Shown here: positions 1 through 61,753 of the stretch, in pieces
How the letters are laid out: each line of letters begins with the position of its first letter
Position numbering within the stretch: the first letter of the stretch is position 1
The notes under the pieces: generated by a model
Told to the model about the DNA's origin: nothing
What the model saw: the letters and a program-made list of their open reading frames with translations, nothing else
The model's database searches: none
Made by a program: the position numbers and the translations under genes
From: Escherichia phage vB_EcoS_SA126VB
DNA: 61,753 nucleotides
Strand: one strand, 5' to 3'
Sequence record: OL960573.1

Positions 1-8
1 GAGCTTCC

Positions 9-566
9 ATGAACGGGGCAAGTCAAGAGCAATATGATCGTGACTGGACGAACTATATCCAGTATGCAAATAGCTTGTCCGCTGACGAGATGGCAATACG
101 TGACAAAGTTGTTGCTGAGTATATGTTCGACTACAATTGGACTAACGCTTGCATGAGATGCGGGTTCAATGCTATGTTTGCACAGGAGCTTGGCCAACGC
201 TTTGCCACGGACTGTTACGTTCGATGGAAGCTCAAGGAGATTGAAAGATCCCGTGTTCAACGTACTTCTGAGCAAGCTAACATTGAAGCAGACCTTGAGC
301 GTCAGCATATCATTGAAGCATTAAAACGTGAAGCTCATTATACAGGACCGGGATCTTCTCAAGCTGCTAGAGTAGCTGCATTGGGCAAGCTTGCACAAAT
401 TTATGATTTGGATGCGCCCAAGAAGGCTAAAATTGATGTTACTAACAGAGGCGGCGTAATGATAGTCCCTGCTGTAGCAAATATTGACGAATGGGAAAAA
501 ACTGCATCCGAGTCTCAACAACGACTAGTTAAAGAGACTGAAGATGGAGCTAAACCGACAACCTGA
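9..566 (+). CDS. putative terminase small subunit (5' end may lie upstream of window)
   Basis: 185-aa ORF directly upstream of and overlapping the large terminase gene; call by position only, no diagnostic motif. Confidence 0.4.
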   Translation: MNGASQEQYDRDWTNYIQYANSLSADEMAIRDKVVAEYMFDYNWTNACMRCGFNAMFAQELGQRFATDCYVRWKLKEIERSRVQRTSEQANIEADLERQHIIEALKREAHYTGPGSSQAARVAALGKLAQIYDLDAPKKAKIDVTNRGGVMIVPAVANIDEWEKTASESQQRLVKETEDGAKPTT

Positions 567-2103
567 TAACATGCCGCGAGTAGTCTGGAAACCACATCCA
601 GGTTCACAGACACTCGCTCTATCCTGCCCCGCTGATATTATCCTATACCACGGTACTCGCGGTCCTGGAAAAACGGACTGCCAGCTTATGCGTTTTCGTA
701 AGAATGTTGGTGTAGGGTACGGTAAATTTTGGAAGGGTATTATATTCGACCGTGAATATAAAAACCTTGATGACCTTGTGACTAAATCCCAGCGTTGGTT
801 TCCTGAATTTAAAGACGGGGCTAAATTCCTTAGCTCTAAGTCTGATTATAAATGGGTTTGGCCTACTGGTGAAGAGCTACTGTTCCGCGTTGCTTGTAAA
901 GAAAAGGATTACTGGTCTTATCACGGTCATGAATACCCATTTATCGGATGGAACGAATTAACAAAATATCCGGACGGGCGTTTGTTTGAAGCAATGATGT
1001 CCTGTAACCGTTCATCATTCCTACCCGAAGATAATCCAATTATCAATCCGGACGGTACTGTTACATATTTACCAGATATTCCTCTGGAAGTGTTTGCTAC
1101 CAGTAACCCGTTTGGAGCGGGGCATAACTGGGTTAAGAAACGCTTCATTGACGCTGCACCGATGGGCAAAATACTCAGGAAAACTACGCGAGTGTTTAAC
1201 CCGCGGACGCAGAAAGAGGAAGATGTGGTTACGACGCAATGCCATATCTTTGGTTCGTACCGTGAAAACAAAAACCTAAGCCCAAAATATATTGCAGAGC
1301 TTATGTCCATCACAGACCCGAACAAACGCGCCGCATGGTTAGGCGGTAGCTGGGATATCACCTCCGGTGGTATGTTCGATGACCTGTGGCGTAGCACTGT
1401 TCACAAAGTACGACCATTCCCGATTCCAGCGAGTTGGAAGATTACACGTTCTTTCGACTGGGGTTCTTCAAAACCGTTCTCTGTCGGTTGGTGGGCTATT
1501 AGTGATGGTTCGGATGTTGTGCGTGAAGATGGCACTACATTCTCCACGGTCCGCGGTGACCTGTTTAGGATTAACGAATGGTATGGGACCAACGGTAAAA
1601 CAAACGAAGGTCTACATTTGCTGGACTCAGAAATTGCAAGCGGTATACTGGAGCGGGAATTGGCCTGGGGTATACACGATCGTGTAGTTCCTGGTCCTGC
1701 GGATAACTCCATTTGGGATCTGGAGAACAATAACTCCACCGCTGCAACAATGGCGAAGAAAATTCGTCTTAACGGGAAGTTATACAACGGTATACATTGG
1801 AAGCGCAGTGATAAGTCTGCTGGGTCACGTAAACGAGGCTGGCAGAAAATGCGTGAGTTCCTTAAAGCTGCACTGCGGGAAGATGCGAACGGTAAACCTT
1901 TGCCCGGTCCGCGCGAGAATCCGGCAATGTACATTTTTGATAACTGCAACTATTTCTTTGAGCTGGTTCCAAGTCTACCTCGCGATGAAGTAGATCAGGA
2001 CGACGTTGATACGGAATGTGAAGACCATATGGGTGATGAAGTTCGTTATATGGTTCTGGATCAAGCTGTTTATACAGGTGTTGGCAAAACTATCGGTATT
2101 TAA
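544..2103 (+). CDS. terL: terminase large subunit
   Basis: 519 aa; N-terminal P-loop-like YHGTRGPGKTD; size and position before portal; ATG at 544. Confidence 0.85.
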   Translation: MELNRQPDNMPRVVWKPHPGSQTLALSCPADIILYHGTRGPGKTDCQLMRFRKNVGVGYGKFWKGIIFDREYKNLDDLVTKSQRWFPEFKDGAKFLSSKSDYKWVWPTGEELLFRVACKEKDYWSYHGHEYPFIGWNELTKYPDGRLFEAMMSCNRSSFLPEDNPIINPDGTVTYLPDIPLEVFATSNPFGAGHNWVKKRFIDAAPMGKILRKTTRVFNPRTQKEEDVVTTQCHIFGSYRENKNLSPKYIAELMSITDPNKRAAWLGGSWDITSGGMFDDLWRSTVHKVRPFPIPASWKITRSFDWGSSKPFSVGWWAISDGSDVVREDGTTFSTVRGDLFRINEWYGTNGKTNEGLHLLDSEIASGILERELAWGIHDRVVPGPADNSIWDLENNNSTAATMAKKIRLNGKLYNGIHWKRSDKSAGSRKRGWQKMREFLKAALREDANGKPLPGPRENPAMYIFDNCNYFFELVPSLPRDEVDQDDVDTECEDHMGDEVRYMVLDQAVYTGVGKTIGI

Positions 2104-2114
2104 CTGGAGGGTAT

Positions 2115-3611
2115 ATGGGTATTGATGCAACTCACCCGCTATATGATAAGTGGAAGGGTGCATGGGTCAAGTGCAACGACTGCTATGAGGGTGAAGATAA
2201 AATTAAGGAAGAAGGTGTTAAATATCTACCGCCTTTAGCTTCCATGATTATTGATGGGATGAATAATCCTGATGATTTGGGCTTTCAACGTTGGCTCGCT
2301 TATCGTCTGCGTGCTAACTTCCCTGACGATTATTCAAGTGCGGTTACAAACAATTTAGGCCTGCTGCACCAGAAGCCTCCTACAATCCAGCTTCCACCTG
2401 AAATGGAATACATGCGGGAGCTGTGTACTGCGGACGGTGAAGACATTATTGCTCTGCTACGTCGCATCAATGAAATGCAGTTAAAAAATGGACGTTTGGG
2501 CCTGCTGCTGGACTTACCTAAAGGTGAGGATGTAAATAACAGACCTTATATTAGCGTTTATGATGCTTTATCCATTATTAACTGGGATGATGGTAAAGAT
2601 GAATTGGGCAATATCAACTTGAACATGGTTGTTCTGGATGAAAGCGGTCCTGTACGTGTCAATCAGTTTGACTGGAAAGAAGAGAAGCGTTATCGCGTTC
2701 TACAATTGGGTCCAATGGACACAGATGAAGTTGCAGGTGGGGCGGTCTACTCCCAACATCTGTTTATTAACAATACCAATTATGATGAAGGGCAAATGAT
2801 TGCTCCTTATTATAAAGGTAATACGCTGGATGAAATTCCTTTCCAGTTTGTCAATACAACAGATATTACCCCAGCACCGGAAGCGCCGCCATTGTTGGGT
2901 CTTGCTAACATTTGTCTAAGCATGTACCGAAGTGACGCGGATTACCGCCAAAGCTTGCATATGCAGGGTCAGGACACCTTAGTCGTTGTTGGTGGTACTG
3001 GGGAGAATGGGGATAAAGCCCCTCAACGCATTGGCCCTGGCGCTGTCATTAACGTTGCTATTGGTGGTGACGCTAAATATGTAGGTGTTAGCGGTGACGG
3101 TTTGTCCGAGCAACGTCTCGCACTAGCTGCGGATAAGCAAGAAGCCCAAATTAAAGCCGGGCAAATGGTAAACAACACCAAGAGCACGCAGGAATCAGGC
3201 GAAGCTATGAAAACGCGTATTGCTGCGCGTACAGCTAGCCTGATTCGAATTGCGTATACTGGTGCGGCAGGTTTGGAAAACTTGCTGAAGGTTTGCGCTA
3301 AATGGATGGGTGCTGATCCAGAGAAAGTTGTGGTTAAGCCTAATCTTGAATTTACCAAGAGCATGTTTAACGGTCAGGACTTTGTTCAAATTATTACTGC
3401 ACGCAACCTTAAGGCTCCGATCAGCTTGCAGTCTATTCATGGCTGGCTTGTTGATCAGGGCTTAACCACACTAAGCTTTGAAGAAGAAATGGCAATTCTT
3501 GAGGAAGAGCTTAAGAAGTGGCCTCTGCCCGATGATGCTAAGGCTGATTTAAACGCAGAGCAGCAAGTAAACAAAGATCCTAAGGAAGACAACGCTTCCG
3601 ATAAAGAATAG
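2115..3611 (+). CDS. portal protein
   Basis: 498 aa directly after terL; GGAGGG RBS before ATG 2115; canonical position. Confidence 0.75.
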   Translation: MGIDATHPLYDKWKGAWVKCNDCYEGEDKIKEEGVKYLPPLASMIIDGMNNPDDLGFQRWLAYRLRANFPDDYSSAVTNNLGLLHQKPPTIQLPPEMEYMRELCTADGEDIIALLRRINEMQLKNGRLGLLLDLPKGEDVNNRPYISVYDALSIINWDDGKDELGNINLNMVVLDESGPVRVNQFDWKEEKRYRVLQLGPMDTDEVAGGAVYSQHLFINNTNYDEGQMIAPYYKGNTLDEIPFQFVNTTDITPAPEAPPLLGLANICLSMYRSDADYRQSLHMQGQDTLVVVGGTGENGDKAPQRIGPGAVINVAIGGDAKYVGVSGDGLSEQRLALAADKQEAQIKAGQMVNNTKSTQESGEAMKTRIAARTASLIRIAYTGAAGLENLLKVCAKWMGADPEKVVVKPNLEFTKSMFNGQDFVQIITARNLKAPISLQSIHGWLVDQGLTTLSFEEEMAILEEELKKWPLPDDAKADLNAEQQVNKDPKEDNASDKE

Positions 3612-3706
3612 TTGCAACTTCCAAGTTGATTGGTTTATATTAACGAACACGGGGCTGGGACGGCTCAGCTCCAAAAACGTCACACGGGTGACAACGGAGA
3701 TAAGAA

Positions 3707-4579
3707 ATGAAAAAGAGTTCTGTAGCTATTAGTGTTGGTATGGCTTTAATTAATCCACGCGCTCGCGGTGAAGGTGATGTGGAACTGGAATACGAATATG
3801 CATCTGCGGAAGAGATCCCGGCAGAGTTTGCAACTCTTTACGCAGAGCAGGGCGGTAAATACGTTCTTGCAAAAGTTAAAGGTGTAGCCCCTGCTGATAG
3901 CGTTCGTCGTCTGGAAAGTGCGTTAGCTAAAGAACGTAACGACCATCGTCAGGTGAAGCAACAGATTAGCGCACTTGGGCGTCCGGTTGAAGAAGTCCTT
4001 GCGGACCTTGATCGTATCCCTCAACTGGAAGCTGCCGCTAACGGTAAAGGTACTCCGGAAGACATCGAAAAGATGGTTAAAGCCCGTCTTGCTCCGCTCG
4101 AGCGTCAATTACAAACTGTAGCAGCTGAACGCGATTCCGTTAAGCAGGAAATTGAAGGCTACCGCACTCGCGAAACTAAAGCGAAAATTAAAGACGCAGT
4201 TATTGCTGCTGCATCCGGTGCTAAGCTGCGTCCGTCTGCTATCGAAGATGCGGTGACTTATGCACAGTTGCAAATGACCGTCGACGAGAACGGCAATGTG
4301 GTTACGAAAGATGGGGCTGGTGTAACTCCATACCTGACTCCGGCTGATTGGCTGAACGAAATCCTTCCGAAACGTCCGCACTGGGTTGAAGGATCTGCTG
4401 GTGGCGGTGCGTCTGGTCCGGGCGCTGGCGGTCATCACGGTGAAGACCCATACAGTCACGACGGTTGGAACATCTCTAAGCAGATGAATCTCTGGAAAAC
4501 TAATCAATCTTTAGCTAAACGCTTAGCTGAAAAGAATGGCGTAGACCCGCTGAAGCCTGTACGTCCTGCTAAGAAATAA
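3707..4579 (+). CDS. putative scaffolding protein
   Basis: 290 aa, charged helical sequence between portal and major capsid genes; GGAGA RBS. Confidence 0.5.
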   Translation: MKKSSVAISVGMALINPRARGEGDVELEYEYASAEEIPAEFATLYAEQGGKYVLAKVKGVAPADSVRRLESALAKERNDHRQVKQQISALGRPVEEVLADLDRIPQLEAAANGKGTPEDIEKMVKARLAPLERQLQTVAAERDSVKQEIEGYRTRETKAKIKDAVIAAASGAKLRPSAIEDAVTYAQLQMTVDENGNVVTKDGAGVTPYLTPADWLNEILPKRPHWVEGSAGGGASGPGAGGHHGEDPYSHDGWNISKQMNLWKTNQSLAKRLAEKNGVDPLKPVRPAKK

Positions 4580-4580
4580 G

Positions 4581-4609
4581 TTGACATCCCGACGTCCCTG
4601 ATGTTAAGT
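4581..4609 (+). promoter_or_regulatory. sigma70-like promoter (TTGACA-17-TTAAGT) upstream of major capsid gene
   Basis: TTGACA at 4581-4586, 17-nt spacer, TTAAGT at 4604-4609; overlaps a 9-bp inverted repeat (CCCTGATGT/ACATCAGGG). Confidence 0.35.
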
Positions 4610-4701
4610 TTCAACACATCAGGGACACGGGTTCCTAAACAGCCTTCCACGGGGAAAGGCTACCAACAGTAAACAAATCAATCCTTTTCCTGGAGACAAG
4701 T

Positions 4702-5763
4702 ATGTCTAAATCTAAAATTATTCTACCATTTGGTCGTGGTGAAACTGACCTGACTCGTTTGAAGGATGTCATTGTCCCTGAGATCTTCACTGGTTATGTG
4801 CAGACGCAGACCGCCGAACTTTCTGCTCTGATCCAATCCGGTGCGGTTGTAATGGACGAGCGTTTATCTGCTAACCTTGCTGGTGCAGGTCTGACTTTTA
4901 ACGAGCCGTTCTATAACGACCTGAAAGATGAAGACGAAGATATCGCGGTTGATAAAGGCGATCCGTCCAAACCGTCTAACATTACTACCGGATCTGAAGT
5001 TCAGGTTCGTATGAGTCGTTCAAAATCCTGGGGTTCTGCGGATCTGGTATCTGCTTTGATCGGTAACGACCCAATGACCGCTATCGGTAACCGCGTGTCT
5101 GCGTGGTGGGTTCGCCGTCTGCAAGCTGCATACATCGCAACCTGGAAAGGCGTATTTGCTAATGCGAAGAAATCCCATAACGATGATCTGACGTTCGATA
5201 TTTCCGGTTCTTCATTTGTAAACAACCAGACCAACTTTACCGCGTCTAACTTCATCAACGCAACTGCAACGATGGGTGATGCTGCTCGCGGTCTGACTAT
5301 GATTATGGTACACTCTACCGTTCGTAACCGTATGCGTCAGTTGAACCTGATCGACTTCATTCCGGATGCTCGCGGTGAAACTCAGTTTGAGTATTATCAG
5401 GGCCTGCGTATTATCGAAGACGACTCCATGCCACACGATCCGTCTACTGGTGTGTTTGAAAGCTGGCTGTTCGGCCCGGGCGCAACTGCAATGGGTGCTG
5501 GATCACCGAAAGTTCCGACCGCTGTGGTGCGTGACGAAGCCGCTAACCAAGGCGCTGGTGAAGAAGTTCTTCACAACCGTGTTGAATGGATTCTGCATCC
5601 GGTTGGCCATGCTTGGGCTGCTGCTCAAACTGCTAAAGGTGGTCCGTCTAACGCTGCTACCACTAACAACCTGGCCCATGAAGATTCCTGGCGTCGTGCG
5701 TTCCCTGAGCGCAAGCAGCTTAAAGTTGCACGCCTGATTACTCGTGAGTATCAGGGTTCCTAA
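4702..5763 (+). CDS. major capsid protein
   Basis: 353 aa after scaffold gene, GGAGA RBS, followed by strong terminator; typical capsid size and position. Confidence 0.75.
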   Translation: MSKSKIILPFGRGETDLTRLKDVIVPEIFTGYVQTQTAELSALIQSGAVVMDERLSANLAGAGLTFNEPFYNDLKDEDEDIAVDKGDPSKPSNITTGSEVQVRMSRSKSWGSADLVSALIGNDPMTAIGNRVSAWWVRRLQAAYIATWKGVFANAKKSHNDDLTFDISGSSFVNNQTNFTASNFINATATMGDAARGLTMIMVHSTVRNRMRQLNLIDFIPDARGETQFEYYQGLRIIEDDSMPHDPSTGVFESWLFGPGATAMGAGSPKVPTAVVRDEAANQGAGEEVLHNRVEWILHPVGHAWAAAQTAKGGPSNAATTNNLAHEDSWRRAFPERKQLKVARLITREYQGS

Positions 5764-5794
5764 GGCTTCACTCAACGCCGCGCTGTAGTATTTT

Positions 5795-5822
5795 GGGGAC
5801 ATCTTATGTCCCCTCTTTTTTA
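5795..5822 (+). terminator. rho-independent terminator after capsid gene
   Basis: GGGGACAT-ctt-ATGTCCCC stem followed by TCTTTTTT. Confidence 0.7.
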
Positions 5823-5833
5823 GGAGAACAACC

Positions 5834-6157
5834 ATGCGTTATCAACGTTATGAGCGACATGACTTGATGGAAAAATCGTTGCAGGTGGAGCCAATTTCGA
5901 TTACTCTCAATCCTGCTACGATTGACACCACAACTTCAGAAGTAAAAACGGTTACTGTTAAAATAAACTTTGTCCCAGGCGGAACTACAAACAAAGCGTA
6001 TAGCGCGTCAGTTGACGGTTCCTCTGCTACAATTAAAGACAACGGGGACGGTACAATTACTGTGACCACAACCGAAAGCAGTGGTACTTCAAACTTGACA
6101 GTAACGTCCAAGGCAAAGGATAGTGTTACTGGTACATGTGTTATTAATGTGACCTAA
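5834..6157 (+). CDS. Ig-like (Big_2-type) domain protein, possible head decoration protein
   Basis: 107 aa, Thr/Ser-rich beta-strand pattern (TVTVKINF..TITVTTTE..LTVTSKAKD) typical of bacterial Ig-like domains; AGGAGAA RBS. Confidence 0.5.
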   Translation: MRYQRYERHDLMEKSLQVEPISITLNPATIDTTTSEVKTVTVKINFVPGGTTNKAYSASVDGSSATIKDNGDGTITVTTTESSGTSNLTVTSKAKDSVTGTCVINVT

Positions 6158-6173
6158 AAATAAGGATTAAACA

Positions 6174-6827
6174 ATGAAGACATTAATTGAAGCATTGTTA
6201 GAACTTGATCCGGATAACCCGAATCATTGGACTAGCGACGGTCTACCTAAAGTTGACGCTCTGCGTTTCGCTACCGCTAACCCGTCTTTAACTCGCGACG
6301 ATATTACAACTGCTGCTCCGCTGTTTACCCGCGATAACCGCGTGCTGGAAGAGCCCGAGTCAGTGGAACCTGTTAAATCTGCTGACCCAGTTTTACATGA
6401 AGCAGTTAAACAGGAGAAAGCTCATGAAGAACAAAAGAAAGTCGCGGTTGCAACGATGCAAATCGAAGTTAAGATTAGCGAAGCACTGCGTGCTCTTCTG
6501 GAGCCGGAAAAAATCGGTGACACTTCCAGCCTAAGCGATGAAGAGCTGAAAGCGAAGCGTGAAAAGCTTAGCAATGTGGTTAAAGAGATTGCCCACACTA
6601 AGCACGCGTTGGAGCTCGCTATCGCAGACGTTCAAGCGGATCTGGATAAGATTATCGTTGAGCAGGAGCGTCGTCGTCCTAAGTCCGGTCTTACTGCAAC
6701 TCAGATGTATCTTGAAGCGCAGAAAAAACGTAAACCGGAAGACATGCTTTCTGACCATCGCTTCCAGAACCCTATTGACGATCCTGTCGCCCGTATGGTT
6801 GCACGTAATATGATGCGTCGAGGTTAA
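6174..6827 (+). CDS. hypothetical head-module protein
   Basis: 217-aa ORF with AAGGA RBS, in head module. Confidence 0.45.
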   Translation: MKTLIEALLELDPDNPNHWTSDGLPKVDALRFATANPSLTRDDITTAAPLFTRDNRVLEEPESVEPVKSADPVLHEAVKQEKAHEEQKKVAVATMQIEVKISEALRALLEPEKIGDTSSLSDEELKAKREKLSNVVKEIAHTKHALELAIADVQADLDKIIVEQERRRPKSGLTATQMYLEAQKKRKPEDMLSDHRFQNPIDDPVARMVARNMMRRG

Positions 6828-6881
6828 CCATGGAAATGAGCCATAGACAATATGTGTTGTGGCTCCTCCGACGTAATAGAA

Positions 6882-6910
6882 AACGGCGTCAAGAAGACGC
6901 CGTTTCTGTT
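6882..6910 (+). terminator. stem-loop, possible attenuator or weak terminator
   Basis: AACGGCGTC-aagaa-GACGCCGTT followed by TCTGTT. Confidence 0.4.
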
Positions 6911-6965
6911 CCTGAAGAAGAGCTCCCGCCACTTATCCCTACAACCATCGCAATGAGGAAGAAAG

Positions 6966-7472
6966 ATGGAGATTCCACTGATAGTTGAAGATGGTACTGG
7001 TGTACCGGACGCCAACAGTTATGTCACCATTGAACAAGTCCGCATGTATGCCGCAATGCGAGGTATTGTACTTCCAAGTGAAGACGAAGATCTAAAGACA
7101 AAGATCTTTGACGCTATGGATTTTGTGGAAGGGTACAGCCAACGCTTTAAAGGTTATAAAATTGACCCACAGCAACCGCTAAATTGGCCACGCTACGGGG
7201 TGTTTGTGGATGGGTTCGAGCTACCCCAAAGCCCCTTACCAAAGGCGCTTATAAACGCTGTTTGCCAGCTTACAGCGGACTCAGCTACTAGCGGTCCTCT
7301 TAATGGGAAAACTACTGCATATGCAGTCAAAAGAACTAAAGTAGAAGGTCTTGAGATTGAATACGCAACTGGTAGCACAGCACAGTCAGGTCCAGCAAAA
7401 ACATATGATAAAGCTATGACGTTTTTATCACCTTTGCTGGGTTATCAAATGGGTAATAGATTGATACGGTGA
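6966..7472 (+). CDS. putative head-tail connector/adaptor protein
   Basis: 168 aa, position after head genes, GAGGAAG RBS; call by synteny. Confidence 0.45.
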   Translation: MEIPLIVEDGTGVPDANSYVTIEQVRMYAAMRGIVLPSEDEDLKTKIFDAMDFVEGYSQRFKGYKIDPQQPLNWPRYGVFVDGFELPQSPLPKALINAVCQLTADSATSGPLNGKTTAYAVKRTKVEGLEIEYATGSTAQSGPAKTYDKAMTFLSPLLGYQMGNRLIR

Positions 7473-7475
7473 TTT

Positions 7476-7856
7476 ATGAGCTTTCCTTACGAGCAGCTAG
7501 TTGAAGCTGCAAAGCAAATGATCAACGATGCTGGTGTTAACTGTACCCTTGTTGTTATGGAGCAAGGGGAAGGTCAAGATGAATGGGACGATCCGAGCGT
7601 TGAAAAACGATACCCATTCATTGGAGCTTTCCTTTCACCGAAGGAAAAGATGATTGGCGGCAGTCTTGTTTCTGCTGGTGAGCTGAAAGTGTTGACTTAC
7701 CCAATGACACCTCCATTGACTCGCGATAAAGCAATGACTGCACGCATTGAGCGTGTGTCACCGGATGGGGAACTGGAAGTGTGGACAATAAATGAGTTTG
7801 TTGATACACGACCAGCTAACGTTTCTGTTCTTTACACTTTTAAGGTGACGCGATAA
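7476..7856 (+). CDS. putative head closure/head-tail joining protein
   Basis: 126 aa, tightly packed in neck module; synteny. Confidence 0.4.
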   Translation: MSFPYEQLVEAAKQMINDAGVNCTLVVMEQGEGQDEWDDPSVEKRYPFIGAFLSPKEKMIGGSLVSAGELKVLTYPMTPPLTRDKAMTARIERVSPDGELEVWTINEFVDTRPANVSVLYTFKVTR

Positions 7857-8263
7857 TGGGATTCGGGGCGGATATTCGACGTGCAAGTCAGAAGGTACTT
7901 GTTCAGACAAGCGAGCAGGCCAAAAAAGTCGTTGTCAAGTTCACAGAGAACGTGATACAGGATACTCCTGTTAAGACCGGACGCACAAAAGGTGGTTGGC
8001 GGTCATCCATTGGTGCTCCGTATGCAACGGAAACTATCCGCCTCGATCCTACTGGAGAGATGGCTAAAGCTGAAGCCCGAGTTGTTGCACGCCAACTACC
8101 TAATGATAAAGACTGGACTTTCTACTTTAGCAACTTAAGCCCGTATGCTCCGAAACTTGAATATCTTGGTTGGTCGCAGCAAGCGCCAAATGGCATGGTG
8201 CGTATTAACGTAGCGAAGCTTCCAATGTTAATACGCCAAGCTATTGTAGAAGGAAAACTATAA
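7856..8263 (+). CDS. putative neck/tail terminator protein
   Basis: 135 aa, ATG overlaps previous stop; synteny. Confidence 0.4.
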   Translation: MGFGADIRRASQKVLVQTSEQAKKVVVKFTENVIQDTPVKTGRTKGGWRSSIGAPYATETIRLDPTGEMAKAEARVVARQLPNDKDWTFYFSNLSPYAPKLEYLGWSQQAPNGMVRINVAKLPMLIRQAIVEGKL

Positions 8264-8712
8264 TGCTGGGATACGATTTTATCAATGACGCATTTAATAA
8301 GATGCTACGCGAAGCCGTTGGACCGGATATAGGTATAGCGTGGAAGAACAAGAAGTTTACACCTAAAGCGAATCAGATGTGGTTAAAGGCAATCAATGCA
8401 CCTGCATCCACATACGCGGCAACGTTAGGTGATAACGGTCTGAATGAAATTCCAGGCTTCTACCAAATCACAGTATATAGTCCTTTAAACACTGGAACGT
8501 CTAAGCAGAATCAAATCTTGGATTCTATTCGGAAAAAGTTTAAACTGGGCTTGCGTATCCCGTGCCCGGATGACCACACGTTACGGATTGTCAGTTTAGA
8601 CTTTTCGCAAGGTGGACAAACTTCGCTGAACGATTTTACCAAAGGCGGGGTTGAAGATAACTGGGACGTTAACTTTATCACAATCTATTGGTCGGCTCGT
8701 GAGCCGAGGTAA
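8263..8712 (+). CDS. putative tail completion protein
   Basis: 149 aa, ATG overlaps previous stop; synteny. Confidence 0.4.
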   Translation: MLGYDFINDAFNKMLREAVGPDIGIAWKNKKFTPKANQMWLKAINAPASTYAATLGDNGLNEIPGFYQITVYSPLNTGTSKQNQILDSIRKKFKLGLRIPCPDDHTLRIVSLDFSQGGQTSLNDFTKGGVEDNWDVNFITIYWSAREPR

Positions 8713-8726
8713 GAGAGGATCTAAAT

Positions 8727-9650
8727 ATGGCTACAGGTTCACGTTATTCGTGTTACTACGTCAAAGAAGATGTAAGCAACACTACGCCAGCGAGCGCGAA
8801 GTTTACTCCGTTCCGTGTGACCAGTTCCGGTCTGGACATTAATATTGCAACGCTGGAATCTGAAGAACTGCGCGATGATGCGGAAACTGCGGACTTCCGC
8901 CTCGGTGCTCGCAGTGTTGAAGGTACAGTAACGGGCGAAATGTCCTTCGGCACCTTCGATGATCTTATTGCTGCTGCACTTCGTGGGGAGTGGCAAGACA
9001 ACGTCCTTAAAGGCGGTATTATCCGTCAGTCATTTACTTTCGTAGACTATAACGCAGATCTACCGTCAGGTAAATATACAATTTATCGCGGTTGCGAAGT
9101 TAATAGCATGACTTTCTCATTGTCTGCGGAAAACATGACCACAGTGGAATTCGGTATTGTTGGGCGCTCGATGGAAATTGCGGAATCGCTTCCATCTGGT
9201 GCAACTATCAAAGACCGTACAACTACGTCACCGATGGATGGTTTCTCCGGTCGCTTGCTGGAAAACAACGAAGAAATCAGCGTTATTACGGAAATCGGTC
9301 TTACCGTTGAAAACGATATTGCGCCACGCTTTGTTGTTGGTTCTAAGTTCTCCATTGAACCGTCCGCTGGTCGTCGTGCGGTAACTGGTACAGCTAACGT
9401 GTACTTCCTGGATAACAAGCTGCGTATGAAGTATCTGGATGAAGTGGAAACTTCAATCAAGTTTGATCTGATTGACCCAAGCAATCCGGAACAAAAATAC
9501 ACTGTGGAAATTCCTCGCGTGAAATTCACTGAAGCTCCGCGTCCTATTGACGGTGAAGGGGATATCATGCTTAATATGGGCTACCGCGGATTGCTGGACC
9601 CAGCAACCGCAAGTTCCATCAAAATTACCCGCGTTGTAGCGGGAGCCTAA
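8727..9650 (+). CDS. major tail (tube) protein
   Basis: 307 aa directly upstream of the chaperone and tape-measure genes; AGAGAGGAT RBS. Confidence 0.6.
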   Translation: MATGSRYSCYYVKEDVSNTTPASAKFTPFRVTSSGLDINIATLESEELRDDAETADFRLGARSVEGTVTGEMSFGTFDDLIAAALRGEWQDNVLKGGIIRQSFTFVDYNADLPSGKYTIYRGCEVNSMTFSLSAENMTTVEFGIVGRSMEIAESLPSGATIKDRTTTSPMDGFSGRLLENNEEISVITEIGLTVENDIAPRFVVGSKFSIEPSAGRRAVTGTANVYFLDNKLRMKYLDEVETSIKFDLIDPSNPEQKYTVEIPRVKFTEAPRPIDGEGDIMLNMGYRGLLDPATASSIKITRVVAGA

Positions 9651-9659
9651 GGATAAGAA

Positions 9660-10067
9660 ATGACCGACACCAAAAAAGCCAAAGTTGTAGTAGCTAAAAG
9701 CTTCCGTGATTTTAAAACTGTGAGCCGGGCTAACGACCCGGCAAACACTAAGCCAATGAATGTGGTTATTCCTGGTGTAGGCGACACTGGCGAAAAACTC
9801 TACATTCGTAGCCGCTACTGCACAGAGTATCGTGACGCGGAATTGAAAGCACAACGTCAACTGTTAGCACTTATGCAGGGCAAAGACGGTGAAGTAACAG
9901 ATGCTATGAAGGAAGACATCCTTACCCGTTCACTGTGCAACCTTGTAGCGGGATGGACGTTTGACGAGCCGCCAACTGTTGACAACGTGTTTGAGTTCTT
10001 AACGGAGAACCCAACTGTCCGAGAAGACCTTAACGTATTTGCCGCTAAAGATAGTAATTTTTTCTAA
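9660..10067 (+). CDS. tail assembly chaperone (G-like, frame-0 product)
   Basis: 135 aa between tail tube and tape measure; ends DSNFF* on a slippery run. Confidence 0.6.
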   Translation: MTDTKKAKVVVAKSFRDFKTVSRANDPANTKPMNVVIPGVGDTGEKLYIRSRYCTEYRDAELKAQRQLLALMQGKDGEVTDAMKEDILTRSLCNLVAGWTFDEPPTVDNVFEFLTENPTVREDLNVFAAKDSNFF

Positions 10068-10465
10068 AAGCGCGCAGACAGTTAATTGATAAGAAGATCC
10101 TCCAATGGGAACTAAATAGCAAAGTCCCCGGCGGGGGATCTTCTTTATTATCGCAACTGCAAAAGGTTGAGGAACAGTCTGGTAAGACGCCACCTAAGCT
10201 TAAAGAATATCGGGAAAAGGAAATACCGCTTTGCTTCGAATATCTATCTACTTTATTTGATGATATCTACACTGGAGGAGATTTTAGTTATACAGAATTG
10301 CACAGCTATCAAGTGACAATGGGCTTACATCTTCAACCGTACGAATGCGAAATACTGCGGCAGCTATGGCTTGAAAAGCGCGTGTCAGAAGCTGAACAAA
10401 ATGCTAAACTCATGGAAAGTCAAATGCAAAATCAAAATAAAGGTAGAAGAAAAAGGAGAAGATAA
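9660..10465 (+). CDS. tail assembly chaperone GT-like fusion product via -1 frameshift
   Basis: -1 frame read by hand from 10058: FFLKARRQLIDKKILQWELNSKVPGGGSSLLSQLQKVEEQSGKTPPKLKEYREKEIPLCFEYLSTLFDDIYTGGDFSYTELHSYQVTMGLHLQPYECEILRQLWLEKRVSEAEQNAKLMESQMQNQNKGRRKRRR*; stop overlaps tape-measure ATG. Confidence 0.55.
10058..10064 (+). promoter_or_regulatory. -1 programmed ribosomal frameshift slippery heptamer T_TTT_TTC
   Basis: X_XXY_YYZ heptamer in frame 0 at the 3' end of the chaperone ORF; -1 frame is open from 10058 to the TAA at 10463-10465. Confidence 0.6.
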
Positions 10466-13400
10466 TGGCCGAAACCGCTTCGCTAGTAATCAGAGTTGAC
10501 GCGAGAGGGATTAGTACCGCGGACTCTATGTTGCGGAACTTAGCGCGTACAGGTGACACAGCGGAGCGGTCCGCTCAACGTGTTACCTCCAGCTATAAAA
10601 CATTGTCTAACACATCTAACGAGCTTGCAACTGTCACAAGTCGTTTGGACGCTGCAATTGTAGGCATGGTTAGCGTTGACACTATTAGCCGTGTTATATC
10701 GCTGTCTGACTCCTGGACCATCCTTACCAACAAACTTGAACTGGCTCGTACGGGTAATGAAACCGTTGCAGATGCGCAGCAACGCGTGTTTGATATTGCC
10801 CAGCGTTCTCGTACAAGCTTAGAAGCGACTGCAACTCTGTACTCCCGTCTCCAGCGTGCGATGAAGAATACTGGTATGACAGGGATGGAGCTTGGACGCA
10901 TTACCGAAACAATTAACAAAGCAATGATTGTTTCCGGTGCAACATCCCATGAAGCAAGTGCTGCCCTTATTCAGTTTTCGCAAGCAATGGCATCCGGTGT
11001 TCTGCGTGGGGAGGAATACCGCTCTGTTGCAGAACAAGCGCCGCGCTTAACTCAAATCATGTCCGATTCGTTAGGCGTTACCATTGGACAATTGCGTGAG
11101 CTGGCGTACAGCGGAAAGTTAACAGCCGATGTGGTTATCAAATCGTTGTCTGGTGCTGCGGATACAATTGATAAAGAATTTAGCCGCACTATGCCAACGT
11201 TCAACCAGCAATGGACAGTTGCAACAAACAACCTGACTAAGTTTATGGGCGAATCCCAAAAGACTCAAGGTGCGGTCGCTGCATTGGGACAGACGTTTGT
11301 TGCATTATCCGAAAACTTAGGAACGGTTGTAACGGTTGGTTCAGCTTTAGCCACAGTAATTACCGCCCGTATCATTACGGCAATGCTTGCTAAGACTAAA
11401 GCGTCTATAGCTGCTGCAAAAGCATCTCAGATGGAAGCTGCACAAACTGCGGCAACTACGGCGGTGATGCAAAGCTCCATTGGCATTACTGCACAAAAAG
11501 CGGCTGCGGACCGTGCTGCTTCCCTTGCATCTTTGCAGGTTGCACGCGGTGCGTTAGCGGTTGCTAAGGGTACGGCAGCGGAAGCGGGTGCTCGCCTTGC
11601 ACTTATTAACGCTACCCGTGCGCATTCTGCGGCAATTATGGCGGACGTACAAGCGCGGCAAGCGCTCAATGCTGCGCTTAATGCAACTGTACCAGCCGCA
11701 AGCCGGGCAGCTACAGCAATGAGCGTGCTGCGCGGTGCTATGGGGTTAATTGGCGGTCCTGTTGGTGTAGCAATGCTGGCAGCGGGTGCAATTTACTCCT
11801 ATAAAGCGTCATTGGAAGCTGGTCGTGCGGAAAACAATCAGTTTGCGGATAGTGTTGATACTGTACGCGATAAACTGATGCAGATGACAGAAGCTCAGTT
11901 GGCAGCTAACGCAGTTAAAGCTCGCGCAATTCTCCCCGAACTTGAAGAGCAAATGAAGCGGGAGCAAACTGCTCTTAAATCTGCAACGGAAACGCAGAAG
12001 TTCTATGAAGCACAATTAAAACGTCGTGCTGCGTCCGGTCGTGATACAGCCAGTGCTGAAAAGAATTTACAAATTGCAACGGATAACGTCAAGCTTGCTG
12101 CGGAGCGTGCTGAAGAAGCTCAACGCCGTTACAACAATGTCTTAGAAATGACAAGCCCTGCTATCGAGAAGATAATTCCGTTAGCTCGTCAGCTTGCTGC
12201 TGATATGAAGGCTGTTCTTAGCATCAAATCCGGTCCGCTTATTGACGAGAAAGTGCTTGATCGTTTTAAAGGTCAGTTAGGTGACGTTAACCGTGAAATT
12301 GACGTCAACACGGTTAAAGGTGCTGGTAACGCTCGTCAGGCTGCAATCCTTAGTGGACTGTATCAAACTCTGGGCAAAGATGCAGACACCTACGGAAGTC
12401 TAATTCGCAAAGTAGCTATGGGACAGGATGTTAGCTCTGAAGCGACAAGCGAGTCCGCAAAAGAACTTGTTAAATATGCTCAAGAGCTAGCGGAAGCTTA
12501 CGGCAAGAATTATGATCTCGAGGAAGCGGAGAGGAACCGAACTAAAGCGACAAAAGACGGTATTAAAGCAGAACAACAGAACGCCAAAGTTATTGACGAT
12601 TTACGGAACAAGCTTAACGAAGTAACCACAGGGGTTAAGGAAAACGCCAAAGCTAAAGCTCAAGCTGTGGCACTTAATAAGCTCAATGCGTCTGCAACGG
12701 CTGCGGAAAAAGCGGAAGTTGTTAGTCTTGCTGCTGCAATCTACGATGCAGAAGAAGCTCAAAAGAAACTGGACGAACGTAAAAAGAATCGTAAGTTTGC
12801 GCAGGGTCTATTGGATGAAGGTATGACGGACTATGAAAAAATCGCGTACGAGCAAAATACTAAGATTGCTGAGCTTACTGCTAAACAACGAGCGGATGAC
12901 CTAGCTTACTATCAACTTTATGAGGATGCCAAAACTCAAGTCCTGAAGAAAGCAAGCATGGAAAGGGAAAATCTGGATAAAGTTCTTATGAACCGAATGA
13001 TATCCTTTTCTCAGGAATCCTTGGGTATTATACTGTCAGGGCTGGAAGAAGGTGTTAGTAAACAGAACTTTATTTATAAGGCAATGTTTGCTGCACAGAA
13101 AGCAATGCAAATCCCATCAATCCTTGCTAACACGGAGACCGCAGCATCTGCGGCGCTTGCGTGGGGTACACAGCAAGGCGGTGCTACAATGGGCGCGGCT
13201 ATGGCTGGAATTGTTAAAGCTATGGGTTATGCGTCCGCTGCTACTGTGGGTGGCTTAGCAATCGCTGGCATGGCACACGATGGTATTGATAATGTTCCAC
13301 GCGAAGGTACATGGTTATTGGATAAAGGTGAACGCGTACTTAATGCTCCGTCTAATGACAAGTTAAACCGCTTCCTGGATAGCCAAGCTTCACAACAAGG

Positions 13401-13581
13401 TGGCGTGAATATGTCTGGTGGTGTTAGCATTGTCCAGTATATCACGGTGCAAGGGAATGGCGATGCTGCACTCACGCAAGCCATGCAGCAAGCGGCTCGT
13501 GATGGTGCGGAGCAGGGATATAATAAAGTTCTTACAGACTTTGCATCCCGAGGAACAATTCGTAGAACTGCAATGGGGTAA
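10465..13581 (+). CDS. tail tape measure protein
   Basis: 1038 aa, Ala-rich helical sequence, immediately after chaperone/frameshift. Confidence 0.85.
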   Translation: MAETASLVIRVDARGISTADSMLRNLARTGDTAERSAQRVTSSYKTLSNTSNELATVTSRLDAAIVGMVSVDTISRVISLSDSWTILTNKLELARTGNETVADAQQRVFDIAQRSRTSLEATATLYSRLQRAMKNTGMTGMELGRITETINKAMIVSGATSHEASAALIQFSQAMASGVLRGEEYRSVAEQAPRLTQIMSDSLGVTIGQLRELAYSGKLTADVVIKSLSGAADTIDKEFSRTMPTFNQQWTVATNNLTKFMGESQKTQGAVAALGQTFVALSENLGTVVTVGSALATVITARIITAMLAKTKASIAAAKASQMEAAQTAATTAVMQSSIGITAQKAAADRAASLASLQVARGALAVAKGTAAEAGARLALINATRAHSAAIMADVQARQALNAALNATVPAASRAATAMSVLRGAMGLIGGPVGVAMLAAGAIYSYKASLEAGRAENNQFADSVDTVRDKLMQMTEAQLAANAVKARAILPELEEQMKREQTALKSATETQKFYEAQLKRRAASGRDTASAEKNLQIATDNVKLAAERAEEAQRRYNNVLEMTSPAIEKIIPLARQLAADMKAVLSIKSGPLIDEKVLDRFKGQLGDVNREIDVNTVKGAGNARQAAILSGLYQTLGKDADTYGSLIRKVAMGQDVSSEATSESAKELVKYAQELAEAYGKNYDLEEAERNRTKATKDGIKAEQQNAKVIDDLRNKLNEVTTGVKENAKAKAQAVALNKLNASATAAEKAEVVSLAAAIYDAEEAQKKLDERKKNRKFAQGLLDEGMTDYEKIAYEQNTKIAELTAKQRADDLAYYQLYEDAKTQVLKKASMERENLDKVLMNRMISFSQESLGIILSGLEEGVSKQNFIYKAMFAAQKAMQIPSILANTETAASAALAWGTQQGGATMGAAMAGIVKAMGYASAATVGGLAIAGMAHDGIDNVPREGTWLLDKGERVLNAPSNDKLNRFLDSQASQQGGVNMSGGVSIVQYITVQGNGDAALTQAMQQAARDGAEQGYNKVLTDFASRGTIRRTAMG

Positions 13582-13584
13582 TAT

Positions 13585-14169
13585 ATGCTCACTTGGCCCG
13601 AAGAGCTTAGACCATCGGAAATGGAATGGTATCTAGTTTCAAACGCTGTAGAATTTACAAGTCCCTTCAATGGGGCTTCCCAAACTGTGTCATATCCCGG
13701 ATCTCGTTGGGAAGCGACACTGACATTTAGCAACTTAAATGACTGGCAATCCAGAAAGCTTGAATCAACGTTAGCTAAACTTGATGGCAAAGCTGGTCGC
13801 ATTATGCTTCAGGATTTTGGTCGCTGGGGTAGGCCTCCAATGGGATTACCTGTGGTTAATGGTGCAAATAACACTGGGACAACTTTATCAACTAAGGGTT
13901 GGACTCCTGAACGTAAGGTATTATGGGAAGGGGACTATATCGCAGTAAACAATGAATTAAAATTGATAACAGAAGATGCTTGGAGTGATTCTTCTGGTAA
14001 CGTGATTTTAAACATTGCCCCAATGTTAAGAAGCATCCCTCCAAACGGTGCGAAGATTGAAACTCAGAAACCCCAAGGATCTTTCCGTTTAGCCGAAAAC
14101 ACAAATGGAGTTAAACGTCAACCTGCATTTAATAACTCCTTTACTTTAAAATTTTCGGAGGCATTCTAA
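13585..14169 (+). CDS. putative distal/minor tail protein
   Basis: 194 aa directly after tape measure; synteny with lambda-like M/L region. Confidence 0.5.
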   Translation: MLTWPEELRPSEMEWYLVSNAVEFTSPFNGASQTVSYPGSRWEATLTFSNLNDWQSRKLESTLAKLDGKAGRIMLQDFGRWGRPPMGLPVVNGANNTGTTLSTKGWTPERKVLWEGDYIAVNNELKLITEDAWSDSSGNVILNIAPMLRSIPPNGAKIETQKPQGSFRLAENTNGVKRQPAFNNSFTLKFSEAF

Positions 14170-14753
14170 TGTTATTCAGTCCGTTTAGCGATAGCCTTCT
14201 TAGCGCAATGGAGCAACCAAACGTCGCGCTAGTGTTGGCAGCGGAAATAGACTTCCCTTCCGGTATCACCCGCGTGCATACCGGAACAGGAACTGTTATT
14301 ATCAATGGTCAGACTTTTCTTGGTGTAGGTACTCTAGGGGATGTTGGATCGGTTACAGAAGAAAACAGCACAAGCTCAAGCACTATGTCCATGGCACTTA
14401 GCGGTCTGGATATGAGTCTTGTAGGGGAGACGTTAAACGAAGAAGTTATTGGCCGCAATGTTATTTGCTATCTTGCGGTTATGAACGATCAAGGCGTTGT
14501 CACTGGTGCAAACGTATTATTTGAAGGGTTTATTACAGATACAGCTTTACAAGCAGGACAACAAAATGCTTTGAGCTATGTTATTGCCAATGTCTTTGAG
14601 CGTTGGTCACAAGGTTTACCGGATCGCTATACAGATGAAAGTCAACAACGTTTACATCCAGGTGATCGGTTCTTTAGATATGTTGCACAAATGGCTGAAC
14701 GTTCAATCTTTTGGGGGAGTAAAAAAGATGCGCCAGGGTTCACGTATGAGTAA
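14169..14753 (+). CDS. putative minor tail protein
   Basis: 194 aa, ATG overlaps previous stop. Confidence 0.45.
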   Translation: MLFSPFSDSLLSAMEQPNVALVLAAEIDFPSGITRVHTGTGTVIINGQTFLGVGTLGDVGSVTEENSTSSSTMSMALSGLDMSLVGETLNEEVIGRNVICYLAVMNDQGVVTGANVLFEGFITDTALQAGQQNALSYVIANVFERWSQGLPDRYTDESQQRLHPGDRFFRYVAQMAERSIFWGSKKDAPGFTYE

Positions 14754-15162
14754 AATGCCAGGATGGCAAACACGTTTATTAACCACAGTAAAGGAGCTGG
14801 CATCGACTCCTTTTTCTTGGGGCGAAAACGATTGCTGTACGTTTGCCGCTAAATGTGTTGATGCACAATACAACACAAATATTTATAATCAGATAGCAGG
14901 TAAATACCGCACAGAGCTTGGAAGCAAACGGTTCTCAATTGAAAAGGTTGGAACAACTTACCTTCCAACCTTGCTTGACGCTTACCTAAGTGAGCGCGTT
15001 GATAAGAACTTTGCGCAAAGAGGAGATGTGGTTACATTTGAGGGAGCATTGGGCTTAACCGCTGGCATATTATGGACGGGATATGTATGGGCTATGGGCC
15101 CGAACGGTGTGGAAACATTCCCGCTTAATAAGATCAAAATCACGGATATTTGGAGGGTCTAA
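14728..15162 (+). CDS. putative tail assembly protein, NlpC/P60-like (gpK-like)
   Basis: Start moved to ATG 14728 (GGGGGAG RBS; track start 14578 overlaps previous gene by 176 nt); ENDCC..GDVVTF resembles the NlpC/P60 Cys region. Confidence 0.4.
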   Translation: MRQGSRMSKMPGWQTRLLTTVKELASTPFSWGENDCCTFAAKCVDAQYNTNIYNQIAGKYRTELGSKRFSIEKVGTTYLPTLLDAYLSERVDKNFAQRGDVVTFEGALGLTAGILWTGYVWAMGPNGVETFPLNKIKITDIWRV

Positions 15163-17801
15163 TGCCACCAGCAATAATTGGAGCAGCAATAGCTTTAGGT
15201 GCTTCCGCTGCCGCTGCGGCGGGGTGGATTGCTACGGGCGTAGCTTTGGCTATTGGTATGGCTGCAACTGCGGCGGGTGCTCTTTTAACTAAGACACCTA
15301 ATATGAACTTTAATGCTTATAAAGGTCAACAAGAGCGTAAACAGGTTTTACGAGCAGCCGCAGCATCTCGAACAGTAGTGTATGGCACAACGGTTGCTTC
15401 CGGTGTTATGACGTTTGCCGAGGAGCAGCCTGGAGATCAGGACGAAGACGAACTCCTGCATATGGCTCTTGTTGTAGCTTCACATCCATTGGAGGGAATT
15501 GGTGATATTTGGCTTGGGGATGACCTTGTACAGACTTTCGAACAGTATGTCACTTGGGAATTTCATAATGACCGTCAGACGGTAGACCCTTTCATGCTAA
15601 ACAACTGTCCTTCATGGAAAGAAGATATGATTGGGAAAGGGATTGCCTGGCTTCGTATTAGTTTTAAGTTTAATGCAGAAAAATTCCCGTCTGGCTTGCC
15701 AAACATTAAGCTTCTTAAAAGAGGTCGCCGTGTATATGATCCTCGTTCTGGTTATACCATATTCAGCGATAATGCAGCGTTAGTGATACTTGATTACTTC
15801 CGCACGTATTTAAAGCGCAAAGATGAAGATATTAACTGGGACCAATTCAAAGAAGCGGCTAACATCTGTGATGAATACGTCAATAACGCTGATGGTTCTA
15901 CAGAGCGCCGTTATAAAATCAACGGTGAATTTGAAGTAGATGAAGCCCCATCCAAAATTCTGGATGCTATGTTGCAAGCATGTGGTGGCGAGCTAACGTA
16001 TGTAGCGGGTAAACACGGCCTTCTGGTTGGCGCATATTACGGCCCAGCAACAATGACGCTGGACGAAAGTTGTATTGCTGGGGATATTAAAATTGTTCCA
16101 GAGACTTCTTATAAGGAGCGCACCAACACCATTACAGGGACGTTTATTGATCCGAAGCAGAACTATGTTGAGGCGGACTTTCCTCCAGTTGTGGTCAAGG
16201 AATGGGTGGAAAAAGATGGCGGTGAAATAACTCAGGACATGGATTTCCGATTTGTAACAAGTGAATATCAAGCCCAACGTTTATCTAATATTATTCTACG
16301 TCGTAAACGTGTTGGGCGCACAATTGAAATCCCTTGTAACATGAAGGGTTATAAGTTCCGTCCAGGAATGTATGTAAAAGTTACCATCACGCAGATTGGC
16401 ATGAAGAATGTTGAAATGCGCGTTACCAAATGGTCTTTTAACCCTAAAGGTGGGGTTAACCTTACCTTACGTCAAGATTTCCTGGAAATGTGGGACGATG
16501 CAATTGGTAAACCTATGGACCGGCCGGATCTTGTAGACTTGCCAAGTGGTGGTGTTGCTCAACCTCAAAATCTTCAATACCAGATATTGCAGATTAGTGA
16601 TGTGGTACAGGGGGTATTATCCTGGACCAACATGGGGCAAGTTGCATATAACCGCGTAGCTGTGCGACAGGGAGGCGTTACTATTTGGACCGCACAAGTC
16701 CCTGGCCAAAGCGTTCGTGTCACTGGGTTGCTGCGTGGGGCGTATACTGCGCACGTTCAAGCTGTATCGCACAGTGGAGCAATATCACCGGAAGCTTATT
16801 TGGAGTTTAATATTCAAGCTCCACCGCCACCTTCATCTGTTGAGATACAGAACGGTTATTTTTCTTTAACTCTTATACCAAAGATTGCAGAGCTCACTAG
16901 TGTTAGCACACAATTTGATTTCTGGACGTCTGGTGAAACAAAACTGCCGTCTGCTAATACAGATGTTGTTGAGCGCGATGCGACCCGTGAAGGTATGGGA
17001 ACTATATGGCAGAAAAATAACTTACTCAATGACCACACTTATTACTGGTATGTAAGAACTATCAATGCCTTTGGGTCGTCCGCGTTTGTGGAAGTTGAAG
17101 CTCGTGTATGGGCAGAAACTGCACAGATCATAGAAATTATGGATAAAGAGTTTCAAGAAACTGAAACTTTCAAAAACCTTATGGAGACTGTGCAAAAGGT
17201 TGATGACGGTGTAACGGAATTGTCCAAAGTAGTTGAAGGACAAGCTACAAAAATTGAATCGGTTCAGAGTAGTGTGGGTGATGTTGTTGTTACCGTGCAA
17301 GAGCAATCGCAAGCACTAGCAGATCTTAATGGCAAACTTTCTGCTCAATGGGGACAAAAGGTTCAAATAGACAATGATGGCAACAAATACGTTGCAGGTA
17401 TGCAGTTAGGTATTGAAGGTAGCGGAGGACAATTCCAGTCTTACTTTATGGTGAGCGCTGATAACTTTGCTATTTATAATCCTGTAGCGGGAGCAGCACA
17501 GCTTGCTTTTGCTATTAAAAACGGTCAAAGTTTCTTACAAGAAGCTTTTATTGAAAACGGATCGATTACCAACGCTAAGATTGGTAATGTTATCCAGTCC
17601 AATAACTGGAATGGTAACGATCAAGGTTGGGCAATTACAAAAGACGGTTATTGCGTATTTAATAACGTAACCGTCAGAGGGACAGTTGTTGCTAACGCTG
17701 GTCAATTTGGTTTCAATGGAAATGGAGGTATTACAATTGATAGTAACGGTATTCGTGTTCCGCTATCAGGTGGTGGTGTTGTCATAGTGGGACGCTGGTA
17801 A
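15162..17801 (+). CDS. tail tip / host specificity protein (J-like)
   Basis: About 880 aa after minor tail genes; ATG 15162 overlaps previous stop (TAATG), track start 15150 is TTG. Confidence 0.6.
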   Translation: MPPAIIGAAIALGASAAAAAGWIATGVALAIGMAATAAGALLTKTPNMNFNAYKGQQERKQVLRAAAASRTVVYGTTVASGVMTFAEEQPGDQDEDELLHMALVVASHPLEGIGDIWLGDDLVQTFEQYVTWEFHNDRQTVDPFMLNNCPSWKEDMIGKGIAWLRISFKFNAEKFPSGLPNIKLLKRGRRVYDPRSGYTIFSDNAALVILDYFRTYLKRKDEDINWDQFKEAANICDEYVNNADGSTERRYKINGEFEVDEAPSKILDAMLQACGGELTYVAGKHGLLVGAYYGPATMTLDESCIAGDIKIVPETSYKERTNTITGTFIDPKQNYVEADFPPVVVKEWVEKDGGEITQDMDFRFVTSEYQAQRLSNIILRRKRVGRTIEIPCNMKGYKFRPGMYVKVTITQIGMKNVEMRVTKWSFNPKGGVNLTLRQDFLEMWDDAIGKPMDRPDLVDLPSGGVAQPQNLQYQILQISDVVQGVLSWTNMGQVAYNRVAVRQGGVTIWTAQVPGQSVRVTGLLRGAYTAHVQAVSHSGAISPEAYLEFNIQAPPPPSSVEIQNGYFSLTLIPKIAELTSVSTQFDFWTSGETKLPSANTDVVERDATREGMGTIWQKNNLLNDHTYYWYVRTINAFGSSAFVEVEARVWAETAQIIEIMDKEFQETETFKNLMETVQKVDDGVTELSKVVEGQATKIESVQSSVGDVVVTVQEQSQALADLNGKLSAQWGQKVQIDNDGNKYVAGMQLGIEGSGGQFQSYFMVSADNFAIYNPVAGAAQLAFAIKNGQSFLQEAFIENGSITNAKIGNVIQSNNWNGNDQGWAITKDGYCVFNNVTVRGTVVANAGQFGFNGNGGITIDSNGIRVPLSGGGVVIVGRW

Positions 17802-17811
17802 TGAAATATTT

Positions 17812-17833
17812 AAACGGGGCTCATGCCCCGTTT
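17812..17833. terminator. bidirectional terminator between convergent genes
   Basis: AAACGGGGC-tcat-GCCCCGTTT perfect hairpin with A/T-rich flanks on both sides. Confidence 0.65.
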
Positions 17834-17834
17834 A

Positions 17835-18800
17835 TTAATACATATTTGGTATAGCTATGAGTGGTGTTGAAATCACCACGTTACGACCGGGCATTTGGAA
17901 TTGTTGTCGCGAGTAGTTGCCTACCACGCGGTTTCTTGCAGCACCTACCACATTATCTGCCATGCGGATCCCGTTCATGCGAATATGATTATAACCTCCG
18001 TTGTTCTCAATAAGCGTGCCTGTGTATGCAAGCTGTATTAAGCTGTTACCAATATTTTGCCAGCCCGCGCTAAGATCTACTGTTCCGTTGAATACAAAAG
18101 GCTTCTTAACCGTGGAGAACGTAACCTGCCCCGCGCTGTTCGTCATGGTAATACCATCACCAGGCTGTGGAGGAGTGTTATTAAATATTACTAATTCCAT
18201 CCCAACAGAAGCTGATACGTCATCAATTCCACCATATGCTGCATTGCGAACAATAATATTCGAACCATCAAAACCTACTGACACGTTAGGGTCGTTCCAG
18301 CGAGCAAACGGAACACCACCGACAGGTAACGGTATACTGCCGTTAACCCATACGTACTGGGAATACTGACAAGTCATGAGAAAGGCTGCGTTGGATATTG
18401 CTGTAAAGTCCGTGGAGTTAGCAACAAATAGACCCTCGTTTCGCGTTCCTACAGGTAGCAGTTCCATAATCACCCCTGCCCATTGCGGCAGCCCACTATA
18501 GGCACCCAGTCCGTCCGCACCTCGCAACGTAACTCCACCGTCCCCGTTTCGGGTTACGGACGTCACATACATTGGATCCGGAATAACTAGCGTCTGATCA
18601 AATACTTCCAGTACTTCAACTGGGTTAGTCATAATAACGACATGCTGCGATCCTGGCGTCAGAGGTGTATTGATGGTTAGTGTTTTGTCAGATTGACATC
18701 GCTGATTGAAGTTAGCGCAAAAAGACGGGGCTCTCAATCCTGCTGTTATTTGCATTGCAGGTCTACCGTCATTGTAGTTTATATAAATACCCTCTGGCAT
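17835..18800 (-). CDS. hypothetical beta-rich protein, reverse-oriented inside tail module (possible receptor-binding or moron protein)
   Basis: 321 aa from ATG 18800 (GGAG RBS; track start 18836 is TTG); Gly/Asn/Thr/Val-rich; convergent with tail tip gene. Confidence 0.5.
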   Translation of the reverse strand: MPEGIYINYNDGRPAMQITAGLRAPSFCANFNQRCQSDKTLTINTPLTPGSQHVVIMTNPVEVLEVFDQTLVIPDPMYVTSVTRNGDGGVTLRGADGLGAYSGLPQWAGVIMELLPVGTRNEGLFVANSTDFTAISNAAFLMTCQYSQYVWVNGSIPLPVGGVPFARWNDPNVSVGFDGSNIIVRNAAYGGIDDVSASVGMELVIFNNTPPQPGDGITMTNSAGQVTFSTVKKPFVFNGTVDLSAGWQNIGNSLIQLAYTGTLIENNGGYNHIRMNGIRMADNVVGAARNRVVGNYSRQQFQMPGRNVVISTPLIAIPNMY

Positions 18801-18924
18801 AGTTACTCCAACAATGTGGTTAAAGATGATAGACAATATTGTTTTATATTCTAATTTAATTTACCATATTTATATGCCATAGTGCATCCATTAATTGATC
18901 AACTCTGCGAAACAAGAGGTAAAA

Positions 18925-21033
18925 ATGGCAACTCGTTTATATGGTATTCTGACGGATGGTTTAAATAAACCGATTGTTAACGCTACCGTCGCCCTTTTAG
19001 CAAAAGGGAACACAATTACCGTTCTTAATGGTAGTGAGGCTGTATTTCGTACAGACGGAGAAGGTGCCTATAATGTAACTGTGCAAGCAGGGCATTACAA
19101 AGTAATCATTGGACCACAGGGTCTTGAGCCTTATAAAGCTGGTGAGATAGTTATTTATTCCGACAGCCCTGAAGGTTCGCTAAACGGATATTTAATCAAC
19201 TGGGCTCCGGAAGAATTAACTCCGGACGTTATCAAACAAGTCCAGCAACTTGTGGCTAACTCTGAAGAATATGCTCTGCAAGCTGGTCGCTCTGCTGCCG
19301 CAGCAAACGCAGATGCTACGGACGCTCGCAATAGTAAGGCTTCCGCTGCTCAATCTGCTTCGGATGCACTTGTCTATAAAAATGATGCCAAAGCTAGCGA
19401 AGACGCTGCTAAACAAGCACAAGCTGGTGCTGCTGGTTCTGCTAACACTGCATCTCAAGCTGTAACCACAATTCAAGGTCTTAAATCTGACGTTGAGCAG
19501 TTAAAAACAGACACACAGGGTATTAAGGATAGCGCAGTAACGGAAACTACCGCGCTAAAAGACGCTGCTGCTGCTTCAGCTACGCAAGCAAGTAATAGTG
19601 CTGCCGAAGCAGGACAACAAGCTGGTAACGCGGCTGGTAGCGCAAATAGCGCTAAGGGCGACGCGGACCGTGCAAAGGCAGAAGCAGACCGTGCGGAAGT
19701 TGCAGCTAACAGGGCCCCGGATCTTCAACCTTTCCCTGACGTATGGATTCCATTTAATGACTCGCTTGATATGCTTGCAGGTTACTCGCCAGGGTATAAG
19801 AAAATAACAGTTGGTGAAGATGTTATTACAATGCCTTCTGATAAGGTTGTTAGTTTCTCGCGTGCGTCAAATGCAACATACATAAATAAGCATGGTGAAT
19901 TTTGCATTGCCAATATCGATGAACCTAGATTTGAAAAGCAAGGACTCTTGATTGAAGGCCAGAGGACAAATCACATTACTTTCAGTAATGACCCCGCTTC
20001 ATTAAATACAGATAAATACCGTAGTGATGTTACTTATAATGTTGATAAGTATGGTTTTGCATATGCAACGGCGACAGCAAACGAAAATTCACAAGGTGAG
20101 TATCCTTCATTATTTTATTGTGAAACAGTAAATGCAATCAACTGTCAGCAAAATGAATACGTTTCTTTATCTATACGAGTAAAGGCAAACTTGGATATCT
20201 ATATCACCCCACAATTTTATTTAGTAGGTGAGGATGGAGGTCTTATTCTTGGCGCTAGATCTTTCATAAGTTGCGAAACCGGCGAAGTTTCTTCTGTAGT
20301 AGAAGGGAGAGGGACTATAGCACATAGAATATATAGAGAAGACAACGGATGGTTGAAAGTTGAAGCTATGTGTAAATTTGTAGAACGTGGAGGTAGTTCT
20401 ATTGGATCTGTAAATTATTGTCGGAATAATGATCAACCTGTGCAAGTTGGGGATACAATATCATTTTGTACTCCGCAATTTGAAAAGGGTTTTTGTGCAT
20501 CCTCCTTCATTATTACGGGAAGCACGCCTGCAACAAGGGCTCTGGATTATGTTACTATACCTGCAAGAAATAATTTCTCAGGAACGAATATTTCATTCCT
20601 TGCTGAGGTAAGTATTAACTGGGATAGCTTTGAATTAGTTAATACATACCCGATGATAATGGATAACAGTAAATATAATATAGCAGGGGAATCTTTTGTA
20701 TCGGAGATGTTTATAGCTACAAGAGTGCCTAGCGTTTACTTTTTAAATAAGGAAACTGGACGTCCTACAGGCTCAAACGGAGCTTCATTTAGTGGTGTTG
20801 GCATCCCCTCCGTATGGGGTTTTATACATACAAAAAACGGGGATGTAACATCGTTTTTGAATGGTTTTAAGAATATAACATCCTCCGGTTCAACGTGGGA
20901 AGGACTATCTCCGGATTCCTTGCTGGAGATAGGCGGTAGACCTTCAGATCCAACTAAATTGTATGGTCATATTCGTAACCTTAGAATATGGAATCGAGTA
21001 TTAACGGATAGTCAAATGAGGGAGAAAGTTTAA
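18925..21033 (+). CDS. tail fibre protein
   Basis: About 700 aa; ATG 18925 with AGAGGT RBS (track start 18895 is TTG); Ala-rich coiled segment then C-terminal globular region. Confidence 0.55.
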   Translation: MATRLYGILTDGLNKPIVNATVALLAKGNTITVLNGSEAVFRTDGEGAYNVTVQAGHYKVIIGPQGLEPYKAGEIVIYSDSPEGSLNGYLINWAPEELTPDVIKQVQQLVANSEEYALQAGRSAAAANADATDARNSKASAAQSASDALVYKNDAKASEDAAKQAQAGAAGSANTASQAVTTIQGLKSDVEQLKTDTQGIKDSAVTETTALKDAAAASATQASNSAAEAGQQAGNAAGSANSAKGDADRAKAEADRAEVAANRAPDLQPFPDVWIPFNDSLDMLAGYSPGYKKITVGEDVITMPSDKVVSFSRASNATYINKHGEFCIANIDEPRFEKQGLLIEGQRTNHITFSNDPASLNTDKYRSDVTYNVDKYGFAYATATANENSQGEYPSLFYCETVNAINCQQNEYVSLSIRVKANLDIYITPQFYLVGEDGGLILGARSFISCETGEVSSVVEGRGTIAHRIYREDNGWLKVEAMCKFVERGGSSIGSVNYCRNNDQPVQVGDTISFCTPQFEKGFCASSFIITGSTPATRALDYVTIPARNNFSGTNISFLAEVSINWDSFELVNTYPMIMDNSKYNIAGESFVSEMFIATRVPSVYFLNKETGRPTGSNGASFSGVGIPSVWGFIHTKNGDVTSFLNGFKNITSSGSTWEGLSPDSLLEIGGRPSDPTKLYGHIRNLRIWNRVLTDSQMREKV

Positions 21034-21034
21034 A

Positions 21035-21301
21035 ATGAAAGATATTAATTTGCAATTTAAAGACGAAAAACATTATCGGGATGTTGTCATTAATAGTAAC
21101 TGGCTTAAGACAAACTACGGTAAAGTGTTTGTAGATGAAATTGGTTTTGTCCTCATAGTAGATGACCCGAAAAGTAGGACTCCAGTTGTCATTGGCAAAG
21201 AGGGTTATTATATAAACATAAGAATAATAGATAACAATGTAGACTTGTCAGAGCTTGAACAATTCATTATTAAGAACCCCTGTGTACGTAAATGGGCATA
21301 A
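21035..21301 (+). CDS. hypothetical protein (possible fibre assembly/accessory)
   Basis: 88-aa ORF between the two fibre genes. Confidence 0.4.
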   Translation: MKDINLQFKDEKHYRDVVINSNWLKTNYGKVFVDEIGFVLIVDDPKSRTPVVIGKEGYYINIRIIDNNVDLSELEQFIIKNPCVRKWA

Positions 21302-21311
21302 GAGGTGAACA

Positions 21312-23072
21312 ATGACTACTTATACTAATATTCCTCAGGACATTACAAAACTTAAATCCGAAAAGATGGATAAAAGTAATAACTTATCTGATCTTGCGGA
21401 CCGTGCTGCTGCGTGGTTAAACGTTCGACCAATTGGGTCTACACCATTAGCAGGAGACCCCGTTAGCGATTATGATGCAACAACTAAACGTTGGGTTGAG
21501 AACTTAATCAACACAGGTACAGTTGGTCCAACAATGAACGGGGTAATGAATTACGGGGTAGGGGATTTCCATCTTCGGGATAGTCGCGCTTACGTTCAAC
21601 CTTATGAGGTTACATCGGACGGGCAATTACTTAACCGTGCCGACTGGCCGGAATTGTGGGCTTACGCCCAAATGGTTGGGCTTATAGATGATAGTGAATG
21701 GTTAGCTGATAAATTCAAACGCGGCAAATATTCCTCTGGCGACGGAGTTACAACTTTCCGCGTACCAGATAAAAACGGTGTTCAGGAGGGATCTATTCGT
21801 GCGCTTTATGGTCGTGGTGATGGTGGAAACTCCTCTGCAAATGGGCAACTGTTCGAATCCGCTGCGCCTAATATTACAGGTTTTTTCACCACATATTCAG
21901 CTCAAACCTATGGCCAGGTATTAGGTCAAACTGGTGGTTGTTTTAACGCAAACAATAATGCTTTCCCTGAAGGAAAAGGCGAAGGAATCCCTCCAGGAAC
22001 TACAGCTCTTGCTGGACGTTACAACACCTGTGACTTCAATGCTTCAATTTCAAGTCCAATTTACGGCGCATCCACTGATGAAATCCTTACGCGCAACTTT
22101 GTCGGTGTGTGGGTAATCCGTGCGTCAGGTGGGTTTGTTGCGGCAAATACATCATGGAGTGTAATAAACGCTAATGCTGTCAAACCTTCTTCTGGAACAA
22201 TTGTAAGAGGGGGTAGTGTAAAATCAGAATACAAGATAGGTACGACTACCACACATCAAGCGTATTTGCAATCTTACGGAAAGATTGATGGATTGAGCAG
22301 CGAATCAGGGGCGGTGTTATCAAATGGTGTTCAGGAATGGGCATTTGGTCAGGATGGTACATTACGCCTTCCAAACGCAGAATTTCAGATCGGGACATTG
22401 AGAACTGATGGAGCACTACAGGTTGACGCATACATACGAGCAAAAGACTTCTACGCACAGCCGTTAAACTCTGTCGGCGTTTCTGCTATAGAAAGAAACG
22501 CCATAAGGATGATAAACTACGCCAATGTTGGAGAAGGGTATTTTGTAAACACTATAAGCGGCGATTGGTATGATGGAAGCTGGATTCTTGGTGGTATTCG
22601 CTCCGGTAGTACGTTGTTAGATAGGATGCAACTTAATGTCTCTGACGGAAGCGGAGGAGTTGCATCTTATCTTTTTGGGTCGGACGGTATAGCAAAATGC
22701 CAAGAATGGAGAAGTTTATCCGACAAACGCATTAAAAGTAATATTGAGCGTATAAACGATCCACTGTCCAAGATGCGGAACATTAAAGGCGTTAAATGGA
22801 CATTGGAAACAAATGGGTCAGTTGGGTATGGATTTATTGCTCAGGATGTAGAGAAGGATTTCCCTGAAGCAGTATCCGAAACAAAGTCCTCTCCTGTTAC
22901 CTTACGCAATGGTTCATCCGTGACTGATGTAAAGTCTGTAAACACTTCCGGTATAGCCGCAGCGCTACATCATGAAGCAATTCTTGCTTTGATGCAAAAA
23001 GTGGAGAACCTAGAAGCGGAATTAGCTGCACTAAAAGAAGCGAATGGTTCACAGCAAACTAACCTTCCATAA
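21312..23072 (+). CDS. tail fibre/spike with tail-collar-like N-terminal region and C-terminal S74-type intramolecular chaperone domain
   Basis: N-terminal LNRADWPELWAYA resembles the phage tail-collar motif; C-terminal SDKRIKSNIERI...KGVKWTLE...GFIAQDVEKDFPEAV matches the self-cleaving chaperone domain pattern. Confidence 0.65.
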   Translation: MTTYTNIPQDITKLKSEKMDKSNNLSDLADRAAAWLNVRPIGSTPLAGDPVSDYDATTKRWVENLINTGTVGPTMNGVMNYGVGDFHLRDSRAYVQPYEVTSDGQLLNRADWPELWAYAQMVGLIDDSEWLADKFKRGKYSSGDGVTTFRVPDKNGVQEGSIRALYGRGDGGNSSANGQLFESAAPNITGFFTTYSAQTYGQVLGQTGGCFNANNNAFPEGKGEGIPPGTTALAGRYNTCDFNASISSPIYGASTDEILTRNFVGVWVIRASGGFVAANTSWSVINANAVKPSSGTIVRGGSVKSEYKIGTTTTHQAYLQSYGKIDGLSSESGAVLSNGVQEWAFGQDGTLRLPNAEFQIGTLRTDGALQVDAYIRAKDFYAQPLNSVGVSAIERNAIRMINYANVGEGYFVNTISGDWYDGSWILGGIRSGSTLLDRMQLNVSDGSGGVASYLFGSDGIAKCQEWRSLSDKRIKSNIERINDPLSKMRNIKGVKWTLETNGSVGYGFIAQDVEKDFPEAVSETKSSPVTLRNGSSVTDVKSVNTSGIAAALHHEAILALMQKVENLEAELAALKEANGSQQTNLP

Positions 23073-23088
23073 CCACATCTAACTTCTC

Positions 23089-23113
23089 AGCGCGTCTTCG
23101 GGCGCGCTTTTTA
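23089..23113 (+). terminator. rho-independent terminator after fibre gene
   Basis: AGCGCG-tcttcggg-CGCGCT followed by TTTTTATT. Confidence 0.65.
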
Positions 23114-23242
23114 TTGACTGTCAATCCCAATTTACAAAATCTTTACATTTGGATCATTGTAAAAAGCATGTTAAGGGGTATGCTTTACTTCGTAACCAGT
23201 TGGTTACATCCTCTTAACAAATCCATATATGGAGATTTTCCT

Positions 23243-23950
23243 ATGTCTGACATGACTCTTTTACCTACTAATCTCGGTGGCGACGGTTTCGGTGGTGAAG
23301 CTGGTGCGGCTGGTATCGGTGGCGCGATCGGTGGCTTAATTGGTTCCTGGATCGGTAATGGTTGGGGTGGCAATGGTGGTTGGGGTGGTCGCGGTAACTT
23401 CGCTGGTCCGGTGGAAGTGCAAGCTTCTGTTGACACCAACGCAATTCTGCAAGCTATCAACAACGGTACTCTTCAGACCATTCAGGGGCAGAACGGTACT
23501 AACCTGACTGTTGAACGCTCCGCTGCTTCTACCTATAACGGTATTACTCAGCAGAACACTCAAAACCTGCTGGCTTCCGTTCAGGGTTTTGCTGGTCTGA
23601 ACGCGCAGATCCAGGGCGGCACCAGCCAAGTGCTCGCGGCTCTGTGTAACAACGAAGCGGCTAACATTACCCGTTCTTTCCAGGCCCAGTTAGCAGCCGA
23701 GAAGTGTTGCTGCGAAACCAACCTGAACATCGAGCGTCAAGCTGAAGCTACCCGTGCACTGATCCGTGATCAACACGCACAGGCGCAAGCTGTTCTGATC
23801 TGCGACCTGAAGTCCCAGTTGCAGGAAGCTCGCTTTGCGAACTCTCAGTTGGCGCAGACCGCTGGTCTTACCTGTAAGATCAATCAGGTTGAGCAGTTAG
23901 TTAACTTTAAACTGCCAACTCCTCCAACTCCTCCGACTGGCTGCTGCTAA
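23243..23950 (+). CDS. glycine-rich protein with Cys-containing C-terminus, unknown function
   Basis: ATG 23243 with GGAGA RBS; N-terminal GGDGFGGEAGAAGIGGAIGGLIGSWIGNGWGGNGGWGGRGN; C-terminal CCCE...PTPPTPPTGCC. Confidence 0.45.
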   Translation: MSDMTLLPTNLGGDGFGGEAGAAGIGGAIGGLIGSWIGNGWGGNGGWGGRGNFAGPVEVQASVDTNAILQAINNGTLQTIQGQNGTNLTVERSAASTYNGITQQNTQNLLASVQGFAGLNAQIQGGTSQVLAALCNNEAANITRSFQAQLAAEKCCCETNLNIERQAEATRALIRDQHAQAQAVLICDLKSQLQEARFANSQLAQTAGLTCKINQVEQLVNFKLPTPPTPPTGCC

Positions 23951-23972
23951 TCGTTGAAGTGTGGTTAAACTA

Positions 23973-24006
23973 AAGCGCCTTTCGCTCCTCCGCTTGGGGC
24001 GCTTTT
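23973..24006 (+). terminator. possible terminator (long-loop hairpin plus T-run)
   Basis: AAGCGCC ... GGCGCTT arms followed by TTTT; loop about 18 nt so weaker call. Confidence 0.35.
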
Positions 24007-24021
24007 AACAGAGGTACTATC

Positions 24022-24390
24022 ATGAGCCACATTAAAATCGCAACGATGGGAATACCACGGGTCAAATTGCCTAAGGTTGCTTTACCTCGCATTAGCGTAG
24101 GCGAGCACCACCATGAACATGAGAAAGAGGAATATAAACATGCTCACTCTTATGCTCGAGATCATGAACATATGGCAGCTATGTCAAATGTTCTTGACCG
24201 GATGGAAGAACCTCCGCATACGTGGGCGGCGTACCACGACAAGCCCGGCGGTATGATGTCCATTGTTGAAATGGAATACCGCGAATTAATGGAGTGTAAG
24301 AAAGAAGGCGACCGCGCAGGGATCATGAAAGAGTTGACTGATCTTGCCGCGGCTTGTACTTGCGCTCTTCAAAAAATGAAAGATATGTAA
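24022..24390 (+). CDS. hypothetical protein with histidine-rich segment
   Basis: 122 aa; GEHHHEHEKEEYKHAHSYARDHEHM; AGAGGT RBS. Confidence 0.5.
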   Translation: MSHIKIATMGIPRVKLPKVALPRISVGEHHHEHEKEEYKHAHSYARDHEHMAAMSNVLDRMEEPPHTWAAYHDKPGGMMSIVEMEYRELMECKKEGDRAGIMKELTDLAAACTCALQKMKDM

Positions 24391-24405
24391 GAATAGGAAG
24401 CCGAC

Positions 24406-24936
24406 ATGCAAAACGTAAACGCAGGAATGGGCGTAACCCAGTTCAACGGGATGAAACCGAAAAACTCCATCAACATGGGCGGTGTTGATTGGACGTTACG
24501 TCGGGACGCTACCGATTCAACTACCATGTTCCCACACCAGAAGGTAAGCTGGCTTAATGCTGGCTGTGAACCTATGGGTGATGGAAGGGTTCATTACTGT
24601 TGGATTATGGGAGTGATACCGCCTACGCCGGGCACTATCGAACGACCCGTGAATGTGATGTATGTCGGCTTCCACCAGTTCAAGATCACAATTGCTCCAA
24701 ACTCCATTAGTCAGTCAGATCTTGATCGTATGCATGTTTACGTCAGCGATGGTACAGACTTCGCAGGGGATTTTATTAGTAAGTTTCTTGGTATGCAACC
24801 AGAGCAGCCTGTAGAAGCACGCGAGCATATTAGCCCGTGGCCACCCATGATTGATCAGGAAGTGCTGCAACCAAAGACCGCTCAAACGGTCCCTCAGAAA
24901 CCGGAGCAGAAGGTGAAACCAAATGACGAAGAATGA
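24406..24936 (+). CDS. hypothetical protein
   Basis: 176-aa ORF with AGGAAG RBS. Confidence 0.5.
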   Translation: MQNVNAGMGVTQFNGMKPKNSINMGGVDWTLRRDATDSTTMFPHQKVSWLNAGCEPMGDGRVHYCWIMGVIPPTPGTIERPVNVMYVGFHQFKITIAPNSISQSDLDRMHVYVSDGTDFAGDFISKFLGMQPEQPVEAREHISPWPPMIDQEVLQPKTAQTVPQKPEQKVKPNDEE

Positions 24937-25207
24937 AGGTATTGATAAAGTCGTTGAAGGGCTTTCTATTCGTGCTCATGTTATAGCAGACGAAGGTCAT
25001 GATCAACTCACAATTATGAAATCTGCATTCAGCGATTTTAAGTCTCTTGGAAACTTAAGCGGGTTAATGACTGTGGTGTCGACCGGAAAATTAACCCAGC
25101 AGCAAATCAGTCTGGCTCAGCGTATTGCTGTTAAAGTTATTGCGGTACTTGGGATGATTGAAGCTGAAAAGCCCAGTTCCAAGCAGGATAACGAAAGCGA
25201 CCTTTAA
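24923..25207 (+). CDS. hypothetical protein
   Basis: 94-aa ORF overlapping previous stop. Confidence 0.45.
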   Translation: MTKNEGIDKVVEGLSIRAHVIADEGHDQLTIMKSAFSDFKSLGNLSGLMTVVSTGKLTQQQISLAQRIAVKVIAVLGMIEAEKPSSKQDNESDL

Positions 25208-25218
25208 GGAGGTCTACT

Positions 25219-25422
25219 ATGTGTGGTAATACTAACCGTTGCTGTCTAGGCAGTCCTGCAACACAAGCAGGTATACTTCAGGGGCAATTGGCGCAAGCAG
25301 CTTGTAATTGCAAAACGTTTCAACCTGTACCCGTAACACCAGTGTTCGTAAACGCAGTGGCACCAGCAATTTTTAAGCCTTTTGACCTATATCCATATGG
25401 TAGTTTCTTTCGTATATTTTAA
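25219..25422 (+). CDS. small Cys-containing hypothetical protein
   Basis: 67 aa, AAGGAGG RBS, followed by terminator. Confidence 0.45.
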   Translation: MCGNTNRCCLGSPATQAGILQGQLAQAACNCKTFQPVPVTPVFVNAVAPAIFKPFDLYPYGSFFRIF

Positions 25423-25431
25423 GACGTAGCA

Positions 25432-25457
25432 AGGGGCCGCTAGAGCCCCTTTTCTTT
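25432..25457. terminator. terminator at the switch from rightward to leftward genes
   Basis: AGGGGC-cgctaga-GCCCCT followed by TTTTCTTT on the plus strand; convergent gene ends. Confidence 0.6.
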
Positions 25458-25737
25458 AACGCTTATGAAAAGCTGACAGGATTGCGAGTGTTACAGCACC
25501 CAATCCGACGACGGTAGCATAAGTAAGTTGGTGTTGAACTTTAACAAAACCGTAATAGGTGCTAGGGATCTCCACAACCCCAAACGCCATGGCAAAACTT
25601 GTCCCAAGAAGTGCTACAGCAAGGGCGCGTAATAACGCCCTGCTCATTGCTGTAAAGCCCTTCTCATTACTATCTCCGGTCATTATAACAACAATGATTA
25701 GAAATAGCGCAACGACAACTAATAGATATTCCATCAT
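25456..25737 (-). CDS. small membrane protein
   Basis: 93 aa, two hydrophobic helices. Confidence 0.45.
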   Translation of the reverse strand: MMEYLLVVVALFLIIVVIMTGDSNEKGFTAMSRALLRALAVALLGTSFAMAFGVVEIPSTYYGFVKVQHQLTYATVVGLGAVTLAILSAFHKR

Positions 25738-25940
25738 TTGCGTCTCCTGTACATGTATTGATCATACGCAGTCGCAATAATAGTGACTGGCCAGCAAGCG
25801 AGTATACATAGAAGACTTACAATCTTCTCCCAACGTTTCTTATGGGCTAGCGCATAATCATAGTTATTCCAACAAAAGAAATAAGTCATTGCTGCAATAA
25901 CTGCACCAATTACAAAATACATAACCACATATTCAGTCAT
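25734..25940 (-). CDS. small membrane protein
   Basis: Start moved to ATG 25940 (track start 25946 is TTG); two hydrophobic segments. Confidence 0.45.
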   Translation of the reverse strand: MTEYVVMYFVIGAVIAAMTYFFCWNNYDYALAHKKRWEKIVSLLCILACWPVTIIATAYDQYMYRRRK

Positions 25941-26124
25941 TAACAAACTCCCATGTTAAATGATTACGATATACACCATTGTCTACATACCGTCCGGGAC
26001 GTGGATCAAAGCTAGGTACAGTAAATGCTAACGTTCCCGCAGTGTAAAGTTGCACCTTTTGTCCGTTCCACGGTCCGCCTATCAATTTAAAAGTCTGTCG
26101 ATAACCTTTTGCAGCTTTAGCCAT
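25933..26124 (-). CDS. hypothetical small protein
   Basis: ATG 26124 preceded by AAGGAG (track start 26130 is GTG). Confidence 0.4.
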   Translation of the reverse strand: MAKAAKGYRQTFKLIGGPWNGQKVQLYTAGTLAFTVPSFDPRPGRYVDNGVYRNHLTWEFVND

Positions 26125-26136
26125 GCTCACTCCTTA

Positions 26137-26160
26137 AATACCCGCGCGAACGCGGGTATT
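26137..26160 (-). terminator. intercistronic stem-loop (possible attenuator/terminator)
   Basis: AATACCCGCG-cgaa-CGCGGGTATT perfect 10-bp stem directly upstream of the RBS of the next leftward gene. Confidence 0.4.
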
Positions 26161-26166
26161 TCTTTG

Positions 26167-26373
26167 TTACGCTTCCGGTGTTTCTGGTAATGGTTCATCA
26201 GGAACAACAATAACGTCGGCTAAAACTTTTAACGCTTCTTGTTGCTCCGCTGTCATATTATTCCAGTAATAGACGTGAATGTAAACTACTGGTTTGTCAC
26301 CATGTTGCCACGGTTCGCGACTTACTACATCCGCAGCTAAATCGCTTGCTACGCTCTTTTCTTTACCAGCCAT
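26167..26373 (-). CDS. hypothetical protein
   Basis: 68-aa ORF with ATG start. Confidence 0.4.
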   Translation of the reverse strand: MAGKEKSVASDLAADVVSREPWQHGDKPVVYIHVYYWNNMTAEQQEALKVLADVIVVPDEPLPETPEA

Positions 26374-26405
26374 GCTAATGTACCCCTTTAATGTTTTACA
26401 CGCGG

Positions 26406-26699
26406 CTAGCCCCCAAAAGTACCCCTATGATCAAGGGTGCTAATGCGCTTCTCCAGCCAACGTGCGTTCTTTTCAAAATGTTTATTGGTACGCGCTGCTT
26501 TGCACGCATCAATAATACCTAACTCACATCCAAGCTGCGTTTGTCCCATCACGTAAGAATGGGTTAACATGCTGGATACAAGCTCTTCGCATTGTAACTT
26601 AATAGGATGGTCTTGGCATAGTTTCTTTGCTGCATCTTTTAAATCCACAGCTTGGACACCAGGCGCTATCAGCAAAGTTACGAGTAATAAACGTTTCAT
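26406..26699 (-). CDS. secreted/periplasmic small protein
   Basis: N-terminal MKRLLLVTLLIAPGVQA signal-peptide-like segment; four Cys in mature part. Confidence 0.45.
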   Translation of the reverse strand: MKRLLLVTLLIAPGVQAVDLKDAAKKLCQDHPIKLQCEELVSSMLTHSYVMGQTQLGCELGIIDACKAARTNKHFEKNARWLEKRISTLDHRGTFGG

Positions 26700-26983
26700 T
26701 ATGCTTTCCCTTTACGACATAAGGCTTGAAGTTCCAGAAGCGCATCAATGTCTTCCTGTGGAGTTACACCGACGTGAATTGGATATTTAGCGCGACATTC
26801 GTAGCCAACTTCAACAGTGTGGTTAATGTAACCATAAACACATCCACCAATAACAGTGAAGATAAGCGCAACAATCATTGTAAGGTATTTACCTTGTTTG
26901 CGTTCTTCATTTTGTTTATTAAGCTGACGGTTAAGTTCCACCGCGTCGATTTTACCTTTGTTGTAATCGTCTACTAAGCTCAT
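26699..26983 (-). CDS. small membrane protein
   Basis: ATG 26983 with AAGAGGAG RBS (track start 27040 is TTG and lies inside a terminator hairpin); one transmembrane segment. Confidence 0.45.
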   Translation of the reverse strand: MSLVDDYNKGKIDAVELNRQLNKQNEERKQGKYLTMIVALIFTVIGGCVYGYINHTVEVGYECRAKYPIHVGVTPQEDIDALLELQALCRKGKA

Positions 26984-27010
26984 TTTGCATCTCCTCTTGT
27001 TGTATGCATA

Positions 27011-27037
27011 TATTAAAACAGACCCGCGAAGGGTCTG
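27011..27037 (-). terminator. rho-independent terminator after DNA polymerase gene
   Basis: CAGACCC-gcgaa-GGGTCTG followed on the minus strand by UUUUAAUA. Confidence 0.6.
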
Positions 27038-27047
27038 CAAGTGGAAT

Positions 27048-29033
27048 TTAGGCGTATCCCATGTCTTCGAGATACTTCTCTGCTTTAGCTATATAAGCAT
27101 CATAATCTATGTCGTCCGGTATTTTATCCGGTAGCGTCATGATTGGGACACCTCCCGCGCTACCAGCTACACGGTTGCCCGAGTTAGCATAGATTATTTC
27201 GGGAGTTTCTTCATTGGTGCTTAAATACCAGCGTACAACCTTACCCAAAAATTCGCCATTCCATACCGCGCCGCCTTTTACTGCACGTAGGATAATGAAT
27301 TTTCTAATATCGTTGCAATTGCGTATAGTACGAGAAACAGGCGTACCGTGGGCCAAACATTCACATACAGCTTCCATAATAATTTCACCAGTACAGTTCT
27401 TTTGAAGCCCTGTTTTCGCGAACCAGCCTTTACGTTTAATTTCAACATTTCCTTCCTCATCAGGTTCTTTTACTGCAACATAGTTGTTGACGTTAGCACT
27501 GTACAGCTTGTCATAGTAGTTGGATTCCATTTTAAAACCTGTTACGGATTCCCACCACTTAATCATGTTATCAACGAAATCCTGCATGTGGTCAGGGTAC
27601 TTAACCACAATGCCATCCGTGTTAGCTGAAATTACTTTAACACCGTTCAGCTCAAACGCTTCAATAAGCATTAACAGAGATAGCTGTCCTGTGATAGTTA
27701 CCTGTATCAACAATTGCGGCGCGTACAATACAGACCACATTGAACCCAATTTACCGAACGATCCGTTGATTACGATCTTCAGCGTGTTGGCTGTGTTCTT
27801 GTCTCCTGAGTGCTTAGCCGCAATACGACGGTCTACAATGCTTTTATAAACACGAAGGAACGCTGGTCCCAACTGCTCAGGGTATAAGCCCTGATTAAGA
27901 ATAATTGAAGGGTAATAGGACGTTACGTCAATGTCTCGCTTCTTAATACCTGGCTCTTTACCGTGACCAGCACATTCTTCAGAGCTGTGTAGCCCACCGA
28001 TACCCATACGGTAGACACCGTCCGCAATCTTGATCTCCAGACCTGTTAAGGCTGGGGGCAAGCTAATGCCACCGTTATCGCTAACAACAAAGCGGCAGTC
28101 GCGAACAATATCCAAAACACTATTCATCAGAGGTGTTTGAAAACGAATAAAGTCCGGTATGTTATACGCATACTTTGTTCCAGGATAAACTTGGGGACGC
28201 TGCGGACGCACACCAGTTAACGCTTGAATTTCGTGTTTAATTACGTCTTCTGCAATCTGCGCATCAGAACGTGAACGCAGATCCACACCGTATTCTTGCG
28301 ACATAATTTCACGAAGATGTAAAGGTTCCTGTAATGCAATAAAACATTCTTCCGTCTGTACAAGGTCGTTAATACAGTACCAGCGTACAATAAGCATCTG
28401 GTCCTGCGTCAACATTGTATTTGGCTTGAACGGTAAATCCTGCATACGGCGAGTATGTACACGTCCGCCATATTGTTTCAAACCACCAGATCCAGGCAGA
28501 ACTTCCATAATATCAATGTGGTTAACGTTCTGCATACGCTTGAGACGGTAACTTTTCAATACATCCGAAGGACGCCAATCTTCAACGATTATCTTATCGG
28601 TTGCGTCTTTAAGCTGCGCATTAGAACAGCCGTTAAGCGCAAGCGTAGCAATGGTCATATCGTAACCGTTACCGTTAAAGCTCACGATAAGGAAGTTTGT
28701 CATTACCCAGTTAAGTAGCAAGCAATTCAAACTACAACCGTGATACATTTCGAAGTAGACAACTTTCTTAGTCCTTACTCCGCGGAATGCGATCAAGAAG
28801 TAGTTTGAATAACATTCAATATCATATACAAGCGGTTCGCGGTTAATCCATGCTTGAATAAGTTCATCCTGTGTGTACAGGTTGTATTGGAAGTTCCGCG
28901 CTTCCTCAAGATTAGGCAAATAATCCGGGCGCTCCCAAGTGCGCTCCGGCGGTAAACGTTTAACTTTTTCTTTCTTTGCTTTTGGCTCAGGCGGTAAGTC
29001 CTGCCAAAAGAAACCAATAGCATCTGTCCGCAT
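27048..29033 (-). CDS. DNA polymerase, family B (compact, with 3'-5' exonuclease motifs)
   Basis: Exo motifs YDIECYS, FNGNGYD, YCINDL; polymerase motifs DVTSYYPSII (A), KIVINGSFGK (B), SANTDGIVV (C); ATG 29033 overlaps upstream stop (TAATG), GGAGAA RBS; track start 29087 is TTG. Confidence 0.75.
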   Translation of the reverse strand: MRTDAIGFFWQDLPPEPKAKKEKVKRLPPERTWERPDYLPNLEEARNFQYNLYTQDELIQAWINREPLVYDIECYSNYFLIAFRGVRTKKVVYFEMYHGCSLNCLLLNWVMTNFLIVSFNGNGYDMTIATLALNGCSNAQLKDATDKIIVEDWRPSDVLKSYRLKRMQNVNHIDIMEVLPGSGGLKQYGGRVHTRRMQDLPFKPNTMLTQDQMLIVRWYCINDLVQTEECFIALQEPLHLREIMSQEYGVDLRSRSDAQIAEDVIKHEIQALTGVRPQRPQVYPGTKYAYNIPDFIRFQTPLMNSVLDIVRDCRFVVSDNGGISLPPALTGLEIKIADGVYRMGIGGLHSSEECAGHGKEPGIKKRDIDVTSYYPSIILNQGLYPEQLGPAFLRVYKSIVDRRIAAKHSGDKNTANTLKIVINGSFGKLGSMWSVLYAPQLLIQVTITGQLSLLMLIEAFELNGVKVISANTDGIVVKYPDHMQDFVDNMIKWWESVTGFKMESNYYDKLYSANVNNYVAVKEPDEEGNVEIKRKGWFAKTGLQKNCTGEIIMEAVCECLAHGTPVSRTIRNCNDIRKFIILRAVKGGAVWNGEFLGKVVRWYLSTNEETPEIIYANSGNRVAGSAGGVPIMTLPDKIPDDIDYDAYIAKAEKYLEDMGYA

Positions 29034-29986
29034 TAGACACGTTCTCCAATTAATACACCGCGAAGATTGTCCCCAAAGAATGCGCAAGGTTGCGGATATA
29101 AACTAAAGTCCGCAGTCTTAACCACATTTTCAAGCAATAACAGGATATCAATATTGTACACTCCCGTTATTGTTCGGTCCTGTAATACGAAGCTTGCACC
29201 TTCCGCATCATCATAGTGAGTACGGGCTAGACCGTTTTCAATATATACACGCGGTCGGTCTTCTGCGAACGGTTTAATTTTATGCAAGCCCTCAAAAAGA
29301 CCTGGATCAACAGGATGTGCATTGCATTGAACATTTAAAATACGACGTATATCGGGCCACTCCGCATCAATAAGCTGTGTTCGCAACCAGCGACCTTCCG
29401 GATAATGAAACGTTACATTGTTCTTACTAACCTGAATATGTGTCGGGTTAGCTTTAATGCGAAGTATTTCTTTAATAGCAACAGACGGTATTATGCAGTC
29501 AATAGGGAATTGATTACCAAACCAATATTCCGCAATGGTGACGTTATTTGTAGCAAACAGGCTACCGTTATTAATCAGAATACCGCAAGCCCACGGGCGG
29601 GACGCATCCGAGCCTACAAACGGAGCAACAGACTTCACACCGTGTACGAAGCGAGCACCGTCTATTTCGTATAAATCACCTTCAGGGAATACGTGAGGCG
29701 TTTCCTTGTCAATGCAGCGTATAGCAACACGAAACGGTCCGGACTTAATATTAAGTTTACCGTTAGCCATCATTGTTAACTGTACGGTTTCGTCACAGTT
29801 TGAAATAGCTTTAATCATAGGCCCAGCTTCAGGCTTGCAATCAATATCCAGCTCAATAGGGCTACCCAGTGCAATAACACCGTTAAAGCCCTGTACCTGT
29901 CCATCACGGATAAGAAAGCTGGTAAGCCCTTCTACCAGTTCCTTTTTAGCGACGGACCCTTGAACAAATTTAAGAGCGTCTAACAT
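29033..29986 (-). CDS. beta sliding clamp-like protein (DnaN-like)
   Basis: 317 aa; LIDAEWPDIRRILNV closely resembles the DnaN segment LVDGRFPDYRRVLP (recalled from memory); translationally coupled to polymerase. Confidence 0.5.
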   Translation of the reverse strand: MLDALKFVQGSVAKKELVEGLTSFLIRDGQVQGFNGVIALGSPIELDIDCKPEAGPMIKAISNCDETVQLTMMANGKLNIKSGPFRVAIRCIDKETPHVFPEGDLYEIDGARFVHGVKSVAPFVGSDASRPWACGILINNGSLFATNNVTIAEYWFGNQFPIDCIIPSVAIKEILRIKANPTHIQVSKNNVTFHYPEGRWLRTQLIDAEWPDIRRILNVQCNAHPVDPGLFEGLHKIKPFAEDRPRVYIENGLARTHYDDAEGASFVLQDRTITGVYNIDILLLLENVVKTADFSLYPQPCAFFGDNLRGVLIGERV

Positions 29987-30213
29987 TAGCGATCCTCGAT
30001 TGCTCTAATTGTGGTTAAATCTAATTCGCAGGTTGGAGGGTATCCATAAAGTTCCATTTGTTTTCCTTGTGCATTAAACCATGTACCTGATGGATCCTGC
30101 CACTGCTTAGGTGTCTTGTGGAGAAATACTACTCTGTTTTCACCATAATAATTAATTCTTACTCCTGTGTGAGTATATTTACGTTTACCTTTTGGTCTTC
30201 TTAAGTTAGCCAT
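29986..30213 (-). CDS. hypothetical small protein
   Basis: 75 aa, Lys/Arg-rich N-terminus; start and stop both overlap neighbours. Confidence 0.4.
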   Translation of the reverse strand: MANLRRPKGKRKYTHTGVRINYYGENRVVFLHKTPKQWQDPSGTWFNAQGKQMELYGYPPTCELDLTTIRAIEDR

Positions 30214-31133
30214 CAGAACAACTCCATTACACGATCACGGAATGTGCCGTCATGGGTGGCGTTAATGTTTGCAGCAATTACACCATACGCCCATAAGTTG
30301 AAGGCAGCACGTGATTCATAGATTGTTGATAAACGTTCGTAAGTGAAACCGTTTTGCTCAAGGTATTTAAGGACAGCGTCTTGTTCGATTTCAGTTAATG
30401 TTGAAACATGCTTACCAAAATGATGGCGGTCCGGTGACTTATCTGATACGCGCATTGGTCCCCACGGAGGGGTAACCACACTTCCAAACGCTGCCGCTTG
30501 AATCCAGGAGGATGAGTCGCAGCTATACCACGGATAACGTTCCATGATGGTTGTTGACGTAATACCAAACGCATGAAGTTTAATCTTAGCACGTCCGCTA
30601 CCGTCGCAAATATATTTGTCCCACATGCGGTCAAGCCAAGTCTTAAGCGTGTCCGTGGAACGCCCTACCATGCCCCCGATGGTGATATATTCGTAGTTCT
30701 TCATGTAGTATTCAAGATAGCGGAAGTCTTCACCAAAGTGAAAGCAAGGTAACGGTTTAGCACCGCGTGCTTCCATTTCAAGCTGGTTACGGTAGGTTTG
30801 CAACGGGTCACCGATACCATCGAGTACCGACGCCATTACCGCACCATCTTCAACGCGAAGGATGTCTTTGTTGCGCTTAATGTATTCGCAGTATTCAACA
30901 ATATCAATGTGAGCACCTAAAGAATGTGCAGAGAATGCACCGGAGTCGAGAAATACTTTAGCCCCGTCCGCACGCATCTGATCAACATACTTTTGACGCC
31001 CAACGTAGTGATATGATTCCAAAATATGGGGCAGATTGCGCGTGATATTTTTCTCATGCTCAGACAGCTTTTCATAACGCTGCTGGCCAGGCATATATCC
31101 GTTCGTGTAAACTGCTGCCATAAAAACGTTCAT
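30213..31133 (-). CDS. dpdA: DpdA-like tRNA-guanine-transglycosylase-family protein (predicted DNA 7-deazaguanine transglycosylase)
   Basis: 306 aa; FLDSGAFS matches the TGT catalytic DSGGFQ region; no CxCxxC..H zinc motif; sits beside folE/queD/queC/queE. Confidence 0.65.
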   Translation of the reverse strand: MNVFMAAVYTNGYMPGQQRYEKLSEHEKNITRNLPHILESYHYVGRQKYVDQMRADGAKVFLDSGAFSAHSLGAHIDIVEYCEYIKRNKDILRVEDGAVMASVLDGIGDPLQTYRNQLEMEARGAKPLPCFHFGEDFRYLEYYMKNYEYITIGGMVGRSTDTLKTWLDRMWDKYICDGSGRAKIKLHAFGITSTTIMERYPWYSCDSSSWIQAAAFGSVVTPPWGPMRVSDKSPDRHHFGKHVSTLTEIEQDAVLKYLEQNGFTYERLSTIYESRAAFNLWAYGVIAANINATHDGTFRDRVMELF

Positions 31134-31336
31134 TTTTGGAACGGCCCTCCAAACTGATCAATTAGTTCTAAAGTACGCCACGTTTCATTAAATGCTTCGT
31201 CCGCTCGATGTTTAGCGTCAATAAGCTGCTGCTTTAAAACATCTGTAGGCGCATCATTCTGTACTGCAGAGCAAGCATCTGCAGTACCTGCTTTAAGCTG
31301 GTAGAATGCTGTCTCTAAGATTAGTTGTCTTGACAT
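31130..31336 (-). CDS. hypothetical small protein
   Basis: ATG 31336 preceded by GGAGGA; track start 31363 lies inside the folE terminator hairpin. Confidence 0.35.
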   Translation of the reverse strand: MSRQLILETAFYQLKAGTADACSAVQNDAPTDVLKQQLIDAKHRADEAFNETWRTLELIDQFGGPFQK

Positions 31337-31352
31337 ATTTCCTCCAATGACT

Positions 31353-31389
31353 AAAAAGCCCATACCAGTATTATGACCGATATGGGCTT
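31353..31389 (-). terminator. rho-independent terminator after folE
   Basis: AAGCCCATA ... TATGGGCTT 9-bp stem followed on the minus strand by UUUUUAG. Confidence 0.55.
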
Positions 31390-31407
31390 GATCTGTAAAG
31401 CTATCTA

Positions 31408-32055
31408 TTATTTACAAGCTTCGAGGAACTCCCGGCGCCAATATGCACCCATATCGGTTCCCCCCAGCCCCGCGCGTGCGGTGCATCCGCGGAATGCTTT
31501 GGTAATAGTAGAGCTGCCGCATACCTGCTTAACACCGCGCGACTCCATGCACATATGCTTGGCGTCAATATAAACACATACAGCTTTCGGGTTTAAATGC
31601 TCCTGAATAGCGTCAGCAATCTGGTTAGTTAGACGCTCTTGCACTTGCAAGCGACGGCTAAAAGCATCAACCACGCGAGACAGTTTACTGAGCCCCACGA
31701 TGCGACCGTTAGGAACATACCCCACGACAGCGCGACCGATAATAGGGGCCATATGGTGTTCACAATGACTGTAAACAGGAATATCACGAACAATGACCAT
31801 TTCATTGGTGTTTTCCGCCCCATCCTCAAAGGTTTTAAACAGACCAGCAATATCTACATCGTAACCGCTAAACCATGTGGCATAAGCTTTAGCGACACGG
31901 TCTGGAGTCTCTGCTAATCCTGGACGTAATTCAATGCAATCTTCAATCTGAGTTAGTAAAGTATGCACCGCGCGAGCAATACGGAATTGAGTACCTTCAT
32001 TATCAATAGTAAATTTTGGCATGGTTTGCAGTTTCCTTGTTGTTAATGTGGTCAT
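31408..32055 (-). CDS. folE: GTP cyclohydrolase I
   Basis: 215 aa; [30 protein letters not shown] contains the FolE CEHH signature. Confidence 0.85.
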
Positions 32056-32057
32056 AC

Positions 32058-32549
32058 TTACAGACTATAGTTTACGTGACATTTCGAAGTTTCTTCGATG
32101 GTGCATTCTACAAGTTGAACACCATGTTCGTCAAGTAGTTGCGGTCCAATTACTTCAACCATATATGCAGCTAGGTTTTCGGCGGTAGGGTTGAACGGTA
32201 AAGATACCAGCGAGTTGTCAAAGTCCCTTACATCGTGACCCGTAGCTTCGTCACAAAGTTCAAGATCAACCTGAAGAGCTTTAATCAAAGGATCTTCTTC
32301 CCAGTGTAGGAATTTATGATCCCAATTATCTTCCAACCACTGGCAGAGCGTAGTTTTAACCACACTAAAATCGATAACTCGCCCAACGTCGTCCAGCAAA
32401 ATACTATTGATTTCTTGCGACCCTTTTTTCGGTGCAACCTTAAAGTGAAACTTATAGTTGTGACCATGAAGGTGACGACACTTACTTTCATGACCCACAA
32501 CACGGTGACCAGCGCAAATTTCATGTGAACGAATTACTGTATAACTCAT
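32058..32549 (-). CDS. queD: 6-carboxy-5,6,7,8-tetrahydropterin synthase
   Basis: 163 aa; CRHLHGHNY (CxxxHGH zinc motif); AGAGGT RBS. Confidence 0.85.
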
Positions 32550-33136
32550 TTTAATACCTCTTTAGACTGTTCAATTTCTAACGCACGTTGCGCCGACGCA
32601 ATAATGTCTTTCAGATCTTCTACCAGATTCTTATGACCGCGTTCGCCCGGCTGCAACGCCTTTTTAATCAAATGTTGTAAAGCTGGGTTAGTTGTGTTCC
32701 AAGCTTCCAAGACATCATAGACGTCCACGATGCATTTTACAACATTGCCGTTTTGATCTTTACCATAAATAACTTTCTGATATTTATTCATGGGAATTTT
32801 AGATGGTTCGTATTTCGTAAAAACTGCACCATTAAATGTATTACTTATGCTTATTCCAGAAGAAGGTTGATGGTACAATCCGGAGCGAGTGTTTTCGCTG
32901 GCTTGGTTGACGTAATCTTCCGCAACAATATATCGCCAGGCTATGATATCTTGAACTTTATAAGGGCTATTTTCATCCATAGCTGAACGCCCTTCCATAG
33001 CCCAATCCCATCCATGTAATAGATTCTTAACGTGTGTGCCGTTGCGCAAACGAACTTCAAACTTCTCATTACGAAGAAAAATAGGCATTCCTTTACCGTC
33101 GTGTAGGTGCCAAATTTTATTCAAATTATCTTTCAT
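32546..33136 (-). CDS. hypothetical protein embedded in 7-deazaguanine cluster
   Basis: 196 aa from ATG 33136 (stop of upstream gene 2 nt away); no recognisable QueF/ArcS/amidotransferase motif. Confidence 0.5.
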   Translation of the reverse strand: MKDNLNKIWHLHDGKGMPIFLRNEKFEVRLRNGTHVKNLLHGWDWAMEGRSAMDENSPYKVQDIIAWRYIVAEDYVNQASENTRSGLYHQPSSGISISNTFNGAVFTKYEPSKIPMNKYQKVIYGKDQNGNVVKCIVDVYDVLEAWNTTNPALQHLIKKALQPGERGHKNLVEDLKDIIASAQRALEIEQSKEVLK

Positions 33137-33138
33137 TT

Positions 33139-33618
33139 TTACGCTCTCGCTGTACGTGAATGAACTTCGTAAACAACCCAAAGGATAGCAGACGCTGTGA
33201 ACTTACTTAAGCTCATTGCTACCATCGATCCCGGATTAACAATACCTATAATACTTAAGAACACAATGGAGTCAATCGGTACAGCTACCAAAGAGCTGAT
33301 AAATACTCGTTGATGGAAAGGCTTCTTGGTGACCGTGTATACTACATAGTCCGCAAACTCACTAAGCGCAAAAGACGCAACGGATGCAACTACAACCGCA
33401 GGATCACCGAACACCCAGCTAAGAATGCAACCAACAATCATTGCAGGGATGACGCCTTTGCCAGCGTTACGCTGTGCGTAATCACGCAGAACAAAGATAA
33501 TGCCTACAAAGAAAGCCATCATGGGGACTACGCCAAGTGGCGTATTAAGCATCGGAAGGTAGGAAAAGCCCAGGTTTACGAATGTAATTGCAGCCAGATA
33601 AGCAACGATAAATTTCAT
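33139..33618 (-). CDS. putative queuosine-precursor (preQ0/preQ1) transporter, YhhQ/DUF165-like membrane protein
   Basis: 159 aa, 4-5 hydrophobic helices; loose resemblance to YhhQ; adjacent to queC; GGAGAA RBS. Confidence 0.4.
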   Translation of the reverse strand: MKFIVAYLAAITFVNLGFSYLPMLNTPLGVVPMMAFFVGIIFVLRDYAQRNAGKGVIPAMIVGCILSWVFGDPAVVVASVASFALSEFADYVVYTVTKKPFHQRVFISSLVAVPIDSIVFLSIIGIVNPGSMVAMSLSKFTASAILWVVYEVHSRTARA

Positions 33619-33738
33619 ACTTTTGTTCTCCAGTTTTAACAGCGCTATTCGCTGGTTGTTGGGTTTAAAAGCTTTAGTAGTATAGTTGGGTTACCGCACC
33701 CTAAACAATGCGCTAGCGGTGCGGTTTTCGCGGTAAGA

Positions 33739-34461
33739 TCAAATGTGTTTGCTGTAAGCCTTATCCATAAATTCGCTATAGCCTTTAGCGCGAAGTTTAC
33801 ACGCCGGGCATTCCCCGCAACCGTATCCCCAGTCATGCAGAGTACGACGGACGCCATTATAGCACGTATGGGACTGCTCAATTACTGTGGTTAAGAAACC
33901 AACCTTATCCGCCAGCTCAAACGTTTCTGCTTTATTTAAACGCATAAGCGGTGTAACAAAATGGATATCAGTTTCATATCCAACGTTTAATGTAGCTTCA
34001 AGAAGATCAACAAACTGCTGGCGGCAATCCGGATAACCGCTATAGTCTGTTTCACAAACGCCTGTAACCACATATCGAGCACCAACTTTCTGCGCGTAAG
34101 CGTGCGCGGTAGTAAGGAAAAGAGCATTACGGTTTGGCACAAAGCTTGCCGGAAGGTTGTTGTGCTGTTCGTGATGTTCGTTAACATCACCTTCGTCCCC
34201 GATTAAAGCGCTATTCCCAATCTGTTTCAAAGCAGGTAATTCAAAGACAACAAATGGGACATCGTGCTCTTTACAAATTTGATTAGCACAAGCCAGCTCA
34301 ATGTTATGACGTTGACCGTATGCAAAACCAATAGCGTAGACCTTATCATAGTTATTAAGGGCAAGGCCCAAACAGGTTACGCTGTCCTGGCCGCCAGACA
34401 GGACGACAACGGCGGAGTTATGATTTTTTACAGGGAATACCAGTTTATCTAATTTATTCAT
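33739..34461 (-). CDS. queC: 7-cyano-7-deazaguanine (preQ0) synthase
   Basis: 240 aa; PP-loop VVLSGGQDS; C-terminal Cys cluster CYNGV...CGECPAC; no fused amidotransferase domain. Confidence 0.85.
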   Translation of the reverse strand: MNKLDKLVFPVKNHNSAVVVLSGGQDSVTCLGLALNNYDKVYAIGFAYGQRHNIELACANQICKEHDVPFVVFELPALKQIGNSALIGDEGDVNEHHEQHNNLPASFVPNRNALFLTTAHAYAQKVGARYVVTGVCETDYSGYPDCRQQFVDLLEATLNVGYETDIHFVTPLMRLNKAETFELADKVGFLTTVIEQSHTCYNGVRRTLHDWGYGCGECPACKLRAKGYSEFMDKAYSKHI

Positions 34462-34462
34462 T

Positions 34463-34651
34463 TTAGAAACCTTTAAGGCTAATATTAAGGTTAACGACTA
34501 CTTGTTCAACTACATCTTCAGAGGCCATCTGACGCTTATGAATTTCAAGCTCCGAGTATATTTTCTTGGATGCAGCACGACAAATAGCGTCATTTAACTC
34601 GTCCTGTAAACGTTGAATCTTTTGCATAAGAATTACAGTCTCTTCATTCAT
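34463..34651 (-). CDS. hypothetical small protein
   Basis: 62 aa between queC and queE, ATG start. Confidence 0.4.
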   Translation of the reverse strand: MNEETVILMQKIQRLQDELNDAICRAASKKIYSELEIHKRQMASEDVVEQVVVNLNISLKGF

Positions 34652-34856
34652 CTACTTCACCTTTAATATCACAAGGGTTGATTGTTACGTTAGACATTAC
34701 AATTGGATGATTACGCGCTCCAATTGTACTAACGTAATTAATATCTAATTCTACATGCACGCCCTGCATAGTAGCGTGAGCAATCGAAGAATTAAGTTTT
34801 TCTACCAGCTCAGTAATCATTTCCTGATGCTGTTTCGCTTCTTCCAAAGTGATCAT
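34644..34856 (-). CDS. hypothetical small protein
   Basis: 70 aa between queC and queE; stop overlaps queE start region. Confidence 0.4.
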   Translation of the reverse strand: MITLEEAKQHQEMITELVEKLNSSIAHATMQGVHVELDINYVSTIGARNHPIVMSNVTINPCDIKGEVDE

Positions 34857-35563
34857 TATTCCACCCCGATATATTTGTGAACCTGAAGCTGCAACGTGTA
34901 ACCGTGTTTCATACAGCTTTGGACAACGGCTTGGATGTTACTGTGGTTAAGGTTTTCATCCTGCTCGTCCATTGGCTGTAAATATATCTTACCCTTGAAC
35001 CCCTTCGGAGGTCTAGCGATAAATGGCGTAGCTTGATGATCTAATGCTTGAAAAGGTAAACCATCTACCACGTTTACACAGCACGCTTTAAGTACATATT
35101 TAAATGCATTAGCGCGGTACAGCACAGAAGGGTGAATCTTTGAGGTTTTGGGGCTACATACAATCACAGGTAACTGGGAAAAGTTCTTAGGTAAAGGCAT
35201 AGACCCATTAGTCTCAATTTGCACCAAATACCCGCGCGATAACAGTTGTTCGACAAACGGGTTAATTTGCTGGCGGAATGGTTCACCCCCAGTAATAACC
35301 ACAAGTGATGTGCTATTGCCTGATTCCAGCTTACGGCTTTCGATTAAACGCATAATATCGACAATATGATAAAGACTACGACCAACAGTATAATCCGTAT
35401 CACAGCCAGGACATTGCAGGTTGCACCCAGCAAGACGCACAAATACAGCAGGTTGGCCGCAAAATGGACCTTCACCCTGAATGGTAGAGAATACCGAATG
35501 CACGTCTAAATACATATCGTTTTCTTTAGAACGGGACTCGGGAGCTTGTTGATTAATATTCAT
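34856..35563 (-). CDS. queE: 7-carboxy-7-deazaguanine synthase (radical SAM)
   Basis: 235 aa; RLAGCNLQCPGCDTDY (CX3CX2C radical-SAM motif); AGAGGA RBS. Confidence 0.8.
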   Translation of the reverse strand: MNINQQAPESRSKENDMYLDVHSVFSTIQGEGPFCGQPAVFVRLAGCNLQCPGCDTDYTVGRSLYHIVDIMRLIESRKLESGNSTSLVVITGGEPFRQQINPFVEQLLSRGYLVQIETNGSMPLPKNFSQLPVIVCSPKTSKIHPSVLYRANAFKYVLKACCVNVVDGLPFQALDHQATPFIARPPKGFKGKIYLQPMDEQDENLNHSNIQAVVQSCMKHGYTLQLQVHKYIGVE

Positions 35564-35576
35564 CTTAAATCCTCTA

Positions 35577-35606
35577 GTGAAAAAGAAAGCGCCTCATTGG
35601 GCGCTT
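35577..35606 (-). terminator. rho-independent terminator upstream of queE
   Basis: AAAGCGCC-tcatt-GGCGCTTT followed on the minus strand by UUCUUUUUC. Confidence 0.55.
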
Positions 35607-35632
35607 TCATTATAACGTGATATGTTTTGATA

Positions 35633-36436
35633 TTACAAGCCGTTCAGGGCTTCCGGTACTGGCATAGGCACGCGACCAGTTATACCATTGAACTTCTTCC
35701 AACGTGCATACTGAGTTTTAACAGTATCTTCGTTCAGACCGTGACGACCTGCCAGATTCAGGACATAAGAGATCGGAGCAGGCTGACCCAGTGTAGCGCT
35801 AATCTGATCCATCAGAGCCCAGGCACGACCGCAGGAAGTTTCAGGTTGCGGACGACGAACACCATTCTGTTCCGGCATACGGTTCGCTTCTTTCGCTTTC
35901 ACACGTTCAGCTTTTTCGCGGGCTTTTTCAGCAGCCTTTTCAGCCTGTTTAGCAGCGCGGATCTTGTCTTTGAAGCTTTTAATAGACGAATCCAGTTCGT
36001 CAACCATGCTCTGAGCAGCAGTTACTGCACCGGACAGATCTTCGCCTTTGGATTTTTTAACAACTGCTTTCAGCTCTTTCAGAGCATTCTTTAAATGCTT
36101 CAGCTGTTCAGAACCCTTAGATTCTGCTTCCGTAATCTGTTCAACAGTGCTTTCATCGGTAATACCGGATAAAGCAAACTTCACGGTTTCAACTGCCTGG
36201 GAAAGAGCGGTAAATTTATTTTCCGCTTCAGTACGGATTTCAGCTTGTTTCTTTTCAGCGGCAGCTTTTTTCTCTGCTTCTTTTTTCTCTTTTGCTACGC
36301 GTGCAGCTTCAGCGGCAGCGGCTTTTTTAGCTTCTGCGTCGTTAGCAGTAGCTTCTTTCTTTGCAGGCTTAGCAGATTTTGCAGCGGCAGCAGCGGCTGC
36401 GGCAGCAGCGGCTTTCTTATCTTCAATATTACTCAT
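35633..36436 (-). CDS. Ala/Lys-rich protein with basic low-complexity N-terminus
   Basis: ATG 36436 with GGAG RBS (track start is GTG); N-terminal AAAAAAAAAAAKSAKPAKKE...; globular C-terminus. Confidence 0.5.
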   Translation of the reverse strand: MSNIEDKKAAAAAAAAAAAKSAKPAKKEATANDAEAKKAAAAEAARVAKEKKEAEKKAAAEKKQAEIRTEAENKFTALSQAVETVKFALSGITDESTVEQITEAESKGSEQLKHLKNALKELKAVVKKSKGEDLSGAVTAAQSMVDELDSSIKSFKDKIRAAKQAEKAAEKAREKAERVKAKEANRMPEQNGVRRPQPETSCGRAWALMDQISATLGQPAPISYVLNLAGRHGLNEDTVKTQYARWKKFNGITGRVPMPVPEALNGL

Positions 36437-36563
36437 TTTCTTCACTCCGAATTATTATGGGTTCGTTTGTTACCAACGGGGTTAAATGTACCAAAGGATT
36501 TTGTGACACGCAACCACTTACATAAACATTTTTAAAAATATTTTTGATCAGGGTTAGAACTTA

Positions 36564-37058
36564 TTAGCTCTTCGCACCTCTGCCCGGTGTCCATGCTGCT
36601 TGCAATGCGGGTTGCTCACAAATGACCCGGGCACCGGAAATAATACTACCCTCCCGTTCAGCATCGTATTTGACACGGGCAGGTTTCCAAAGTCCTTCAT
36701 CCATTGACGGAACGTATTGCCCAATTTGAGGTGAGCAAAAGCCTTGGATATCGTATTCCACACAGAATTCGGCTTGTGCGCTAATTTGGGCGTGATCCAG
36801 GATTGTTTCTGGAAGTTGCGTAAAGTAATCAAACAAAATGCGCTCAACGATTTCCCGTTCATATGGTGCAGCTCCTAAGTTTTCTGTCAGGTTAATATAA
36901 AGCATTTGAAGATCAACATCTTCAAGATCTTTTAAATCGTTTACTGGTGTTACCAGTGTTGACTCCGGACAACAGATAATTCCAAGTTGGTGTAGTGTCA
37001 ACCAATTGGGATGTTTTGCCAAGAGTTCAAATTTATCTGTATCAATTAGGACGTACAT
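36564..37058 (-). CDS. hypothetical protein
   Basis: 164-aa ORF with ATG start. Confidence 0.5.
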   Translation of the reverse strand: MYVLIDTDKFELLAKHPNWLTLHQLGIICCPESTLVTPVNDLKDLEDVDLQMLYINLTENLGAAPYEREIVERILFDYFTQLPETILDHAQISAQAEFCVEYDIQGFCSPQIGQYVPSMDEGLWKPARVKYDAEREGSIISGARVICEQPALQAAWTPGRGAKS

Positions 37059-37070
37059 TCCAATCCCCTA

Positions 37071-37102
37071 TAAATAAGTAATGCCCCAATAGTAGGGGCA
37101 TT
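37071..37102 (-). terminator. terminator after helicase gene
   Basis: AATGCCCC-aatagta-GGGGCATT followed on the minus strand by ACUUAUUUA. Confidence 0.5.
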
Positions 37103-37117
37103 AGATGTTGAAGTCAA

Positions 37118-39094
37118 TTAGAACGGAACGTAATCCGGATCATCTACTTGTACAGGGTTAACCACATTGTTCACCGTTATACCTTGCGTATTCTGCGAAA
37201 CAATATCGTCCCAGCTTACATCATCATTATAGCTCGGACCTTCTGTTGTTCCATCCTGCCCGTATACTTTAACCTGAATAGCTTCGTCGTCCTGTGGAGC
37301 TTCAAACTTACCGAAACAAGTACCATCATAATCATAGTTCAATATCTCAGGCCATTTCTTATTGGTATGAACTTTGATGTATTTTGGTGTTTTAAGCATT
37401 GCAGCAACATCAAGAGCTTCTTCAATAGTTTGTGGTAAAGGTAAATGTGTCCTTTTCTTCCACCATGCGACCGCTTTACGACCCGCCCAGTCCCCATGAA
37501 GCAGAGCTACCCATTCACTGAATATTTTACTACCGCAATAATAAGTCACCTTCATTGTTGGAGGTTTAGAGCTGTCATTGCGTTTAGTATGCTTTGCATA
37601 AGTAACATGCGTAACTTTAAAGTCTTCGACTACTGGAATATCCTGCTTGATCAGGGCTTCCGTACTTGCAGCTTTCTTGAGTTTGGTCTGAAACTTAAAC
37701 TCATGACCGCAAAAGCCTTCTTTAACGTAATCCGTCCCGCGTAGTCTAAATCCTTTCAGATATAATTGTTGAACTTGTTCCTGTGTAACACTGTCCATCG
37801 GGATTGGTGCGAAGCCACCGCAATAGCGAGCGGACGCATGATTATACGACCCGCACACATCGCATTCTTTAACTGGAGCAGTACCAGCACCTTTTTCGCC
37901 AGGGCGCTTGGGTTTAACAGGGTCGTTAATAGGGCCCAAACGGCGCGTATTACCGCTGAAATCCAGTACAAGGCAGTTCTGCTTAGGGCTTGCCGCAATA
38001 GCTTGTAAGCGCCCCTCCTGCGTGGAAAGATCAAAGCCCTCCGCGTATACCGGACGCGTACCGCGACCCAGCATCTGAACCCATAGCACCGCCGACGCAG
38101 TAGGGCGGAGCATGATGATCAGGTCAAGCATTGGATGATCAAAACCTGTGGTTAAGACGTTATTGTTAGTTAATGCTCGAAATTCACCGCGCTTGAATTT
38201 TTCAATAATCTCGTCACGTTCTTTTGCATCAAGCTTAGAGTGAATACATCCACAGCTAATACCCATATCGTTCAGCATATCACACGCGTCTTTAGCGTGT
38301 TCAATACCAGAACAAAATATAAGCCAGCTTTGACGGTCTTCACCACATTCAATCGCTTCCTCAAGTGCGCGGAGTGTTGCGTCATCGCGGTTTACCGCAC
38401 TTTGCAGCTCACTCTGGATAAACTCACCGCCGCGTTTACCTACCCCGTTGAGATCCAGCTCCATCTTAGTACGCTTTGGCACAACCGGAAGAAGATAACC
38501 TTGTTCCAGGAACCAGTTGAAGGCTTCCGGAGTAGTTGCATCAAACGTTACCTTATCAAATAACGCATCATCGTCTTCGTTTTCCTTAACAATTGAACCA
38601 TACCCTAGTCGATAAGGTGTAGCAGTAAGACCGATGATTTTTAAGTAAGGGTTAACTTCACGCAACGCTGCAAAGAACTTCTTATACATTGTTGCATCAC
38701 GCGGACTAATAAGATGCGCTTCATCCACAAAAATAAGATCAACTTTGCCGAACTTTTTCGGATGCTTAGCAACGGACGCAATTCCTGCAAAGGTAATAAG
38801 ATTGTAGACTTCTTTACGCTTCAAACCCGCGCTGTAAATACCTGCTGGCGCTTCGGGCCAGACTTTCATTAATTTATCATAGTTTTGTGCAATTAACTCT
38901 TTGACGTGAGTTAACATCATTACGCGCTGGTTTGGATACCATTTGTAAAGCAGATCGAGGAACCCCGCGATAACGAGCGATTTTCCTGTCCCTGTTGGTA
39001 ACAGGATCAAAGGGTTCCCCGCGTTACCCTTTTCAGCATCAAAATAGCGGAATACGCTATAAACTGCTTCCTGTTGATAATCGCGGAGCCTCAT
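37118..39094 (-). CDS. superfamily-2 DEAH-box DNA helicase with C-terminal Cys-rich region
   Basis: Walker A LLPTGTGKS, motif II IFVDEAHLIS, CDVCGSYNHASARYCGG; ATG 39094 (track start 39100 is TTG), GGGAAAG RBS. Confidence 0.7.
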   Translation of the reverse strand: MRLRDYQQEAVYSVFRYFDAEKGNAGNPLILLPTGTGKSLVIAGFLDLLYKWYPNQRVMMLTHVKELIAQNYDKLMKVWPEAPAGIYSAGLKRKEVYNLITFAGIASVAKHPKKFGKVDLIFVDEAHLISPRDATMYKKFFAALREVNPYLKIIGLTATPYRLGYGSIVKENEDDDALFDKVTFDATTPEAFNWFLEQGYLLPVVPKRTKMELDLNGVGKRGGEFIQSELQSAVNRDDATLRALEEAIECGEDRQSWLIFCSGIEHAKDACDMLNDMGISCGCIHSKLDAKERDEIIEKFKRGEFRALTNNNVLTTGFDHPMLDLIIMLRPTASAVLWVQMLGRGTRPVYAEGFDLSTQEGRLQAIAASPKQNCLVLDFSGNTRRLGPINDPVKPKRPGEKGAGTAPVKECDVCGSYNHASARYCGGFAPIPMDSVTQEQVQQLYLKGFRLRGTDYVKEGFCGHEFKFQTKLKKAASTEALIKQDIPVVEDFKVTHVTYAKHTKRNDSSKPPTMKVTYYCGSKIFSEWVALLHGDWAGRKAVAWWKKRTHLPLPQTIEEALDVAAMLKTPKYIKVHTNKKWPEILNYDYDGTCFGKFEAPQDDEAIQVKVYGQDGTTEGPSYNDDVSWDDIVSQNTQGITVNNVVNPVQVDDPDYVPF

Positions 39095-39096
39095 AA

Positions 39097-40005
39097 TCAA
39101 TCTTTCCCGTAATAATTAGCTACTTGATAGTTTTGACAACCAACTTTCTGTCCTTGCGTATCCACTGCGACGGAATGGAAATTGCAATACCATGTTCCAT
39201 CTTCTTTAGGTTCAAGGAATTGGCATGTGCGGCAGTTTACTTCCGGCATAGTTTTACGCCAGCATAGTGAGGAGTGATCGCACCATTTACATTCGAAGAA
39301 AGTGGGATCTTTAAATGCGCGGTCCGGAATGTCTGTAGCAATAGCAATCTGCACACCACGATCAATATACATGTCCGCGGTAACAGGATCAAACGGAATA
39401 ATTTCTGCGTAAACTTCATCGTCATTCTTGTTTACAGCAAGATATAACGCTGCGCCAAGACCTAGTTTTCGCATGTACACGTTCATCTGTACATAGTGCT
39501 CAGGTTTGGCTTCTTTAACACCTTTAGCTTTCAGCTTTTTAAAAGACTTATCGTTATGTGTCTTCATTTCGGTGAGCACAGGCATCCCAGGCTGCACGTC
39601 CGGACAACCTATAACCACACCATCGCAGGAACCTCCAAAGTGTCCGCCAGCTTCGCTGATACGGAACTGGTGTCCATTTTCGTCCTGCTGGTAGACCTGC
39701 ATACCTGCCGCAAGAAGCATAGCAATGAAACGCGCTTCTTCCAGATGTCCACGGTTAAACAGTCGAAGCTGGCGTCCGTCAAACTCTTTGCGTGTGGCCC
39801 ATCGATATCCATAGAAAAGCTTGCGTGCGCATTGTTGACCAATAAGGGAAGCGCCTAAGTGGCTGCGGTTACCGCTTTCAGGGCGATAAGCGTCTTCAAT
39901 TGTGGGAATAACTACGCCAAGATACTTACGGTAAGTCCCACCCTGATCTTTTTGCACACCGTCATTGATCGCTTGAAGTGTTTTTTCTGCAATATAAATA
40001 GCCAT
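39097..40005 (-). CDS. PD-(D/E)XK exonuclease, Cas4/RecB-like with predicted Fe-S cluster
   Basis: QMNVY (QhxxY) motif, D..EMK core, C-terminal CKWCDHSSLC plus an N-terminal Cys. Confidence 0.6.
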   Translation of the reverse strand: MAIYIAEKTLQAINDGVQKDQGGTYRKYLGVVIPTIEDAYRPESGNRSHLGASLIGQQCARKLFYGYRWATRKEFDGRQLRLFNRGHLEEARFIAMLLAAGMQVYQQDENGHQFRISEAGGHFGGSCDGVVIGCPDVQPGMPVLTEMKTHNDKSFKKLKAKGVKEAKPEHYVQMNVYMRKLGLGAALYLAVNKNDDEVYAEIIPFDPVTADMYIDRGVQIAIATDIPDRAFKDPTFFECKWCDHSSLCWRKTMPEVNCRTCQFLEPKEDGTWYCNFHSVAVDTQGQKVGCQNYQVANYYGKD

Positions 40006-40015
40006 TGGAATACCT

Positions 40016-40046
40016 TAGAAAAATAAGCCGTCTTTCGACGGCTTAT
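40016..40046 (-). terminator. rho-independent terminator between SSB-like gene and exonuclease gene
   Basis: ATAAGCCGTC-tttc-GACGGCTTAT 10-bp stem followed on the minus strand by UUUUUCU. Confidence 0.65.
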
Positions 40047-40069
40047 GGACACTACAGAGGGAGGTTAAC

Positions 40070-40936
40070 TTACTGCTGCCACGGCGGGACTGCTGCTTGT
40101 GCCGGATGCGGTTCAGCTTGCTGCTGCGGCTGAGCTTGCTGCTGAGGTGCTGCTGCCTGGCCAGGCTGTGCTACCTGCTGCGCCCACGGCTGCTGAGCTG
40201 CTTCCGGTGCTACTGGCTGTTGTACCGGAGCTTGCTGCACTGGCTGCTGCGGTGCTGCATTTTGAGCAGGGTTATCCCACGGTTGCGGTGCTGCATTCTG
40301 CCACGGTTGAGCTGCTGCGCCCTGCTGCGGTGCTGGTTGCTGAACAGGCTGCTGAACTGGCTGCGGTTGCTGTACAGGCGCTTGCTGTTGCTGAGCAAAC
40401 GGGTTAGCCGCTGGTTGCTGCGGTGCTGCGCCCGGGAAAGCTGGCTGCTGTGCTGGCGCACCTGCACCGAACGGGTTAGCTACTGCTGCTTGAGCACCCA
40501 TTGCTGGAACACCTGCTTCTTTTTCTGCATACTTAACCGGATCGTTGATGTTAGCATAACCGTTAGGTTCGTTGCTGTCTTCATAACCTTCCTGAGAACG
40601 AACTTTCAGACGCAGGTTCAGCGGAATGTTATGCAGTTGAGCAGGAGTATCCCAGCGGATTACGCCTACAGCATGGGAAAGAGCGCCCAGTTGCTCGTAA
40701 GCAATACGCACAGTATCTTCGTTGTCGTTGATAACGTTGTAACGAGCAAAGATTTTACGACCTTTAGCAAAACCATCAATGATGCTAAACGTTACCTGGA
40801 TCGCCATACCGCCATTTTTGGTCGGTTTAAATTCAGATGTTTCAATTACTGCTTTATACCAACCTTTCGGCAATGCGCCGTAAGAAGGTGCTTGATAGCT
40901 GCTCGCGTCAAAGTGGAAATTAGTTGGCATAGTCAT
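40070..40936 (-). CDS. putative ssDNA-binding protein with long Gln/Pro/Ala-rich C-terminal tail
   Basis: Globular N-terminal ~130 aa then ~150 aa of PVQQP/AAPQQP repeats; position between RecA-like ATPase and exonuclease. Confidence 0.4.
   Translation of the reverse strand: MTMPTNFHFDASSYQAPSYGALPKGWYKAVIETSEFKPTKNGGMAIQVTFSIIDGFAKGRKIFARYNVINDNEDTVRIAYEQLGALSHAVGVIRWDTPAQLHNIPLNLRLKVRSQEGYEDSNEPNGYANINDPVKYAEKEAGVPAMGAQAAVANPFGAGAPAQQPAFPGAAPQQPAANPFAQQQQAPVQQPQPVQQPVQQPAPQQGAAAQPWQNAAPQPWDNPAQNAAPQQPVQQAPVQQPVAPEAAQQPWAQQVAQPGQAAAPQQQAQPQQQAEPHPAQAAVPPWQQ
40080..40500. repeat. low-complexity CAGCAGCC/GCTGCTG-type coding repeat (encodes the Q/P/A tail)
   Basis: Reiterated cagcagcc/ctgctg units visible directly; generates long spurious antisense ORFs. 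Confidence 0.8.
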
Positions 40937-41664
40937 TAGTTGATACCTTTCATTTTGTTGATAACAGAACCTAAGTGTGGGACTTCAACCGCATCTAAAC
41001 GTCCCGAACGATCCTTAGCGATTGTATTAAAGTCCGGTTGAGTTTGCAAGTAACGATATGAGTTACCTTGCTGATCCTTATTTACATTCAGACGAAATAC
41101 TTCGTCGAAGAAATAAGGGAGCATTTGTCCCAATTTGGACCCAGGCATAGATGGAGCATACGCGGTAACACCGGAGACTTCATCTTTGTCTTTGCCCATT
41201 TTAGCAGACATATAAACATGTTTGCCAGGAATATCGCGAAACTTACGGATCAGATCTTGCATCTTTTCAAGCAAAGTACCATAAGCTTGACGAGGATCTT
41301 TCGTTCCCTTTTTCGCGTTGTTTAAACATTGTTCAGCAATTTCGCTCAAGCTGTCAAGCGCAATAGAATCGAAATACTGCTGGTTAGCTGGAGTTACACA
41401 CCACTGATAAGCCGCTTCAACGTCTTCCAGACATTTCACTTCAATTACCGGAATATCGTAAACGATGGGCAAGCCCATGTTACCATAAACACGGTTAAGG
41501 TTTTCCGCTGCAATAGACAACAGACCGGATTCTGCGCTGATCAAAATTGGTTTAGGTAGTGTGGCTACAAGACTGGTTTTACCCATACCCGCTTCACCGT
41601 AAACCAGAATTTTAACACCTGTGTCCTGCACAACTTGTGAAGACATTTTAATTTCAATGGCCAT
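40936..41664 (-). CDS. RecA-like ATPase (Sak4/AAA_24-like recombination protein)
   Basis: 242 aa; Walker A VYGEAGMGKTS near N-terminus. Confidence 0.6.
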   Translation of the reverse strand: MAIEIKMSSQVVQDTGVKILVYGEAGMGKTSLVATLPKPILISAESGLLSIAAENLNRVYGNMGLPIVYDIPVIEVKCLEDVEAAYQWCVTPANQQYFDSIALDSLSEIAEQCLNNAKKGTKDPRQAYGTLLEKMQDLIRKFRDIPGKHVYMSAKMGKDKDEVSGVTAYAPSMPGSKLGQMLPYFFDEVFRLNVNKDQQGNSYRYLQTQPDFNTIAKDRSGRLDAVEVPHLGSVINKMKGIN

Positions 41665-41729
41665 TTAACGCCTCTCTTTTAAGTTCGCGCTCATTGTAAC
41701 GTAATATACTTTGAACCCTCAATTACTTT

Positions 41730-42644
41730 TTAATCTAAAGCCTGATCAGTTTCATCGCGGAAATGCATAAAGTTTGCAAAACGCGGTTTATCTTTCACGC
41801 CATGAGGGAAGTGTTTATATGAAATAGTCCGACCTTTAATTTTGTCAGGGTTATTCCAATAATAAATCTTATCCTCTTGCGTTAGTTTACCAGGACTAAC
41901 GTTGATTGTATTGCCCGTCTTAACGTCTTTACAAACCAACGTCCCGATCATACCGTTAGGAACTTTATTTTCCTGATGCGAAGATCGTGTAGTCCTGCCC
42001 AGCTCGTTAACAGTAGCTTCATTAAGGTTAGTTTCACCCTCAATAATATCAAGGACAATAGCATCTTCCTGAATAAAGCGTTTAATACGAAGATATCCAC
42101 CTTCACGAACTGTGCCGCGCCCATGTTTATAAGGCTTGTCAGGATCGCGGATAATAATACCTTCATAACCAATATCAAGCCAGATGTTTTCCCAGTAGAG
42201 CAGCTCTTGTAAAGACTTAACCACATACATTGGGACAACTTGCAGGTCGAGCAATTCGCCTTTAGCGTGCTGTGTGGTTATAAAGTCTTTCATCATGTTG
42301 TAGCGTGCTTCATAGCCCAGCTCTGCAACACTTTCCGCGCACAGATCAAAGATGTGCCATTTCAGGAACGGTTCACCTTCAATTGTGTTTACCGCACTGG
42401 TTGTTTTACGGCACAGATCTGGATCTGTTTCTACACCTGCTGCGAGCTCGCCGTCATAGCCCATGTACTGGGGACCGCTGAAAATTGCGCTTGTATGGCG
42501 GTTTTTAAACAGCTTTAAGCTTCGCCCTACTATCTGCCCGTCCGGATTTAAACCGCGCACACCGTCGATTTTAGGCAGTATGCAGCACGGAAATTTAATC
42601 TTTTCTTCAACCGCGTCAGTCGCTAAATGTGGTTTAAAAGTCAT
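41730..42644 (-). CDS. ATP-dependent DNA ligase
   Basis: 304 aa; adenylation motif I KIDGVRG. Confidence 0.75.
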   Translation of the reverse strand: MTFKPHLATDAVEEKIKFPCCILPKIDGVRGLNPDGQIVGRSLKLFKNRHTSAIFSGPQYMGYDGELAAGVETDPDLCRKTTSAVNTIEGEPFLKWHIFDLCAESVAELGYEARYNMMKDFITTQHAKGELLDLQVVPMYVVKSLQELLYWENIWLDIGYEGIIIRDPDKPYKHGRGTVREGGYLRIKRFIQEDAIVLDIIEGETNLNEATVNELGRTTRSSHQENKVPNGMIGTLVCKDVKTGNTINVSPGKLTQEDKIYYWNNPDKIKGRTISYKHFPHGVKDKPRFANFMHFRDETDQALD

Positions 42645-43147
42645 AGAGGTCTTTCACTCCCGTGGTTTTGGTTAAAGTTATAGTCACGTTCTGCTTGTTT
42701 TCGAATACGAACAGCTTCATTGAAATTTTCAAAATATCCAAGAAATTTTTCTTTTCTGTTAATCCGTATATAAGCTCTCCATTTACCTCTCTTTTTGCAC
42801 CAAAGCACTCCAACTTGACCGCTTTTGTTATTAGCTGGTTTGCGCCTATTACACGCATTAACTTGATGCGTAACAGATTTTAAATTTGTGCGACGGTTAT
42901 TTAACCCATTTCCGTCATCATGATCAATTTCTTCAGGTTCTTCATCATAGAGCATTTTCCAGATTATACGATGTGCTTTATATAATACTCCATCAATACG
43001 CAATACTAGATAGCTTTTACCATCCGGTTGCGTTACAACAGTACCCGCAGGTTCCATTGTTTCATAACGAATTAAAATACCTGTCTCTTCGCAATAATAG
43101 AATAAACTGTCTAAAATGTCTTTATCTGGTGTTCCTCGTATATGCAT
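42641..43147 (-). CDS. HNH homing endonuclease (HNH_3 plus AP2-like domain)
   Basis: IDHDDGNGLNNRRTNLKSV HNH core, AP2-like KSGQVGVLW..GKWRAYI; ATG 43147 with GGAGGTGA RBS (track start is TTG). Confidence 0.7.
   Translation of the reverse strand: MHIRGTPDKDILDSLFYYCEETGILIRYETMEPAGTVVTQPDGKSYLVLRIDGVLYKAHRIIWKMLYDEEPEEIDHDDGNGLNNRRTNLKSVTHQVNACNRRKPANNKSGQVGVLWCKKRGKWRAYIRINRKEKFLGYFENFNEAVRIRKQAERDYNFNQNHGSERPL
42935..42976. repeat. 42-bp exact repeat, copy 1 (inside HNH gene)
   Basis: aggttcttcatcatagagcattttccagattatacgatgtgc is identical at 47482-47523; encodes AHRIIWKMLYDEEP on the minus strand. Confidence 0.9.
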
Positions 43148-43152
43148 AAATA

Positions 43153-43656
43153 TCACCTCCAATAATATTTACTCTTTATTTGTTGAATAAGCTCTTTACA
43201 TTGAAGGATCCTAATCTTGCTTCTCTCAAGTCTCATTGCGTGCCGAGCTCTTTGATCGCAAAATCTTTGGGCTTTACTACGCTGGTCCTGATTAGCTGTA
43301 TGACCTTTAACGTGGCGGAACTCAATAGTAAGATTATATTTACGCAATTGATCGTTCAACCATTTGAAAGCTACACCTTCCTGTTCACTTTTCCAGCTCG
43401 CTTCTTTATACACTTTAATAGCTGTTGAACAGTCTGTTTGCACAATTAAATGATCACCTGGATGGATTAATTTAGCCTTCATTCCCTCCCAAATAACATT
43501 ACAGATTGCCATTGTTTCAGCTGCATTATTATCAGGAGCTCCACGTAACGGTCCACCGTTAGCGTTATTTCCACGGTTGCACACTACCCAGCCACCGTAT
43601 CCAGCGGCTTTTGTATTTGGACAAAAACTTGCATCAGATATAATTGTTACTCGCAT
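43153..43656 (-). CDS. ribonuclease H
   Basis: 167 aa; RNase H-like DASF..E..D..H pattern (SDASFCPN, AAETMAI, VQTDCSTAI, VKGHTAN). Confidence 0.6.
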   Translation of the reverse strand: MRVTIISDASFCPNTKAAGYGGWVVCNRGNNANGGPLRGAPDNNAAETMAICNVIWEGMKAKLIHPGDHLIVQTDCSTAIKVYKEASWKSEQEGVAFKWLNDQLRKYNLTIEFRHVKGHTANQDQRSKAQRFCDQRARHAMRLERSKIRILQCKELIQQIKSKYYWR

Positions 43657-43664
43657 AATAACTC

Positions 43665-43691
43665 CTGTTAAAAAGGGGCTTTCGCCCCTTT
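43665..43691 (-). terminator. rho-independent terminator upstream of RNase H gene
   Basis: AAAGGGGC-tttc-GCCCCTTT followed on the minus strand by UUUUUAAC. Confidence 0.65.
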
Positions 43692-43697
43692 AGTTTA

Positions 43698-44465
43698 TTA
43701 CAGTTTGTCTTTGAACTCTTCGATATATTGCTCAATCGGGTACTGCTTACGCTTGAAACGATCAAACAAGATTTTAGCAGATTCTACGTCTTCGTCGCTC
43801 TCTTTACTTGCGCCCGGTGCCATAAAATCACGCCATGTAAAACCGTTCAGATTATGCATCTTAGCAATGTGTTTATTGTAACGACTTTCCCAGTCAATAC
43901 GCTGAGCACGACCATGGATCTGAGCTGGCGGAATAGCGCGTCCAAGAACTTGCACATAAGGTCCGGTTTTAAACTCAACAACACTACCGTTAAGATCTAC
44001 ACCATCCGCAAAGTTGTGTAGCATAGTTTCAATAACGTCATTCAATGTTGGAACCATCACTTTTCCCTGAGCAATACCTGCCAAATAACCGACGTTTTCT
44101 TCACCGTACAACTCAATCAGTTCTTTCTTGGTCGCTTCTGCTTCTTTGTTTGCGAACAAAGCCAACATCTGTTGTTCGAACATGTGCTCCTGTTCCAGGA
44201 AGTGAGTATATCGCTCTTCATCCACTTTGCAGACAATCCATTTGTATTCAACATCCTTGCTGAAGTCCGGATACTGATCTACTTCTACTACTTCCGTAGT
44301 AAAGAACTTGCCGTTATATTGAATAACAACTGTATCGCCCGGCTGTAATTCGTCGCTTTCCAGGGCACGGTAGGTATAAAGACGACCACCTGCTTCAAAC
44401 TTAACTTTGACAGTTACAACACCTTTTAACAGGGCATGATAAGCTTTCTGAAATTCTTTACGCAT
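43698..44465 (-). CDS. hypothetical protein
   Basis: 255 aa, AAGAGGAAA RBS. Confidence 0.5.
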   Translation of the reverse strand: MRKEFQKAYHALLKGVVTVKVKFEAGGRLYTYRALESDELQPGDTVVIQYNGKFFTTEVVEVDQYPDFSKDVEYKWIVCKVDEERYTHFLEQEHMFEQQMLALFANKEAEATKKELIELYGEENVGYLAGIAQGKVMVPTLNDVIETMLHNFADGVDLNGSVVEFKTGPYVQVLGRAIPPAQIHGRAQRIDWESRYNKHIAKMHNLNGFTWRDFMAPGASKESDEDVESAKILFDRFKRKQYPIEQYIEEFKDKL

Positions 44466-44507
44466 TTTTAGTTTCCTCTTGGGCGGTTGATCCGCTCGTT
44501 AATGTGG

Positions 44508-44918
44508 TTAAGCTTTATTTGGAACAATTTCCAGTGACGCAGATCCAACTTTAGATTCAACGCACTGGTTAAAGACTGCGGCTTGCTCCGCTGTAAGTTT
44601 ACGCCAAGCCGCAACTTTCAATACAGGTTTATTTTCCACAAGCAGATCAACGTTAACACCAACTTTAATCAGATCGCCCAGGATTCCGTTAAGGCTTGGA
44701 AGATCAATCTTACGATCAATCTTGTGGGTCATTTTCATAACCCCGCCAGTAATTTCAACTTTATTAGTCCCCTCAGACGGCGCTGGGAAATAGGACTTAA
44801 TGATCTTATCACGGAGTGCTCGCTCGCGAGCTTGAAGCTTTTGTAATTCTGCTTTGGTTTTATACCACTCAATAACATCTGCTTCGGTTGCTTGTACTGC
44901 TTTATCTGCGTCGAACAT
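44508..44918 (-). CDS. hypothetical protein
   Basis: ATG 44918 with AGAGGA RBS; track start 44978 is TTG and overlaps the predicted promoter. Confidence 0.45.
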   Translation of the reverse strand: MFDADKAVQATEADVIEWYKTKAELQKLQARERALRDKIIKSYFPAPSEGTNKVEITGGVMKMTHKIDRKIDLPSLNGILGDLIKVGVNVDLLVENKPVLKVAAWRKLTAEQAAVFNQCVESKVGSASLEIVPNKA

Positions 44919-44950
44919 TTTTCTATCCTCTGTTGTGTTTCGATGTATGT

Positions 44951-44978
44951 ATAATAGCACATCCATGTGACAGGGCAA
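44951..44978 (-). promoter_or_regulatory. sigma70-like promoter (TTGCCC-16-TGcTATTAT)
   Basis: Minus-strand -35 TTGCCC (44978-44973), extended -10 TGcTATTAT (TATTAT = 44956-44951), about 25 nt upstream of RBS/ATG 44918. Confidence 0.35.
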
Positions 44979-45159
44979 GACTCAATCTGTATCAATTAAT
45001 CTTTTTAAACGGATTAGTAATCTAGCAACCTTCCTCCATTCAGCATCCTCCATTAATGGTGAAGGTTTATACGCTTCAGGTATCGGACAAGGTATATAAG
45101 GTTCCATGTCAGATATTACTTGCTTTGATAACTTTTTCTTCCGTTTACCCATAAATAAC

Positions 45160-45747
45160 CTATTTTAAATAACGGGAAGTCATAATTGGGTGCAGAGACA
45201 CTTCTTCCTCTGCTGTAACCACATTGGCAGACGTTCCAGTAGACCCGAAACCATTGGCACCGCGCTCAGTAGTTTTAAGCTCGTCTACTTCTACCAGTTG
45301 CACGCAAGGCACCTTAATAAGCATAGCTTGCGCAATACGATCACCATGTTTAACTGTAAAACTACCATCGTTATCAATAGTAATCTTAACCTTAACTTCC
45401 CCAGTGTAGTCGCTATCAATGACGCCCACGCAGTTTGCTAGACGCACGTCGTTTTTGAATCCGTGTCCGCTACGGGAATAGACCATAAGCGCGTAACCTT
45501 CAGGAATATCAAACGCTAACCCTGTGCGGAATATATGCTCGTAAGAGAAAATAATTTGTTCACATCCATCTTCACTCTTAAGATCCGCGTGCAGGTCAAA
45601 GCAAGCTGCTCCCGCACTGGCAAACGATGGCAGGATTGCGGTGTCCGTTAAGCGTTTCACCCCGAGAAGAGTTGGCGCAAAGGATGTAGCAGTTACGCTA
45701 GAATTAGTTATAGAAATACTGTGCATGTTATTTAATACGTCAGTCAT
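45160..45747 (-). CDS. dut: dUTP diphosphatase (trimeric dUTPase)
   Basis: Motifs AGACFDL, YSRSGHG, GVIDSDYTGE, DRIAQ, RGANGFGSTG; AAGGTG RBS. Confidence 0.8.
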   Translation of the reverse strand: MTDVLNNMHSISITNSSVTATSFAPTLLGVKRLTDTAILPSFASAGAACFDLHADLKSEDGCEQIIFSYEHIFRTGLAFDIPEGYALMVYSRSGHGFKNDVRLANCVGVIDSDYTGEVKVKITIDNDGSFTVKHGDRIAQAMLIKVPCVQLVEVDELKTTERGANGFGSTGTSANVVTAEEEVSLHPIMTSRYLK

Positions 45748-45759
45748 AATTTCACCTTA

Positions 45760-46224
45760 TTAAGAGTATGTACCTGTTTGAACAATGTGATTAATAGCAT
45801 GTGCTCTGAAGATTTCTCTAAAATCTTCAAGTTCTATTGTAGCACGAATTGGCTCCTTTTTAATATAATGATTGAACTCATTAATATCAAAGACGGAAGG
45901 GTTCATACATATAACAACTTTCCAACCCGCTCTAGGAATCTTATACATTAAGACTGGGATTTTATTACATTCCTGTGCAGACTTAACAGTTTGCTTCCAC
46001 CATGTGTTAACAGCAAGAGTTGCATGGTTTTTGATCTCTACACAATATTGGCAAGTATTATCAATATCCGCACCACCTACAGCCGATTGATTTTGTCGCC
46101 TTTGTGCAATAGGTTTAGGTGGTAACGGTTTACCAATAAGCTTATGCACTTCCGCATAAATATCGTTGAAAAAATCGCAAGCTTCCCTTTCAGCTCTCTG
46201 ACCTTTTTGCCGTATGTTGACCAT
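45760..46224 (-). CDS. putative Holliday-junction resolvase-like nuclease (Hjc/PD-(D/E)XK-like)
   Basis: KGQRAERE plus DIDNTCQYCVEIK (D..E.K) pattern; ATG 46224 with AAGGAA RBS. Confidence 0.4.
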   Translation of the reverse strand: MVNIRQKGQRAEREACDFFNDIYAEVHKLIGKPLPPKPIAQRRQNQSAVGGADIDNTCQYCVEIKNHATLAVNTWWKQTVKSAQECNKIPVLMYKIPRAGWKVVICMNPSVFDINEFNHYIKKEPIRATIELEDFREIFRAHAINHIVQTGTYS

Positions 46225-46702
46225 GATTTGCAAATTCCTTATGTAGTTCCAATCTTTTAGTTCTAACCCAAGCTTTAGCAGCTTGTAAACCTTCAGGTGT
46301 AAGTTCAAAATACTTTGATACCAAAACACCTTTTACATGTAAGTTTGCATAATAGACTTGAATGCCATTATGTTTTGTAATAGTTACGCACTTAACACCA
46401 GTCTTTGAGTCTTTACGAATAACCATATTATAATTGTTCTGTGAACGATCAGCCAGTCTAAGATTTTCTATTCTGTTATCATCTCGAACTCCGTTAATAT
46501 GATCAATTATCTTGTCTTCAGGAATATCACCATTGAAGTATTGCCATATTAACCTGTGAGCGAAATAAAATCTCTTATCAATTTTACCTTGAATGTAACC
46601 GTCCTGACGTTTTGTACCAAATGGTCTTTTATTATAACCGTTTTTATTTCTTTGAAATAATTTGCCATCTATATAAATAAAGCGATCGTTTACATTGATC
46701 AT
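46190..46702 (-). CDS. HNH homing endonuclease (HNH_3 plus AP2-like domain)
   Basis: IDHINGVRDDNRIENLRLA HNH core; ATG 46702 with AAAGGAGG RBS. Confidence 0.7.
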   Translation of the reverse strand: MINVNDRFIYIDGKLFQRNKNGYNKRPFGTKRQDGYIQGKIDKRFYFAHRLIWQYFNGDIPEDKIIDHINGVRDDNRIENLRLADRSQNNYNMVIRKDSKTGVKCVTITKHNGIQVYYANLHVKGVLVSKYFELTPEGLQAAKAWVRTKRLELHKEFANHGQHTAKRSES

Positions 46703-46750
46703 GTTTACCTCCTTTATATGTATTTTAATATGAAGTAAAATCAATCTCAA

Positions 46751-46781
46751 TAAAAAAGCGCAACGTTTTCACGCTGCGCTT
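46751..46781 (-). terminator. terminator upstream of HNH gene
   Basis: AGCGCA ... TGCGCT imperfect hairpin followed on the minus strand by UUUUUUA. Confidence 0.5.
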
Positions 46782-47086
46782 AGTTTAAATAAGGTACTTG
46801 ACTATTCAGCTTCCCTTATTTCCGGTAAATTGTACAGCCTCGCCAAAGGCTGGTGACGGTTTGGTACATCTGGCGCCGTCGCGTTGAACATCGTTCACAT
46901 CGTTCAGTAAGTTGCGGGTTTACCCTGTCCGCTCCAGGAAGCCCAGCGAAAGTAGTTGCTGTAAGGAGGTACAGCTACCGCTTTCAAGGGCTTGAATTAA
47001 GCATCGTTCACTAAGTTAATGTTGTTAAATTGTTAAACCTCGTTAACTGTGGTTATCTTAAAGGATGCAGTCTTGAATGGCAAGCT

Positions 47087-47404
47087 TCAATTTTGCGCGG
47101 TTCCCTTTGCCGCTTTTGGTGCTAAAGTACCATCATTTAACATCAACTCAAAACCTGTTACTTGATCGGTTGGAACAATAGGGTAATTCATGATAGCCAT
47201 GTGGATACAACCCCCTCCATCACATTCGTCGATGTATTCACTACCCCAATAGTATAAATGACCATCTCTTCGAATATCCATTGCTGTAGGGAAATCTACA
47301 AGAATTCTTTTGATTTCTTTTCGTCCTTCTTTATGCAGATTAGTTTCAATACGGATAAGCTCCGCATAAATTGCTTCACAGATAGTGTTTACAATACTCA
47401 TCAT
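47087..47404 (-). CDS. hypothetical protein
   Basis: 105-aa ORF with ATG start. Confidence 0.45.
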   Translation of the reverse strand: MMSIVNTICEAIYAELIRIETNLHKEGRKEIKRILVDFPTAMDIRRDGHLYYWGSEYIDECDGGGCIHMAIMNYPIVPTDQVTGFELMLNDGTLAPKAAKGTAQN

Positions 47405-47748
47405 TTACCCCTTAAGTTTTGAATCATTCTATCACAGGCAGCTTTTACAGAAGAATTTTGCCAGTCTTCCTCAATTTGTGAAGGTTCTTCATCATAGAGC
47501 ATTTTCCAGATTATACGATGTGCCAGATAATGAAGACCGTCTAGACCAACAAGAATATAAACGTTTCGGTCTTTAACAACAGCGCGACCAGCTTCTTTTC
47601 CTGCGAACTGAGAGTTGAATTTGGAACAAGCTCTTTGTGTTTTAAAGAACTTTAAAGGCGCTTTCTTCCATCTTAAAATGCCAGTCTCTTCATTATACTC
47701 AAAACGATCATGCAAATAGTCAAATGAAGGTAAAGGTCTAAATTTCAT
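47401..47748 (-). CDS. truncated, degenerate HNH-endonuclease-like paralog (possibly non-functional)
   Basis: Shares YNEETGIL and AHRIIWKMLYDEEP with the 42641 HNH gene; catalytic IDHxDGN replaced by IEEDWQN; no AP2 domain; ATG 47748 with weak RBS. Confidence 0.4.
   Translation of the reverse strand: MKFRPLPSFDYLHDRFEYNEETGILRWKKAPLKFFKTQRACSKFNSQFAGKEAGRAVVKDRNVYILVGLDGLHYLAHRIIWKMLYDEEPSQIEEDWQNSSVKAACDRMIQNLRGK
47482..47523. repeat. 42-bp exact repeat, copy 2
   Basis: Identical to 42935-42976. Confidence 0.9.
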
Positions 47749-47989
47749 AATATTACCTATAACCAATAAAAGAACCAGAAATAACCAGCTACGAAAATAG
47801 CACCCGCAAATAATTTTAAAAGTTCGAACATTGTTCCCTCCGTTAACTTTATGCTGTAAGTATAGCAGGACTTGCGATGTATGCAACAACTTTAGACTTG
47901 AAATACATCTATAAAATAGCACGATTTGCCTTTACCTTTGATCCGTCTAGCTGTACTATTAACTCATAAACAGAGCGGAGGATTACAAA

Positions 47990-48214
47990 ATGGTCATGCT
48001 GAATAAAGTATATAGCACAATGGGCGCGGATTATAAAGTTGTACGTCACCCGCGTACTGGTAAATTTGAAGCATACATCCGTCCAATGGGTGAAGGTTGG
48101 ATGTATTACGGTACTTATGATGACGCTGAGCAAGCTTATAAAGAAGCGGAAAGTGTAGCGGAAGCATCCGAAATTATGGCAAGGTACGACGTCGATGATT
48201 ACTACCTTAACTAA
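47990..48214 (+). CDS. small rightward gene embedded in the leftward block
   Basis: 74 aa; GGAGG RBS 9 nt before ATG; strong terminator immediately downstream; overlapping minus ORF 47909-48217 judged spurious. Confidence 0.45.
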   Translation: MVMLNKVYSTMGADYKVVRHPRTGKFEAYIRPMGEGWMYYGTYDDAEQAYKEAESVAEASEIMARYDVDDYYLN

Positions 48215-48246
48215 CAATAAAGGGCCGAAAGGCCCTTTATTTATTT
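48215..48246 (+). terminator. rho-independent terminator
   Basis: AAAGGGCC-gaaa-GGCCCTTT followed by ATTTATTT; overlaps stop of leftward primase gene. Confidence 0.65.
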
Positions 48247-50577
48247 GCTTAAGTCCTTGAAAACACTCTCAATCGACTCGTCTATATACCAACCCAATCC
48301 CCTGAAATTACGCTTCAACGCATCTTCACGCGTGACTGGAACGAGCGCGCCCATATCTACAAGTTGTTTGATAGTAAGGTCTGTTGCAGTACCTGCTCCC
48401 ATCCTGTGATTCTTGAATGCTGCCAGACCGTATGTCCTGCGTGTGATAGTTGCCTTCGGGATAATACCGTCAACGCGCAGCTCCTTACGATCACATGCAA
48501 TCTTACCGCCAAGATAGTCTTTGCAGACCTGGCAAATAGCCTTCACGCGCGTTTCATCATCACCACCAATAGTACCTTTTTCCCATGCGTTGATCATGAT
48601 GTCCTGCCCATGCGTAACAAAATCTACCGCCCATTGCATGTGATTGGGCTGAACGACAGGATTGATCCAGTTTTCCCCTACCGCTAGCAGGGACGCAAGG
48701 CGCAGAGCTTTAAGGTGCGCACGGTTCCACGGCTGACGAATAGCTTCGTCTTTAGTTGCGTTAATGTGTTCATCACACAACAAGTTAAACTCCCGCTCAA
48801 TCCTTGCAGCTTCCGGGCTTAACTGGACGGTGACGGTCTGGAACTTCGCCATTGTTACTAACGTGTGGTTAACAAGATGGCACACCATATCCTTTAATTG
48901 CTGGGGCATTGTGATTTCAGGATTTTCGTTTGCAGGAACACGATCCCCTTCATATTGCACAATGTGGAAACGGGACAAGAAACCGTCTTCCATCATTTCA
49001 CGTGTTAACGCTTCAAAGAATGTGTCCGGTGTTGTTTCGCCCAGCACGCTGAACGCCACCCCTTCCATCGTCTTGGTATTATTAGCCTTATCAGAATATC
49101 CAATACCGCCAACAACATCCATCGCACCAGATTTTTGATACACATCTGTAATAGTTTGCTTCAGGGTATAGTTCGCAGTACCAGGCTGAGCTGTCGCCAT
49201 ACCTTTAATGGTTTTACCAAACTCACCGTTAATATTCACAAACGAAGTATGATCCGCAAAACTTTTACGCAAAGCAGGACCGGAAGCATAGTTAGTCATG
49301 TCTACAAATTCATGCACTTGCGGCAATTGCTCGCCTACCTGCTTACAAATATAGCTGGGTCCAGCGTGAAGCATTTCTTTACCCACACCTGATCGGGCAA
49401 TAAGGACAAAGTAACCGTTCAGCCCTGTGTTGGTGATAGTATTCCACACCTTGCCACATACGCCGGATAAGAATGCTAAAGATGCAGTGATTGCAATTTC
49501 TTTCACCGGACGCTGCGATGCTTTGTAGATATACTTCGCAAGCTCTCCAGCAAGTCCCGGCGGCCATTCAATAGCGGTTGCATCAATGGACGTGCTTTCT
49601 GCAACTACTATTTCACCGGACGGGCTGACTGTGGTTACAGGCATTTCCGTTACCTGCTGCATTGCACTGTGTGCAGCTTGCATACGGGCAGCGTAATCCC
49701 GCGCCAGCGCCGCTACGTTTTCCTGGGCAATACGCTCACGCTCCATACGACCGCGGCACATGCGCAAACAACGGTCAATATGAACATTGTTCTTATTAGC
49801 CTTCTCACGTTTGCCCAGTGCACTGTAACGGAACAGACGGCGACATTGCTCATTACTTTCTGTGTAGAATGCATACATAGAAATAAGAGCAAGATCTGCT
49901 TCAGACTGGGAAGGGAATCCCATTTCAACCCATTCGCCATTGAATAGGCGTGCATACTTGTCCCCGTTGTCCGCTTCAAGTGCACGCTGGTGAATAGTTG
50001 CATCGTCTTCTACCGGATCTTTTTCTACCAGTTCAATTTCATATGTCTTGCGCTGAAGATCAATTTCATTCACAAGCATAGTAAGATAATGATCGCGTTC
50101 AGCAACTGGTTTGTTGTAAACGGGATTACCTGTGCAGATAATAAAACGCTCCTGACTATAAACCTCGACACCATCACGTCGACGACCTTTACCGATGTTA
50201 CCTCTTAACCACAGGTGAACACCCAAGCCTGAGCGACTTACTTCGGTGTAAGTATCGAACGCAGTCATGATCTGTTCGAAGCGGCGCAACTGTTCCGGCG
50301 TTGTGTGCTTCTTGGGATCCGGTTCATTGGTTGCGTTCTTCACATCCAGGTCGATGCAGGTGAACGGGTCTTGCGCAGTAAGCACAAAGCCAATATAAGG
50401 TTTGTTGAAATGAGCGGCGCAACCTTTGGCAGCTTCAAAAGTCATTAGCATATCCGGATCGGTAACGTCCGCCGCCATCAAACGTCCGATATCGTTGTCC
50501 CATACGAGCGGCTTTTTGTCCGTATCGGCGACCGCCCATTGTGGGAAAGCTTTAATCTCAGCGGGAAACAATTCCAT
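48241..50577 (-). CDS. replication protein with primase-polymerase (PrimPol)-like N-terminal domain
   Basis: 778 aa; N-terminal YIGFVLTAQDPFTCIDLD...GLGVHLWLRG..GVEVYSQERFIICTG resembles bifunctional primase/polymerase domains; central P-loop-like ARSGVGKE. Confidence 0.55.
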   Translation of the reverse strand: MELFPAEIKAFPQWAVADTDKKPLVWDNDIGRLMAADVTDPDMLMTFEAAKGCAAHFNKPYIGFVLTAQDPFTCIDLDVKNATNEPDPKKHTTPEQLRRFEQIMTAFDTYTEVSRSGLGVHLWLRGNIGKGRRRDGVEVYSQERFIICTGNPVYNKPVAERDHYLTMLVNEIDLQRKTYEIELVEKDPVEDDATIHQRALEADNGDKYARLFNGEWVEMGFPSQSEADLALISMYAFYTESNEQCRRLFRYSALGKREKANKNNVHIDRCLRMCRGRMERERIAQENVAALARDYAARMQAAHSAMQQVTEMPVTTVSPSGEIVVAESTSIDATAIEWPPGLAGELAKYIYKASQRPVKEIAITASLAFLSGVCGKVWNTITNTGLNGYFVLIARSGVGKEMLHAGPSYICKQVGEQLPQVHEFVDMTNYASGPALRKSFADHTSFVNINGEFGKTIKGMATAQPGTANYTLKQTITDVYQKSGAMDVVGGIGYSDKANNTKTMEGVAFSVLGETTPDTFFEALTREMMEDGFLSRFHIVQYEGDRVPANENPEITMPQQLKDMVCHLVNHTLVTMAKFQTVTVQLSPEAARIEREFNLLCDEHINATKDEAIRQPWNRAHLKALRLASLLAVGENWINPVVQPNHMQWAVDFVTHGQDIMINAWEKGTIGGDDETRVKAICQVCKDYLGGKIACDRKELRVDGIIPKATITRRTYGLAAFKNHRMGAGTATDLTIKQLVDMGALVPVTREDALKRNFRGLGWYIDESIESVFKDLSK

Positions 50578-50583
50578 ATTTAA

Positions 50584-50787
50584 TTAAGACCTCCGACGCT
50601 TATCGCCTTGCATCTTTTCCAGGACGGGTTCTGCTAATGAACGTTTATAGATGTACACGCTACCGATTTTAATAGCGCCTGGAATGCATTCGCGCATTCT
50701 GGAGAGCTTAAATTTTGAAATACCGAACTGGTTTTCAATTTCGGTAGTTGTTATATAGTTGTGATTAAATTCTTCGACGTGGGTCAT
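50584..50787 (-). CDS. small helix-turn-helix DNA-binding protein (AlpA/excisionase-like)
   Basis: 67 aa; ITTTEIENQFGISKFKLSRM..IKIGSVYIY; AAAGGAGGAG RBS. Confidence 0.45.
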   Translation of the reverse strand: MTHVEEFNHNYITTTEIENQFGISKFKLSRMRECIPGAIKIGSVYIYKRSLAEPVLEKMQGDKRRRS

Positions 50788-50848
50788 AGCTCCTCCTTTG
50801 TCCTCACACTATACACAGATAAGAGGAGCCATTGCAATGCGTTTTGCA

Positions 50849-51595
50849 TTATTGGATTTCGGTTTTTTGGTACTGCATCACGATCTGAAATACCTGATCC
50901 GGTGTTCGCCCTTCGCGCAACTGTATCATCCATTCATCCAACTGTTCTAAACGTGCTTGAGCTTCGTTAATGTCCTTAAACGGCTGCCATGATACGGGGA
51001 CACAGCCATTAACACTTAGAGTAATTGATGTAGTCCCGTTTTCATACACTCTAAGCGCGCAAGTTGGCCAAACGCCACGGTTATCCCATACAGGAGGATT
51101 TTCTACAGATTTATAACTGCTATACCATTTATTGCGAAGCGATGTTCTTTCCTTATCCGTCAACGGAGCACCTTTAACCCTTTCATGCTCCTCCAGCCAA
51201 GCTTTAAATTTTGGGTCCGGTTTGCGCCCAACCTTTCCGCCTTTCCCTTTTGCATTTTCTTTAAACGCTTGTTCATATGGATCATTACCATGCGTTTTGT
51301 GCCAGTTAAACATACCGTTATAACGTGTTATCTCTTTGGCATCCAACTCATGCCCCAACTTATCGCTAACCCATGCAAGGAAATCCGCCCTCTCTTTGGC
51401 ATCCAGCTTCCCCGCTTTCTGTCTTGTAGCTTTTTTAACAGGCTGCTCCACATCTTCGTTGAAGTAATTTTCTACCATTGCAAGCGCCTGGCTTTTAGAT
51501 GGTGCACCGCGCAACCGTGAGCACTCCTGGACGATCCATGCAGCGAAGCACAACTCCTTAACCACAGTTTTAGATGCAATCATTTCTTCACTCAT
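50849..51595 (-). CDS. hypothetical protein
   Basis: 248 aa, GAGGAG RBS. Confidence 0.5.
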   Translation of the reverse strand: MSEEMIASKTVVKELCFAAWIVQECSRLRGAPSKSQALAMVENYFNEDVEQPVKKATRQKAGKLDAKERADFLAWVSDKLGHELDAKEITRYNGMFNWHKTHGNDPYEQAFKENAKGKGGKVGRKPDPKFKAWLEEHERVKGAPLTDKERTSLRNKWYSSYKSVENPPVWDNRGVWPTCALRVYENGTTSITLSVNGCVPVSWQPFKDINEAQARLEQLDEWMIQLREGRTPDQVFQIVMQYQKTEIQ

Positions 51596-51608
51596 AATAA
51601 CACTCCTC

Positions 51609-51638
51609 GTTATAAGAATAGATTTAAGCCGTCCACAA
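51609..51638 (-). promoter_or_regulatory. possible sigma70-like promoter (TTGTGG-18-TATAAC)
   Basis: Minus-strand -35 and -10 hexamers just upstream of the RBS of gene 50849-51595. Confidence 0.3.
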
Positions 51639-51697
51639 AACTTTTACAGTATCGCAAAACCTTTAAAAGTTACGTTATAAGGGAATTATATTAAAAG

Positions 51698-51917
51698 ATA
51701 GTGCTAGTGGCAATTATAGTGGCATTACTGCGTATAGTGCGCCGTTGCTGGCTTTCAATGTCCTGCCACTATAACTGCACAAACGGCTATCACTACTATT
51801 TTGTATAAAGTATAAATTTTTGGGTTTTGCGTTACGTATAAATACCCCCCTTTAAACTAAGAATTATAGTAGTAGTGGATAAACATAGTGAAATGCCACT
51901 ATCACTACTTACTATAA
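51698..51917. repeat. cluster of iteron-like repeats (TGCCACTAT / ATAGTGGCA and CACTACT units)
   Basis: TGCCACTAT at 51764 and 51894; inverted ATAGTGGCA at 51716; ATAGTGC at 51734; CACTACT at 51791 and 51904; AGTAGTG at 51871. Confidence 0.6.
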
Positions 51918-52181
51918 TTAATTTAATAAAAAATTGGGGTATCTGTACCAAAAACCTAAAACTTTCAGTCAACAGACTAAAAACGGATAGAAACTAAAAG
52001 TTAATAAGTAATAACATAAATATATATAAAATAAGGATTTATTAGTAATGTATATAGTACCTATTGGTATTATTTGAATGTTTTTGGGTCATTGTTAAAA
52101 AGTCCCAAAACTCACAAAAAGTGAACGGATGCAGATCAAAAATGAGAAGTCACGTGCTTTTGAGGGAAATTTATTGAACTA

Positions 52182-52211
52182 TTGTGATCGGAAGGTATAT
52201 CAAGCTATAAT
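52182..52211 (+). promoter_or_regulatory. near-consensus sigma70 promoter (TTGTGA-18-TATAAT) facing rightward with no obvious gene
   Basis: TTGTGA 52182-52187, TATAAT 52206-52211; adjacent to the AT-rich tract. Confidence 0.35.
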
Positions 52212-52295
52212 GCGCTTAATCGCGGGATATTGGAGGAGGACTTTATTGCGCGGTTAACCGGACCAGTAGGAGGGCTGGCCCGGAGAAGTTAGAAT

Positions 52296-52472
52296 TTATT
52301 TGCGGACGAATACAGAGCCGACAAATAATGTTGATTGAGTGGCAGCTTGCTCGATTAATTCGCCAACAAGCTGGGACTGCGTTAGAGGTTTAAGGCCTTG
52401 TTTGGCGCGTGCTTCATTTACACGGCGCTGAAGGTCTTTTAGGTATTGAGTTGCGAAGCTGTCTAATTGCAT
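52296..52472 (-). CDS. hypothetical small protein
   Basis: ATG 52472 with AGGAG RBS; longer track ORF from 52670 overlaps upstream gene. Confidence 0.3.
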   Translation of the reverse strand: MQLDSFATQYLKDLQRRVNEARAKQGLKPLTQSQLVGELIEQAATQSTLFVGSVFVRK

Positions 52473-52525
52473 TTTCGTTACTCCTAGGGCTCCCGCAGAA
52501 GCCCGTTGGTTGATGTGGTTATAGA

Positions 52526-53140
52526 TTATGCGTCCAGTCCGTTGTATTTGCGCCAGGCGTAGAACTGAATGGCAACTGTTGTCCCGTTGTAAGAAGGCAT
52601 TGCCGTTTTCATTTCTTTCAGCTCCGGCGTGCGGCCCAGTTCGGCTAAAAGTTTGTCGCCCATTGCCCACACTTCGGCGGTTTTTCCTTTCAGCGGCTTG
52701 CGAGCGCCATTTTTGAAATCACAGCGAGCAGCTTTTGCATCCTGTTTTGGCGCGGCAGCTTTTGGCTCTTCAATTTTGATTTCAGAAACCTGCGTGGCAG
52801 CTTTTGCATGTTTCATATCTTTCTCTTCCTCCTGCTCCAGAGCTTCGAGGCAGCTTTTGACGATTTCCGGATTTACCATCGGGCGCAGTACCGAGACGCT
52901 GGCAGCTGGCGCGGCGGTCGGTGCTGGGACTTTCTGCTCCGGCTGTTGCGCTTTTTTATGGTCGCGCAGCACCTGAAGCACTTCCTTCTCAACGATGTAA
53001 AAACCAATCTCGTCCTGATGGATAAGCTGTTCGTGTGCGTCGCGTGCAACCTGGCCCCAGCGGGTCTTAAGGGCGCGGCGTGCATTCGTTTTCATGGTGT
53101 AGCGCATTTTGTCCTGTTCGCGGTGGGTTACTTTAGACAT
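52526..53140 (-). CDS. hypothetical protein
   Basis: ATG 53140 with AAGGAG RBS; about 204 aa. Confidence 0.45.
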   Translation of the reverse strand: MSKVTHREQDKMRYTMKTNARRALKTRWGQVARDAHEQLIHQDEIGFYIVEKEVLQVLRDHKKAQQPEQKVPAPTAAPAASVSVLRPMVNPEIVKSCLEALEQEEEKDMKHAKAATQVSEIKIEEPKAAAPKQDAKAARCDFKNGARKPLKGKTAEVWAMGDKLLAELGRTPELKEMKTAMPSYNGTTVAIQFYAWRKYNGLDA

Positions 53141-53213
53141 GGTATAGCTCCTTTCATTAATATTAGTTTGCTTATTACTGCCCACCGTAATGATGAGCAG
53201 TGTATAAGAAAAC

Positions 53214-53462
53214 TTATTGCACGATTGCTACGAAATCGGCGGTTGCGATATCCATGCTTGCGAAAGCAACGATGCTATAGTCGGTGTCGTTGTCCGCGTT
53301 AAACGCTTTGAGGAACTGCTGTACTGCTGCTTTATGGTTAAGAGTTACGTCGACAGCGTAGTCCCAGCTATAGACTTTGCGCTTGCCAAAACCTTTAACT
53401 GCAATTCGTGCGCTTTTAGTGTTGGTTGGTGCCAAAAATTTGGTGACGATAGAAGTAGCCAT
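53214..53462 (-). CDS. hypothetical protein
   Basis: 82-aa ORF with ATG start; first gene of the leftward block. Confidence 0.4.
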   Translation of the reverse strand: MATSIVTKFLAPTNTKSARIAVKGFGKRKVYSWDYAVDVTLNHKAAVQQFLKAFNADNDTDYSIVAFASMDIATADFVAIVQ

Positions 53463-54034
53463 GATGTAATCCTCGTTTTGTTTAAGTTGACTTATTATTG
53501 CCCAGTCAGATCAACTAGGCAAGATATAAATCAACTATTTTCGCTTACATAATCCAGTGCAGCTTCGAGGAAATAGAATTCTTCCTGCTTATATAAGCTG
53601 ATGGCCCACTCCAGCTGAGCGCGAGTAAGGTGGCGATATTTGTTGTCGATGCTATAGCTGCGACCGAAGTAAATGATATTGAAGTAGTTGGACATAACGC
53701 GCCTCCAAGTGTGGTTAAGAAGTAGTACCGTGTTGCTATGGGTACATAATAGCGATGCATCGTGATATTGAATAGGCCAAAAGTGCTATTTAGAATTATT
53801 TTGCATCTAGTGAAAATTATGCTTGCATTGCATATTAGCACCAATGGCCTAACTAATATCACACGATCCGGTCTACACGCGTGCACGCATACATATAAGG
53901 CGAACCGGACCAGTTTCCACGGACTGGGAGTAGTATACCGGATCTACAGGAGCGGTTGCGCGCCCATATCCGTCCTGTAAGCTGGTCCACGAACAGGTCC
54001 AAAAAATATTTTTATAAAAAGATGCAAAAAGGTG

Positions 54035-54063
54035 TAGACATATGATCAGTCTAGCACTACTAT
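54035..54063 (+). promoter_or_regulatory. sigma70-like promoter (TAGACA-17-TACTAT) for rightward block
   Basis: Preceded by an A/T-rich UP-like tract; about 50 nt upstream of ATG 54113. Confidence 0.35.
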
Positions 54064-54112
54064 ATACACATACCGCAAGGGTACTACAAATTAACTTAAA
54101 GGGGTTTACATC

Positions 54113-54316
54113 ATGTCTATTCGTAACGTTATCTGCGTAATGGTTGCAAACAATAATTTCGGTTTCGTAGAAGGCACAGAGTATAAAATGGATCTTAAAA
54201 CTCGTTGCATTATTAAAGGTGAAGAGGAATGGCGTGCAGTAGTAGAAGACCGCGGAGATATCTACATCTATAGTTCGGATACAATGAAAACTATTGCCGT
54301 CTTCGAATTTAACTAA
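54113..54316 (+). CDS. hypothetical small protein
   Basis: 67 aa, AAAGGGG RBS. Confidence 0.4.
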   Translation: MSIRNVICVMVANNNFGFVEGTEYKMDLKTRCIIKGEEEWRAVVEDRGDIYIYSSDTMKTIAVFEFN

Positions 54317-54384
54317 GCCAACTCATACAATGGGCATTAATACAGTGCCCATTAATAAGCTAACTAATTATAACGAGGTGTATT

Positions 54385-54570
54385 ATGTCTACGAACACTG
54401 TGAAGTCTGTAAATAATAGCAACAGAACATTTAAAGTTATGTACTATGGCGAATATATCGGAGACGTTACAGCTCCCAGCCGCATCGATGCAGAAGGTTT
54501 CGTCCGCGTAGAGATGCAACTTGGAATCGCCGATTTTAGCGCCATCGTTGAACTGGTAGAGGTGTACTAA
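54385..54570 (+). CDS. hypothetical small protein
   Basis: 61 aa, GAGGTG RBS. Confidence 0.4.
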   Translation: MSTNTVKSVNNSNRTFKVMYYGEYIGDVTAPSRIDAEGFVRVEMQLGIADFSAIVELVEVY

Positions 54571-54571
54571 T

Positions 54572-54712
54572 ATGTCACGAAAATACACGCTTACACGCGC
54601 ACAGCACGCGTTATTGATTGCAGCTATGCGTGAAGAGTATGCGGCTCACGGCTGGTATAGCGCCATGATACGCGGAAAAAGTTTATATAAAGAGTTGTGT
54701 CCGCAGAAATAA
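54572..54712 (+). CDS. candidate small ORF (46 aa), below ORF-track threshold
   Basis: ATG 54572 right after previous stop, GAGGTG RBS; MSRKYTLTRAQHALLIAAMREEYAAHGWYSAMIRGKSLYKELCPQK. Confidence 0.3.
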   Translation: MSRKYTLTRAQHALLIAAMREEYAAHGWYSAMIRGKSLYKELCPQK

Positions 54713-55277
54713 GGCACACAGCAGCACCACAGCGGGCTAAAGCTCAAAGGTAATGGTAATGCATTACCAACACACAACGAGCACGTTGTACCCCACAAAG
54801 CGGCGCTAATTTCAATGCTCACAGGCTGTACGTTAACGCGTACGGCCTGCTCTGCTATATGTGCGCCATGTATATAGCCAGCTCACAATATGCATCAATA
54901 TAATGACGAATGAAATAGATTCGTTTGGAAGAATAACGGATCTTACAGTCACAGACCGGTCCAATGAGCCGACTCATAGACCCCACCTAGGATCATCAGG
55001 GTACTAATAATCACACGAGGGCGCCTTATCCATCCTGATAGTAAGTCCTTGTCTAAATCTCACCTGTCACATTCCTATCCACCTACATCCATAACCCCAC
55101 CTACCTTCTTTTTGAATATATTGCGCTCATCCTTTCTAAATATATGGATTTTGGTAGTAAATTCTGAGTCGTCAACGTATAATTCGTCTTGTAGCTGCTC
55201 CATAGCTACCATCTTTAAGCGGATGCAACCAATTTCTATCAATTCACACCTGTTTTTAGAGCATCAAGGAGGTATTT

Positions 55278-55529
55278 ATGTGTGACACCAGTGTAAGCGC
55301 TACACCCAGCACCTCCAGCAATGTGGTTACAGAGGTAAATGCAATGCGATTAGGTCCATATCGCGGCTATTATGGTCGTGCTGCATGGAATGACGCTACT
55401 CAACGTTTTGAAGGCTGGATTATCTGCCCGGAACGTGTTAAATTTCACTCCGTAAAAGAGAAAAATATCGTTCTTAATTTTCAAAAATGTGTCACTAAAT
55501 ATGTAGAGGAGCAAGAAGAATGCGTGTAG
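55278..55529 (+). CDS. hypothetical protein
   Basis: 83 aa, AAGGAGG RBS. Confidence 0.45.
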   Translation: MCDTSVSATPSTSSNVVTEVNAMRLGPYRGYYGRAAWNDATQRFEGWIICPERVKFHSVKEKNIVLNFQKCVTKYVEEQEECV

Positions 55530-55810
55530 AAGAGATTGTTGAAGGTAAAGAGTATCGTTTACTGACCGATATTGGTGGTGTTGGGTATACTCCGGATGAT
55601 GCAGCTTGTTTTAACGTCCTTCCGCAAGGTGCTATCGTGACAGTTAACAAGGTCGTTACCGATTTATACAGTGTTCATGACGGCAGATGGCCACATGCAG
55701 TTATTGTTACCTTCGGTAAAGATGGTTATGTGGACCTTGATGGCGAAGACGATACTTACGAAGTTGCGTATACAGGTCTGGTAAGTCCCAATTTCCTGGA
55801 AGAAGTATAA
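55520..55810 (+). CDS. hypothetical acidic protein
   Basis: 96 aa, GAGGAG RBS. Confidence 0.45.
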   Translation: MRVEEIVEGKEYRLLTDIGGVGYTPDDAACFNVLPQGAIVTVNKVVTDLYSVHDGRWPHAVIVTFGKDGYVDLDGEDDTYEVAYTGLVSPNFLEEV

Positions 55811-55861
55811 TTATCAATCTATAATGGGTTCTACGGAGCCCTTAATTATCTGGAGGTTGTT

Positions 55862-56161
55862 ATGCTGTATTTAGGAATGGACGAAACTGGACACGCAATT
55901 CCTTCTGTTAACAAAGAGACGCAAGTATTTACAGACTATTACGGGTCTGCTATTCCTGTAGAGCCCTGGGCCAACTTTATCGCTGTAGACGCAGACGGTA
56001 AAGTACATTGTTATGACGCCAAACCTTCTTGCTATGAATCTGGTAAGCAATGGATGCTTGGCGTATACGGTTTGCATGTGCGCTACTGCGGTGAAGTTGA
56101 CATTGAAGGTGTGGACTGGCGCGATACGTTGAAGGAGATTACTACATATGTCCACAGCTGA
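55862..56161 (+). CDS. hypothetical protein
   Basis: 99 aa, GGAGG RBS. Confidence 0.45.
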   Translation: MLYLGMDETGHAIPSVNKETQVFTDYYGSAIPVEPWANFIAVDADGKVHCYDAKPSCYESGKQWMLGVYGLHVRYCGEVDIEGVDWRDTLKEITTYVHS

Positions 56162-56237
56162 AGTTACCACATTCATAATAGCTTTTGCGGTTGCTTTATT
56201 TCTTCTAGCTAAGTTAGATTTATTTATTGGGTAACTT

Positions 56238-56462
56238 ATGCGACTACTTATGGTTCTTGGTGTTATAATTGCTGCATTCATTGTGTTTGCAATTGTAGAC
56301 TCTAAAGAAATGGAGCGGCAAAATTGTCAGCGTACTGGTAACAGCCGGGAGGATATTATTTGGCAATATATTTACGATGCAAAAGGTAATGTTATGTCAA
56401 TGTATCCTCAGGTTATTACAGAGTATGAATATAAATGCAACGACCGTAACAGGTGGAGATAA
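56238..56462 (+). CDS. small membrane protein
   Basis: 74 aa, N-terminal hydrophobic helix. Confidence 0.4.
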   Translation: MRLLMVLGVIIAAFIVFAIVDSKEMERQNCQRTGNSREDIIWQYIYDAKGNVMSMYPQVITEYEYKCNDRNRWR

Positions 56463-56464
56463 TA

Positions 56465-56944
56465 ATGGAAGTTACTGAAGCTGCTAAACGCATGGTAAAA
56501 TTCTATGTCGGCTCTGATGCACCTTTAATTCGCGCTTTTGATCAGGAACTTTATGTTTTCCAGGCTGATCGAGAGGAAGCTGAAGAAATTGCTCAGGCAA
56601 TCCTCAATCTGCAAGCAAAAGCGGATCGTGCGGAAGCCCTTGAAGCAGAATGGCGAGCTCAGGAAGAATGCGCCGAAAATGCTGAAACGGATCTTGTCAA
56701 CATGCGTGCTGCTGAGCACGCACTATCCGATTCTTATATTCGTTTGCGTCAAATTGTTGGTGCAATGAACCCGCCTGGTGTGAGCAGCGAAGAGGTGTGG
56801 GCGCATACCGAGAAGAAGGCTCAAGAGTTGCGTGATCGCTGCGAAGCTCTGGAAGCTGTAGCAAAGGACTTCCTGCGTCGTAATAAATATGGTCCTTTGT
56901 TCTATCGTGATTTGTATAACCGTTTTAAGGAGATTGTGAAATGA
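56465..56944 (+). CDS. hypothetical acidic coiled-coil protein
   Basis: ATG 56465 with AGGTGGAG RBS (track start 56453 is GTG). Confidence 0.45.
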   Translation: MEVTEAAKRMVKFYVGSDAPLIRAFDQELYVFQADREEAEEIAQAILNLQAKADRAEALEAEWRAQEECAENAETDLVNMRAAEHALSDSYIRLRQIVGAMNPPGVSSEEVWAHTEKKAQELRDRCEALEAVAKDFLRRNKYGPLFYRDLYNRFKEIVK

Positions 56945-57210
56945 TCACAGCACAACAAGCACGTAAAAATAGTGAAAATTTGGATATCACTGAATATATT
57001 TATGATTTGGATAAATGGATTACTAAAGCGTCTCTCGAGGGTAGAGATTGTATTAAACTATTTGAAAAGCCTTATAGTGAAATTGGTAGTCCTAATGCAC
57101 GTCCTGTAATGAGAAAGGTGACTGAACAACTGGTATCATTTGGATATAAAATCAAATATAACCAACCATTGAGTCGGATGGATACTGAAAGTGTGGAGAT
57201 TTTATGGTGA
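56941..57210 (+). CDS. hypothetical protein
   Basis: 89 aa, ATG overlaps previous stop. Confidence 0.4.
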   Translation: MITAQQARKNSENLDITEYIYDLDKWITKASLEGRDCIKLFEKPYSEIGSPNARPVMRKVTEQLVSFGYKIKYNQPLSRMDTESVEILW

Positions 57211-57277
57211 TTGAAGAAAATATCAAATATTGGAAAGGTTTTATTGACGAAATGTTGAAACCATTGGAGAAGAAATA

Positions 57278-57670
57278 ATGCGATTAGTCGTCACCGGAGG
57301 TCGAGATTTTAAGCATGTGGAGTATATTTACGCTCAATTGGATAAGATGCATATGCAAAGAAGGATAACCACACTTCGCCACGGTGACGCTGACGGTGTT
57401 GACCGCATTTGCGAACATTGGGCGGAGCGGAACGGTATTAAGACGGAGGCGTTTCCTGCGCCGTGGCACAATCTTTCACTGCCAAATACTAAGATACGAT
57501 ATAACGCCAAAGGAGCTTATAATGCGCAAGCAGGCGCTTACCGTAATCAATTAATGCTGGATACTGATCCTAAACCAGATCACGCTATTGTGTTTCCGGG
57601 CGGAGCTGGTACTATGGACATGTACAGACGGATTAAAGCATCCGGTATTCCTTACACATTAGCGGAGTAA
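57278..57670 (+). CDS. LOG/SLOG-like Rossmann-fold protein (predicted nucleotide-processing enzyme)
   Basis: VVTGGRDF near N-terminus and VFPGGAGTMDM (PGGxGT motif) near C-terminus; GGAGAAG RBS. Confidence 0.4.
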   Translation: MRLVVTGGRDFKHVEYIYAQLDKMHMQRRITTLRHGDADGVDRICEHWAERNGIKTEAFPAPWHNLSLPNTKIRYNAKGAYNAQAGAYRNQLMLDTDPKPDHAIVFPGGAGTMDMYRRIKASGIPYTLAE

Positions 57671-57673
57671 ATA

Positions 57674-58144
57674 ATGGCTGACGTTAAAACTATTGTTGAT
57701 GCAATGGACGAATCCAAAGACTGCCAACTGAAGAAGTCGTTTGAAGTAAAACAGGTTACAGAAACTCAGTTGGTCTGCAATTTTGCGCGTTATTGTGGAC
57801 TGGGACGCGGGAAAGACTGGAACGGGCTTATTGTTATGCCCACATCACAGATCCTTGTCTATGTCCGTAATGTTGTAGAAGATCTTTTACGTCTTCAAAT
57901 AGATATTGGTGACGTAGAAATTAACATGACTGCGAGCTCTACTATTGTGGTTAAATGGCAGTCGGGCGAGACACTGCGTTTGGAAGCGTGTCATTGTGCT
58001 AAGAGCTTGCACCACCTGCGCGGTTGTCACTACCAGTTTGTTGGGTTTGTGCATCCGCAAGGGTTAAGCGAGCGTACGGCGCTGGTAGCGCGTTTGCTGC
58101 TGCGTCCTTACAATAACGAGCCGGAAGTTATATACGAGGCATAA
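57674..58144 (+). CDS. hypothetical protein
   Basis: 156 aa, GGAG RBS. Confidence 0.45.
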   Translation: MADVKTIVDAMDESKDCQLKKSFEVKQVTETQLVCNFARYCGLGRGKDWNGLIVMPTSQILVYVRNVVEDLLRLQIDIGDVEINMTASSTIVVKWQSGETLRLEACHCAKSLHHLRGCHYQFVGFVHPQGLSERTALVARLLLRPYNNEPEVIYEA

Positions 58145-58145
58145 G

Positions 58146-58352
58146 ATGGAAACCCCATTGGCTAAACAAATGATAGAGCGTGCTGATCGGGACGGTTTGC
58201 CCGAAGACCATGCTATGCGTCGAACTGCACAAGCGTTTGACGAAATTAGCGTTAATTACGCTATGGGAAAGAGCACGCCTAAAGGCTTACTGGGCGCATG
58301 GGCTCGCGCTCGTCGCTGCTGGTGCAACTACACCGGAGAACCGCTTGTATGA
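58146..58352 (+). CDS. hypothetical small protein
   Basis: 68 aa. Confidence 0.35.
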   Translation: METPLAKQMIERADRDGLPEDHAMRRTAQAFDEISVNYAMGKSTPKGLLGAWARARRCWCNYTGEPLV

Positions 58353-58771
58353 TTAAACATGTTAAGCAACCAACGTTGAATACATGCGTTTCTGCGTGTT
58401 TGGCAATGATCCTTAATAAACCTGTTGAGAATGTGATTGAGGAATTTCATAGTCGTTATTATAACAACTGGGAGATTACTATCAGCGAATATTTGACTAA
58501 AAACGGCGTCCAGCATCATTGTTCGGAAGGTGGTGGACGGGAAACTTTGCATATGGGAGGTTTGTTCCTGTGCACGGTGCCAAGTCTTAATATTCCGGGC
58601 GCATTGCACCAGATTGTAATTGATATGACAGATCACAAGTTTATTGTGTATGATCCAATTAAAGGATGGGAAGGTAAAAAGTTCTATGTTGGTCCGGATC
58701 AAGATCCTGAAGAGCCTGGAGCTTTTATCATTCATACTTGGGTCAAAGACGTTGAAATCCTGCTTTATTAA
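58349..58771 (+). CDS. papain-like cysteine peptidase, C39-like
   Basis: ATG 58349 overlapping previous stop; QPTLNTCVSACLAMIL (Cys motif) and HQIVIDMTDHKFIVYDP (His region). Confidence 0.45.
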   Translation: MIKHVKQPTLNTCVSACLAMILNKPVENVIEEFHSRYYNNWEITISEYLTKNGVQHHCSEGGGRETLHMGGLFLCTVPSLNIPGALHQIVIDMTDHKFIVYDPIKGWEGKKFYVGPDQDPEEPGAFIIHTWVKDVEILLY

Positions 58772-58833
58772 TTTTCTTGCTATCACATAACCCTTCATTG
58801 TATTGTGTACCCATCGAATAAGAGGGGTACACA

Positions 58834-59019
58834 ATGACCAAACTATACGCCGGATTGTTTTTATTTGCGACGTTAATGTTCGCTGGGCTTTATACCTATA
58901 CAGTAGTCGAACAACCTTCCACGGTTATCCGAATCTTTGCAAGTACAGGGCTTTGCATCTGTCTTATTCTATTTGTTTTATGCATTGTTATTATCCAAGA
59001 CCAAAGGAAAGTTAAATGA
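58834..59019 (+). CDS. small membrane protein
   Basis: 61 aa, two hydrophobic helices, AAGAGGGG RBS. Confidence 0.4.
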   Translation: MTKLYAGLFLFATLMFAGLYTYTVVEQPSTVIRIFASTGLCICLILFVLCIVIIQDQRKVK

Positions 59020-59480
59020 CCACAATTGCGTTTGATGGAAAAGTATTAGCTGCGGACCGTGGAGTTATGCGCGGGGAAGCTGTGACTGCTTATAAGAAAG
59101 TTCATAGCGTGAATGGACATCGTGGACGGTTTCTACTGGGCTTGTGCGGCCTTACAGCATTTACCGATCAGGTGTTGCGTTATTTTAATAGCGCGGAACC
59201 TGTTAAGTTCCCTGATATTAAACTTTACAGTAAAGATGATGATTACGGGCAAACTTGCGGTCTTGCTGTCACTCCGGAAGGTACTTGCCATTTTATTTAT
59301 AATGATGGTACTTTGAGCGAGCCCATGCTGGATGGATGGGGATCTGAGGGTAGCGGTTGTGTGTTTGCTGCTGGGGCGTTAGCTGCTGGTGCAAGTGCGA
59401 GCGAAGCTATTGAGTTGGCAATTAAACACACCACCTGCGCATTCCTGGGAGTTGATACAATATCATTTGAGGGTTTTTAA
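59016..59480 (+). CDS. HslV/proteasome-beta-like Ntn-hydrolase fold protein
   Basis: N-terminal MTTIAFDGK (Thr at position 2 after Met removal, as in HslV TTIV); Gly-rich GSEGSGCVFAAGALAAG segment. Confidence 0.4.
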   Translation: MTTIAFDGKVLAADRGVMRGEAVTAYKKVHSVNGHRGRFLLGLCGLTAFTDQVLRYFNSAEPVKFPDIKLYSKDDDYGQTCGLAVTPEGTCHFIYNDGTLSEPMLDGWGSEGSGCVFAAGALAAGASASEAIELAIKHTTCAFLGVDTISFEGF

Positions 59481-59481
59481 A

Positions 59482-59973
59482 ATGGAATGGTCTTCCATAT
59501 TTACTTATTTGGATGGAAAGCTGTTCTGGAAAACTTCTAGAGGTGGTAGAGTTATACCAGGAGCACTTGCTGGTCATGCTACAAAGAGGGGTTACGTTAA
59601 AATACGATGCGGTTGTAGTTTCTATCTAAGGCATCGCATAGTATGGGAAATGCATAATGGTTCCATTCCCGAAAATATGCAAATAGATCATATTAATCAC
59701 GTTCCTGGAGATGACAGGATAGAGAATCTTAGATTAGTTACAAGTACATTAAATAATAGGAACGTAACCAGATCTAAGCTTAATAAGTCTGGTGTTACTG
59801 GTGTTTGCTATCACAAAAGAAATAAAAGATGGATAGCTTATATTAATACACAGGTTGGTCAAGTAAGACTTGGCTCTTTTATTAATTTTGAAGATGCTGT
59901 CAATGCTCGTAAAAATGCTGAGATTGTATATGAATACCACGAGAATCACGGAACTGAACGTAAGAGTTTTTGA
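59482..59973 (+). CDS. HNH homing endonuclease (HNH_3 plus AP2-like domain)
   Basis: IDHINHVPGDDRIENLRLVT HNH core; AP2-like KSGVTGVCYHKRNKRWIAYI; ATG 59482 right after previous stop. Confidence 0.7.
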   Translation: MEWSSIFTYLDGKLFWKTSRGGRVIPGALAGHATKRGYVKIRCGCSFYLRHRIVWEMHNGSIPENMQIDHINHVPGDDRIENLRLVTSTLNNRNVTRSKLNKSGVTGVCYHKRNKRWIAYINTQVGQVRLGSFINFEDAVNARKNAEIVYEYHENHGTERKSF

Positions 59974-60217
59974 TGTTTTACCTTCACAATTAAACTGGAG
60001 GATAAAAGATTTTTATAACTATGTCCAAGTGAACGATGATATTTTCTTCACTAATTGTGAGGAGGTAGCTATTGCGATTATTGATAGTCTGCAAACTAAT
60101 GGCCTTGTTATCTTTTGGGATGGGGTTAACGATTACTCAGTATATTCAGAAAAGTATCTTGGCGAAGGGGACTCATTATTCGCTAAGTCCTGCGTTCTGG
60201 CATTCCTTAATAGATGA
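59870..60217 (+). CDS. hypothetical protein, start uncertain
   Basis: Track ORF overlaps HNH 3' end by about 100 nt; no convincing ATG/RBS downstream. Confidence 0.25.
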   Translation: MALLLILKMLSMLVKMLRLYMNTTRITELNVRVFDVLPSQLNWRIKDFYNYVQVNDDIFFTNCEEVAIAIIDSLQTNGLVIFWDGVNDYSVYSEKYLGEGDSLFAKSCVLAFLNR

Positions 60218-60302
60218 TCCGTCATATCCAATTCAGCTTGCTCCTCTTGATCAAAGCCTGTTAATATTATCAAGCCTAAATCAAGCGGAGGAGGCTTTAT
60301 CT

Positions 60303-60740
60303 ATGGCACTTCAACCTCGTGGTATTCGTAATAACAATCCAGGTAATATTCGCTGGGGTGATAATTGGCAGGGCTTAGTTCCTGCTGATAAGCGAACAGA
60401 TAAATCTTTTGCGCAATTCACGCAACCGATTTACGGCATTCGTGCACTAGCGAAAATCCTGACAAACTACACCAAACGTGAAGGCTTACCCAATGTGGGT
60501 AAGAAAAACATCGATACTGTACGTGAAATCATCGCTCGCTGGGCACCGCCTAACGAAAACGATACGGAAGCGTATATTCGCTCTGTTGCCAAAGCAATTG
60601 GTGTTCGACCTAACGATCCAATTAATGTCTTCGACAAGGCAATTATGTCAGGATTGGTGAAAGCAATCATTCGTCATGAAAATGGCATGATGCCCTATAC
60701 CGACGACGTAATTAACCGCGCTATTGCAATGGTACTTTAA
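60303..60740 (+). CDS. hypothetical protein, candidate endolysin/cell-wall hydrolase by position
   Basis: ATG 60303 with GGAGGAGG RBS (track start 60072); GIRNNNPGNIRWG motif; directly upstream of holin/spanin genes; enzymatic class not established. Confidence 0.3.
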   Translation: MALQPRGIRNNNPGNIRWGDNWQGLVPADKRTDKSFAQFTQPIYGIRALAKILTNYTKREGLPNVGKKNIDTVREIIARWAPPNENDTEAYIRSVAKAIGVRPNDPINVFDKAIMSGLVKAIIRHENGMMPYTDDVINRAIAMVL

Positions 60741-60745
60741 CTGAC

Positions 60746-60767
60746 GGGGCGTTAGCCCCTTTTATTT
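60746..60767 (+). terminator. rho-independent terminator
   Basis: GGGGC-gtta-GCCCC followed by TTTTATTT. Confidence 0.65.
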
Positions 60768-60776
60768 GGAGGGAAC

Positions 60777-61121
60777 ATGTTCAATTCACCCAACGAACAT
60801 TGGGCAGTTCTAGCGGGGTTTGCGTTTATCTCCCTCATTGGGGGAGCTCTCGGTTATGTCATGCGTACAATAGACGCTGGTAAGAAAGTACGGGCAAGCA
60901 TTGCGTTTCTTGAAGGCTTATCCGCCGCTTTCTTTGGCGTTATAATGTATGCGATCTACAGGGAGTTTAACATCAGCCTTTGGTTCGCTTTTGGCCTTGC
61001 TGGCCTATTTGCTTGGGCAGGTTCACGTGCTACGCTAAAAGCCCTAACGTCGCTTATAGCTTCACGGACAGGGATCAAACTCGATTCAGGGGACTGCAAA
61101 CATGAAAACGATTCTAAATAA
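60777..61121 (+). CDS. putative holin (three transmembrane segments)
   Basis: 114 aa, three hydrophobic helices, charged C-terminus; GGAGGG RBS; precedes spanin pair. Confidence 0.5.
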   Translation: MFNSPNEHWAVLAGFAFISLIGGALGYVMRTIDAGKKVRASIAFLEGLSAAFFGVIMYAIYREFNISLWFAFGLAGLFAWAGSRATLKALTSLIASRTGIKLDSGDCKHENDSK

Positions 61122-61578
61122 CTTCTTCGGTTTTATAAAAACTAAACCGCGTCTGTTTATCGAGTATTTGATGATCGGCGCGGTTGTGTTTTTATGCGGG
61201 GTGGCTGCCTACCTGTGGTCACAGAACGAGCTTAACAAATCAAATTTAAGTTTGGCTGAAGAACGTTTAACCGTTGTGGAGAAAGACAATGCAAAGCTGG
61301 GCGAGGCTGTTGTATTTCTTGCTGCACAAAGGGAGAAGGACACTGACTCTTTCAAGAAACTAACTTCTGCAATTCAAGATGAACAACATAACCACAAGTT
61401 GCTTCAGGACAAGTTGCAGACACTGGAGAAAAGCAATGCTGACGTCAAAGCTTATCTTAACGAGCGTATTCCTGATGATTTGCGCAGGTTGCTCGACGCA
61501 GACTCAACCTCCTCCAGCTCCACAGATAGTGAAGGTAAGGCTACCCGCACATCTACTGGTGGAATGTCGGGAAGTTGA
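61102..61578 (+). CDS. putative i-spanin (Rz-like)
   Basis: N-terminal transmembrane helix then coiled-coil-like periplasmic region. Confidence 0.45.
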   Translation: MKTILNNFFGFIKTKPRLFIEYLMIGAVVFLCGVAAYLWSQNELNKSNLSLAEERLTVVEKDNAKLGEAVVFLAAQREKDTDSFKKLTSAIQDEQHNHKLLQDKLQTLEKSNADVKAYLNERIPDDLRRLLDADSTSSSSTDSEGKATRTSTGGMSGS

Positions 61579-61741
61579 GAAAATTCCTTTGGTTTACACA
61601 AGAGATATTATCCGACGTTTACAGGATACAGAAACTGCTCTGACTGAATGTAAGCTAAGGGTTAAGGAAATCATACGCTATGAAGCTGAAAATGTTTCGC
61701 TTGATTTTGTAGGATCAAGCAATTATATTCAGCCTAAATAG
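61436..61741 (+). CDS. putative o-spanin (Rz1-like lipoprotein), overlapped with i-spanin gene in another frame
   Basis: ATG 61436 with GGAGAA RBS; MLTSKLILTSVFLMICAGCS lipoprotein-signal-like N-terminus; Pro-rich segment QTQPPPAPQ. Confidence 0.45.
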   Translation: MLTSKLILTSVFLMICAGCSTQTQPPPAPQIVKVRLPAHLLVECREVEKIPLVYTRDIIRRLQDTETALTECKLRVKEIIRYEAENVSLDFVGSSNYIQPK

Positions 61742-61753
61742 CAATAAGAAGGG

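Follow-up and report, generated by a model that had tools for sequence, protein, structure and literature searches.

The genome of Escherichia phage vB_EcoS_SA126VB (OL960573.1) carries a compact family-B DNA polymerase gene directly behind a gene that resembles the one for the bacterial sliding clamp, and the arrangement raises the question of how a small viral polymerase gains a bacterial-type clamp and how that clamp reaches DNA. The window analyzed here is the whole stretch of 61,753 nucleotides. Our reading, which we consider probable, is that the locus encodes a replicase core in which the family-B polymerase is tethered by an N-terminal module to a phage DnaN clamp, with the clamp most likely loaded by the host and the transglycosylase DpdA perhaps recruited to it.

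Both open reading frames (ORFs) are on the minus strand (Table 1), the polymerase measuring 661 aa from its ATG; an alternative start at an upstream TTG (29087), found by the ORF lister, would lengthen it to 679 aa. At their junction, gtgtcTAATGcgg, the stop codon of the clamp-like gene and the start codon of the polymerase share one base (TAATG), in agreement with the initial annotation of a 317-aa upstream gene overlapped by the polymerase ATG. The same one-base overlap is found at both junctions further upstream, TGATG between dpdA and orf75 and TAATG between orf75 and the clamp gene, and such a series of overlaps would favor co-production of the encoded proteins. The hairpin and T-run behind the polymerase gene is the strongest such site within 26.5-33.5 kb. 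Given the overlaps and this terminator-like element, dpdA, orf75, the clamp gene and polB read as the last genes of a single operon, and the earlier assignment of the pair to the same operon as dpdA is supported. Among 64 related loci, 37 have a clamp ORF that ends no more than 10 nt from the start of the polymerase, and the two genes are always on the same strand.

Table 1. Features of the dpdA-polB region, in order of transcription (positions in the window).
Feature	Position	Strand	Basis or remark
dpdA, 7-deazaguanine DNA transglycosylase; opens the overlap-coupled series	30213..31133	-	phrog_887, 8e-96
DpdA C-terminus RVMELF-COOH, candidate second clamp-binding peptide	30216..30233	-	Orthologue conservation
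orf75, 75 aa, function unknown, overlap-coupled on both sides	29986..30213	-	ORF; phrog_38388
DnaN-type beta sliding clamp, 317 aa	29033..29986	-	phrog_947, PHROG 4e-82
Clamp residues 205-219, LIDAEWPDIRRILNV	29330..29374	-	Aligned with E. coli beta LVDGRFPDYRRVLP by phmmer and hhalign
polB, proofreading family-B DNA polymerase, 661 aa	27048..29033	-	phrog_1252
Candidate clamp-binding peptide RTDAIGFFWQD, polymerase residues 2-12	28998..29030	-	R2, D4, G7, F9, W10 and D12 invariant
Pro/Lys-rich variable linker, polymerase residues 13-40	28914..28997	-	Composition, length variation
Exo I, DIECY, residues 71-75 (D71/E73)	28809..28823	-	Invariant, 25 homologues
Exo II, FNGNGYD, residues 119-125 (N120/D125)	28659..28679	-	Invariant, 25 homologues
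Exo III, YCINDL, residues 219-224 (Y219/D223)	28362..28379	-	Invariant, 25 homologues
Motif A, DIDVTSYYPSII	27900..27935	-	D367, D369, S372, Y374 and P375 invariant
Motif B, KIVINGSFGK, residues 419-428	27750..27779	-	K419, N423, G424 and G427 invariant
Motif C, SANTDG	27612..27629	-	First Asp of DTD replaced by N471, second (D473) kept
Intrinsic-terminator-like hairpin and T-run, directly 3' of the polB stop	27018..27038	-	8-pair stem, 5 G-C pairs

Across 2.9 kb of the window, nucleotide identity to phages OddieOddie, KurtStettler, CAjan and slur01 is 94-96% with conserved gene order, and the phage can be placed as a CAjan-like Seuratvirus (Queuovirinae) coliphage. CAjan gp32/gp33, Vid5 ORF29/ORF30 and phage 9g represent the same system, with the orthologous pair in the same order beside the dpdA/preQ0 cluster; in Vid5, a PolB (cd05538) is reported to be followed by a beta subunit matching DnaN 3T0P at an HHpred value of 100%. 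Records of cultured phages contain the clamp family in 361 cases and the polymerase family in 483, and a PolB with a DnaN-type clamp adjoining the dpdA cluster is already annotated in Queuovirinae, including the CAjan-like Seuratviruses, and in hundreds of other phages. Therefore, while the initial annotation was right to see a PolB paired with a DnaN-type clamp, the pairing is not the unusual replisome that it was taken for. The literature that we searched on the Seuratvirus or CAjan polymerase and clamp, on N-terminal clamp-binding motifs (CBMs) in phage PolBs and on DpdA with a clamp yielded genome-annotation statements only: the published accounts found stop at annotation and are silent on how the clamp is loaded, on the N-terminal peptide and on the DpdA tail. 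A search for enzymology of this PolB clade found none. What looks new here are candidate clamp hooks on the polymerase N-terminus and, probably, on the DpdA tail.

The 317-aa protein is best explained as a bacterial-type (DnaN) beta sliding clamp. Its AF2 model (pLDDT 91, pTM 0.85) contains three tandem domains and superposes full-length on DnaN structures at a TM of ~0.8, and the top 50 Foldseek matches are all DnaN (E ~2e-20, TMq 0.77-0.83); the complete clamp fold, on which the earlier likening to DnaN had been made to depend, is thus predicted. At the sequence level, a profile search of the PDB finds DnaN at 3.8e-5, alignment with E. coli beta by hhalign gives a probability of 88% over 278 columns, and Pfam DNA_pol3_beta matches the central domain only, at 22.3 bits, below its gathering threshold of 27. 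The segment LIDAEWPDIRRILNV, which had first suggested the resemblance, is present at residues 205-219 and would be equivalent to part of a predicted peptide-binding pocket. Pocket residues of E. coli beta include P242, R246 and V247 (PMC11139829), and T172, P242, R246 and V247 of that protein align with T146, P211, R215 and I216 of the phage clamp, the C-terminal part of the pocket being unaligned. T146 and P211, together with W210, are invariant among clamp homologues. Such a clamp would serve as the processivity factor of the polymerase.

A bacterial-type clamp without a loader raises the question of whether the phage co-opts the host DnaX complex or its clamp assembles loader-free. No phage clamp loader is recognized among the early genes, in which Pfam identifies AAA_24 (Sak4-like), SF2 helicase and primase-helicase only, and the 54 kb of the CAjan record that were inspected, from 5.7 kb to the end, contain no annotated loader. 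The phage clamp is acidic (pI 5.55; homologues 5.1-6.6, n=30), consistent with ring-forming clamps, and because of this and the lack of a recognizable phage loader, loading by the host DnaX complex is the most likely route. It is also the weakest step of our explanation, since the clamp is ~50 residues shorter than cellular DnaN and 14-17% identical to it, which makes recognition by the host loader uncertain. An alternative that we regard as unlikely is that the protein is a clamp-fold processivity subunit that forms no closed ring, binding the polymerase stoichiometrically and DNA directly without a loader. Its short length and the missing loader gene would fit, as would the roughly 1:1 production suggested by the one-base overlap, and there are precedents among viral clamp homologues (PMC3201878, PMC13648687): herpesvirus UL42/UL44, the beta homologue of Bacillus phage 0305phi8-36 and PhiKZ Rhc, a clamp-derived subunit (PMC13648687), also have a clamp fold with no loader encoded. 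However, the protein described here has a complete DnaN fold, all three domains being modeled with high confidence, and its acidic pI differs from the raised pI of loader-independent homologues (PMC3201878). Furthermore, a flexible peptide tether, as proposed below for the polymerase, is typical of clients of ring clamps.

The N-terminus of the polymerase follows the consensus M-R-x-D-[AS]-[ILV]-G-[FL]-F-W-x-D in 61 distinct sequences and is predicted to be disordered (pLDDT <50). Pro makes up 24% and Lys 19% of the 22 residues directly after FW, and this linker leads into a small structured N-extension (to approximately residue 65), with pLDDT climbing from 54 to 85. The spacing from the Trp to Exo I ranges from 55 to 112 residues, and one homologue has a 44-residue insertion in the linker region. 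Relatives that lack a clamp also lack the N-extension. The N-terminal peptide and the clamp gene co-occur, at 64 of 65 loci against 0 of 46, counts in which the loci are not phylogenetically independent and in which clamp absence was scored within 6-10 kb of the polymerase with a family-specific profile. The cultured phage AH2 provides a clamp-less example in line with this co-occurrence, and one locus (L070) has the N-extension and no clamp within 6 kb. The two polymerase architectures therefore offer a natural experiment on how a polymerase gains a clamp, in which peptide, linker and small domain arise together with the clamp gene.

The core of the peptide, A-[ILV]-G-[FL]-F, resembles a beta-clamp-binding motif of the Q-phi-x-[LM]-[FL] type in being terminal and disordered but is missing the Gln, a residue that is likewise absent from the CBM of the E. 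coli delta subunit, AMSLF. Motif conservation and co-occurrence with the clamp suggest that the peptide binds the clamp, and the disordered peptide, the flexible Pro/Lys linker and the small structured element would together act as a tether. Its N-terminal position is unusual for a polymerase. E. coli Pol II, also a family-B enzyme with 3'-5' exonuclease, engages a DnaN-type clamp by means of a short peptide at one terminus, QLGLF, which is similar to A-[IL]-G-[FL]-F of the phage consensus. However, Pol II carries this motif at its C-terminus with Gln as the first residue, whereas the phage motif is at the N-terminus, has no Gln and runs on into W-x-D. Pol II, at 783 aa, has a complete N-terminal domain and DTD as its motif C, and it acts in repair with the host clamp and loader, whereas the phage PolB is a proposed replicase. 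In T4 and RB69, the gp45 clamp is PCNA-like, a trimer whose subunits have two domains; it is served by a dedicated gp44/62 loader, and the gp43 tether is C-terminal, in contrast to a three-domain DnaN-type clamp, no encoded loader and a proposed tether at the N-terminus in the phage studied here. The search of the polymerase for a clamp-binding motif that the initial annotation had recommended thus provides a candidate, although not at its sole strict match: QLSLL (residues 450-454) is part of a modeled helix (439-462) between motifs B and C, and clamp-less relatives conserve it just as well (TGQL[SA]LLMLIE). No CBM-like motif is present at the polymerase C-terminus (...YLEDMGYA). In all six reading frames of the window, the pattern G[FLMI][FW]W has a single match, and no other replication protein contains it.

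It is improbable, in our view, that the peptide docks instead on another partner, such as the host beta clamp, the primase-helicase or the SSB-like DUF669 protein, with its co-occurrence with the clamp reflecting the shared ancestry of a single lineage. The counts carry no phylogenetic correction, a peptide with no clamp nearby does exist at L070, and likeness to E. coli CBMs means that host beta could be bound too. Nevertheless, the association spans clamps whose E-values against our A2 clamp profile range over more than 100 orders of magnitude, from ~1e-28 to 1e-164, and it extends to phages that infect Escherichia, Pseudomonas, Rhizobium and Synechococcus. Moreover, N-termini co-vary with clamps, GLFW-type versus MFFEE-type, and it is the whole extension, not the peptide alone, that is missing from clamp-less relatives.

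The body of the polymerase is most readily explained as a proofreading, primer-dependent family-B enzyme. The exonuclease motifs, DVTSYYPSII (residues 369-378), KIVINGSFGK and ANTDG (residues 470-474), all named in the initial annotation, are present. Exo I, II and III have the DxE, Nx2-3[FY]D and Yx3D patterns of a DEDDy 3'-5' exonuclease, and motifs A and B conform to DxxSLYPS and KxxxNSxYG, motif B having Gly for Ser and Phe for Tyr. By HMMER, motif B aligns to those of Sso PolB1 and E. coli Pol II, and motif C aligns to the GDTDS of both enzymes. The clade comprises at least 4749 clusters at 50% identity, is covered by no Pfam model and is marked by a minimal N-terminus (Exo I is almost at the start of the shortest members) and by an invariant S-A-N-T-D-G.

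Two Asp residues in motif C are typical of PolBs, though not universal. Instead of the two-Asp YGDTDS, every member examined has Asn at the first Asp, as first pointed out in the initial annotation, and S469-G474 are invariant in both the homologue alignment and the clamp-less set. As S-A-N-T-D-G is invariant across the clade, Asn471 is a family trait, predicted to be compatible with activity, and we reject the reading of it as an inactivating lesion; catalysis would use D369 of motif A and D473 of motif C. The enzymes piPolB, PolB_SITDG and archaeal B2 likewise keep only the second Asp of DTD, and NTDG is also present in other phage PolBs. Our literature search on motif C Asp-to-Asn mutagenesis found nothing relevant. 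The possession of two motif C Asp residues by most PolBs, and the weak activity of archaeal B2 polymerases that have one (PMC7544198), might suggest a weak or specialized polymerase, translesion-like as proposed for archaeal PolB2, with the genome replicated by host Pol III, perhaps on the phage clamp. We find this very hard to credit, given that the three Exo motifs and motifs A and B are, like S-A-N-T-D-G, invariant over thousands of clusters and that piPolB is highly active without the first Asp. In addition, the examined virulent phages carrying the gene have primase, helicase, ligase and RNase H annotated but no other DNA polymerase.

Because a Pfam search of the polymerase returned no family match, its membership rests on profiles and fold. 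In the modeled structure, the exonuclease, palm, fingers and thumb have the arrangement known from Pol II, RB69 and archaeal PolBs, and searches by sequence and by fold both place E. coli Pol II among their best matches. Although the orthologue in Synechococcus phage Ssp-JY38 is labeled 'DNA polymerase A' and Pfam is silent, membership in family A, the outcome against which the initial annotation had set its family-B call, is refuted by this fold comparison.

The replicase core may serve a further client. In CAjan, the presence of dPreQ0 in DNA requires DpdA (PMC6884629), and dPreQ0 replaces ~32% of G, a modification that blocks restriction enzymes. The DpdA of the phage studied here is 100% identical to that of slur01 and other phages, and a PDB sequence search with it gave no matches. 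Its C-terminus conforms to a conserved tail, x-x-E-L-F, seen wherever a phage DnaN is close by, and [LFM]F lies within the last five residues of 55 of 58 distinct orthologue C-termini. Actinophage DpdAs, used as controls, are without the tail, a contrast confounded by ancestry since they represent a different subfamily whose C-terminal region is unalignable. The tail is a candidate hook for the clamp. We tentatively extend this to a clamp that acts as a hub, in which the DpdA tail (...[VI]-[QR]-E-L-F-COOH, or R-R-L-F in Dp-1-type phages) binds the clamp and modification is co-replicative. DpdA would ride the clamp behind PolB, exchanging guanine for preQ0/G+ on nascent phage DNA, with the clamp either loaded by the host DnaX complex or self-assembling with the polymerase. 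Such a hub would explain why dpdA, clamp and polB share one overlap-coupled operon and how modification could be aimed at phage and not host DNA. Docking of the tail would make 7-deazaguanine modification replication-coupled, which bears on phage anti-restriction biology and on the engineering of modified DNA.

Streptococcus phage Dp-1 and Bacillus phage Flasso likewise have DnaN just downstream of dpdA, and their DpdAs also end in LF (...RRLF and ...GKLF). They differ in encoding DnaX-, delta- or delta'-like loader subunits and in having full-length clamps (352-357 aa), which the A2 clamp profile misses. The Flasso stretch examined also carries a DNA polymerase I gene.

The initial annotation had described a polymerase gene whose ATG overlaps the stop codon of an upstream 317-aa gene. 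All of the strings that it quoted were found at their expected places, and the overlap is seen at the junction, gtgtcTAATGcgg, where one base is common to the stop and start codons. One-base overlaps are also found upstream, between the 7-deazaguanine DNA transglycosylase gene dpdA and a 75-aa gene, orf75 (TGATG), and between orf75 and the 317-aa clamp-like gene (TAATG). A mechanical ORF list starts the polymerase at an upstream TTG, giving 679 aa. An 8-bp, G+C-rich hairpin is the strongest terminator-like site within 26.5-33.5 kb and marks the end of the dpdA-clamp-polB operon. Given the overlaps and this hairpin, dpdA-orf75-clamp-polB looks like the tail end of a single operon, as far as can be read from sequence.

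Coordinates of features in the window
Feature	Position	Strand	Description
Clamp-like ORF	29986..29033	-	317 aa
Polymerase ORF (polB)	29033..27048	-	661 aa counted from ATG
Intrinsic-terminator-like hairpin and T-run	27018..27038	-	GCAGACCC-ttcgc-GGGTCTG; begins 9 nt past polB stop
dpdA	31133..30213	-	7-deazaguanine DNA transglycosylase gene
DpdA C-terminal RVMELF-COOH, candidate clamp-binding tail	30216..30233	-	conserved terminal x-x-E-L-F
SF2 helicase	37118..39100	-	

The polymerase has no Pfam match and is assigned by PHROGs to phrog_1252 ('DNA polymerase', 1.8e-227). Against the PDB, the single sequence matched S. solfataricus PolB1 (5.8e-5) and E. coli Pol II (0.013) over motifs B and C, and a 25-sequence profile matched PolB1 (1.6e-6), E. 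coli Pol II (6.9e-6) and Pol alpha (about 1e-4). An AlphaFold2 model from the 25-sequence alignment (mean pLDDT 87.7, pTM 0.80) retrieved family-B enzymes for all of the top 50 Foldseek matches in the PDB (E 3e-15 to 9e-13). These profile and fold matches rule out family A and place the polymerase in family B, as had been proposed. Across the 25 homologues (53-91% identity), Exo I D71/E73, Exo II N120/D125 and Exo III Y219/D223 are invariant, as are motif A D367, D369, S372, Y374 and P375 and motif B K419, N423 and G427; the enzyme would be expected to be a proofreading replicase. GenBank labels the orthologous PolB of Synechococcus phage Ssp-JY38 (21892..23889) 'DNA polymerase A'; membership of the same PolB family is indicated by its N-terminus (MPRWDNVGLFWQD) and by the gene immediately before it, which is annotated 'DNA polymerase III beta subunit'.

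Motif C does read ANTDG, with Asn for the first Asp, but this is not peculiar to the gene. S469-A-N-T-D-G474 is invariant in the 25-homologue alignment. Burkholderia phage AH2 and 18 clamp-less polymerases that are more distantly related keep it too, and one relative, locus L070, differs (SGNTDG). Because SANTDG is kept in close relatives and in more distant, clamp-less ones, the Asn is, judged from these alignments, a clade signature, and a lesion of this gene is rejected. Some active PolBs, piPolB among them, can do without the first Asp; a PolB_SITDG group is also described, as are archaeal B2 enzymes that have only one Asp, and NTDG strings in other phage PolBs appear in a supplementary table (PMC7544198). 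The clade is very large: the scored candidates include at least 7960 90%-identity clusters, and at 50% identity there are 4749 representatives with an E cut-off of 1e-3 and 1976 with one of 1e-30. None of the 120 best-listed 90%-identity clusters has a precomputed Pfam domain.

The 317-aa protein belongs to phrog_947 ('DNA polymerase processivity factor', 4e-82); Pfam finds the central DnaN domain only, below threshold (22.3 versus 27 bits). A 30-sequence profile matched DnaN structures at 3.8e-5, and hhalign with E. coli beta covered 278 columns at 88% probability. The AF2 model is confident (pLDDT 91, pTM 0.85), and its top 50 Foldseek matches are all DnaN, with full-length superposition (E about 2e-20, TMq 0.77-0.83, identity 14-17%). 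Judged by its modelled fold, the protein is a DnaN-type clamp. The segment in which a resemblance to DnaN had been noticed, LIDAEWPDIRRILNV, aligns with LVDGRFPDYRRVLP of E. coli beta, which supplies P242, R246 and V247 of the peptide-binding pocket (PMC11139829). Within the phage family, W210 and P211 of the clamp do not vary.

Thirty-five phage records match the 2.9-kb stretch at 94-96% identity, almost all of them from CAjan-like E. coli siphophages (genus Seuratvirus, Queuovirinae), e.g. OddieOddie, KurtStettler, CSP1, CAjan and slur01. In a CAjan-like record the polB and clamp genes occupy the same position, adjoining dpdA, folE, queD, queC and queE, and polB serves as a Seuratvirus phylogenetic marker (PMC5758909). 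Pantoea phage Vid5 has a PolB (CDD cd05538) followed by a beta subunit with an HHpred probability of 100% to DnaN 3T0P (PMC6266253). The arrangement is already published at annotation level, and the feature itself is known. While both protein identities hold, the initial annotation's unusual replisome does not: the pair is neither rare nor new, the clamp family being found in 361 cultured phage records (hosts Pseudomonas, Escherichia, Salmonella, Stenotrophomonas, Vibrio, Xanthomonas, Rhizobium and others) and the polymerase clade in 483, with both annotated in relatives. Three points of interest remain: a candidate N-terminal clamp tether gained or lost along with the clamp gene, the lack of a phage loader for a clamp of bacterial type, and a tail on DpdA that may bind the clamp.

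A search of the polymerase for a clamp-binding motif, proposed in the initial annotation, found none at the C-terminus. The only strict internal match, QLSLL (residues 450-454), was rejected: the model places it in a helix between motifs B and C, and clamp-less relatives conserve it just as well. The candidate that emerged is at the N-terminus, where R2, D4, G7, F9, W10 and D12 are invariant in the 25 homologues. Among 61 distinct sequences the consensus is M-(A)-R-x-D-[AS]-[ILV]-G-[FL]-F-W-x-D, starting 2-8 residues from Met1; the linker that follows is rich in Pro (24%) and Lys (19%), and 55 to 112 residues separate the motif from Exo I. In the AF2 model, residues 1-13 have pLDDT below 50, and confidence climbs only past about residue 30. 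A peptide that is invariant, predicted to be disordered and joined by a variable linker is what a short linear interaction motif usually looks like. Its core, A-[IL]-G-[FL]-F, resembles two beta-binding peptides, QLGLF of E. coli Pol II and AMSLF of the delta subunit, the latter without the Gln of the canonical Q-phi-x-[L/M]-[F/L] (PMC11139829). Five comparison sequences (L028, L030, L033, L047 and P0096) have a 40-60-residue insertion between the FW peptide and the Pro/Lys linker (alignment columns 15-58), which contains a conserved HGWVEVFPGFWAE-like segment and lengthens the tether.

In an exhaustive polymerase search, the matches of many relatives begin at query residue 65-69, and these relatives therefore lack the whole N-extension, that is, the peptide, the linker and a small structured element ahead of Exo I. 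We gathered 160 IMG/VR loci by two profile scans and scored them with HMMs from the polymerase and clamp alignments, removing duplicates, requiring at least 1.5 kb upstream and judging clamp absence within 6-10 kb. The clamp gene was present in 64 of 65 loci with the N-extension (polymerase start at profile position 30 or earlier), in 9 of 12 intermediate loci (31-59) and in none of 46 starting at Exo I (60 or later). The difference between 64/65 and 0/46 has a Fisher value of 1.2e-30, for loci that are not phylogenetically independent. In every case the clamp gene precedes the polymerase on the same strand, and in 37/64 loci the gap to the polymerase start is no more than 10 nt. The nine clamps of the intermediate class are more divergent, and most of their polymerases keep an aromatic N-terminus (MFFEE, MFFDD, MFFEN, VKFFD, LYFFKDD, NGF[IV]), two or three having no obvious aromatic motif; in the three clamp-less loci the polymerase appears to begin near Exo I. 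Burkholderia phage AH2 is a cultured example of the short class: its polymerase begins MSYSDPRKTAVCDTECY, and no clamp match is found in the 28-kb stretch around it. Among the loci with the N-extension, the sole exception is L070 (N-terminus ...LDLFWWEE), which lacks a clamp gene within 6 kb; its clamp may have been lost or may be encoded in another part of the 25-kb contig. In this locus (IMGVR_UViG_3300030943_000159) the polymerase lies at 5917..7947 (...NLDLFWWEES...), directly downstream of a QueE-like gene. The pattern is maintained over widely diverged clamps and hosts; we regard it as good evidence, from gene content, that the N-extension is a clamp-interaction module, from which we infer physical binding.

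No clamp-loader subunit was recognisable by Pfam among the ten largest early proteins, where an SF2 helicase, DUF669, an AAA_24 (Sak4-like) ATPase, an ATP-dependent ligase and a DUF3987/NrS-1-like primase-helicase were identified, and none is listed in the CAjan annotation from 5.7 kb to the record end. Streptococcus phage Dp-1 and Bacillus phage Flasso likewise have dpdA beside DnaN, but encode loader subunits. The main rival is that the clamp acts independently of a loader, in the manner of UL42 or Rhc (PMC13648687). However, the clamp is acidic (pI 5.55; 5.1-6.6 in 30 homologues; 5.25 in E. coli beta), which would be the signature of ring-forming clamps as opposed to loader-independent homologues by the criterion of Kazlauskas and Venclovas (PMC3201878). 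The most economical reading would be that the clamp is a ring and that the host DnaX complex loads it. The SF2 helicase ends ...VDDPDYVPF, resembling an acidic SSB tail, which in E. coli SSB is DDDIPF. Two DUF669-like proteins upstream of QueE in L070 (3883..4428 and 4607..5182) end ...MDVPI and ...NDDVPF, and such ends may be a further linear motif organising the phage replisome.

DpdA, encoded by the first gene of the overlap-coupled run, ends ...RDRVMELF-COOH. Among distinct orthologue C-termini from the fetched loci, 55/58 have [LFM]F in the last five residues, most commonly as VQELF, IQELF or VRELF and less often as QMGLF, QQGLF or other variants; the three remaining C-termini read QELY or have their LF a few residues inward. 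A variable segment precedes the tail, as would be expected of a linear motif. Cultured phages of distant hosts also have such a tail, and the clamp gene lies just downstream of dpdA in all of them: PSASB_03 (...EQMELF), Rhizobium RHEph06 (...EQRLF), Synechococcus Ssp-JY38 (...DPVLF), Dp-1 (...QRRLF) and Flasso (...QGKLF). Searching with the DpdAs of Dp-1 and Flasso as seeds gave 32 loci, with DnaN about 0-4 kb downstream of dpdA wherever sequence sufficed. Nineteen distinct sequences were complete at the C-terminus: 14 end in [KRSTNP]-L-F, one in L-I, and four (IMG/VR loci L185, L187, L189 and L190) are fused to a roughly 200-aa extension. These extensions end ...ELKAGF, ...LRNGFNS, ...LKSGFNF and ...LKGGF, so that G-F at, or within two residues of, the C-terminus would substitute for L-F. 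Among polymerase-centred loci with at least 4.5 kb upstream, 55 have both clamp and dpdA, 12 the clamp only, 47 neither, and none dpdA only.

The LF tail is absent from actinophage DpdAs (Qyrzula, Hilltopfarm, Finch, Mufasa8 and two from Megan), and no phage clamp is found in the short stretches fetched around them; mycobacteriophages are likewise missing among the clamp tblastn matches listed. In most of these actinophages dpdA adjoins a ParB-like gene. This control is confounded, and does not separate function from ancestry, because these proteins align to about the first two-thirds of the window DpdA only. CAjan DpdA is essential for swapping about 32% of G for dPreQ0 (PMC6884629), and the literature searched gave no link between DpdA and a sliding clamp. 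If the tail binds the clamp, 7-deazaguanine modification would be coupled to replication; we regard such co-replicative modification as a tentative proposal, somewhat short of an even chance.

A DpdA-like protein of Pseudomonas phage Epa33 (14863..15588) ends ...GQAELSL, which fits the hexameric host-clamp motif Q-phi-x-L-x-[FL] and could be chance; CI/Cro is present, and no clamp is annotated in the surrounding 22.6 kb. In Cellulophaga phage phiSM, the DpdA-like CEPG_00053 is without an LF tail, and a 360-aa protein annotated 'DNA polymerase subunit III' (CEPG_00047) is taken as a DnaN-like clamp. The small proteins flanking CEPG_00053 (2466..3119 and 3839..4303) end ...NQVNLF and ...TSVNLF, near the Pol V motif QLNLF, and in this lineage the tail may be borne by partner proteins.

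Follow-up and report, generated by a model that had tools for sequence, protein, structure and literature searches.

The minus-strand gene cluster at positions 29986–35563 of Escherichia phage vB_EcoS_SA126VB (OL960573.1), whose entire 61,753-nucleotide sequence is referred to here as the window, raises the question of which modified guanine, if any, the phage places in its DNA. We consider it very probable that the region is the Seuratvirus 7-deazaguanine DNA-modification module, yielding dPreQ0 in DNA. The basis for this reading is the identity of the genes, their motifs, synteny, the absence of downstream modifiers and the 100% identity of DpdA to a characterised enzyme. The chemistry, genetics, modified motifs and restriction protection have been shown for the phage CAjan, and by analogy we infer that the present phage would behave in the same way.

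Both limits of the region coincide with gene ends, and its eleven ORFs are all intact, with every catalytic motif present. FolE, QueD, QueC and QueE all lie within it on the minus strand, as the preliminary description had recognised, but they are not consecutive as it had stated: FolE and QueD are adjacent to each other, whereas orf196 and a YhhQ-like gene lie between QueD and QueC, and orf62 and orf70 lie between QueC and QueE. The cluster genes overlap tightly, implying co-translation. A terminator-like GC-rich hairpin with a T-run (35585..35608, minus strand; 9-bp stem, 6 of its pairs GC, then TTTTTC) occupies the 69-bp gap upstream of QueE and is directly preceded by a promoter-like site (35638–35609), both identified by pattern scan only. 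At the other end, the DNA polymerase beta-subunit gene (29033–29986) adjoins the cluster, and both it and the DNA polymerase gene (27048–29087) are near dpdA, which is part of one tightly overlapping string of genes with the polymerase subunit genes.

The four preQ0 enzymes are recognisable from both profiles and motifs. FolE, GTP cyclohydrolase I (31408..32055, minus strand), scores 211.8 bits against PF01227 (E 6.4e-63, cutoff 27, Pfam profile search) and 191.6 bits against TIGR00063 (NCBIfam), over the cutoff of 181.6, and it retains the zinc-binding and catalytic motif C98-E-H-H. QueC, the preQ0 (7-cyano-7-deazaguanine) synthase (33739..34461, minus strand), is equally clear, with 251.5 bits against PF06508 (E 7.4e-75) and 242.4 bits against TIGR00364, over the cutoff of 150.3, a PP-loop S22GGQDS and a zinc cluster formed by C200 and C215-x2-C218-x2-C221. 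In the case of QueD, 6-carboxytetrahydropterin synthase (32058..32549, minus strand), the PTPS-family profile PF01242 is passed (86.4 bits, cutoff 22.4, E 1.9e-24) and phrog_2389, "QueD-like", is matched at E 4.5e-57, but the equivalog model TIGR03367 gives 68.3 bits, under its cutoff of 89.25, and relative to that profile the protein carries an insertion of approximately 40 residues; its CxxxHGH active-site and zinc motif is C24-RHL-HGH. QueE, the radical-SAM 7-carboxy-7-deazaguanine synthase (34856..35563, minus strand), has the Pfam matches Radical_SAM and Fer4_12 and the [4Fe-4S] motif C47-NLQ-C51-PG-C54 of the CX3CX2C type, and its top five NCBIfam matches are all QueE models (TIGR04322, E 1.3e-27; TIGR04508, E 1e-26; TIGR03963, TIGR03365 and TIGR04349; range 1e-27 to 2e-20), which rank well above other radical-SAM enzymes, although all five fall below their equivalog cutoffs, the best being TIGR04322 with 96.7 bits against 200. 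The profile check proposed in the preliminary description thus placed FolE and QueC above the NCBIfam cutoffs but left QueD and QueE under their equivalog cutoffs, which marks the latter two as divergent phage versions.

The fifth enzyme, the DNA guanine transglycosylase DpdA (30213..31133, minus strand; phrog_887, E 8.2e-96), is identical to its CAjan ortholog at 306 of 306 residues, and the earlier proposal of a DpdA-like protein beside replication genes is borne out. All nine residues listed for the active site of CAjan DpdA, comprising two catalytic aspartates and the preQ0/guanine pocket (PMC7544227), are present (D63, S64, F67, D105, H132, G153, G154, F189 and D206) and are invariant across 28 homologs. 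General models recognise the protein poorly: the bacterial DpdA model NF041059 scores it at 16.9 bits where 200 is required, a Pfam scan found no TGT or PUA domain, and sequence and profile searches of the PDB found nothing. With a pLDDT of 58, the AF2 model is too weak to bear out a TGT-like TIM-barrel fold, and its Foldseek matches in the PDB are only generic TIM barrels at E > 0.02, a bacterial TGT coming tenth (E 0.1); a homology model has been published (PMC7544227). Judged by sequence, DpdA is classed in the phage DpdA1 subfamily, apart from bacterial DpdA.

The window is the complete genome of a Seuratvirus (Queuovirinae), as judged by genome-wide nucleotide similarity and cluster synteny with members of the genus, and other Seuratvirus phages have the same genome architecture along its full length. 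Approximately 35 deposited phages share 91–97% nucleotide identity with it; compared third by third, Seuratvirus records show this identity over 74–94% of each third, with best matches of 97.2% over 86%, 94.9% over 93% and 94.4% over 76%. In the collection searched, no record reaches 95% identity over the full length of the window, and by sequence the phage is a distinct strain in Seuratvirus and possibly a separate species. A nucleotide search with the cluster region matched 54 phage records, 32 of which span at least 80% of it at 91–95% identity; VogelGryff/Bas25, KurtStettler, SLUR75, Dru_SM1, SA80RD, KS_W4 and Seurat have the cluster at 92–95% identity and 94–99% coverage, and in the BASEL records these genes carry labels such as DpdA and "dPreQ0 synthase QueC".

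The characterised comparator is CAjan (Seuratvirus cajan, NC_028776), in which the dpdA-folE-queD-yhhQ-queC-queE order, the strand and the polymerase neighbors are those of the window (PMC6884629, PMC7544227); the order is also syntenic with VogelGryff. Over the region the two phages share 91.4% nucleotide identity at 89% coverage. The CAjan counterparts of DpdA and the YhhQ-like protein have exactly the same sequence, and identity is 97.5% for QueC, 97.9% for QueE, 98.7% for orf75 and 95% for orf70, but an internal mosaic segment is less similar (FolE 78%, QueD 76%, orf196 56%), and a 108-residue ORF between QueD and orf196 in CAjan is missing from the window, so that the cluster corresponds incompletely to the characterised one. 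That the cluster might be inactive or decaying, as this mosaic segment and the one absent small ORF could be taken to suggest, is scarcely credible given eleven intact ORFs, tight overlaps, catalytic motifs kept throughout and variant FolE and QueD proteins that are 89–90% identical (FolE 90%) to the VogelGryff versions; VogelGryff withstands most RM systems and has been described as a dPreQ0 phage.

The experimental evidence for the function of this cluster comes from CAjan; the dPreQ0 nucleoside has been demonstrated in both CAjan and HK243. LC-MS/MS of CAjan found 70,628 dPreQ0 per 10^6 nucleotides, approximately 32% of G, and deletion of dpdA left none (PMC6884629). Deletion of folE, queC or dpdA abolished the nanopore signal above cutoff and made the phage restriction-sensitive (PMC7544227), in line with the earlier expectation that dPreQ0 would confer restriction resistance. 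In the queC deletion, LC-MS/MS measured dPreQ0 at a 12-fold lower level, the remainder coming from host preQ0, whereas the DNA of the yhhQ deletion mutant was still modified; the modified motifs are GA and GGC (PMC7544227). These contexts comprise 28.4% of G in the window, in agreement with the measured 23–32%. The preliminary description had guanine replaced by a 7-deazaguanine derivative, and while the modification itself is established in CAjan, wholesale replacement does not hold, since the change is partial and motif-specific. In CAjan both EcoRV and HaeIII are blocked; the DNA of the present phage contains 16 EcoRV sites and 64 HaeIII sites.

Such DNA modification contrasts with a role of the cluster in tRNA metabolism, whereby it would supply more queuosine precursor and the transglycosylase would be a tRNA modifier. 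The PHROG and GenBank labels for the DpdA homolog, "queuine/queuosine tRNA-ribosyltransferase", would accord with such a role, yet it is very improbable: CAjan needs the identical protein to carry dPreQ0 in its DNA (PMC6884629), which refutes such a role for CAjan, and in the present phage DpdA has no Pfam TGT or PUA match, its gene sits among polymerase genes, the window encodes no tRNA, and the Pfam scan of the window found no QueF or known post-preQ0 enzyme.

With DNA as the target, the nature of the base depends on what follows QueC. The 98 ORFs that cover the window were scanned against Pfam without a match to QueF, ArcS, amidotransferase (GATase), methyltransferase or formyltransferase, so that the earlier report of no QueF, ArcS or amidotransferase-fused QueC extends to the whole window. 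QueC is a stand-alone protein of 240 residues with no amidotransferase domain fused to its N terminus, and it aligns only to positions 248–458 of 476, the QueC half, in the Gat-fused phrog_10428. Together these features point to dPreQ0 as the predicted base, as proposed earlier, and CAjan, which likewise combines a stand-alone QueC with no QueF and has the identical DpdA, makes dPreQ0; the product expected here is thus dPreQ0 at GA and GGC. A comparator from the sister genus is Nonagvirus 9g, which has the same core pathway (FolE, QueD, QueE and DpdA1) and a FolE-QueD segment approximately 75% nucleotide-identical to that of the window, but which encodes an amidotransferase fusion, Gat-QueC, and makes dG+ (archaeosine); lacking the Gat domain, the pathway of the present phage should stop at dPreQ0 (PMC6884629). 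The TGT-like DpdA of the bacterial Dpd restriction-modification system (DpdA/DpdB/DpdC; PMC10164549) likewise inserts preQ0 in DNA, though modification reaches approximately 30% of G in phage and <0.1% in bacteria (PMC10516641). A domain scan found no helicase- or ATPase-type domain inside the cluster, and for a DpdC-like step the Pfam scan of the whole window yielded neither a GATase nor any other family known to modify preQ0.

In the proposed mechanism, the four phage enzymes would build preQ0 from GTP during infection: FolE would convert GTP to dihydroneopterin triphosphate, QueD would form 6-carboxytetrahydropterin, the radical-SAM enzyme QueE would produce 7-carboxy-7-deazaguanine, and QueC would use ATP and ammonia to yield the nitrile preQ0. 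After replication DpdA, a putatively TGT-like transglycosylase, would excise guanine from phage DNA at GA and GGC motifs and put preQ0 in its place, with Asp206 as the predicted nucleophile and Asp63 as the base. The outcome would be dPreQ0 at approximately one quarter to one third of guanines, which would block many restriction enzymes, of both type I and type II, that have these motifs in their sites. The YhhQ-like membrane protein may import extra preQ0, though CAjan modifies its DNA without it. This putative preQ0/queuosine-precursor transporter (33139..33618, minus strand), which the preliminary description had missed, is hydrophobic and identical over 159 of 159 residues to the CAjan protein annotated as a preQ0 transporter; its profile matches are weak, with PF02592 Vut_1 (E 2.2e-5, 25.3 bits) slightly under the cutoff of 27.2 and TIGR00697 (E 1e-4) at 22.2 bits against 50.95.

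The remaining five ORFs, all on the minus strand, have no function recognisable by Pfam, NCBIfam or PHROG profiles. The first, orf75 (29986..30213; phrog_38388, E 9.5e-57, a family with no annotated function), overlaps the DpdA stop and the polymerase beta-subunit start by one base each and has no match in Pfam or NCBIfam. By tblastn it occurs in 35 phage records, 33 of them Seuratvirus-type at 95% identity or more; outside this group it is matched at 79% in Salmonella phage STP-SP5 and at 31% in Hafnia phage yong3, and no Nonagvirus (9g-type) record is among the 25 matches listed of the 35. The second, orf77 (31130..31363; phrog_20065, E 8.6e-40), overlaps the DpdA start by 4 nucleotides and is confined to 21 phage records, part of Seuratvirus plus Enterobacter phage EC151, and so lies outside the pathway core. 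The third, orf196 (32546..33136; phrog_23361), was called as a 211-residue ORF from a TTG codon, but its start is most likely the ATG at position 33136, which gives 196 residues, since the phrog_23361 alignment begins at residue 16 and orthologs start at that ATG. It is a three-part protein: the N-terminal domain is specific to the genus, the middle is hypervariable, and the last approximately 55 residues form a C-terminal module widespread in phages, which recurs at 75–78% identity in many phage and prophage proteins that are unrelated outside it; orf196 has no Pfam, NCBIfam or PDB match, and its AF2 model is poor, with meaningless Foldseek matches. Finally, orf62 (34463..34651; phrog_24420, E 2.2e-44), with no match in a Pfam search, and orf70 (34644..34856; phrog_26258, E 2.2e-50), with no NCBIfam match and an unrelated best Pfam match (E 0.095), are weakly similar to each other (9/26 identical, E 4e-4, in a single comparison). 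The label "radical SAM domain-containing" given to orf70 in the CAjan record and PHROGs is unsupported: with one Cys in 70 residues, a Cys-triad radical-SAM motif is impossible.

An alternative to dPreQ0 as the final base would be a further derivative of preQ0 or dPreQ0, such as dADG, or a base of another kind, made by orf196, orf62, orf70, orf75 or orf77. Trace dADG has been reported from some dPreQ0 phages (PMC6884629), and orf196 is the ORF most divergent from CAjan. Nevertheless we regard such a base as very improbable. Modification by dPreQ0 at the measured level already explains essentially all GA and GGC sites, and none of the five resembles amidotransferase, nitrile hydratase/DpdC, QueF or methyltransferase families in Pfam or NCBIfam. 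The C-terminal module of orf196 is present in many phages, and orf77 is missing from many Seuratviruses. In addition, modification is unchanged in CAjan after the 550-bp "yhhQ" deletion that begins at 31850, which by the coordinates in Table 1 of PMC7544227 would take the orf196 ortholog (31513–32082) with it at its 5' end, a loss that we deduce and that the authors do not mention.

The dPreQ0 cluster is a published, defining trait of the genus Seuratvirus, whose members resist RM systems of types I and II in vivo (PMC8594841). What the small ORFs could add is an unrecognised accessory factor of modification among orf75, orf77, the weakly paralogous pair orf62 and orf70, and the domain-shuffled orf196, a possibility that we consider unlikely. 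If it were true, such a factor might tune the dual GA/GGC specificity of DpdA, link the enzyme to the neighboring polymerase or protect the phage from host glycosylases directed at dPreQ0 DNA, and the mosaic FolE-QueD-orf196 segment could then reflect selection on the interaction with it.

The module occupies positions 29986-35563 on the minus strand and comprises 11 tightly packed ORFs, which in order of transcription are QueE (35563-34856), orf70 (34856-34644), orf62 (34651-34463), QueC (34461-33739), a YhhQ-like membrane protein (33618-33139), orf196 (33136-32546), QueD (32549-32058), FolE (32055-31408), orf77 (31363-31130), DpdA (31133-30213), and finally orf75 (30213-29986), with ORFs of unassigned function numbered by their length in amino acids. 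The four preQ0 pathway enzymes named in the preliminary description are all present, and the profile searches that it proposed placed each of them firmly in its family, far beyond chance: FolE matched PF01227 (E 6.4e-63) and exceeded the TIGR00063 cutoff, QueC matched PF06508 (E 7.4e-75) and exceeded the TIGR00364 cutoff, QueD matched PF01242 (E 1.9e-24), and the top five NCBIfam matches of QueE were to QueE models only (E 1e-27 to 2e-20). The scores of QueD and QueE lie below the NCBIfam equivalog cutoffs, and these two are divergent phage versions rather than doubtful assignments. All of the cited signature motifs were found, namely C98EHH in FolE, C24RHLHGH in QueD, C47NLQCPGC in QueE, and S22GGQDS with Cys200/215/218/221 in QueC. 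Contrary to the preliminary description, the genes are not consecutive, since four further ORFs are interleaved among them, and the YhhQ-like protein, a putative preQ0 transporter with a Vut_1 match slightly below the cutoff (E 2e-5), had been overlooked. An ORF of 211 aa had been listed here from a TTG, but the ATG at 33136, where every ortholog and the PHROG profile begin, is most likely the start of orf196 and gives a protein of 196 aa.

Directly continuous with orf75 on the same strand are two genes called "polymerase beta subunit" (29986-29033) and "DNA polymerase" (29087-27048) in related phages, neither of which has a Pfam match at E ≤ 0.001; the two look like divergent polymerase genes whose translation is coupled to that of orf75, DpdA, and orf77. 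At the other end, the 69-bp gap between an Ala/Lys-rich gene and QueE contains, by pattern scan only, a strong terminator-like hairpin (35585-35608, minus strand; 9-bp stem with six GC pairs, followed by a T-run) and, directly upstream of it, a promoter-like site (35638-35609) matching at 10 of 12 positions. The Ala/Lys-rich gene (35633-36445, minus strand) encodes a 270-aa low-complexity protein rich in Ala, Lys, and Glu, with 11 consecutive Ala residues, and is labeled "FtrA domain" in CAjan.

The comparators are CAjan, an Escherichia phage of the genus Seuratvirus in which dPreQ0 modification has been shown by experiment, and VogelGryff, another Seuratvirus from the BASEL collection, both of which have clusters syntenic with this one. 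In the active-site proposal for CAjan DpdA, Asp206 is the nucleophile and Asp63 the base (PMC7544227); these and the other proposed residues are all present here (9/9) and are invariant in an alignment of 28 homologs. Searches of the PDB sequences with DpdA by phmmer and by profile hmmsearch gave no match, and an AF2 model built from a shallow 28-sequence alignment of close homologs was poor (pLDDT 58, pTM 0.56), with Foldseek retrieving only generic TIM barrels from the PDB. These analyses gave no independent confirmation of a TGT fold, and membership in the DpdA family is assigned on 100% identity to CAjan DpdA (306/306 residues). A homolog search with DpdA yielded 2,811 sequences. The proper label for the gene is "DpdA, DNA transglycosylase" and not "queuine tRNA-ribosyltransferase".

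In CAjan, LC-MS/MS detected 70,628 dPreQ0 per 10^6 nt, or ~32% of G, and deletion of dpdA left no detectable dPreQ0 and fully restrictable DNA (PMC6884629). Nanopore sequencing together with LC-MS located the modification at GA and GGC; deletion of folE, queC, or dpdA abolished the signal above cutoff and made the DNA restriction-sensitive, with LC-MS/MS of the queC deletion finding residual dPreQ0, derived from host preQ0, at a 12-fold lower level, and deletion of yhhQ left the modification in place (PMC7544227). Since the DpdA proteins are identical, the same product at the same motifs is the default expectation, with dPreQ0 predicted at about 45-70 per 10^3 nt (23-32% of G) and dG+, dPreQ1, and dADG predicted to reach trace amounts at most, and the GA and GGC contexts account for 28.4% of the G in the window, in agreement with the measured 23-32%. 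The earlier proposal of dPreQ0-containing DNA is thus supported by identity to an enzyme for which both chemistry and genetics are published.

An alternative is that dPreQ0 is processed further, either by a recognizable enzyme or by one of the small conserved ORFs of the cluster. We scanned all 98 ORFs of 45 aa or longer, selected greedily and without overlap from the whole window, against Pfam (concatenated outside the cluster) and found no ArcS/PUA domain, glutamine amidotransferase, or methyl- or formyl-transferase; the only match to QueF was the expected T-fold cross-match of FolE, below the cutoff. QueC is a stand-alone protein that aligned with only the C-terminal half of the Gat-fused family, and the absence of QueF, ArcS, and amidotransferase-fused QueC noted previously therefore held. 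All five unassigned ORFs have orthologs in CAjan, which yielded dPreQ0 only, and none shows detectable kinship to any enzyme family in Pfam or NCBIfam; we consider a pathway role for one of them very improbable. Homologs of orf75 are confined to Seuratvirus-like phages and those of orf77 to a subset of these, being absent from many Seuratviruses, and from this distribution neither looks like a core component of the pathway. A single comparison of orf70 with orf62 gave a weak similarity (9/26 identical, E 4e-4), and the two are possibly tandem paralogs. In CAjan and in PHROGs, orf70 carries the label "radical SAM domain-containing", which was unsupported by NCBIfam or Pfam search.

The orf196 protein has no match in Pfam (to E 10), NCBIfam, or the PDB, and its AF2 model was poor (pLDDT 62, pTM 0.33), with nothing meaningful returned by Foldseek. 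It consists of a genus-conserved N-terminal domain of ~70 aa, a hypervariable middle rich in indels, and a C-terminal module of ~55 aa (VDVYDVL.AW...NPALQHLIKKALQPGERGHK) that recurs at 75-78% identity in a large number of phage and prophage proteins that are otherwise unrelated and differ in their N-termini. A likeness of this module to DUF3310 was considered and rejected, as no tool supported it. From the Table 1 coordinates (PMC7544227) and the CAjan annotation we infer that the 550-bp "yhhQ" deletion in CAjan extended into the orf196 ortholog and took its 5' end, leaving modification unaffected; this reading is ours, and the authors make no such statement.

Identity to CAjan is uneven across the cluster. 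The YhhQ-like protein is identical (159/159), and orf75 (98.7%), QueE (97.9%), QueC (97.5%), orf70 (95%), orf77 (92%), and orf62 (90%) are close, whereas FolE, QueD, and orf196 are 78%, 76%, and 56% identical to their CAjan counterparts and 90%, 89%, and 84% identical to those of VogelGryff. The FolE-QueD-orf196 block (31408-33136) thus diverges from CAjan between flanks that match it more closely (30213-31133 and 33139-35563), so the cluster is mosaic and the block has a history different from that of its flanks, which implies recombination within the modification module. In contrast to both comparators, the window has no small ORF between QueD and orf196 (junction ~32546-32552), where CAjan encodes 108 aa (L001, 5573-5896) and VogelGryff 89 aa (L002, 5583-5852), and the blastn alignment skips over this ORF.

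The cluster matched 54 phage records. In 32 of these, all from Seuratvirus-type phages (among them CAjan, Seurat, VogelGryff, KurtStettler, and the SLUR phages), the match covers at least 80% of the cluster at a nucleotide identity of 91-95%. Searched in thirds, the window aligned over its full length with complete genomes of Seuratvirus (91-97% identity), and because its two ends coincide with those of the records it represents a complete genome, whose 61.7 kb place it at the top of the size range of the genus. No record reached at least 95% identity at full coverage in this search, and the phage is therefore a distinct strain or species within Seuratvirus. The whole window contains no tRNA genes and no Rfam family at gathering thresholds, and across 29500-36600 the Rfam matches were at chance level (E 0.23 or worse), so that neither search revealed an RNA element such as a preQ1 riboswitch. 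Two intact HNH_3 endonuclease genes are present (42641-43162, minus strand; 59389-59973, plus strand), and a third homolog at ~47401-47780 (minus strand), which shares their "AHRIIWKMLYDEEP" stretch but lacks the HNH motif and stops early, is probably a decayed homing endonuclease. A DUF669 protein (40070-40936, minus strand) has a long, low-complexity C-terminal tail rich in Gln, Pro, and Ala. No DNA methyltransferase was detected across the 61.7-kb genome, and the 7-deazaguanine module is its sole recognizable DNA-modification system. The 7-deazaguanine trait gives the subfamily Queuovirinae its name.

The system is a textbook example and not a discovery, its pathway, base, motifs, genetics, and protection having already been published for a phage with an identical DpdA. 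In the BASEL study, dPreQ0 is described as the signature of Seuratvirus, whose phages resisted type I and type II restriction-modification but were sensitive to type III (PMC8594841). A 2025 preprint reports a host glycosylase, Dag1, whose target is dPreQ0-containing DNA in a phage of E. coli, with escape through DpdA G217E; G217 is invariant in the 28-homolog alignment. Virion DNA of the present phage should withstand EcoRV (16 sites in the window), HaeIII (64 sites), and similar enzymes, whereas SspI (34 sites) and AanI/PsiI (38 sites) are predicted to cut it, and nanopore basecalls from it may be degraded. For the phage itself, the prediction is resistance to type I and type II restriction-modification and continued sensitivity to type III systems, together with sensitivity to glycosylases specific for 7-deazaguanine, of which Dag1 is an example.

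Follow-up and report, generated by a model that had tools for sequence, protein, structure and literature searches.

A CAjan-type DpdA in Escherichia phage vB_EcoS_SA126VB, with a C-terminal tail that may dock on the sliding clamp

The closest described system for guanine replacement of the kind discussed here is that of Escherichia phage CAjan. Wild-type CAjan DNA carries 70,628 dPreQ0 per 1e6 nt (~32% of G), whereas the dpdA deletion mutant has <6 dPreQ0 per 1e6 nt and its DNA is cut by every enzyme tested (PMC6884629). The modification targets are GA and GGC (PMC7544227). Substrate and product vary elsewhere in the family: phage 9g carries dG+, Dp-1 carries dPreQ1, and the DpdA2 of VH7D inserts preQ1, preQ0 and CDG (PMC6884629, PMC10516641). 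A bacterial DpdA has been crystallised; it retains a CxCx2Cx22H zinc site, described by its authors as conserved across DpdA proteins (PMC10164549). The literature searched describes the phage DNA 7-deazaguanine modification step only as ‘post-replicative’, and no report was found in it of a DNA base-exchange enzyme that uses a clamp.

The DNA analysed here (the window) is the complete stretch of 61,753 nucleotides from Escherichia phage vB_EcoS_SA126VB (OL960573.1), a Seuratvirus genome. On its minus strand, at 30213..31133 and with an ATG start, lies dpdA, which encodes a DNA-guanine transglycosylase (preQ0 insertase) of 306 aa belonging to the DpdA1 subfamily. The protein and CAjan gp35 (YP_009196829.1) agree in every residue (306/306, 100% identity), and the DNA around the gene is ~94% identical to that of CAjan, i.e. 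~6% nucleotide difference with an identical protein. Positions 30626-30655 match exactly the published CRISPR spacer used for the CAjan dpdA knockout. The protein matches phrog_887 (E = 8e-96), and a search of representatives of clusters at 50% identity finds 5614 relatives of it at E <= 1e-3; an occurrence of this kind is far beyond chance. The original prediction, made from the letters alone, had placed here a 306-aa reading frame containing FLDSGAFS and had taken it for a DpdA-type homolog of the tRNA-guanine transglycosylases (TGTs) that exchanges DNA bases. The frame is present, with the motif at residues 61-68, and the reading is correct, base exchange having been proven experimentally for the identical CAjan protein (PMC6884629, PMC7544227). 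The gene itself encodes an enzyme already known, one more example of a DNA-hypermodification enzyme with validated anti-restriction action. It is almost certainly a DpdA1-subfamily phage DpdA, a compact TIM-barrel protein, related to the TGTs but lacking their zinc, that puts preQ0 into double-stranded DNA.

Two motifs carry the catalytic residues. FLDSGAFS (aa 61-68; 30930..30953, minus strand) contributes Asp63, the general base for N9 of preQ0, together with Ser64 and Phe67, which line the base pocket; YSCDSSSW (aa 203-210; 30504..30527, minus strand) contributes Asp206, the catalytic nucleophile (PMC7544227). The roles of the two aspartates and of the base-pocket residues come from the structure-based alignment in that paper, not from a superposition made here. 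The Asp of FLDSGAFS had been predicted to be catalytic and is so, with the refinement that it serves as general base and Asp206 as nucleophile. In an alignment of 119 sequences reaching down to 25% identity, D63, S64, D105, H132 and D206 are invariant, as are A66, S204 and S207, while F61, G65 and S68 are at least 90% conserved. Intein-like insertions in some DpdA relatives fall between Y203 and S204.

Structure prediction had been proposed as a check on the TGT fold; it was run, and a (beta/alpha)8 barrel of the TGT type was found. The AF2 model has a pLDDT of 93.9 and a pTM of 0.90. The alignment behind it was rebuilt from three diverged clades; an earlier model from a shallow alignment (37 sequences, ~70% identity) reached pLDDT 65 and gave marginal ArcTGT matches (E ~0.02, TM 0.38). 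Foldseek returned 115 PDB matches at E <= 1e-3, with TGTs making up all of the top 50, and the best structural match of the model is not a TGT but DpdA, which acts on DNA. Sequence models are far less informative. A Pfam search of the protein gave no match, TGT (PF01702) included; PF01702 is touched by one of the 119 family members (E = 0.098), and the Pfam DpdA model likewise by one. Nothing meaningful came from PDB sequences compared with the protein by phmmer or with the 119-sequence profile. With the NCBIfam model of bacterial DpdA (NF041059 / PF23859) the protein reaches 16.9 bits, where the cut-off is 200 bits (E = 0.0022, residues 147-212 only); the model is weakly matched by 96 of the 119 relatives, at best with E = 8.9e-5. 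Sequence models alone do not place the protein in TGT or in bacterial DpdA.

The protein has only four cysteines (82, 130, 176 and 205), and neither CxCxxC nor any closely spaced Cys pair occurs in it, so that it lacks the zinc motif typical of TGTs. That much of the original prediction stands, but its addition that zinc loss had been reported for DpdA proteins in general does not, since the bacterial enzyme has the site (PMC10164549). As bacterial DpdA keeps it, the loss is specific to the compact phage subfamily.

The genes around dpdA form a compact minus-strand array. Directly upstream is a small ORF (31130..31336) of 68 aa with the ATG at 31336 as start codon; a longer reading matches phrog_20065 over its residues 10-77. 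The ATG is probably the true start, with GGAGG five nt upstream and CAjan gp36 annotated at the same length. This small ORF is absent from the related phage SA80RD. Downstream of dpdA follow a 75-aa ORF (29986..30213; phrog_38388, E = 1e-56), which is restricted to close Seuratvirus relatives and was seen in CAjan-like loci only; a beta-type sliding clamp, or DNA polymerase processivity factor, of 317 aa (29033..29986; phrog_947, E = 4e-82; TIGR00663 dnaN, E = 2e-8; Pfam DNA_pol3_beta_2, E = 1.7e-4); and a family B DNA polymerase (PolB) of 661 aa (27048..29033; phrog_1252, E = 2e-227; NCBIfam PolB/PolII weak), which truly begins with the ATG at 29033 rather than the TTG at 29087 and whose CAjan counterpart is labelled DNA polymerase. 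The small ORF and dpdA overlap by ATGA (31130-31133), dpdA and the 75-aa ORF by TGATG (30211-30215), and TAATG joins the 75-aa ORF to the clamp (29984-29988) and the clamp to PolB (29031-29035), all on the minus strand. Translational coupling of dpdA with the small ORF, the clamp and the polymerase, as had been proposed, is thus found at the sequence level.

Both borders of this unit have signal-like elements. Between folE and the dpdA unit there is a terminator- or attenuator-like hairpin with a 14 bp stem, a 6 nt loop and a U-run (31353..31389, minus strand); its RNA fold has a dG of -23.8 kcal/mol (z = -3.9), and none of 200 shuffles folds as well. A promoter-like site, TTTACA-18-CATAAT at 31399-31370, overlaps the hairpin, and SA80RD has an in-silico terminator and promoter annotated at the equivalent place. 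Just past PolB a terminator-like hairpin with a T-run (27018..27038, minus strand), also at a place where SA80RD has an annotated terminator, is likely the 3′ end of the dpdA-clamp-PolB unit. An HMM built from the ParB-like neighbours of other phages found no ParB-like ORF in the 20-41 kb part of the window or in CAjan-like loci, and neither tRNA genes nor a terminal repeat were found in the window.

The adjacency of dpdA and a clamp gene extends far beyond this phage: in 78 of 78 complete loci seeded from the 119-sequence alignment, a clamp homolog follows dpdA on the same strand. The flexible C-terminal tail (aa 294-306; 30216..30254, minus strand) ends in RVMELF and is a candidate sliding-clamp-binding peptide. 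The C-terminal peptide reads DGTFRDRVMELF; in the model it is coil, with the lowest pLDDT of a structure otherwise >90. L305 and F306 are at least 90% conserved across 25-75% identity in the 119-sequence alignment, and the family consensus at the extreme C-terminus is Q-x-(x)-L-F, in forms such as [IV]QELF, EQRLF, QRRLF and DQLGLF; the window tail has M in place of the consensus Q. The clamp-binding consensus, QL(D/S)LF, is degenerate by nature (PMC6511837). DpdAs whose gene immediately precedes a clamp gene have the Q-x-(x)-L-F tail; those with a ParB-like gene as neighbour, an arrangement seen in distant phage DpdAs, lack it. The variants GFGL, GLL and SLI fall outside the strict tail expression and were counted as ‘none’, whereas a broader definition by a hydrophobic pair has a background rate of 13.6%. 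The Fisher tests of tail against partner gene ignore phylogeny; a rough NJ tree points to five or more partner switches, trees at 20-30% identity being unreliable. The tail peptide of the DpdA family is previously unreported and is offered as a new lead.

Elsewhere in the window, the primase/helicase (48241-50577) has MELF as its N-terminus, mirroring the DpdA tail, which may be coincidence.

The polymerase has a terminal peptide of its own. PolB begins with MRTDAIGFFWQD (28998..29033, minus strand), followed by a Pro/Lys-rich linker, and this N-terminus is conserved in 51 diverse loci as M-R-x-D-[AS]-[IL]-G-[FL]-F-W-x-D. It is a probable clamp-docking peptide. Clamp-adjacent polymerases, whether PolB or the unrelated PolA, start with a similar G-Phi-F peptide (M-x-G-F-F in PolA), and the N-terminal peptide of this type is enriched over background (p = 3e-31). 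Co-variation of the DpdA tail with the PolB peptide was not seen within PolB phages, because both are nearly constant there, and is visible only across PolA phages.

That base exchange is tied to replication, as the original prediction suggested, goes beyond the published view of the step, and the comparative genomics of tail and clamp lends the idea support that is new, though indirect. From the likeness of the tail to clamp-binding motifs, its distribution and the polymerase peptides we infer that DpdA may be physically linked to replication. In the arrangement we propose, the ...ELF tail would tether DpdA to the clamp encoded two genes downstream, and freshly replicated DNA would then be modified at once. 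For clamp-linked DpdAs in general, the Q-x-(x)-L-F tail would share the clamp cleft with the polymerase, base exchange would take place at the replisome exit, and the clamp would stand in for DpdB, the ParB-like ATPase partner that bacterial DpdA needs and whose like adjoins the tail-less phage DpdAs; on the comparative evidence this picture has about an even chance of being right.

Only a little less probable is the alternative that the LF tail has another role, be it DpdA folding or dimerisation, DNA contact, docking to QueC for channelling, or a nucleotide constraint from overlap with the downstream gene. TGTs function as dimers, but in the DpdA model the tail is the unstructured, least confident part. 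Channelling of preQ0 made by Gat-QueC to DpdA has been suggested (PMC6884629), yet ParB-linked DpdAs also adjoin QueC and have no tail. The 9g DpdA modifies plasmid DNA in E. coli in the absence of the phage clamp (PMC6884629); this heterologous activity, however, is 3 to 800 times below that of phage DNA, and the host beta clamp is present in those cells. The lack of the consensus Gln in RVMELF speaks for another role, and the similar terminal peptide on two unrelated families of clamp-adjacent polymerases speaks for clamp binding. As to the nucleotide level, the codons CAG GAG can at the same time serve as the Shine-Dalgarno sequence of the gene that follows.

A cause of the tail at that level, whether overlap with the downstream gene or a Shine-Dalgarno sequence for it, was rejected. 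The tails make use of every one of the six Leu codons, the two Phe codons and the three stops, and the next gene lies anywhere from overlapping to >400 nt away; this codon diversity and variable spacing indicate that selection acts on the peptide.

The substrate of the enzyme is indicated by the genes upstream. These are, on the minus strand, folE, encoding GTP cyclohydrolase I for the first step of preQ0 synthesis (31408..32055; Pfam GTP_cyclohydroI, E = 6e-63); queD, encoding a CPH4 synthase of the PTPS fold (32058..32549; Pfam PTPS, E = 2e-24); a gene for a YhhQ/Vut_1-like putative preQ0 (queuosine precursor) transporter (33139..33618; Pfam Vut_1, E = 2e-5; TIGR00697, E = 1e-4), for which both matches lie under the curated cut-offs and which CAjan annotation calls ‘putative preQ0 transporter’; queC, encoding preQ0 synthase (33739..34461; Pfam QueC, E = 7e-75, residues 17-231 of 240); and queE, encoding a radical-SAM CDG synthase (34856..35563; TIGR04322 and TIGR04508, E ~1e-27; phrog_2076, E = 4e-68). 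The genes for FolE, QueD, QueE and QueC all lie within 4.5 kb upstream of dpdA on the same strand, and the preQ0 pathway is complete. By Pfam, the window QueC has no glutamine-amidotransferase domain, which points to preQ0 and not archaeosine as the product. Searches with Pfam, NCBIfam and PHROG revealed no QueF, ArcS or DpdC-like gene in the cluster; the lack of a Gat domain and of QueF and ArcS agrees with dPreQ0 as the end product. GA and GGC contexts make up 28.4% of the Gs of the window, close to the 32% measured in CAjan. That all dPreQ0 depends on the gene, which motifs are targeted and that the DNA is protected from restriction have been shown for the identical CAjan protein.

The course of the reaction can be sketched from these data. 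The phage FolE, QueD, QueE and QueC would convert GTP to 7-cyano-7-deazaguanine (preQ0). DpdA would flip the target guanine (in CAjan the G of GA and the first G of GGC) out of the duplex, and Asp206 would attack C1′, releasing guanine and leaving a covalent enzyme-DNA intermediate. Asp63 would then deprotonate N9 of preQ0, which would attack C1′ in turn to give dPreQ0 in DNA. With about one-third of the guanines so replaced, many restriction enzymes would be blocked. We infer this double-displacement chemistry for phage DpdA by homology with TGT and bacterial DpdA.

It is very unlikely that this DpdA inserts another 7-deazaguanine (archaeosine, preQ1, ADG or CDG) in place of preQ0. The variation seen in 9g, Dp-1 and VH7D keeps the thought alive, but CAjan, whose DpdA is identical and whose gene set is the same, contains dPreQ0 only, other derivatives being at <6 per 1e6 nt (PMC6884629), and the gene content described above points the same way. 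More improbable still, and effectively refuted, is a tRNA-modifying queuine/archaeosine tRNA-ribosyltransferase that retunes host tRNAs rather than modifying DNA: the records of CAjan, Dru_SM1, the SLUR phages and others label DpdA ‘queuine/queuosine tRNA-ribosyltransferase’ and the protein has the fold of the tRNA enzymes, but deletion of the identical CAjan gene removes all 7-deazaguanine from DNA (PMC6884629), the closest structure is a DNA enzyme, the protein has neither the zinc subdomain nor the C-terminal RNA-binding domains of TGTs, and the window has no tRNA genes. The annotation of OL960573.1 should read DpdA (DNA-guanine transglycosylase), not ‘queuine tRNA-ribosyltransferase’.

To return to clamp docking, the tail provides a concrete hypothesis for how ~30% of guanines are replaced within one infection cycle. 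It also bears on how modification stays in step with replication and leaves no unprotected DNA exposed. If true, DpdA would be the first DNA base-exchange (hypermodification) enzyme found to ride on a sliding clamp, and this could explain the 25-32% guanine replacement by clamp-linked DpdAs versus <0.1% by the bacterial enzyme. The tail also sorts phage DpdAs into clamp-linked and ParB-linked forms, the latter paralleling the bacterial DpdA/DpdB pair.

Among known systems the CAjan locus is the nearest, with the same order: queE-queC-yhhQ-like-queD-folE-small ORF-dpdA-small ORF-clamp-PolB. The DpdA protein is the same; the two phages differ in the variable ORFs that lie between queD and the gene for the transporter. 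The DpdA of Enterobacteria phage 9g (Nonagvirus) is 69% identical over its full length, is encoded at the same place upstream of clamp and PolB, and, on expression in E. coli, puts preQ0 into DNA (PMC6884629). The 9g pathway, however, has Gat-QueC and ends in archaeosine (dG+), whereas that of the window leads to dPreQ0; the tails of 9g-like loci read ...LQDLFDE, which places the motif three residues before the C-terminus.

The bacterial DpdA of Salmonella Montevideo (PDB 7UI4), part of the Dpd restriction-modification system, is ~100 residues longer and has the insertions Ins1, 2, 3 and 8 and the zinc site, all absent from the window protein. It needs the ParB-like ATPase DpdB, whereas the window DpdA has no ParB-like neighbour and lies near a clamp instead. 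The bacterial enzyme modifies <0.1% of Gs, in contrast to ~32% for the CAjan protein that is identical to the one described here. TGTs (archaeal ArcTGT 1IQ8, bacterial TGT 1P0E, eukaryotic QTRT1) have in common with it the (beta/alpha)8 barrel, the base pocket and two catalytic aspartates, and ArcTGT also uses preQ0. Unlike DpdA they act on tRNA and have a zinc subdomain, ArcTGT has extra C-terminal domains, and HMM similarity to the window protein is undetectable.

Clamp clients offer a parallel of a different kind. The clients Pol II, Pol IV, MutS and MutL carry QL(D/S)LF (PMC6511837), whereas the tail of the window DpdA has the candidate motif MELF, which has no Gln. The likeness lies in a flexible terminus with a short hydrophobic motif close to that consensus, which would put a DNA-modifying enzyme on newly replicated DNA. 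In eukaryotes, DNMT1 is bound to PCNA via a PIP box.

The dpdA gene lies at 30213–31133 on the minus strand, with an ATG start and a product of 306 aa. The protein is identical at 306/306 residues to gp35, the characterised DpdA of Escherichia phage CAjan. Copies with at least 99% identity are present in 29 phage records, and the 30-nt CRISPR spacer published for the CAjan dpdA knockout matches exactly at 30626–30655. CAjan DNA carries 70,628 dPreQ0 per 10^6 nt, or ~32% of G, and its dpdA deletion mutant has no dPreQ0 and is sensitive to every restriction enzyme tested (PMC6884629). As the identical CAjan protein is required for dPreQ0, function is settled by the literature; the original prediction of a DpdA-type DNA base-exchange enzyme was correct, and the enzyme is already known. 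Nanopore mapping in CAjan places the modified sites at GA and GGC (PMC7544227). Over both strands of the window, 28.4% of the Gs are in these contexts (62,718 per 10^6 nt), which is consistent with the CAjan level.

The window is a Seuratvirus (Queuovirinae) genome that looks complete. Its structural genes occupy the plus strand and those for replication and modification the minus strand; neither tRNA genes nor a terminal repeat were found in it. The 3.1 kb around dpdA shows 94–97% identity to Escherichia phages Dru_SM1, KurtStettler, CAjan and Seurat. The preQ0 pathway is directly upstream on the same strand, with folE (31408–32055), queD (32058–32549), queC (33739–34461) and queE (34856–35563) accompanied by a gene for a YhhQ-like transporter. 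QueC is without an amidotransferase domain and neither QueF nor ArcS was found, so dPreQ0 is the expected product, as in CAjan. The region from queD to the YhhQ-like gene (32546–33181, minus strand) differs among close relatives: there is one ORF of 196–211 aa here (phrog_23361), two ORFs in CAjan, and two others in the related phage SA80RD. Just upstream of the que cluster, with terminator-like hairpins on both sides, a minus-strand gene (35633–36436) encodes a 267-aa Ala/Lys/Glu-rich protein with an 11-alanine run near its N-terminus, which the CAjan annotation calls an ‘FtrA domain’ transcriptional activator.

Upstream of dpdA is a small ORF that probably starts at ATG 31336 (68 aa, with a good GGAGG), matching the CAjan annotation. 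Downstream are a 75-aa ORF, the sliding clamp gene (29033–29986) and the family B polymerase gene (PolB, 27048–29033), which starts at ATG 29033. These minus-strand genes overlap at all four junctions, by ATGA (31130–31133, a stop/start overlap) between the small ORF and dpdA, TGATG (30211–30215) between dpdA and the 75-aa ORF, TAATG (29984–29988) before the clamp and TAATG (29031–29035) before PolB, which bears out, at the sequence level, the proposed translational coupling of dpdA with a small ORF, clamp and polymerase. Between folE and the small ORF a minus-strand hairpin with a U-run (31353–31389; 14 bp, dG -23.8 kcal/mol, z -3.9) is overlapped by a promoter-like site; at the equivalent position in SA80RD the annotators predicted in silico a rho-independent terminator and a promoter. 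Further terminator-like hairpins are located before queE (35585–35608) and after PolB (27018–27038). Judged from these sequence predictions, dpdA, the 75-aa ORF, clamp and PolB are probably a translationally coupled unit that is distinct, at least in part, from the que genes, and the 31353–31389 element may split the two groups into separately regulated units.

DpdA has no Pfam match, scores 16.9 bits with the bacterial DpdA model (cut-off, 200 bits), and gave empty PDB sequence and profile searches. A first AlphaFold model from a shallow alignment had a pLDDT of 65 and marginal fold matches. With a second alignment of 119 sequences, comprising homologs of three diverged clades at 25–75% identity, the model reached pLDDT 93.9 and pTM 0.90. 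Foldseek against the PDB then gave 115 matches at E <= 1e-3, the best 50 of which are all tRNA-guanine transglycosylases (TGTs). In the structure comparison the best match was the DNA enzyme DpdA rather than a TGT, followed by QTRT2 (17.3), bacterial TGT (17.0), archaeal TGT (15.8) and Cap10 (14.9); generic TIM barrels scored clearly lower (11.8 at most). Thus the predicted structure has the TGT-type fold that was anticipated.

The motif FLDSGAFS is present at residues 61–68, and D63, S64, D105, H132 and D206 are invariant in the 119 sequences. Kot et al. assign these five residues to the preQ0/guanine pocket and catalysis, with Asp63 of the DSG motif as general base for incoming preQ0 and Asp206 as nucleophile (PMC7544227). 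The Asp of the DSG motif is therefore catalytic as proposed, but is not the nucleophile. The zinc motif is missing, also as proposed: the four cysteines (82, 130, 176 and 205) include no CxCxxC or other close pair anywhere in the 306 residues. However, this is not general to DNA-acting DpdAs. The crystallised bacterial DpdA retains a CxCx2Cx22H zinc site, which its authors call conserved in the DpdA family (PMC10164549), and zinc loss is therefore a trait of the compact phage subfamily. Some relatives (P0365, P0369, P0384, P0388, P0433 and P0403) are ~600 aa long because of ~320 aa inserted between Y203 and S204 (window nt ~30522–30527), two residues before Asp206. The inserts begin with Cys (CMTEEDH...) and end in ...VTGN followed by Ser, and one has a weak LAGLIDADG match; they look like inteins within the active-site motif.

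DpdA ends in L305 and F306, both of which show at least 90% conservation over the 119-sequence alignment and lie on a coil that is the sole low-confidence part of the model. Tails are [RM][IV]QELF in CAjan-like proteins (LF-terminal in 115/120), E[QE][RG]LF in Rhizobium-phage-like proteins (98/120) and [YR]Q[RK]RLF in Dp-1-like proteins (111/120); more distant DpdAs end in DQLGLF, DQIGLF or QQALF, and the window protein in RVMELF, without Gln. The bacterial clamp-binding motif, QL(D/S)LF, tolerates variation and is typically on flexible termini (PMC6511837). A survey of ~240 viral loci from three seeds yielded 167 non-redundant DpdA clusters. LF is at the extreme end of 86 of 165 complete tails, compared with 0.85% of 4569 other ORFs. 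LF-type tails are associated with a same-strand clamp gene within 3.5 kb downstream ([[101,4],[29,24]], Fisher p = 4e-10, phylogeny ignored) and never occur with a ParB-like neighbour ([[0,107],[25,33]], Fisher p = 7e-14, phylogeny ignored). A broader hydrophobic-pair tail is found in 110/130 clamp-linked and 3/23 ParB-linked DpdAs (background, 13.6%). The tail is conserved as a peptide, with all six Leu codons, both Phe codons and each of the three stop codons in use and a variable distance to the following gene. The primase/helicase at 48241–50577 (minus strand; prim-pol + DUF3987, phrog_3022) starts with MELF, the four residues that end DpdA, which may be coincidence.

The polymerases encoded after the clamp serve as a positive control for the clamp-docking reading. 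In PolB phages, this one included, PolB starts with M-R-x-D-[AS]-[IL]-G-[FL]-F-W-x-D (51 diverse loci). This strongly conserved peptide (28998–29033, minus strand; homologs in loci L001–L084) is followed by a Pro/Lys-rich low-complexity linker, and is probably a clamp-docking peptide. In distant clamp-linked phages with DpdA ending GFGL, GFSL, GFLL or GLL, the post-clamp gene encodes a family A polymerase that is unrelated to PolB and contains UDG-like, exonuclease and PolA domains; this polymerase starts M-K-G-F-F, M-E-G-F-F or M-S-G-F-F. A DpdA ending NRLL is paired with a polymerase starting MNSLL. Overall, G-Phi-[FW] is found at the start of 72/109 post-clamp ORFs (background, 12%; p = 3e-31). 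At the sequence level, two non-homologous polymerases and DpdA share one type of terminal peptide, all encoded around the same clamp family. One family A polymerase (L155:6846-9527) is interrupted by an intein (Pfam Intein_splicing, E = 2.5e-16) that carries endonuclease domains of the HNH and NUMOD3 types. Two distant clamp-linked phages encode a second que-cluster protein, with no Pfam match, that shares the variant tail of the local DpdA (...PILGFGL in L118:2-943 and ...PPGGFGLL in L155:999-1730); these proteins may also be clients of the clamp, and perhaps modify DNA too.

We give about even chances to DpdA being tethered to the sliding clamp by its tail. The suggested link of base exchange to replication is not in the published view; its support is indirect and comparative but comes from several sides. 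It should be pointed out that DpdA of Enterobacteria phage 9g is active in E. coli cells that have the host beta clamp and lack that of the phage (PMC6884629), and therefore the clamp is not essential for the chemistry. The yield was 0.03–0.3% of G, or 5–9% with Gat-QueC, versus 25–32% in phage DNA (PMC6884629). Clamp, ParB neighbours and C-terminus are unmentioned in the DpdA papers and in full-text literature searches, and no description of a clamp-linked versus ParB-linked split was found in the DpdA papers searched.

ParB-linked DpdAs occur in Rosebush, phi3ST:2, Mufasa8 and Typha (L085–L088, respectively) and in ~20 metagenomic clusters, the set including loci L089–L108 and others. Their genes directly adjoin a ParB-like gene with no clamp nearby, and a conserved ...LW.KRG[IV]KW. 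C-terminus replaces the LF tail. A rough NJ tree shows five or more changes of partner type, trees being weak at such divergence. Bacterial DpdA requires the ParB-like ATPase DpdB, and the ParB-linked phage arrangement parallels this bacterial DpdA/DpdB pair.

Follow-up and report, generated by a model that had tools for sequence, protein, structure and literature searches.

In E. coli, uptake of the 7-deazaguanine base preQ0 requires YhhQ, a protein with six transmembrane (TM) segments and a C-in topology that works in a host without ECF modules (PMC5372724). Specificity varies within COG1738, the group to which this protein belongs, as E. coli YhhQ takes up both preQ0 and preQ1 and a Chlamydia homologue takes up queuine (PMC11130926). 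A phage-borne relative has been described in phage CAjan, where Kot et al. 2020 listed yhhQ among the six assignable genes of a twelve-gene cluster (PMC7544227) and Olsen et al. 2023 placed it directly 3' of queC (PMC10484667); the gene has been called a putative preQ0 transporter (PMC7544227, PMC10484667). Deletions of folE, queC and dpdA led to loss of modification in CAjan. Deletion of yhhQ with CRISPR-Cas9 left nanopore modification profiles and restriction resistance as in the wild type, and the deletion mutant grown in BHI contained dPreQ0 at the wild-type level (PMC7544227). The gene and its proposed role are already known from GenBank annotations and from three papers on CAjan and related phages, and one deletion mutant has been made. 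We regard the present observation as ordinary. With YhhQ and a complete preQ0 pathway present in the host, any gain for the phage is questionable.

The stretch of DNA analysed here (61,753 nt; hereafter the window) belongs to a Seuratvirus-like (Queuovirinae) coliphage. The 2 kb around its yhhQ-like gene share 93-96% nucleotide identity with approximately 35 GenBank phages, including SLUR76, SeppeHuegi, Greed, Seurat and CSP1, and a 281-nt stretch spanning the spacer upstream of the gene is 94.7% identical to CAjan. For CAjan (gp41, YP_009196835.1), Greed, CSP1C, SA80RD, Skure and the BASEL phages, the annotated product of the orthologue is a 'preQ0 transporter', with or without 'putative' before it. 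A previous sequence-only reading of this DNA had placed a 159-aa ORF beside queC with a 120-bp spacer upstream of it, and both placements were confirmed. The ORF, a short VUT/YhhQ-like membrane protein gene homologous to CAjan gp41, occupies 33139..33618 on the minus strand and starts with ATG; the spacer runs from 33619 to 33738 and is exactly 120 nt long, as queC ends at 33739. A Shine-Dalgarno (SD) motif, GGAG, was read from the sequence at 33628..33631 (minus strand), 9 nt 5' of the ATG, and is invariant across all aligned relatives.

Every gene of the cluster region lies on the minus strand. In order of transcription these are queE, encoding the radical SAM 7-carboxy-7-deazaguanine synthase (34856..35563; weak Radical_SAM and Fer4_12 matches, with a QueE annotation in relatives); two small ORFs; queC, encoding 7-cyano-7-deazaguanine synthase (33739..34461; PF06508, 251.5 bits); the 120-nt spacer; the 159-aa ORF; a 196-aa ORF (32546..33136); queD (32058-32549; PF01242, 86.4 bits); folE (31408-32055; PF01227, 211.8 bits); a 77-aa ORF; and dpdA, encoding the DNA guanine transglycosylase (30213..31133; phrog_887 at 8e-96 and annotated in relatives). 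Pfam and PHROGs matches place the 159-aa gene within a dpdA-folE-queD-queC-queE cluster. The 196-aa ORF, which is taken from the ORF list and the sequence, has its ATG at 33136, 2 nt past the stop codon of the 159-aa ORF; it falls into phrog_23361 ('unknown') and had neither a Pfam nor a PDB match. Comparison with yong3 and L089 gave identities of 84, 91-95 and 51-55% at codon positions 1, 2 and 3 of the 159-aa gene, a pattern of purifying selection.

The loose resemblance to YhhQ/DUF165 that had been noted from the sequence proved to be real homology. Vut_1 (PF02592) is the sole Pfam match of the window protein and was found at 25.3 bits (E 2e-5) over residues 66-145 only; the search against this family, which had been proposed as a check, thus yielded a match, but one below the gathering cut-off of 27.2 bits. 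The equivalog model TIGR00697 ('queuosine precursor transporter') scored 22.2 bits over residues 70-128 against a cut-off of 50.95, and for this reason the protein should not be named a YhhQ equivalog. PHROGs assigns it to phrog_4899, 'unknown function'. Direct comparison with E. coli YhhQ was uninformative, with no significant similarity by BLASTP of the 159-aa protein (E 1.3) or by hhalign of the short family against the single E. coli sequence (E 0.025, 2% probability), and we therefore used a bridging group of actinobacterial-type members. A phmmer search of 5.8 billion proteins returned 108 relatives, nearly all of 150-165 aa, and also reached a group of 183-201 aa at E values of 1e-13 to 1e-7. 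All four scanned members of this longer group exceeded the Vut_1 cut-off (35-45 bits), some are named 'queuosine precursor transporter' by JGI, and hhalign joined the short family to the group with a probability of 99.4% (E 2.9e-21, 139 columns of 159 positions). Among the short proteins themselves, Vut_1 was matched by 45 of 45 aligned members at E<=0.01 (best 1.3e-8), and the relatives from yong3 (27.7 bits), P0064 (34.0) and P0094 (30.0) lie above its cut-off. The profile of the short family, run exhaustively against 1.84 billion cluster representatives, reached 1315 proteins at E<=1e-3, of which 617 were at E<=1e-10. Judged by these sequence comparisons, the short family is a distinct, moderately sized and mostly phage-borne branch of COG1738 and not its bulk. 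The earlier suggestion of a distinct family therefore holds for a subfamily, and not for a family separate from VUT.

The sequence-only reading was right that the window protein is shorter than bacterial YhhQ (159 aa versus 221 aa). Its proposal that the protein is truncated can be set aside, because the phage family as a whole measures 150-165 aa and its alignment with E. coli YhhQ extends from one terminus to the other. Of the 62 residues that the E. coli protein has in addition, some extend the N-terminus and the C-terminus, 20 form an insertion separating helices 3 and 4, and two further insertions measure 5 and 6 aa. Residues N15, D46, R50, G53, S67, A78, S79, D90, S108, D116 and F120 are invariant and common to the short family and E. 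coli YhhQ, and the polar residues R45, D46, Q49, R50, E87, D90 and D116 are invariant inside the helices of 45 diverse members. Hydropathy analysis predicts six hydrophobic segments, and the placement of K/R-rich loops (residues 45-54, 98-104 and 155-158) is compatible, by the positive-inside prediction, with six helices in an N-in/C-in orientation, in agreement with the multi-pass membrane protein that had been proposed. An AF2 model built with the family alignment contains six helices (pLDDT 83, pTM 0.72). This modelled bundle superposes on solved S-components, and a 'putative vitamin uptake transporter' is its second-best match in BFVD. Such a fold agrees with the TCDB placement of COG1738 in the VUT/ECF family and with E. 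coli K-12 having no ECF modules (PMC5372724). Searches by sequence found no PDB chain related to YhhQ or to the short family, and no EcfT/EcfA component occurs among the scanned cluster ORFs. As modelled, the 'short' protein represents an S-component-like permease in complete, minimal form and not a fragment, and we infer a solitary mode of transport without an EcfT/EcfAA' module. Were transport to be demonstrated, the 150-165-aa family would offer a small model for solitary S-component transport.

Gene context was examined within 4 kb of the family gene in 80 IMG/VR loci encoding a short-family member. The genes folE, queD, queC and queE are nearby in ten of these loci only, namely the closest, Queuovirinae-like ones with at least 55% identity. 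A DpdA-family gene, recognized by ORF clustering, is present in 50 of the 80, and its representative matches phrog_887, the PHROG of the window DpdA, at 3e-42. In 41 loci the DpdA gene starts 0-260 nt 3' of the VUT gene and preQ0 synthesis genes are absent within 4 kb. For approximately nine further loci, the immediate downstream gene belongs to phrog_15826 ('unknown'), a remote DpdA relative (hhalign 89.6%, E 2e-6), which brings the loci with an adjacent DpdA or DpdA-like gene to about 60 of the 80. An ORF of 80-110 aa lies between the VUT gene and dpdA in 25 loci; the best PDB match of its profile is the archaeosine synthase QueF-Like 5jyx (E 2.6e-4, 70 of 83 positions, invariant Cys-Pro included). 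QueF-L acts on preQ0, and DpdA uses preQ0. In about 20 of the 80 loci the VUT gene is part of a replication module, flanked by SSB or Sak4 on one side and a Cas4-like exonuclease on the other, and no deazaguanine gene was found within 4 kb in these. A compact VUT/QueF-L-like/DpdA unit without biosynthesis genes has the look that would be expected of a salvage-fed DNA modification system. The linkage to DpdA is the best comparative evidence so far that this family feeds DNA modification by salvage, and it qualifies, at the level of local gene order, the 'no correlation' remark of Hutinet 2019. Transport, if true, would also explain how phages without biosynthesis genes are supplied with 7-deazaguanine. 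Gene context argues that the family carries a 7-deazaguanine base, probably preQ0, and the salvage role given in published annotations is plausible.

The spacer between queC and the yhhQ-like gene contains two hairpins and a conserved leader. On the gene strand its RNA reads UGA-UCUUACCGCGAAA-(ACCGCACC G CUAG CGCAUUGU UUAG GGUGCGGU)-AACCCAACUAUACUACUAAAGCUUUUAAACCCAACAAC-(CAGCG AAUAG CGCUG)-UUAAAACUGGAGAACAAAAGU-AUG. Hairpin 1 (33693..33725, minus strand; 8+4 bp stem, dG -17.6 kcal/mol) begins 13 nt past the queC stop codon and corresponds to the 8-bp stem hairpin of the sequence-only reading. The inverted repeat ACCGCACC...GGTGCGGT named there does exist, but its arms lie at 33693-33700 and 33718-33725, so that the hairpin spans 33693-33725 and not 33697-33730, a displacement of 4-5 nt. 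With four inner pairs on the gene strand the stem grows to 12 bp, interrupted by one bulge and closed by a loop of 8 nt. In shuffled sequences, perfect 8-bp stems with loops of 3-20 nt arise at a rate of 18.7 per 61.7 kb, or approximately 0.04 per 120 nt, a rarity which is unusual but not decisive alone; the hairpin is accepted as real because of its conservation in relatives. It is present in every Seuratvirus-like sequence found. Its outer CC/GG pairs have become GG/CC in yong3, L089 and L104, and in STP-SP5 the register of the stem has shifted and further inner G-C pairs have arisen. All of the variants retain folding energies between -16 and -20 kcal/mol, and this maintenance of folding despite sequence change indicates that the stem is selected. 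Directly 3' of the stem the window has AACCCAACUA and relatives have UAACCCAAU or UAACACAAU, and a U-tract occurs in none. Neither hairpin 1 nor the leader recurs elsewhere in the 61.7-kb window, in which AACCCAAC has five occurrences against 2.1 expected and TTTTAAACCCAAC has no second exact copy. Other candidate elements were discarded: a plus-strand terminator (stem followed by TTTTC) is confined to the closest relatives, an alternative pairing of TTACCGC with GCGGTAA is not conserved, and comparison by eye with the consensus matched no PurR box at the 3' end of queC. A survey of hairpins upstream of the 69 distinct family members gave too noisy a picture for statistics.

The 62 nt next to the start codon (33619..33680, minus strand) form a leader that is 86-90% identical to those of yong3, L089 and STP-SP5, as compared to 51-71% identity at third codon positions of the adjacent gene in the same three relatives. 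Nearly all leader differences fall in the loop of hairpin 2 (33640..33654, minus strand; CAGCG-AAUAG-CGCUG, 5-bp stem), where the variants AAUAG, AAUAA, AACAG, AAUAC, AUACA and UUUAG occur and the stem is kept. Changes in this stem comprise one G-C to A-U and two G-C to G-U replacements, the latter being compatible with a sense-strand RNA only. In the predicted leader fold, CCCA pairs with UGG(A)G of the SD and CUUUU with the AAAAG next to the AUG; these pairs are invariant and give no covariation support, neither for nor against the fold, and folding of the spacer in full reaches a z-score of only -1.87. Pattern scans of IMG/VR and metagenomes found the leader in Seuratvirus-like contigs only, as 15 distinct variants plus one chance match, and divergence among these variants is too little for covariation to resolve the fold. 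Relatives of the gene at 64-68% identity have queC overlapping it by 4 nt, another has a 95-aa ORF filling the queC-yhhQ gap and L013 has a canonical terminator, GGGCCAG...CTGGCCC TTTTT, in the same place after queC. As the spacer is absent or replaced in these relatives, the RNA element is not an obligatory regulator of the gene. The spacer is thus best described, by inference, as a lineage-specific intercistronic stem-loop plus structured leader, and it is under strong sequence constraint in Seuratviruses.

The reading that we find reasonably probable as a whole is of a minimal VUT-family permease importing 7-deazaguanine for DpdA, together with a lineage-specific intercistronic RNA that does not sense a ligand; it takes homology, fold, gene context and conservation as observed and draws from them the substrate, the direction of transport and the role of the RNA elements. 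The protein would be made during infection from a queE-queC-yhhQ-...-queD-folE transcript as a minimal six-helix inner-membrane permease with a solitary ECF S-component fold, and would work without an ATPase module, like host YhhQ. It would import a free 7-deazaguanine base, most likely preQ0, from the medium. This base would supplement the preQ0 made by phage FolE, QueD, QueE and QueC, with DpdA swapping it into phage DNA, and the importer would therefore be auxiliary in this phage. A VUT permease with another substrate (preQ1, queuine, another 7-deazaguanine or an unrelated vitamin or purine), or an exporter, appears unlikely. It would fit with the differing specificities of characterised COG1738 members (PMC11130926), with the status of the short family as a separate branch of 1315 cluster representatives at E<=1e-3, with the branch-conserved RDYAQR where E. 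coli YhhQ has TDLTVR and with the lack of a dPreQ0 phenotype of the CAjan deletion; these points are set against tight linkage to DpdA, QueF-L or the preQ0 cluster in about 60 of 80 loci, DpdA and QueF-L being users of preQ0, and no linkage to any other pathway was seen in the 80 loci. The missing CAjan phenotype could also be taken to mean that the protein is not a transporter at all. Small multi-pass phage membrane proteins often have superinfection-exclusion or holin-like roles, and a decaying gene would be a further form of this explanation. We judge it very improbable given transporter-family homology over the full length, the S-component fold, purifying selection, the invariant polar helix residues of 45 members and the conserved DpdA linkage.

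For the spacer, our preferred reading is that hairpin 1 and the leader most likely tune the continuation or survival of the queC transcript into yhhQ, and yhhQ translation; a weak terminator, a stability element and an SD-masking leader are possible modes, none of them involving ligand sensing. Hairpin 1 might instead be a genuine terminator of the queE-queC transcript, with yhhQ and downstream genes served by a separate promoter. The SA80RD GenBank record labels it a rho-independent 'terminator' (WebGeSTer), further gene boundaries in this module also have hairpins (35585-35608, 37079-37103 and 31356-31389) and L013 has its canonical terminator in the equivalent place. The stem is followed by AACCCAAC on the gene strand, however, no variant has a U-tract and a consensus terminator scan did not call it. 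There is also no conserved sigma-70 promoter between hairpin 1 and the ATG, the candidate TTGTTT-18-TATACT being weak and its TATACT lost in STP-SP5, yong3 and L089. Moreover, queD and folE, which are needed for preQ0 synthesis, lie downstream, and sister lineages couple queC and the gene translationally, such that we consider a genuine terminator possible but doubtful. A ligand-sensing riboswitch controlling yhhQ, whether a divergent preQ1 type or a new class, is suggested by the frequent position of preQ1 riboswitches before bacterial yhhQ genes (PMC5372724), by a leader far more conserved than synonymous sites with a predicted fold that masks the SD, and by a superficial resemblance of hairpin 2 plus UUAAAAC to the preQ1-I P1 stem with its A-rich tail. 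We give this explanation next to no probability. At E<=10, cmscan of 33000-34000 (1 kb) and of 33600-33760 (161 nt) returned only chance miRNA and snoRNA matches (E ~9), which bears out the doubt about a preQ1-I riboswitch already voiced from the sequence; scans of 37 other viral loci carrying the gene were likewise negative for preQ1 riboswitches; the freely varying 5-nt loop of hairpin 2 cannot be a conserved ligand pocket; and relatives at 64-69% identity lack the spacer, the element being confined to Seuratvirus-like contigs. Conservation well above synonymous sites and the predicted SD masking also prompt the idea that the 62-nt leader and hairpin 1 form a new cis-regulatory RNA gating importer translation, with the 7-deazaguanine pool or a protein of phage or host as the signal, an idea that we hold to be a long shot. 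A tuning role of the spacer remains the reading that we prefer.

Set against known systems, the spacer has some features of two classes of RNA element. It shares with the Rfam families PreQ1, preQ1-II and preQ1-III a position 5' of a yhhQ-type gene, a small hairpin, an A-rich stretch and an SD, but differs in having no covariance-model match, a loop that is too short and variable and an element that is absent from sister lineages. Hairpin 1 resembles intrinsic terminators as a GC-rich stem-loop right after a stop codon but has no U-tract on the transcribed strand. The protein differs in sequence from the solitary and ECF-dependent S-components (RibU 3p5n, BtuM 8ovv, FolT, BioY and ThiT), with an identity of 6-17%; its length of 159 aa is usual for the fold, those compared measuring 155-197 aa. 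E. coli YhhQ/QPTR (COG1738, PF02592, TIGR00697) is a full-length homologue of approximately 20% identity with six TM segments in both proteins, and both are linked to queuosine or 7-deazaguanine genes; the window protein differs in having neither the N- and C-terminal extensions nor the 20 residues inserted between helices 3 and 4. The closest counterparts are CAjan gp41 and its orthologues in Seurat, Greed, SA80RD and the BASEL phages, which occupy the same slot between queC and a hypothetical ORF, and the spacers of CAjan and other Seuratvirus records have an identical arrangement of hairpin and leader. There is no difference of substance from this group, and the window represents a further isolate or contig of these phages.

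Among the viral loci of IMG/VR that encode short VUT family members (relatives of the 159-aa YhhQ-like putative preQ0 transporter of the window), a three-gene unit was observed, in which a short VUT gene is followed by an ORF of 80–110 aa and then by a short DpdA (225–255 aa), the DNA guanine transglycosylase. This compact unit is found in L024, L029–L032, L034–L039, L041, L052–L056, L059, L061–L064, L078, L085 and L087; it lies at about positions 4000–5450 in most loci. The top PDB match of the middle ORF is the archaeosine synthase QueF-Like (5jyx, E 2.6e-4), and no preQ0 synthesis genes occur within 4 kb in these loci. The compact VUT/QueF-L-like/DpdA arrangement looks like a DNA-modification module fed by salvage.

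The window itself carries a preQ0/DNA-modification cluster. Here the VUT gene is followed by a 196-aa ORF (32546–33136, minus strand), whose ATG lies 2 nt past the VUT stop codon and which belongs to phrog_23361, labelled 'unknown'. Searches of this ORF against Pfam and PDB gave no match, and its C-terminal ~60–100 residues match several further PHROGs, all of unknown function. In the relatives L012, L014 and L016 its homologue is positioned upstream of the VUT gene, unlike its downstream location in the window. Between queE and queC are two short, conserved ORFs (62 and 70 aa; 34463–34856, minus strand), assigned to phrog_24420 and phrog_26258; PHROGs and the annotation of the related coliphage CAjan both label the second 'radical SAM domain-containing protein', despite its length of just 70 residues. 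An Ala/Lys/Glu-rich protein of 270 aa (35633–36445, minus strand) contains a poly-Ala run of 11 residues and is annotated in relatives as 'transcriptional activator FtrA domain-containing protein'.

A sigma-70-like site, TTGACT-16-TATTAT (33248–33275, minus strand, 10/12 match), lies within the VUT gene, in its 3' portion, and upstream of the 196-aa ORF, queD and folE. This site may be a chance occurrence, because the 17 such sites in the region represent no excess over the 14.9 found in shuffles. Further strong hairpins are present at module gene boundaries (31356–31389, 35585–35608 and 37079–37103, all minus strand); a clear T-run is found only at 35585–35608. In the hairpin at 31356–31389, the loop overlaps a promoter-like CATAAT, and the annotation of the related phage SA80RD gives the corresponding element as a terminator and a promoter that overlap. 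Where an SSB gene precedes VUT in the viral loci (L019, L021, L022, L025, L026, L033 and L046), a GC-rich terminator-like hairpin sits 20–50 nt upstream of the VUT start, often with a C/T-rich tail rather than a pure T-run. Elsewhere, the longest repeat of the window is a 53-nt direct repeat (42924–42976 and 47471–47523), with copies 94% identical and 4.5 kb apart.

The phage DpdA of the window (30213–31133, minus strand) was recognized by PHROGs only: it had no Pfam match at E<=0.1 and scored 16.9 bits against the NCBIfam DpdA model, under the cut-off of 200. Directly 3' of the VUT gene in L051, L058, L066, L068–L071 and L076 is a 208-aa family, listed in PHROGs as phrog_15826, 'unknown function'. 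Alignment of this family with the DpdA family by hhalign gave 89.6% (E 1.9e-6), and the motifs DNG.F, PDV.GD, GG and H.GR are common to both. The phrog_15826 family is a remote relative of DpdA.
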